Source: an uncultured Thermoplasmata archaeon | GTDB taxonomy: Archaea; Thermoplasmatota; Thermoplasmata; Halarchaeoplasmatales; Halarchaeoplasmataceae | Length of the DNA stretch: 10,169 bases | Assembly (NCBI GenBank): GCA_964399335.1 | Contig: CAYNQI010000032.1 | Span: 1 to 10,169 of the forward strand | Direction of reading: 5' to 3' | Part shown: positions 1-10,169 of the stretch, piece by piece | Position numbering within the stretch: position 1 is the stretch's first letter | How the letters are laid out: every line of letters starts with the position of its first letter | The notes under the pieces: model-generated | Told to the model about the DNA's origin: nothing | The model's database searches: none | What the model saw: the letters and a program-made list of their open reading frames with translations, nothing else | Translations under genes and position numbers: made by a program

Positions 1-2
1 AT

Positions 3-956
3 AATGGATACACTTCTTTAGACAAACTTAAACAAGCAACTGTAGAAAACATTTCAAATATAAGAGGTTTCAAAAGAAGTTTGGCTAGAAGAATAGTACA
101 GACCATGAAAGAAAAAGGTGACAAACTCAAAAAAGGAGAAATTAAAAAAGAGCAGTTGAAATCAGGTTTAGCAAGAGAAAAGAAAAGATTCATCGGGGAA
201 TTACAAAAGATATCTGGTATGGGCAAATCCATCGCTGAGCGTATTACAAAAAAGGACTATCATTCTTTTGAGGATATAGCTGAAACATCAGTTAAAAATT
301 TGATGGAAATAAGATACATGAAAGAGGACACGGCGGAGAGGCTAATAGATTACTCAAAGAAAAAACATGCTCCTGAAATAAAAAAAGAAGATCTTAAAAC
401 AAAGGAACCAAAAGAAAGTTTGGAAATGAAAGAAAAAGAAACCGTTAAAGAAAAACATGAGAAAGAAGATGAAAAGAAAGAATTGTCAAGAGAATTACCC
501 GAAGGTATCAATAAAAGTTCATCTTACATGATGATTAATAAAAACATCGATAATAGTTTAAAATTGTTTAGAAAAATAGTAGATACTGGTATGACTAGTA
601 TGTGCATTACTAGAGAGTACCCAGAAAAAATAAGAAACAATTACGATCTAGAAGACAGTTCTATACTATGGCTATCTAATGTGGATAAAGAGAATGCTAT
701 GAGGCCAAAAAATCTTGATAAATTACAACTAGAATTAGAAAAATTCCTTGAGTCTGGAAATTGTGTGATTCTTTTAAGCGGCATCGAATATCTTATAATC
801 AATAACGATTTCAGAAAAGTACTCCATCTTTTACAATCTTTAAAAGATCTATCCGCAATGTCAGAATCAATATTATTGGTACAAATAGATTCTCAGGAAC
901 TCGATGATTATCAATTAGATCTTCTTAAAAAGGAAATGGATGATATTCTTACTTGA
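3..956 (+). CDS. Multi helix-hairpin-helix (RadA N-terminal-like) protein with C-terminal DUF835 (inactivated KaiC/RecA-like) domain; 5'-truncated by the window edge
   Basis: The frame is open from base 3 (NGYTSLDKLKQATVENISNIRGFKRSLARRIV), so the TTG at 81 in the ORF track is probably internal. A complete (HhH)2-like unit follows (ELQKISGMGKSIAERITKKDYHSFEDIAETSVKNLMEIRYMKEDTAERLIDY, ~198-356), then a K/E-rich linker (~357-500). DUF835-like motifs occupy ~513-953: CITREYPEKI, ILWLSN, RPKNLDKL, VILLSGIEYLIINNDF. Domain calls are by motif recognition only. Confidence 0.75.
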   Translation, partial: NGYTSLDKLKQATVENISNIRGFKRSLARRIVQTMKEKGDKLKKGEIKKEQLKSGLAREKKRFIGELQKISGMGKSIAERITKKDYHSFEDIAETSVKNLMEIRYMKEDTAERLIDYSKKKHAPEIKKEDLKTKEPKESLEMKEKETVKEKHEKEDEKKELSRELPEGINKSSSYMMINKNIDNSLKLFRKIVDTGMTSMCITREYPEKIRNNYDLEDSSILWLSNVDKENAMRPKNLDKLQLELEKFLESGNCVILLSGIEYLIINNDFRKVLHLLQSLKDLSAMSESILLVQIDSQELDDYQLDLLKKEMDDILT

Positions 957-965
957 TAGCTTTAC

Positions 966-985
966 TCAAAATATTTATTATTAAA
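966..985 (+). promoter_or_regulatory. Putative archaeal BRE/TATA promoter for a leaderless panE transcript
   Basis: TTTATTA at 974-980 lies 24-30 nt upstream of ATG 1004, preceded by an A-rich tract (CAAAA). No SD motif before the ATG. Confidence 0.45.
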
Positions 986-1003
986 GAGACTTTTCTACAT
1001 TCG

Positions 1004-1909
1004 ATGAAGATCGGTATTGTTGGACCAGGGTCCCTAGGTACATTTCTTGCAGGGAAGATAGGAAAAGTGAATCAAGTTGTATTATATGGTAGAAAAGACT
1101 TGTCTTTAAAACAAGTGGTAATTTCTGGAGAGACTCAACTTAAAACAGACATTAAATATACAACTGATCCCACTTCACTTTCCGATTTGGAGTATGTTAT
1201 TATCTGTACTAAATCCTTTCAAACTGAACAGGTGATGAAAGATACACATGAATATTTGAGTGACAAAACAATGATTGTTTCTCTTCAAAATGGTTTAAAG
1301 AATGAAAAAATAATTTCAAAGTTTGTGGGTAAGGATCGGGTGATTGGAGGTATCACGGAAAATGGAATTACCTTCGAAAGGTATGGCAAAGTGATTCATG
1401 CGGGTAAAGGAGAAACGATAATAGGGCCATATGGAGATGATTTTACAAACGAAGTCAAAGAATTCTCTCAAATTTTGAATGATTCGAGTATTGCCAACAA
1501 AGTATCGGATAACATATATGGGCACATATGGAAAAAGGTCATCATAAATGCAGGTATCAATCCTATCACTGCTTTAAGTGGCTTGAAAAATGGATCTATT
1601 ATTGATGACAAAAATCTATTTTCGTTGATGGAATATATATGTGAAGAATCAGTAAAAGTCGCAGAAAATGAAGTTGTTTTACCAGGGGATGATCCTTTCA
1701 AGGAGGCTGTAAAGGTTGCCAAGAACACCAGTGAGAATAAATCTAGTATGCTTCAGGATGTTGAAAATAAAAGAAAGACCGAGATAGATTGTATTAGCGG
1801 AGCGATTGTAAGTGTTGGAACTAAACATGGAGTAAATACTCCTTACAATAGGACAATGGTATATTTAATAAAAAGTTTAGAAAATTCGTATCTAAATAAT
1901 TCTGATTAG
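1004..1909 (+). CDS. panE: 2-dehydropantoate 2-reductase (ketopantoate reductase, PanE/ApbA family)
   Basis: Rossmann start MKIGIVGPGSLG and family motifs CTKS, SLQNGL, WKKVIINAGINPITAL, SSMLQD, TEIDCISGAIV. Start moved from the track's 953 to ATG 1004 because the fold begins there and the TATA spacing fits. Confidence 0.93.
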   Translation: MKIGIVGPGSLGTFLAGKIGKVNQVVLYGRKDLSLKQVVISGETQLKTDIKYTTDPTSLSDLEYVIICTKSFQTEQVMKDTHEYLSDKTMIVSLQNGLKNEKIISKFVGKDRVIGGITENGITFERYGKVIHAGKGETIIGPYGDDFTNEVKEFSQILNDSSIANKVSDNIYGHIWKKVIINAGINPITALSGLKNGSIIDDKNLFSLMEYICEESVKVAENEVVLPGDDPFKEAVKVAKNTSENKSSMLQDVENKRKTEIDCISGAIVSVGTKHGVNTPYNRTMVYLIKSLENSYLNNSD

Positions 1910-3100
1910 CTCAGCTTCTAAATAAATATCTTTAGCATTAACGATATCGACTTCAACCCTTTTGCCAATAAGAGAACAATCTTCTTCGTTTAAAACCACT
2001 ACCTTATAATTATCTGTTCTTCCCTTTAAAGAATCTCCCTTTCCTTCTTCTAAAATAGTTACTTGCATACGTCTACCTACATATCTCTTATTCCTGTCAC
2101 GACTGATTTTAAATCTCAGTTCAGTAAGTTCTTTTGAACGTTTTTTCTTTATTCTAGAATGGATCTTGTTAATTTTGTTTATAGCTTCTGTCCCAGGTCT
2201 AGGGCTGAAACGAGTTACGTTGATAATGTCCGGCTTTGCATCTCTGATAATTTCCAATGTTTTATCAAAAGCATCTTCTTCTTCTCCTGGGAAACCAGCT
2301 ATTATATCTGTTGAGAGGGTCAAATCAGGGAATTTCTGCCTGATCCCCTTTACTAATTTTATCCAGTCTTCAGGTGTATACCGTCTATTCATATCTTTTA
2401 GAACCTGTTCTGAACCAGACTGTAGAGGAATGTGAAGAAATTTGTAAATCCTTTCATGGTTCAATATATTCTTGATCTCTTCTTTGATGGGTATAGCTGT
2501 GTCTGGGTTCATCATCCCTATCCTTATTCTAAACTCTTTATCTATTTCTAGAAGTTTGTGAATCAATTCAGGAAGAGAACTGTTTATATCTTTACCATAC
2601 GAAGCCGTATCTTGACAAGTGATTTGAATCTCCCATGCTGATGATTTTACTAATTCTTCAAACCTACATTTTATATCATCAGGCTCTCGACTGTTTAGAG
2701 GACCTCTTGCAATTTTCGTGATACAATATGAACAATCACCTAGACAACCACTCGCTATTGGTAAAACGCCTACTAGACCCTTTTTTGGACAAACTGAGAG
2801 GGAGATATCGTTAGGAACTACTTTCTCAATATTATCAGAGATTACATCAAGTTCGCCATTATTTATCGAGGTTAAACAGCCAGTTACCATAACTTTAGAA
2901 CATTTTTCACTTAACTCTTTAATCCTCCTTTTCATCCTCTCCTCTGTTTTTGAGATGACAACGCAAGTTCCTATGACCGCCATATCTGCATATTCCGGAT
3001 TGTCTACCTGTACATGGCCTTGACTGTTCAAATTCTCTGCGAACATTTGGGTTTCCCCTTGATTCATTGTGCAGCCATAGGCTTCTAGATAATACTTCAT
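1892..3100 (-). CDS. mtaB: tRNA t6A37 methylthiotransferase, archaeal MtaB/MiaB-like radical SAM enzyme
   Basis: UPF0004 domain with three Cys (YGCTMN, GTCVV, VTGCL), radical SAM CxxxCxxC (GCLGDCSYC), motifs QDTASYG, RIGMMNP, HIPLQSGS, TDIIAGFPGE, RFSPRPGT, and a C-terminal TRAM domain. GCLGxCSYC and RIGMMNP match the archaeal/eukaryal MtaB clade rather than MiaB or RimO. Confidence 0.9.
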   Translation of the reverse strand: MKYYLEAYGCTMNQGETQMFAENLNSQGHVQVDNPEYADMAVIGTCVVISKTEERMKRRIKELSEKCSKVMVTGCLTSINNGELDVISDNIEKVVPNDISLSVCPKKGLVGVLPIASGCLGDCSYCITKIARGPLNSREPDDIKCRFEELVKSSAWEIQITCQDTASYGKDINSSLPELIHKLLEIDKEFRIRIGMMNPDTAIPIKEEIKNILNHERIYKFLHIPLQSGSEQVLKDMNRRYTPEDWIKLVKGIRQKFPDLTLSTDIIAGFPGEEEDAFDKTLEIIRDAKPDIINVTRFSPRPGTEAINKINKIHSRIKKKRSKELTELRFKISRDRNKRYVGRRMQVTILEEGKGDSLKGRTDNYKVVVLNEEDCSLIGKRVEVDIVNAKDIYLEAELIRII

Positions 3101-3141
3101 TCAATAAAACTTTAGAATAGGGTGTATTTTAGTTTTGTCTT

Positions 3142-4704
3142 TCAATCCCTTCTTCTATCAGGTTTATCCCGGTCTAATCTAGTTTTACTACTAGGGGTAG
3201 GTTTATCCTCGATGACTTTTTTCTTCCATAATCCAGTTTTGTAGACCCCCATAGCTAAAATGAAAGCAACCACATTGCTCAAGGCCATACCCAACCACAC
3301 TCCAGTTGAATTCAACGATAAAAAGATAGCAAATAAAAAAACCATAGGTAAACGTAGACCCCATAATCTTACCAAACTCAAAACCATTTGAGCTCTAGTA
3401 TGACCGGAACCGCTCAATGTTGAAGTCACTCCTCTAAATACTCCAAAAAATGGCATTGCTAAGGCAAATATCATCAAAAAGTTTGCTCCTTCTTTGATAA
3501 CATCAGGGTTATCCGGCATGAATATTCCGATCAGATTGTTTCTTAACAAGAACAAAGCTACCGCAAAGATAAGCATTAAAGATGCTACAGCTATGAATCC
3601 TTTTTTAGTCACTTCCTCTGACCTTTCAATATCATCTGCCCCTAAACTTTGACCTACCATAGTGCTGATAGCCATGGCGAAACCACCCATCACTAAAAAT
3701 GTGATGTTCAAAATTCTGTTACCTACACTGTAAGCAGCACCTGCTACCTTAGGATTTGGAAGACGGTATATTATAGCCCATAAGATAATAAAACCGATAG
3801 AAGTCCCAAAACGACCTATAGCAGCTGGGATCCCTATATTCAAGAATTTCTTCAACCTAGATAAATCCGGTTTGAGATAAGCTATATCTAATTTTAAACC
3901 GAGTTTTCCAGTAAAAAGAAGATATGATGCAGCTAGCGCTCCAACTCCTCTACTTGTTATGGTAGCTATTGCTGCGCCTCTTACCCCTAAAGCGGGAATT
4001 GGTCCGATAAAAGGGATCTCAGGGATGGTTATCCCTATATATGGCATGGTTCCAGACCCGAATATGAGTATTGGATCGATAATTAGATTTAAAGTTACTG
4101 AAATGGCTGTGATCTTCATCGGTGTTAAAGTATCTCCCCATCCTCTCATAACATACATAAATGCGAAAAACAGAAACATGAATGGTAAACCGAGAAATAT
4201 TATCTGGATATACATCGTTCCATAATGAGCCAACTGGGCAGCTTCTTCACCGGTACCTGTCAGTAAATCCATGAAAGCGGGTGTCATGAAATATCCAAAT
4301 ATACCTATGATAACAGAAGCAACGATTGCTATGAAGTAAAGTTGTCCAGCAGTTTTATCGGCCTCTATGTAATTTTTTGAACCTGTGTATTGGGAAACCA
4401 AAGCAAGGGCGGCGACGCCAAAGCCGATTTCAATAGACATCATCATAAAAACTATAGTCCAGCCTTGCCCAACAGCTGTTACAGAAAGACTAGCTATCTC
4501 AGGATCGGGGATTCTACCCAGCCAGAAAGCATCTATCAGATTATATAAAGTTCTGAGAAACGTGGCTATCATCATGGGCCAACCCAGTTTAAACATTACA
4601 AGAAAAACATTCCCTTCGAGAATCTCATTTTTACTTGGTTGACCTGCCCAAGATTTTAGCCTTTGATAAGAATCCTGTAGATAATCAAAGATATCTTCTT
4701 CCAT
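3142..4704 (-). CDS. MATE family efflux transporter (DinF-like subfamily)
   Basis: About 12 hydrophobic helices in two repeats. Motifs KLGWPMM, LYNLIDAFWLGR, LNLIIDPILIFG, LGVRGAAIAT, GQSLGA. The two N-lobe Asp residues typical of DinF/PfMATE-type transporters are present. Confidence 0.92.
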   Translation of the reverse strand: MEEDIFDYLQDSYQRLKSWAGQPSKNEILEGNVFLVMFKLGWPMMIATFLRTLYNLIDAFWLGRIPDPEIASLSVTAVGQGWTIVFMMMSIEIGFGVAALALVSQYTGSKNYIEADKTAGQLYFIAIVASVIIGIFGYFMTPAFMDLLTGTGEEAAQLAHYGTMYIQIIFLGLPFMFLFFAFMYVMRGWGDTLTPMKITAISVTLNLIIDPILIFGSGTMPYIGITIPEIPFIGPIPALGVRGAAIATITSRGVGALAASYLLFTGKLGLKLDIAYLKPDLSRLKKFLNIGIPAAIGRFGTSIGFIILWAIIYRLPNPKVAGAAYSVGNRILNITFLVMGGFAMAISTMVGQSLGADDIERSEEVTKKGFIAVASLMLIFAVALFLLRNNLIGIFMPDNPDVIKEGANFLMIFALAMPFFGVFRGVTSTLSGSGHTRAQMVLSLVRLWGLRLPMVFLFAIFLSLNSTGVWLGMALSNVVAFILAMGVYKTGLWKKKVIEDKPTPSSKTRLDRDKPDRRRD

Positions 4705-4732
4705 GAATTGTGTCGAAACAACAAATTCAATG

Positions 4733-4750
4733 ATATATTAAAACTTTTGC
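4733..4750 (-). promoter_or_regulatory. Putative BRE/TATA promoter of the MATE (possibly MATE-mtaB) transcript
   Basis: The minus strand reads GCAAAAG-TTTTAATA-TAT. The TATA element (4736-4743) is 32 nt upstream of ATG 4704. mtaB starts only 41 nt after the MATE stop. Confidence 0.5.
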
Positions 4751-4781
4751 ATCATGGTACAAGTGTTGTGGTTTCCGATGT

Positions 4782-5078
4782 TTAGTCTTTTTTGGATTGG
4801 AGTCGATATAGTAAAAATTTTAGTGCAACTGAACTACCAGATTTTAGGAGTAGGGAATAAGCTGAATACTCTTTAATTTTTGCTTCGATGTACAGAGAAA
4901 TAGCCTTTCGAATATCTTCTATACTACTTTCATCCCCCATATCCAATTTTTTGAAGGTTTTACTTCCCAATTCTTCCTTGATTATCTCTAATATGTATCC
5001 TTTCATCATGTCATTTGTTTCAAAATAATCACTGAGTTCAACCAATCCCTTGTGTTCTTCTTCTGGTTCTTCAACCAT
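4782..5078 (-). CDS. Hypothetical protein (~98 aa, probably helical)
   Basis: ORF fills the gap between MATE and tusA and has protein-like composition. ATG 5078 (MVEEPEEE) is preferred over 5090 because a TATA box lies 24-31 nt upstream. No family recognised. Confidence 0.6.
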   Translation of the reverse strand: MVEEPEEEHKGLVELSDYFETNDMMKGYILEIIKEELGSKTFKKLDMGDESSIEDIRKAISLYIEAKIKEYSAYSLLLKSGSSVALKFLLYRLQSKKD

Positions 5079-5101
5079 GTTAAATAACATAGTGTTGAAG
5101 G

Positions 5102-5117
5102 TATAAATATATGTTTT
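5102..5117 (-). promoter_or_regulatory. Putative TATA/BRE for the leaderless orphan gene
   Basis: The minus strand reads AAAACATA-TATTTATA. The TATA element at 5102-5109 is at leaderless spacing from ATG 5078. Confidence 0.45.
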
Positions 5118-5149
5118 GAAAGCTATACCAAAACATTAATGTATTAACA

Positions 5150-5170
5150 AATCAAGTATATTATATTAAC
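5150..5170 (+). promoter_or_regulatory. Candidate TATA region for the tusA-dsrE-iscS-iscU-nitrilase operon
   Basis: AAATCAAG-TATATTATATTAAC lies upstream of an SD-led ATG at 5217. The exact box is ambiguous in AT-rich DNA. Confidence 0.3.
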
Positions 5171-5216
5171 CAAATTCAAATGAATATCAAAATTTAAAAT
5201 GTCTGGAGAGATTAAA

Positions 5217-5450
5217 ATGGCAGAAAGAAAAATAAACGTGAAGGGTGAAACTTGTCCGGTTCCATTGGTCGAAACTAGAAAGGCAGTTAGAACGGCTGAG
5301 CCTGGAGATGTTCTCATAATTCAAGGGGATCATCCTCCATCAAAAGATGAAATACCCATGGCAGTGGACGCTTTAGGTTTAGAACTTTTAGGTATCGAGG
5401 AAGACGGTAAAAACTGGACTATAAAGATCAAAATTCCAGCGGAGGTATGA
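5217..5450 (+). CDS. tusA: TusA/SirA family sulfur carrier protein
   Basis: Motif KGETCPVP (CPxP, Cys codon 5253-5255), TusA-like size (77 aa) and pattern (PGDVLIIQGD...WTIKIK). GGAG at 5205-5208 supports ATG 5217 over 5199. Confidence 0.88.
   Translation: MAERKINVKGETCPVPLVETRKAVRTAEPGDVLIIQGDHPPSKDEIPMAVDALGLELLGIEEDGKNWTIKIKIPAEV
5441..5446 (+). promoter_or_regulatory. Shine-Dalgarno site for the DsrE-like gene
   Basis: GGAGGT, 6 nt before TTG 5453 and abutting ATG 5447. Confidence 0.6.
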
Positions 5451-5872
5451 TATTGACCGGAAAAACTACCCTTATAGTTCAAAGTGGTGACCACGATAAA
5501 GTTTACAGTGCATTCATAATAGGAAATGGTGCACTTTCCATGGGCATGGAGGTTTCGATGTATTTTACATTCTGGGGACTTGAAAGATTGAAGAAAGGAA
5601 AATTAGACAAGGGTCCTCTTTCGAAGATGAATTTTCTTGGATTAGGCAAATGGATAATGAAAAGAAAGATGAATCAATCTAATGTGAGAGATTTAGAAAA
5701 CATGATGGAAGACTTCGTCGAATTGGGTGGCAAGATTTTAGCTTGCGATATGACAATGGAGATAATGGGTGTAGAAAAGAAAGATTTAAGGGATGAGGTT
5801 ATTTCCGATTACTGCGCTGTCGGTACATATATTAAAGAGGCGAAAGAATCTGATATAACACTGTTCATATGA
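5447..5872 (+). CDS. DsrE/DsrF/DsrH-like family protein (DsrE2/YrkE-type sulfur carrier)
   Basis: Motifs LIVQSGDHDK, ALSMGMEVSMYFTFWGL, LSKMNFLGLG, KILACDMTMEIMG, C-terminal TLFI. ATGA overlap with the tusA stop. GGAGGT at 5441-5446 suggests the true start may be TTG 5453. Confidence 0.85.
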   Translation: MILTGKTTLIVQSGDHDKVYSAFIIGNGALSMGMEVSMYFTFWGLERLKKGKLDKGPLSKMNFLGLGKWIMKRKMNQSNVRDLENMMEDFVELGGKILACDMTMEIMGVEKKDLRDEVISDYCAVGTYIKEAKESDITLFI

Positions 5873-5876
5873 GGTG
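5871..5876 (+). promoter_or_regulatory. Shine-Dalgarno site for the IscS-like gene
   Basis: GAGGTG overlaps the dsrE stop codon and lies 6 nt before ATG 5883. Confidence 0.65.
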
Positions 5877-5882
5877 CAAAAA

Positions 5883-7049
5883 ATGATGGAAGAAACAGTA
5901 TATCTGGATAACAGTTCAAGCACAAAGATGGATGAGAGGGTTTTAGAAGCAATGAAACCTTACTTGTTCGAGAAATATGCAGTAGCAAGTTCTGAATTCG
6001 GATATTCTCTTGGAATAAAAGCAAAAGAGGGGTTGGAAGATGCAAGAAGTACTATAGCAGATAATATTGGAGCCAACCCTGAAGAGATCATATTTACTTC
6101 TTGTGGGACAGAAGCAAGCAATCTAGCTTTGAAAGGTGTAGCTAAAAAACTATCTGAAGATAAAAATCACATAATAACTAGTAAAATAGAGGATTTTCCC
6201 GTCCTAAAAAGTGCCCAAAGATTAGAAAAAGAGGGTTACGAAATTACGTTTCTCGAAGTAGATGATGAAGGTTTTGTAGATGTGGACAAATTGGAAGAGG
6301 CTATCGATGATAAAACTGGACTGGTATCTATACAGCACGGGAACCAAGAGATCGGAACAGTTCAAGATATCGAGGAAATCAGTAAAATATGTGATCAAAA
6401 TGATGTTCTATTTCACACCGATGCAACCCATACCTTCACAAAGCTACCCATGGATGTTAGTAAAACTCCTATAGATTTGATGACATTATCAGCACACACG
6501 ATTCATGGTCCAAAAGGGATCGGAGCGCTTTATGTAAGGGATGGGACTGATCTAGAAAAATTGATGGACGGTGGTTTTCAGGAGAATAATCGTAGAGCGG
6601 GTGTCGAAAATATCCCTGGTGCCGTTGGGTTCGCAAAAGCTATTGAATTAGTGACTGAAGATGAGAATGAGAAGCTAAAAGAGATGAGAGACTCTTTAAT
6701 AAAGAAAATTCAGGACAATATTCCTGATACAACTTTAAACGGACCTGCAAAGGATAGAACACCACATAACGCAAATATCACATTCCATTACGTAGAAGGT
6801 GAATCTATAACACTCCATATGGATATGAGAGGTTTTTCCGTAAGCACCGGTTCTGCCTGTTTCAGCAAGTCTTTAGAAGCTAGTCATGTAATAATGGGGA
6901 TCGGTGGGGACCATGAAAGAGCTCACGGTTCAGTTAGATTTAGCTTTGGAAGATATAATACCATGGAAGATGTTGATAGAACCGTAGAAGCTATAAGTGA
7001 AGTTGTTAAAAGGTTAAGAGAGATAAGTCCGTTAGGAAAAGATAAATAG
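5883..7049 (+). CDS. iscS: IscS/NifS (group I cysteine desulfurase)-like protein, predicted catalytically inactive as a desulfurase
   Basis: Full-length collinearity with IscS: VYLDNS, EIIFTSCGTEASN, HIITSK, EIGTVQD, FHTDAT, GPKGIGALYVR, YVEGES, STGSAC, GSVRFSFGRY, LREISPL. The Schiff-base Lys is Thr (SAHTIHGPKG, ACG at 6498-6500). The loop Cys is retained (TGT 6858-6860). Confidence 0.9.
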   Translation: MMEETVYLDNSSSTKMDERVLEAMKPYLFEKYAVASSEFGYSLGIKAKEGLEDARSTIADNIGANPEEIIFTSCGTEASNLALKGVAKKLSEDKNHIITSKIEDFPVLKSAQRLEKEGYEITFLEVDDEGFVDVDKLEEAIDDKTGLVSIQHGNQEIGTVQDIEEISKICDQNDVLFHTDATHTFTKLPMDVSKTPIDLMTLSAHTIHGPKGIGALYVRDGTDLEKLMDGGFQENNRRAGVENIPGAVGFAKAIELVTEDENEKLKEMRDSLIKKIQDNIPDTTLNGPAKDRTPHNANITFHYVEGESITLHMDMRGFSVSTGSACFSKSLEASHVIMGIGGDHERAHGSVRFSFGRYNTMEDVDRTVEAISEVVKRLREISPLGKDK

Positions 7050-7059
7050 ATTGATGATA

Positions 7060-7065
7060 GGAGGT
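7060..7065 (+). promoter_or_regulatory. Shine-Dalgarno site for iscU
   Basis: GGAGGT, 6 nt before ATG 7072. Confidence 0.7.
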
Positions 7066-7071
7066 AAGAAT

Positions 7072-7713
7072 ATGGCAGATTTACCATATACAGAAAAAGT
7101 AATCGAATACTTCAAAAATCCTAAAAATGTTGGAAAGATAGAAGATGCAGACGGTAAGGCAAAAGAGGGGAGCCCAGCTTGCGGGGATATGGTTTCAGTC
7201 TACATAAAGGTAGATGATGAAACTAAAGAGATCACGGATATAAAGTTTGAGTCCTATGGCTGCGCTTCGAACATAGCAACCGGCTCGATAATCACGGAGA
7301 TGGCAAAAGGTAAAACAATAGATGAGGCAAAAAATATCACGTGGAATGACGCTGCTGAAGAATTAGGCGGATTACCTAAGATGAAAACACATTGCTCCGT
7401 TTTGGCCGTTGAGGGATTACAGGCAGCGATAGCTGATTACGAGGAAAAGCACGGTCTTGTGAAGGAGCAAAAACCTACTACCGAAGAGATCGTAGAAAAA
7501 AGACTCAGACATGTGATGAATCCCATGACAGGTCTAGATGTGGTCCGGACAGACCTTATCAATGATATAAACGTAAAGGATGGAGTCATCTCACTAAAAG
7601 TTGATCTTGTCGAGGATCATCAATTCGCTAACGCCATCAAAGAAGATATCATGGAGAAGTTGGAGCATCTCTGGGATATAGATGAGATCAAAATAAAGTT
7701 CGTTGAAGATTGA
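7072..7713 (+). CDS. iscU: Fe-S cluster scaffold IscU/NifU-N fused to a C-terminal degenerate DUF59 (SufT/MIP18-like) domain
   Basis: YTEKVIEYFKNPKNVG, SPACGD, SYGCASNIA and GGLPKMKTHCSVLA give three Cys (7180, 7261, 7393) plus the conserved Asp, Lys and His. The extra ~78-aa C-terminus (7477-7710) follows the DUF59 pattern (LRHVMNPMTGLDVV...INDINVKDGVISLKVDL). Confidence 0.88.
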   Translation: MADLPYTEKVIEYFKNPKNVGKIEDADGKAKEGSPACGDMVSVYIKVDDETKEITDIKFESYGCASNIATGSIITEMAKGKTIDEAKNITWNDAAEELGGLPKMKTHCSVLAVEGLQAAIADYEEKHGLVKEQKPTTEEIVEKRLRHVMNPMTGLDVVRTDLINDINVKDGVISLKVDLVEDHQFANAIKEDIMEKLEHLWDIDEIKIKFVED

Positions 7714-7728
7714 TTGGATGTGTGTGAG

Positions 7729-8538
7729 ATGAAAGTTTCTTTAGTACAAAGAAAGCATGTTTTAGGAGATAAGGAAGCGAACTTAGGTATTATCAAAGAT
7801 ACGGTTAAACAAAATGACAGTGACCTATACATATTCCCGGAACTATTTCTAACTGGTTACAGGCTAAGAGATAGATTATGGGATGAAGCTGAACACATAC
7901 CGGGTCCTTCTACGGATAAAATAGCTGAATTGGCTGAAGAAGAACAGACTTCGATCATATTTGGAATGCCGGAAAAGATAGGTAGGAGTGGGAGATTGAA
8001 AAACTCATCGGTTTTAATAAATCCAGAAGGAGATATAGAGGTATATAGAAAAACATACCTACCTAACTTTGGCCCTTTCGAAGAGATGAGATATTTTGGA
8101 CCGGATGATGAGATACCTGTCTTCGATACTCAGTTCGGTAAGTTAGGCATGGTTATATGCTACGATATTTTCTTCCCTGAACTGACCAAAGCTATGGCTT
8201 TAAAAGGAGCTGATTTTATAGTTTGTATATCTGCATCTCCATCTATAAGTAAAAAGTTCTTCGAAACTGTTTTACCAGCTAGAGCTATTGAAACTACTGC
8301 TTTCATATTCTACGCAAATCTACTAGGTAGAGAGGAAAATTTCACATTCTGGGGCGGAAACAGGTTAATATCGCCGACAGGTTTGGAAGTAGCAAAGGGA
8401 CCGATCTACGAGGAAGACGTATTGACGGTGGAAATTGACCTTGAAGATCTTGATAGAGCAAGAAAAGGAAGACCAGTGTTGAATGATACCAGAGCCGAAG
8501 TGATGTATGCTTCAGCTGACTCAATATTTATCGATTAG
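7729..8538 (+). CDS. Carbon-nitrogen hydrolase (nitrilase superfamily)
   Basis: Intact Glu-Lys-Cys triad: IFPELF, YRKTYL, ICYDIFFPE. Also KGADFI, RAIE, FWGGNRLISPTG. ATG 7729 gives the typical start MKVSLVQ. Confidence 0.9.
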   Translation: MKVSLVQRKHVLGDKEANLGIIKDTVKQNDSDLYIFPELFLTGYRLRDRLWDEAEHIPGPSTDKIAELAEEEQTSIIFGMPEKIGRSGRLKNSSVLINPEGDIEVYRKTYLPNFGPFEEMRYFGPDDEIPVFDTQFGKLGMVICYDIFFPELTKAMALKGADFIVCISASPSISKKFFETVLPARAIETTAFIFYANLLGREENFTFWGGNRLISPTGLEVAKGPIYEEDVLTVEIDLEDLDRARKGRPVLNDTRAEVMYASADSIFID

Positions 8539-8556
8539 AAATATCAAAAATCAAAT

Positions 8557-10047
8557 TTAAGGAATTCTGAAATCTATATTTAAAAATCTACGTAATCTCT
8601 GCTTTTTGTAAAGAGAAGGATTGAAAAGAACAATAGCAGTAAATATCTCCAATCTACCTATCCACATAAAAAATGCCATAAATAATCTTCCCAATAGAGG
8701 AACATTTCTAAAAGAAGCATCTGATATGATCCCTAAACCAGGACCGATATTACCCAAACTACTTGCTGAAACAGCTATTCCTGAAACTATATCTAAACCT
8801 AAACCTACCATTAGCAATACTCCAAACGAGAATATCAATAAATACGCTCCAAAAAATATTGCAACAGTCTCTAATGTTCTTTCTTCGACAACTGTGTCAC
8901 CCATACGTACAACCAATACTCTATTAGGATTAGCGAATTCTATGACTTTTCTTTTGATCAACTTAAACATTAATAGAATTCTTAAAACTTTAATACCTCC
9001 ACTTGTAGAACCAGCTGAACCTCCTATGAACATAAAAAGAAGCAAAAATAACCTTAATAATTCAGGCCATTTATCAAAGTTTTGAGTAGTATATCCTGTA
9101 GTTGTTATAATGGATACAGTCTGGAAAATTAAGTCTCTAATTAATATATTTTGTTTCGAACCTACAAGAACTAAAATACCTGCTCCTATGAAGATGATAA
9201 ACAGATAAGCCTTGAATTCTGAATCTGAAATAAGTTTTTTAATTTTACCCTTAAAAACATTATACTGTAAAGAGAAATTAACACCCGCAATTATCATAAA
9301 AATTATGAAAATCCATTGAACGGTAGAAGAAAAATATGCTATACTATTCGAGTGTGTTGAAAAACCACCAGTAGGTATTGTAGTCAAAGAATGATAAATT
9401 GCATCATATACACTAACTTTAGCCCCTAGAAGCATAATAAATAATAATAAAGTAAAAAGACAATAAATATACCAAAGACTTTTTGCAGTTTCTTTAATTT
9501 TTGGTTTTAATCTTGTAATCGAGGGCCCTGGTGCCTCTGCTTCAAGTAGACTCAATCCTCCTCGGCTTAACTTAGATAAGATTGCAACAGATAAAACGAT
9601 CACTCCCATGCCACCAAACCATTGCAGTAGTGCTCGCCATAATAAAATGCTTTTTGGATGAGATTCTAGAGGAAAAGATAAAACAGTTGCACCTGTTGTT
9701 GTTATACCAGCCATTGCTTCGAAAAATGCATTTACGGGACATGAAAAAGTAAAAGTTAATAAAAATGTTAAAGATGAAACTAAAGCCAAAATCAACCATG
9801 TAAAACTAACCAGGACTATTGCTTCATTATGATAAAAATTTTCAGATTTAGCAAAATGTTCTGCAGTATATCCTATTGTAATAGTAAAAAACGCAAGGAA
9901 TATGTAAACTAGTGCATTATATGGCAGGAAATTAAATAGTATAGGCTTCTCAACATAATAAAAGGCTGGGATAACAGGAATGAAAAAGGCTATACCAAAT
10001 AATTTTAGTATCGATCCAAGATTCCCGACAACAATTTTCCATCTCAT
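8557..10047 (-). CDS. trkH: Trk-type potassium uptake membrane protein TrkH
   Basis: Four pore-loop motifs (GITTTGATV, TIPTGGFS, IITTTGYT, SLGNIGPGLG), WRALLQWFGGMG, intramembrane loop GGSAGSTSGGIKVLR and GRLEIF. Confidence 0.95.
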   Translation of the reverse strand: MRWKIVVGNLGSILKLFGIAFFIPVIPAFYYVEKPILFNFLPYNALVYIFLAFFTITIGYTAEHFAKSENFYHNEAIVLVSFTWLILALVSSLTFLLTFTFSCPVNAFFEAMAGITTTGATVLSFPLESHPKSILLWRALLQWFGGMGVIVLSVAILSKLSRGGLSLLEAEAPGPSITRLKPKIKETAKSLWYIYCLFTLLLFIMLLGAKVSVYDAIYHSLTTIPTGGFSTHSNSIAYFSSTVQWIFIIFMIIAGVNFSLQYNVFKGKIKKLISDSEFKAYLFIIFIGAGILVLVGSKQNILIRDLIFQTVSIITTTGYTTQNFDKWPELLRLFLLLFMFIGGSAGSTSGGIKVLRILLMFKLIKRKVIEFANPNRVLVVRMGDTVVEERTLETVAIFFGAYLLIFSFGVLLMVGLGLDIVSGIAVSASSLGNIGPGLGIISDASFRNVPLLGRLFMAFFMWIGRLEIFTAIVLFNPSLYKKQRLRRFLNIDFRIP

Positions 10048-10169
10048 TTTTGATATATACTCCCGTTTTTTTGGCTTAATTAACCTATATAGCCTGATAA
10101 TATCGAGAAATAATTAATTCCCTAACTCACCACAGCAATTATTAGTAATATATCAGTTTAAACCCCTAT

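Follow-up and report, generated by a model that had tools for sequence, protein, structure and literature searches.

How might an IscU scaffold obtain sulfur when the IscS homologue encoded beside it lacks the Schiff-base lysine? This question is raised by a 10,169-nt stretch of DNA (the window; contig CAYNQI010000032.1, assembly GCA_964399335.1) from an uncultured Thermoplasmata archaeon, whose genome is a metagenome-assembled genome (MAG) of ~80% completeness. We posit that four genes of the window probably act as one Fe-S assembly unit, in which a protein-to-protein sulfur relay would stand in for the IscS cysteine step, and the cassette provides a testable proposal for how sulfur reaches Fe-S clusters. 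In the literature, we found the cassette only in a supplementary figure legend (Methanosarcina acetivorans MA0807-MA0810, PMC7585200) and no paper studying it; already known is the non-catalytic IscS as adaptor and Cys-ligand donor, for Archaeoglobus fulgidus (as cited in PMC7585200 and PMC8918507).

Gene content and layout

Five co-oriented open reading frames, all on the plus strand, were found where the first-pass annotation had placed them, and profile matches agreed with its family assignments. They encode a TusA-family sulfur carrier (5217..5450, 77 aa; PF01206, 66.7 bits versus a cut-off of 28.6), a soluble DsrE2B-like protein (5447..5872, 141 aa; PF13686, 127 bits), a lysine-less type I desulfurase homologue of what we term the T-type (IscS*; 5883..7049, 388 aa; PF00266, 265 bits), an IscU scaffold with a C-terminal DUF59 fusion (7072..7713, 213 aa; PF01592, 154 bits; PF01883, 41.6 bits) and a carbon-nitrogen hydrolase of the nitrilase superfamily (7729..8538, with an alternative start at 7714; PF00795, 171 bits). 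Re-measurement also reproduced the described spacing, with a 4-nt tusA/dsrE2 overlap (ATGA), gaps of 10 nt between dsrE2 and the iscS homologue and 22 nt between the latter and iscU, and GGAG/GGAGGT/GAGGTG-type ribosome-binding sites 5' of these four genes. The dsrE2 site directly touches the ATG, so translation could instead begin at the in-frame TTG at 5453, while the carbon-nitrogen hydrolase has only a weak site and follows iscU after 0 or 15 nt, depending on the choice of start codon. Upstream of tusA, an AT-rich intergenic region (5091..5216, plus strand), shared with a divergent 102-aa ORF, presumably holds the promoter. No rhodanese, dsr, hdr-like or lipoate-binding genes were found beside the cassette.

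The cysteines described as carrier residues are in place, Cys13 of TusA in CPVP (codon 5253-5255) and Cys100 of the DsrE-family protein in ACDM (codon 5744-5746), and each is invariant across the cassettes compared (72/72 T-type and 15/15 of the A. fulgidus-type, or D-type, in which the lysine is replaced by aspartate). The label DsrE2, however, did not hold for the second protein, which scored 66 bits against the NCBIfam DsrE2 equivalog (cut-off 210); with PDB matches to 2QS7 (E 1.9e-17) and 3PNX (5.7e-18), it is a soluble relative, with DsrE2B (PDB 2QS7) as its nearest counterpart. IscU is an iron-sulfur scaffold, and the version encoded here, the sole NifU_N match in the genome, has the full ligand set attributed to it (Cys37, Asp39, Cys64, His107 and Cys108), with its cysteines kept in nearly all related loci and a DUF59 domain that is without Cys.

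A conserved pocket without the catalytic lysine

IscS* aligns full length with PDB IscS/NifS chains (E ~1e-100) and, as first described, is without the residues for PLP chemistry while its loop cysteine is intact. It reads SAHTIHGPKG where IscS has S[AG]HK (T206, ACG at 6498-6500), IEDF where IscS has EH (D104, codon 6192-6194) and H183 in place of the IscS Gln, for a substitution set of G33A, N34V, H104D, N155Q, Q183H, K206T and T241V; retained are Cys326 (STGSAC, codon 6858-6860), R352, D180, N154, T76, S203 and H205. Because the Schiff-base lysine, the stacking histidine and the partner-subunit phosphate-binding Thr241 are lost, ordinary PLP chemistry is implausible. Among the 120 closest database homologues, D104 is present in 120, H183 in 119 and T206 in 115, the remaining five having I or N and none K, and the pocket as a whole (A33, V34, D104, F105, Q155, H183 and T206) is invariant or nearly so even though overall identity to these homologues is just 66-72%. 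The new pocket residues are thus under purifying selection rather than decaying, in a clade that is 66-94% identical and spans two domains of life, and this invariance hints at a function beyond that of an inert adaptor.

Carrier genes and loss of the lysine

Across the T-type loci, TusA and DsrE2 were both encoded in 68 of the 74 with enough upstream sequence, and IscU in 79 of 80, fused to DUF59 in 78 of 80, although the related genomes in these counts are not independent samples. Both carriers are missing at four T-type loci. The hosts are archaea and anaerobic bacteria, drawn from Methanobacteriota, Thermoplasmatota, Hadarchaeota and several bacterial phyla. Upstream TusA plus DsrE was seen at none of the 19 lysine-bearing IscS controls, in line with the anticipated enrichment of tusA and dsrE2 near lysine-less IscS. 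The unit proposed in the first-pass annotation comprised five genes, but of 80 related loci just 3, all from the nearest relatives, have the carbon-nitrogen hydrolase beside the cassette, and the unit is tusA-dsrE2-iscS*-iscU, four genes kept together far beyond chance.

Evolutionarily, the T-type (99% support) and D-type (95%) form separate, well-supported clades that were disabled by unlike substitutions. In Thermoplasmatota, D-type genes had a DsrE-like gene directly upstream in 23/23 loci and TusA in 22/23, and in a Halobacteriota sample the corresponding counts were 28/30 and 27/30. Loss of the IscS lysine thus accompanies TusA/DsrE neighbors in two independent clades.

Could IscS* still be an enzyme, with a remodelled pocket that now takes another cofactor, a metal or a new substrate? 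Its target might, for instance, be a persulfide or thiosulfonate carried by TusA or DsrE, or the pocket might house iron, and this reading overlaps with the relay, differing in the catalytic role given to IscS*. The seven near-invariant pocket positions, the retained D180, N154, T76, S203, H205 and R352, and the PMP that A. fulgidus IscS still binds (PMC8918507) all speak for it. We nevertheless consider it unlikely, given the loss of the Schiff-base lysine, stacking histidine and partner-subunit Thr241, the lack of any reported activity, and the D-type, where other residues were altered beside the same neighbors, a pattern favoring a non-catalytic role common to both clades.

The neighborhoods also include exceptions. 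Three other lysine-less relatives (P0126, P0128 and P0132) have IscU and, downstream, TusA only, and two (P0169 and P0181) have IscU and no carrier genes, so a relay is not obligatory for every lysine-less IscS. In one lysine-bearing lineage a DsrE-family gene lies downstream of iscU, and a lysine-bearing TusA::IscS fusion (P0223) fits outward flow from IscS to TusA; gene adjacency alone therefore leaves the direction unfixed. A second alternative, then, is that sulfur flows outward or that the link is regulatory only, with TusA/DsrE serving tRNA or cofactor thiolation or general sulfur handling, and IscS*-IscU taking sulfide directly, as proposed for A. fulgidus. This fusion and the carrier-free pairs favor it, as do the IscS-to-TusA direction of flow in E. 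coli and the SMS system, for which sulfide is sufficient (PMC13066941). On balance we judge it rather improbable, since a lysine-less IscS would have no sulfur of its own to donate and the TusA/DsrE link tracks lysine loss in two independent clades and is seen at none of the 19 lysine-bearing controls. Moreover, A. fulgidus iscS2-iscU2 alone gave no complementation in E. coli, even when Na2S was supplied (bioRxiv 10.1101/2024.03.20.586028), as would be expected if partner proteins were missing.

Proposed relay and its sulfur source

With the gene identities, residue states and conserved linkage in hand, and with no further scaffold genes found in the genus, we infer the transfer steps of the relay, their direction and the sulfur source. 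Sulfane sulfur would be carried as cysteine persulfides on TusA Cys13 and Cys100 of the DsrE2B-like protein, and these carriers would pass it to IscS*, where Cys326 in the mobile loop would accept it. IscS*, within an (IscS-IscU)2 complex like the solved A. fulgidus one, would deliver sulfur to IscU and contribute one ligand, the fourth, to the [2Fe-2S] cluster as it forms, and the fused DUF59 domain may aid cluster hand-over to client proteins.

The relay could be charged by an orphan SufS-family desulfurase on another contig (C93), which is intact (HK and GGMHC motifs) and for which no SufE, SufU or SufBC partner was found in the genome, or by inorganic sulfane sulfur, possibly via a two-domain rhodanese that is also encoded. 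Since this desulfurase and a CysK/M-type cysteine synthase are both encoded, the "cysteine-independent" character first ascribed to the system is not supported for this genome. Charging of TusA or the DsrE2B-like protein straight from sulfide, polysulfide or thiosulfate is speculative, because the sole DsrE2B assayed in vitro did not react with NaSH, GSSH, polysulfide, thiosulfate, tetrathionate or sulfite; it also took nothing from TusA or DsrE3A (PMC4175335).

The wider genome check suggested in the first-pass annotation found the intact desulfurase and cysteine synthase described above, but no SufB/SmsB. The latter was found in 0/5 genomes of the window's genus, two of them 93-95% complete, by a profile model that finds SmsB in methanogen controls, and the cassette therefore looks like the only Fe-S scaffold system of the genus. 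This bears on a third alternative, in which the cassette serves for cluster storage, repair or sensing instead of de novo assembly, with IscS*-IscU::DUF59 holding a [2Fe-2S] cluster and the carriers re-sulfurating damaged ones. The A. fulgidus complex does keep a stable cluster, DUF59 proteins work late in maturation, and the copy in Methanosarcina, which has two more IscSU pairs plus SMS, could have taken on a specialised task (PMC7585200). In the window's genus, however, no other scaffold was found and the cassette must therefore support de novo assembly, which makes storage or repair an improbable main role.

It is very doubtful that TusA/YedF-like, DsrE-like and selenocysteine-lyase-like proteins here traffic selenium, as IscU is an iron-sulfur scaffold and SelD above cut-off is absent from this genome. 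The best NCBIfam match of TusA is indeed YedF, though at 39.5 bits it falls far below the cut-off of 79, and the control M. acetivorans, which has the cassette (PMC7585200), is likewise without SelD above cut-off. Finally, although ACG (Thr) is one base from AAG (Lys), a decaying pseudogene or an assembly or sequencing error at T206 can be dismissed, with the reading frame intact, lysine absent in 120/120 homologues and the clade conserved across both domains.

Comparison with known systems

The closest counterpart is isc1 of M. acetivorans, listed as MA0811 HIT, MA0810 SirA-like, MA0809 DrsE superfamily, MA0808 IscS1, MA0807 IscU1 and MA0806 (Fig. S1 legend, PMC7585200). It shares the window's T-type clade, STGSACFS loop motif and gene order (TusA, DsrE, IscS, IscU), and the cassette recurs at two Methanosarcina loci (L017 and L052). 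IscS1, which formed inclusion bodies, is reported to be without PLP-binding residues, and the 24 kDa of IscU1 imply a DUF59 fusion as in the window. Methanosarcina, though, also possesses SMS and a further two IscSU pairs that are active, whereas no other scaffold was found in the window's genus, and HIT and DUF2284 neighbors are confined to subsets of Methanosarcinales-type methanogen loci (15/80 and 11/80).

A. fulgidus has two such loci, TusA-DsrE-IscS1-IscU1 and DsrE-IscS2-IscU2, and no lysine-bearing desulfurase was found in its genome, where the other PF00266-family matches are an aminotransferase, a decarboxylase and two SepCysS. Its IscS2, near-identical to PDB 4EB5, has been solved with IscU (4EB5, 4EB7, 4HVK; D199K variant, 4R5F). 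Like IscS*, it has the fold of a type I desulfurase but no Schiff-base lysine; desulfurase activity is absent, and its loop Cys serves as a ligand to the IscU-bound [2Fe-2S] cluster (PMC7585200, PMC13066941). A DsrE-like gene likewise precedes iscS, with TusA also at the iscS1 locus. Unlike the window's proteins, however, the A. fulgidus IscS belongs to a separate clade and has Q183A, H205N, K206D and R352V/Q with H104 and T241 kept (versus H104D, Q183H, K206T and T241V with R352 kept in IscS*), its IscU has no DUF59 domain, and its DsrE-like partner is shorter, at ~120 aa.

The MIS system (MisS-MisU; Garcia et al. 2022, as summarized in the review PMC13066941) is similar in pairing IscS-like and IscU-like proteins without chaperones, ferredoxin or A-type carrier in anaerobic archaea. 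As outlined there, it is defined with a cysteine desulfurase, whereas the window's version has no catalytic lysine and comes with two genes for sulfur carriers; the review's account of MIS does not mention TusA or DsrE. The rhd-tusA-dsrE2 and dsrE3A-dsrE2B-tusA relays of Allochromatium vinosum and Metallosphaera cuprina also place TusA beside a DsrE2-group protein with active-site cysteines kept. They serve a sulfur-oxidising enzyme, whereas the cassette's partner is an Fe-S scaffold, and its hosts, unlike sulfur oxidisers, are anaerobes with no sulfur-oxidation pathway evident among the genes examined. Mechanistically, E. coli IscS-TusA (PDB 3LVJ) and SufS-SufE/SufU provide the precedent of persulfide exchange between a small carrier and the loop Cys in a desulfurase-fold protein. 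The E. coli desulfurase acts as donor, whereas IscS*, being unable to make persulfide from cysteine, would have to be the acceptor.

Gene content of the cassette

Five genes run on the forward strand of the window, which is contig C32 of a 1.57-Mb MAG (~80% complete); among named genomes, those of Thermoplasmata / 'Candidatus Saliniplasma' are closest to it. These are tusA (5217–5450, +; PF01206, 66.7 bits, cut-off 28.6, with Cys13 in CPVP), a gene for a DsrE2B-like DsrE-family protein (5447–5872, +; PF13686, 127 bits, with Cys100 in ACDM), the IscS homologue (5883–7049, +; PF00266, 265 bits, with Cys326 in STGSAC), iscU fused to DUF59 (7072–7713, +; PF01592, 154 bits, and PF01883, 41.6 bits), and, as the fifth gene of the run, a carbon-nitrogen hydrolase (7729–8538, +). 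Genes, strand, carrier cysteines and the full set of IscU assembly-site ligands (Cys37, Asp39, Cys64, His107 and Cys108) are as the first-pass annotation had described them, and so are the spacing and ribosome-binding sites, except that the site of dsrE2 abuts its ATG, so that translation may in fact begin at an in-frame TTG (5453).

The TusA protein does not reach the NCBIfam TusA, YedF or YeeD equivalog cut-offs, and IscU also remains below its equivalogs (best 156.3 versus 187.9 bits); the DUF59 (FeS_assembly_P) match covers residues 140–207, at 41.6 bits versus a cut-off of 23.5, in a copy that lacks cysteine. The proposed identity of DsrE2 stands at the level of family and structure, with a PF13686 match and residues 6–141 matching 2QS7 (the soluble, trimeric DsrE2B structure; E 1.9e-17), but not at that of the NCBIfam DsrE2 equivalog (NF047629), where it scores 66.2 bits, below the cut-off of 210, and aligns over its C-terminal half alone. 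The gene pair is of the kind found in the minimal Fe-S system (MIS), an IscS-like gene adjoining an IscU-like gene with no hscBA, fdx or iscA on the window map; MisS of that system is an active cysteine desulfurase, which the IscS here is unlikely to be, as its sequence is missing the catalytic lysine. Membership in an rhd-tusA-dsrE2 relay was not found, as no rhodanese, dsr or hdr-like gene lies within the window.

Elsewhere in the window, a 102-aa acidic ORF (4782–5090, −) is divergent from tusA, is kept only in the three nearest relatives (loci L008–L010) and matches nothing in Pfam or NCBIfam. The cassette is preceded, at a distance of 2 kb, by the gene for a MiaB-type methylthiotransferase (UPF0004 + radical SAM + TRAM; 1892–3100, −), an enzyme that depends on Fe-S clusters and sulfur; this linkage is not conserved. 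An ORF open at its 5′ end (3–956, +) matches only a helix-hairpin-helix segment like the RadA N-terminus or the NusA C-terminal repeat.

An IscS fold with a remodelled active site

By sequence comparison, the aminotransferase class V / IscS-NifS fold of the window protein is established, with residues 4–385 aligning over the full length of PDB IscS/NifS chains (E 1e-98 to 1e-100); it misses the NCBIfam equivalog cut-offs for NifS (463.7 vs 530.75) and IscS (402.1 vs 548). The lysine motif S-x-H-K is SAHT here, and its T206 (codon ACG, 6498–6500) takes the place of the Schiff-base lysine. Positions 104, 183 and 241, in IscS the PLP-stacking His, a Gln and the Thr through which the partner subunit binds the PLP phosphate, are D104, H183 and V241 in the window protein, versus His in 136/137, Gln in 133/137 and Thr in 134/137 lysine-bearing relatives. 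The loop cysteine, Cys326, is retained in an SxGSAC-type motif in all 120 closest database homologues, and Arg352 is also kept. Thus, the observation that this IscS had lost its PLP residues while keeping its loop cysteine was confirmed.

Sequencing error or gene decay can be ruled out as the cause, since position 206 is never lysine in the 120 closest homologues (115 Thr, 4 Ile, 1 Asn), all of which share D104 (H183 occurs in 119). Their hosts span Thermoplasmatota, Korarchaeota, Asgard archaea, Theionarchaea, Methanofastidiosa and Methanosarcinales, and a wider comparison added G33A, N34V, N155Q and T241V/L as changes specific to this lysine-less clade (T-type, K206T). Because seven pocket positions were remodelled and then held constant, the pattern speaks for selection towards a new role rather than mere loss. 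Cysteine desulfurase activity of the window protein is unlikely, because the catalytic lysine is absent from its sequence.

Conservation of a four-gene unit

Scanning one genome per prokaryotic species, we obtained 80 T-type loci, chosen by T-type-typical sequence patterns, in Methanobacteriota (36), Thermoplasmatota (15), Hadarchaeota (2) and ~26 bacterial genomes that include Chloroflexota, Bacillota and Thermodesulfobacteriota. The enrichment of neighbours that the first-pass annotation had proposed as a check was borne out: TusA and DsrE2 both adjoin the T-type IscS in 68 of the 74 loci whose upstream sequence extends to 1.2 kb or more, TusA alone does so in two, and four have neither; IscU lies 3′ of IscS in 79/80 loci, fused to DUF59 in 78. 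Among 251 genomes sampled from the window's phylum, each of the five T-type IscS genes adjoins a PF13686 gene. The DsrE cysteine equivalent to Cys100 is present in 72/72 T-type and 15/15 A. fulgidus-type cassettes.

The unit had been described as five genes, but the carbon-nitrogen hydrolase is linked in only 3/80 loci, those of the three nearest relatives, so the conserved unit is one of four genes. No other universal neighbour was found in the 80 loci; HIT, MFS, metallophosphoesterase, DUF2284 and CARDB genes occur in subsets only (≤15/80), mostly in methanogen loci.

TusA and DsrE beside a second lysine-less clade

Weak DsrE matches also adjoin the genes of a more distant set of IscS-like proteins, which show 40–44% identity to the window protein. 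Among 35 regions fetched, controls included, 23 proteins have SSND or near variants at the lysine motif; a small DsrE-like gene lies upstream of all 23 and TusA upstream of 22, the remaining locus being interrupted by a contig end, and IscU is found 3′ of nearly all. This group (D-type, K206D) includes Archaeoglobus fulgidus IscS2, whose structure, 4EB5, is the best PDB match to one member and reads SSNDIYGPKG. The best 30 matches among 301 genomes sampled from the phylum around Methanosarcina all lack the lysine, with DsrE-like genes upstream of 28 and TusA upstream of 27.

Phylogenetically (FastTree, 169 type I desulfurase sequences), T-type proteins form a clade with 99% support, nested in a 23-sequence group (96%) of which 22 are lysine-less, and D-type proteins form a separate clade (95%). 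The window protein is not D-type, as it has H205 and T206 rather than SSND and sits in the other supported clade. T-type inactivation comprises H104D, Q183H, K206T and T241V/L with R352 kept, and D-type inactivation Q183A, H205N, K206D and R352V/Q with H104 and T241 kept. Separate clades with different substitutions fit two independent losses of the lysine.

The near relatives of the T-type clade vary in gene content: three lysine-less members show the order IscS-IscU(-DUF59)-TusA, and IscS-IscU alone accompanies the lysine-less P0169 and P0181 and also P0130, which keeps the lysine and has other pocket changes. The contig of P0255 is too short for a neighbour call, and a 148-aa ORF upstream of P0125 was rejected as DsrE, having a weak HTH match instead. 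In one Halobacteriota genome, three TusA-like ORFs (two overlapping; L203:376–1110) precede DsrE-IscS-IscU. Several D-type matches contained one in-frame stop (TAG, TAA or TGA; e.g., G258:C35, G146:C26, G104:C136, G176:C1 and G172:C12); the extracted ORFs are intact, and these stops probably reflect matches overrunning the gene end.

Lysine-bearing IscS as a control

The combination of TusA and DsrE was found upstream of none of 19 lysine-bearing IscS genes (17 from the same Thermoplasmatota genomes and two sister to T-type), a modest control set. Throughout, the evidence consists of gene linkage in genomes that are related to one another, several of them incomplete MAGs. A lysine-bearing lineage (L111, L112) carries a classical DsrE (PF02635) downstream of iscU, without TusA, so that DsrE is not exclusive to lysine-less IscS. 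The association of TusA and DsrE with lysine-less IscS is strong but not exclusive.

No 'Rosetta stone' fusion of DsrE to IscS was present in 10 of the longer representatives among 150; the N-terminal extensions identified were Rrf2 (four), HTH, TusA (on a lysine-bearing IscS) and a Se/S-carrier domain. Lysine-bearing IscS proteins with N-terminal TusA, PF11823 Se/S-carrier or Rrf2 domains are P0223, P0215, P0141, P0159, P0172 and P0243. Some genomes (e.g., G041, G105, G146, G193, G201 and G209) hold a lysine-bearing IscS without an adjoining IscU (L149–L156) alongside a D-type cassette that has one (L096–L110), and in these the active IscS might feed the D-type cassette through TusA. In genome G544, a divergent lysine-bearing IscS (SAHK; L214:3–707, −) lies directly beside a TusA-DsrE-IscS(ND)-IscU cassette.

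Fe-S and sulfur genes in the genome and genus

SufB/SmsB was not found in the window genome or in four others of its genus (two of them 93–95% complete), and occurs in 3/17 genomes of the family; the same model detects SmsB in methanogen controls. As the cassette IscU is also the sole NifU_N match in the window genome, the cassette is the only recognisable Fe-S scaffold there; it appears to be the only such system of the genus, and as such it must be functional. The window genome also encodes, on contig C93, an intact desulfurase of the SufS family (with the HK motif and GGMHC), as well as a CysK/M-type cysteine synthase (interrupted by a contig end) and, on a contig other than the window, a two-domain rhodanese; SufE was not found in it. 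HK-motif SufS-family proteins are present in 5/5 other T-type genomes checked, and no other desulfurase-like gene was seen in one 93%-complete D-type genome. The SufS-family gene (L001, G000:C93) neighbours ThyX and formate-tetrahydrofolate ligase, with no suf gene nearby. A relay carrying selenium was rejected, as the window genome has no SelD above cut-off.

A persulfide relay for IscU?

Of the possible readings of the cassette, we favour, with moderate confidence, that of a relay-fed, non-catalytic IscS-IscU assembly unit. The first-pass interpretation is partly supported. Given the SufS-family desulfurase, the CysK/M-type synthase and the rhodanese, this organism may still draw its sulfur ultimately from cysteine, the orphan desulfurase passing it to TusA or DsrE2.

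More tentatively, and short of an even chance in our judgement, a TusA and DsrE persulfide relay could be a general, desulfurase-independent third sulfur supply to IscU scaffolds in anaerobes, recruited at least twice, each time upon loss of IscS PLP chemistry, and the sole Fe-S route in some archaea, with the strictly conserved, Asp/His-rich T-type pocket perhaps serving a new role such as iron binding. The sole-route idea draws on the lack of detectable SmsB/SufB in the window's genus and on A. fulgidus, where no lysine-bearing cysteine desulfurase was found in the genome.

Comparison with Archaeoglobus fulgidus and Methanosarcina

In A. fulgidus, the desulfurase family consists of two lysine-less IscS only, and the weaker PF00266 matches are an aminotransferase, an MfnA-type decarboxylase and two SepCysS. 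One protein of this genome aligns with 4EB5 across all 382 residues, a single one of which differs. The gene order is TusA – DsrE-like – IscS1 – IscU1 at the iscS1 locus and DsrE-like – IscS2 – IscU2 at the iscS2 locus. An extra DsrE-family gene (L216:2569–3015; PF13686, 44 bits) lies downstream of iscU1 (L216 being G449:C1:160621–169760), and a SepCysS paralogue ~3 kb from the iscS1 cassette; SepCysS, too, depends on a persulfide donor.

The role of a lysine-less IscS as ligand donor has already been published for A. fulgidus (as cited in PMC7585200 and PMC8918507), and a preprint reports that its iscS2-iscU2 gave no complementation in E. coli, even when Na2S was supplied (bioRxiv 10.1101/2024.03.20.586028). 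The upstream genes go unmentioned in the accessible literature on A. fulgidus IscS. For Methanosarcina acetivorans, IscS1 (MA0808) was noted as being without PLP residues, and its neighbours are called 'DrsE superfamily' (MA0809) and 'SirA-like' (MA0810) in a supplementary legend and genes of unknown function in the main text (PMC7585200). The sole DsrE2B assayed showed no reaction with any sulfur compound tested (PMC4175335), and a 2026 review describes MIS as the least studied Fe-S system, with no link to TusA or DsrE (PMC13066941). We found no publication that considers IscS-IscU jointly with TusA or DsrE in the assembly of Fe-S clusters, in a search that most subscription journals lay beyond.

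These comparisons bear on the question of how sulfur enters Fe-S clusters in anaerobes without a working cysteine desulfurase, on the purpose of the 'dead' IscS in A. fulgidus and Methanosarcina, and on the sulfur source of MIS, which recent reviews leave open. For these systems, the cassette puts forward TusA and a DsrE-family protein as two candidates for the missing partners. Both adjoin lysine-less IscS in two clades of independent origin, and do so also in the organism that yielded the solved structure of a lysine-less IscS.

Follow-up and report, generated by a model that had tools for sequence, protein, structure and literature searches.

The window, a stretch of 10,169 nucleotides from an uncultured Thermoplasmata archaeon, encodes an IscS homologue (here called IscS*) in which the PLP site of the cysteine desulfurases has been dismantled and the persulfide-loop cysteine has been kept. 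Judged by its sequence, IscS* is a selected pseudo-desulfurase, real and widespread, and not a product of decay. The reading we prefer, at a probability of about one in two, is that it is a PLP-free, non-desulfurating IscS paralogue that serves as a partner of IscU, relaying or ligating sulfur delivered by TusA and a DsrE-like protein. How sulfur and iron are supplied for Fe-S clusters in anaerobes that have only minimal iron-sulfur (MIS) IscS-IscU systems is an open question. To this question the clade of IscS* brings a concrete hypothesis, a PLP-less IscS packaged with two persulfide carriers and an IscU scaffold fused to DUF59 (IscU::DUF59), and the package is nearly unchanged between archaea and bacteria.

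The reading frame of IscS* has no internal stop over its 388 codons, and Pfam Aminotran_5 (PF00266) covers the product over the full model (E 9e-79). The preferred start is ATG 5883, which lies 6 to 7 nt 3' of a GGTG ribosome-binding site; GTG 5874 was rejected as weaker. Residue numbering was anchored on a BLASTP alignment with E. coli K-12 IscS (from NC_000913), to which the product is 43% identical. A sequence-only reading of this DNA had proposed that K206 of E. coli IscS is replaced by T, H104 by D, N155 by Q, Q183 by H and T243 by V, that the GNPxS-x-H motif is gone, and that C328, D180 and R354 are kept in a full-length frame free of frameshifts. All of this is borne out: the alignment and the codons agree on the five replacements (the last of them at V241 here; Table 1), FEKYAVASSEF stands opposite the E. 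coli FGNPASRSH, the frame is complete, and the three retained residues are C326, D180 and R352 in our numbering. T76, S203 and H205 are retained as well. In E. coli IscS, K206 is the Schiff-base lysine, H104 stacks on the PLP ring and T243 contacts the phosphate from the other subunit; D180, T76, S203 and H205 are the ligands of PLP N1 and of the phosphate, and R352 is that of the substrate carboxylate. The catalytic loop of IscS*, STGSAC, fits the pattern SxGSAC, includes C326 and is present in all 200 homologues compared. IscS* nevertheless falls below every curated NCBIfam equivalog cut-off, with scores of 463.7 against 530.75 for NifS and 402.1 against 548 for IscS. Among the marks of a group-I desulfurase, it has the fold and the loop cysteine, and it lacks the lysine, the PLP contacts H104, N155, Q183 and T243, and a qualifying NCBIfam score.

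Table 1. Features of the window, with coordinates, strand and supporting evidence.
Feature	Coordinates	Strand	Evidence
TusA-like sulfur carrier, 83 aa, CPxP cysteine C19	5199..5450	+	Pfam TusA E 2e-18
DsrE-like protein, 141 aa, C100	5447..5872	+	Pfam DrsE_2 E 8e-37
Lysine-less IscS homologue, IscS1/MA0808 type, 388 aa (P0001)	5883..7049	+	Translation, Pfam, E. coli IscS alignment, codons, clade conservation, AlphaFold2/Foldseek
Codon D104 (E. coli H104)	6192..6194	+	GAT; Asp 199/200 in clade, His 115/115 in canonical relatives
Codon Q155 (E. coli N155)	6345..6347	+	CAA; Gln 200/200 in clade
Codon H183 (E. coli Q183)	6429..6431	+	CAT; His 199/200 in clade
Codon T206 (E. coli K206)	6498..6500	+	ACG; Thr 195/200 in clade
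Codon V241 (E. coli T243)	6603..6605	+	GTC; Val/Leu/Ile 197/200 in clade, Thr 115/115 in canonical relatives
Codon C326 (E. coli C328, persulfide-loop cysteine)	6858..6860	+	TGT; Cys 200/200 in clade
IscU scaffold fused to DUF59 (FeS_assembly_P)	7051..7713	+	Pfam NifU_N E 2e-45, FeS_assembly_P E 2e-10
CN-hydrolase gene	7714-8538	co-directional with cassette	Directly after IscU::DUF59

An AlphaFold2 model of IscS*, built on 149 diverse sequences, reached a pLDDT of 95.3 and a pTM of 0.93. Foldseek superimposed it on human NFS1, E. coli IscS and Archaeoglobus fulgidus IscS with TM scores of 0.93 to 0.96 and an rmsd of 1.3 to 1.5 Å. IscS* is thus predicted to keep the type-I fold, a dimer-type architecture and a mobile Cys326 loop. 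Residues 326 to 329 are the sole stretch of this model below pLDDT 50, and their low confidence matches the persulfide loop, which is mobile in canonical enzymes. A shallow run with 25 clade members had given a pLDDT of only 69, with weak regions at 1-45, 206-211, 228-242 and 315-351; we dropped the disordered pocket that this model seemed to indicate, since the score recovered with 149 sequences and alignment depth was responsible.

The sequence-only reading supposed that the His-Thr and Glu-Asp (HT/ED) signature might define a clade of its own. It does not define a new one. By sequence, IscS* belongs to the clade of Methanosarcina acetivorans IscS1/MisS1 (MA0808), which is already noted, though uncharacterised. 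Deere et al. 2020 (PMC7585200) recorded that IscS1 (STGSACFS) is without the PLP-binding residues and the lysine, so the type and its PLP-residue lack were known; they listed as isc1 neighbours IscU1 (MA0807, 24 kDa), MA0809 ("DrsE superfamily") and MA0810 ("SirA-like"), and found that IscS1 expressed alone went into inclusion bodies, after which it was not studied further. A full-text literature search found no characterisation of the clade beyond that paper. Methanosarcina orthologues are 67-69% identical to IscS* and have the same gene order, and the clade that unites them with IscS* has 99-100% support, Methanosarcina sp. loci standing in for MA0808. The cassette of the window and isc1 have in common the STGSACFS loop, the loss of the lysine and PLP contacts, and the DsrE-like and TusA-like neighbours; where M. 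acetivorans has the 24-kDa IscU1, the counterpart here is NifU_N plus DUF59. The two differ in that isc1 has a HIT-family neighbour (MA0811), which the Thermoplasmata cassette is without, carrying a CN-hydrolase gene instead, and in that M. acetivorans encodes three sets of iscSU and two of sufCB, whereas the cassette is apparently the sole Fe-S scaffold system here. What the present analysis adds is this inventory of the source lineage, an analysis of specificity positions, the exclusion of a lysine in the GPKG turn, the genomic contexts of sister lineages, and an AU test that gives no support to independence from the A. fulgidus type.

Two clade-specific peptides, scanned against one genome per species, recovered 557 relatives, the best 80 of which are 65-94% identical to IscS* of the source contig. 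The archaeal hosts among these best 80 are Thermoplasmata, Hadarchaeota, Methanofastidiosa, Methanosarcinaceae, Methanomassiliicoccales, Methanobacteriaceae and contigs labelled Aenigmatarchaeota; the bacterial hosts are Syntrophales, Dehalococcoidia, Anaerolineae, Clostridia, Halanaerobiales and Atribacteria. These anaerobes live in sulfidic environments. Clustering at 50% identity reduces the clade to one full-length representative and one fragment, and the next relatives are at most 50% identical.

Conservation was scored over 200 sequences, the 120 best database homologues together with the best 80 of the 557 genome loci, and compared with 115 canonical relatives. The remodelled residues D104, Q155, H183 and T206 are conserved at 97-100%, against a mean top-residue frequency of 0.78 over all positions of IscS*, and D180 and R352 are Asp and Arg in all 200. 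The positions that separate the clade from the canonical set are A33 (an insertion), V34, A35 (E. coli N35), S79, D104, F105, Q151, Q155, H183, T206, K226, A247, E261, H302, T310, F327, G339 and G342. Four of the five changes noted at first are among them, and position 241 is hydrophobic yet variable. F327, beside the loop cysteine, is found in 100% of the clade and 0% of the canonical relatives. Pairwise dN/dS of IscS* against three congeners (91-94% identical) is 0.06-0.11, a mark of strong purifying selection. Together with the conservation, this upholds the earlier argument that the changes reflect neither error nor decay. The escape route left in that argument, a Schiff base formed by the nearby lysine of the GPKG turn, is closed: of the 200 sequences, 110 have Lys at this position (K211) and 89 have Arg, and a residue that may be either cannot replace K206.

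IscS* is the third gene of a cassette that reads TusA, DsrE-like, IscS* and IscU::DUF59. This order recurs, in archaea and bacteria, at about 73 of the best 80 of the 557 loci, and a TusA gene lies 5' of the IscS-like gene at about 75 of the 80. The last 4 nt of tusA are also the first 4 nt of the DsrE-like gene, and the true start of IscU::DUF59 is likely to be ATG 7072. The cysteines of the two putative carriers are kept, C19 of TusA in 97% and C100 of the DsrE-like protein in 99% of 75 orthologues each. Neither protein reaches an NCBIfam cut-off: TusA matches both TusA and YedF from below, YedF being the best, and the DsrE-like protein scores 66 bits for DsrE2 against a cut-off of 210. IscU::DUF59 is 49% identical to E. 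coli IscU, of which C37, D39, C63, H105 and C106 are kept; the ligand cysteines, C44, C71 and C115 here, are about 100% conserved among orthologues. When all ORFs within 5 kb were clustered across the 80 loci, no partner beyond the four cassette genes was conserved in more than 13 of them. A minus-strand neighbour family seen at 41 loci, at a median position of -765 relative to the IscS-like gene, was set aside as a probable shadow ORF antisense to tusA and dsrE. A MiaB-like radical SAM enzyme, an Fe-S client, is encoded near the cassette. In gene content the cassette resembles a MIS system, an IscS-like/IscU-like pair (MisS and MisU) without genes for a chaperone, an A-type carrier or a ferredoxin, since the four genes alone recur. 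MisS, however, is an active cysteine desulfurase, and from its sequence IscS* would be set apart by the absence of a PLP site.

We propose that IscS* works with the neighbouring IscU::DUF59 scaffold as its obligatory partner. Sulfane sulfur would travel as persulfide on C19 of TusA and C100 of the DsrE-like protein and move on to Cys326 of IscS*, which would either deliver it to the nascent [2Fe-2S] cluster on IscU or co-ligate that cluster, as in A. fulgidus. Its ultimate source could be sulfide or polysulfide from the environment, or else cysteine, by way of an unlinked SufS-like desulfurase of the same genome. We infer each of these transfers from what is observed directly, namely the sequence features and how they are conserved and selected, together with gene linkage and the inventories of the genomes. 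The loss of the PLP site while C326, D180 and R352 stay speaks for the proposal, as does the 97-100% conservation of the carrier cysteines and IscU ligands. The purifying selection, the predicted fold, the recurrent gene order, the sole-scaffold genomes of the family, the nearby Fe-S client and the published findings on A. fulgidus IscS and M. acetivorans IscS1 are further points in its favour. The earlier suggestion of a pseudoenzyme kept for scaffolding or sulfur relay therefore stands in its first part, a selected pseudo-desulfurase with an intact predicted fold and a flexible Cys loop; the role is consistent with the constant company of IscU, TusA and DsrE. Canonical group-I enzymes (E. 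coli IscS, NFS1, NifS) have the same fold, a flexible Cys loop, and IscU and TusA-family partners, but they carry out PLP chemistry, for which IscS* no longer has the site. Moreover, in the E. coli IscS-TusA relay (PDB 3LVJ) sulfur passes from IscS to TusA, the reverse of the direction presumed here. The basic patch on which E. coli IscS docks TusA, CyaY and IscX (RRKPRVR) reads RDGTDLE in IscS* and is not conserved, so that docking of TusA cannot be assumed by homology. Several observations weigh against the proposed relay: the near-invariant pocket residues hint at more than an empty pocket, many cassette genomes of other lineages have further desulfurases (17 of 20) or SufB/SmsB (15 of 20), E. 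coli was not complemented by archaeal iscSU pairs, and IscS1 alone is insoluble.

The A. fulgidus IscS2-IscU pair is the only precedent, among proteins studied biochemically, in which an inactive IscS ligates an IscU cluster. A. fulgidus IscS has no desulfurase activity, and one of its cysteines is a ligand of the cluster on IscU (PDB 4EB5, 4EB7, 4HVK; the D199K variant is 4R5F). Like IscS*, it has the group-I fold, no Schiff-base lysine, the Cys loop and an adjacent IscU, although the IscU described in the papers is single-domain. A role of this kind alone, in which IscS* does no more than stabilise IscU and provide the fourth ligand through Cys326, sulfur enters as free sulfide, and TusA and DsrE supply a different acceptor, or protect or buffer sulfur, is unlikely, though it deserves to be weighed. 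It gains from the solved IscS-IscU structures, from the sulfidic habitats of the anaerobic hosts, from the loss of the E. coli TusA-binding patch and from two sister lineages (P0182 and P0126) in which a Lys-less IscS is paired with IscU but neither TusA nor DsrE is present. It leaves unaccounted for the very tight linkage of TusA and DsrE across domains, with overlapping or abutting genes at about 73 of 80 loci, and the invariance here of R352 and the phosphate-site residues, which are not invariant in the A. fulgidus type. Indeed, the two remodellings differ, because in the A. fulgidus type GNPSS-H, H104 and N155 remain and Q183 (to A), H205 (to N), K206 (to D) and R354 (to L) are lost, whereas IscS* keeps H205 and R354, has lost GNPxS-H and carries K206 to T, H104 to D, N155 to Q, Q183 to H and T243 to V. 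The sequence-only reading was right, then, to call IscS* the more extensively remodelled of the two. P0134, whose best solved relative is 4EB5, has the SSNDIYGPKG motif in common with it.

Whether the two types arose independently, a question raised by the same reading, was approached with trees. In free searches with FastTree and a quick IQ-TREE run, the IscS* clade (support 99-100) lies inside a group of other Lys-less IscS (95-98), and the A. fulgidus type is placed elsewhere. A tree constrained to hold all Lys-less types together was not rejected, with a p-AU of 0.79 and a likelihood 29.8 units above that of the quick free search. The independent origin that the FastTree topology suggested is therefore not established, and a common clade is compatible with the data. 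The sister Lys-less lineages are likewise paired with IscU: P0127 has IscS*, IscU::DUF59 and TusA, P0182 has IscS* and IscU::DUF59 with a PAPS_reduct/PUA gene adjoining, and P0126 has IscS*, a creatininase-family gene and then IscU. The full TusA/DsrE pair is absent beside all three. Since every sister lineage examined has this partnership of a Lys-less IscS and IscU, it may predate the fixation of the D/Q/H/T residues.

These sister lineages carry assorted residues at the replaced pocket sites, and this bears on a further alternative. The residues D104, Q155, D180, H183, H205 and T206, together with R352, might form a new site for a metal (for example Fe2+, with IscS* as iron donor) or for a non-covalent cofactor or substrate, making the protein a catalyst of a new kind. 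The near-invariance of the four replacement residues (97-100%, compared with the 78% mean) speaks for it, as does the retention of D180, T76, S203, H205 and R352; we suppose that so Asp- and His-rich a set could coordinate a metal. No known motif matches, however, the change of T243 to Val, Leu or Ile removes one phosphate contact, and an aldimine-forming lysine is missing, K211 being Lys or Arg. We consider this reading unlikely. The sequences do suggest that the old PLP pocket has some new role, because near-invariant replacements and five retained ligands go beyond what simple loss would require. If so, the repurposing of a pocket would be of interest for the evolution of pseudoenzymes.

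The genome inventories indicate how much may depend on the cassette. The source assembly (1.57 Mb, 80% complete) contains a single NifU_N, which belongs to the cassette, and the search found no SufB/D core in it. On another contig it has a canonical group-II SufS-like desulfurase, with the motifs SVHKMLGP and RGGMHC and no adjacent Suf partners, and its congeners also encode a canonical SufS-like desulfurase. Two congeners, G001 (93% complete) and G003 (95%), and four other members of the family, G005, G019, G020 and G023 (92-96%), each have a single NifU_N, directly 3' of a Lys-less IscS, and SufB/D was not found in any of these six MAGs, all at least 92% complete. The search is sensitive enough, since other family members yielded SmsB-like matches. 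In the source family the cassette is thus apparently the only Fe-S scaffold system, and its four genes may be this lineage's sole machine for Fe-S cluster assembly. It is probably essential there and not redundant, because six near-complete genomes show neither SufB/D nor another IscU. In this lineage the cassette looks like a housekeeping Fe-S assembly system, and its sole-scaffold status argues that a "dead" IscS supports housekeeping Fe-S assembly.

Outside the family the picture is different. Among 20 cassette genomes of other lineages, SufB or SmsB was present in 15, and 17 had further strong class-V enzymes, canonical desulfurases included; the Lys-less IscS was the only such enzyme in three, two Methanofastidiosa-like MAGs and one Syntrophaceae MAG. 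By these counts the cassette is usually one of several systems there, and often accessory. We abandoned "cysteine-independent" as a firm label, given the SufS-like desulfurase of the source genome and its congeners and the further class-V enzymes of the 17 others. A bolder form of the proposal would make the cassette a self-contained Fe-S route with no PLP chemistry inside it, the sole route in some Thermoplasmata, with the pocket rebuilt for iron binding or persulfide handling and IscS* a repurposed catalyst or iron donor instead of a passive scaffold; we regard this as speculative and rather improbable.

TusA and DsrE relatives also feed tRNA thiolation and dissimilatory sulfur pathways, and YedF is a selenium-metabolism protein. 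The cassette might accordingly thiolate tRNA or cofactors, or traffic selenium, instead of serving general Fe-S assembly. Besides those relatives, the YedF match of TusA, the best for that protein though below cut-off, and the PAPS_reduct/PUA gene beside P0182 lean this way. Nearly every locus, however, encodes a complete IscU with all its ligands and an Fe-S assembly domain, and the cassette contains the only Fe-S scaffold found in the six near-complete genomes, which makes this very unlikely.

That the gene is a decaying pseudogene, or that codon 206 is a sequencing or assembly error, has practically no chance, as nothing beyond the absent lysine speaks for it, and the full-length frame, the low dN/dS and the predominance of Thr speak against it. 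Error at codon 206 can be excluded even without reads, because the codon is ACG in the source and ACT, ACT and ACA in the three congeners, with the third base alone varying, and Thr occupies the position in 195 of the 200 homologues. The records nearest to the Thermoplasmata IscS* come from soda-lake and hypersaline sediments.

Loss of the Schiff-base lysine seems to be recurrent in the IscS family. Five more homologues without it (P0174, P0206, P0188, P0233, and P0265) stand isolated within otherwise canonical clades, carrying Met, Thr, Gln, or Gly in place of the lysine, and one of them, P0174, falls near E. coli IscS itself. Among solved structures, the best sequence relatives are PDB 9WEP, 9WER, 9WEW, 9WF8, 9WFB, 9WFE, and 9WFY, a recent variant series of one 406-aa lysine-containing cysteine desulfurase, which scores slightly above the Lys-less A. 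fulgidus IscS2 as a relative. In one sister Lys-less lineage, P0182, the IscS-IscU::DUF59 pair is divergent from a gene encoding a 624-aa PAPS_reduct and PUA protein (locus L091), which suggests a link between this pair and a thiolation-type ATP-pyrophosphatase.

The IscS-like gene is also found on contigs labelled as bacterial (Dehalococcoidia, Syntrophales, Anaerolineae, Clostridia, Atribacteria, and Halanaerobiales; loci L016, L021, L026, L036-L038, L043, L055, L070, L077, L085, and L087). Its product there is 65-70% identical to the archaeal protein, which implies either inter-domain transfer or mis-binning. The remaining cassette genes are present at every one of these loci except L026, where the IscS-like gene occurs without the other three.

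The window's own genome also encodes a canonical SufS-like desulfurase, with an orthologue in 4/4 congeners. Its gene is flanked by thyX and a formate-tetrahydrofolate ligase fragment and stands alone, with no SufE, SufU, or SufBC gene nearby. The SufB/D core was found in none of five genomes of the window's own genus, two of which are 93-95% complete, nor in most genomes of the family; short SmsB-like genes (306-322 aa) are present in a few family members.

Features of the window, the host genome, and the P0182 lineage
Feature	Location	Strand	Remark
MiaB-like methylthiotransferase	1892-3100	-	UPF0004, radical SAM, and TRAM domains
102-aa ORF	4782-5090	-	Divergent to tusA
TusA-like protein	5199-5450	+	
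CN-hydrolase (nitrilase/amidase-like)	7714-8538	+	Starts directly at the IscU::DUF59 stop
Group-II SufS-like desulfurase, canonical	Own genome, G000:C93 (L001:1471-2619)	-	PLP lysine intact
624-aa PAPS_reduct + PUA (+ weak TGT_C2) protein	L091:2028-3902	-	Divergent to the P0182-lineage pair

Within the window, the CN-hydrolase gene is outside the widespread cassette and is kept in the three closest relatives only, at 75-93% identity. The 102-aa ORF upstream is likewise confined to the three closest relatives (54-87%) and had no match in Pfam or NCBIfam. Farther upstream, the gene for the MiaB-like methylthiotransferase, an Fe-S client enzyme, shows synteny across the close relatives L008-L010. 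As for the TusA-like protein, its best NCBIfam match is YedF, a sulfurtransferase-like protein of selenium metabolism; this match reaches 40 bits, where the cut-off is 79, and lies slightly above TusA proper. The intergenic stretch at 5091-5198 is very high in AT content, with TATA-like runs.
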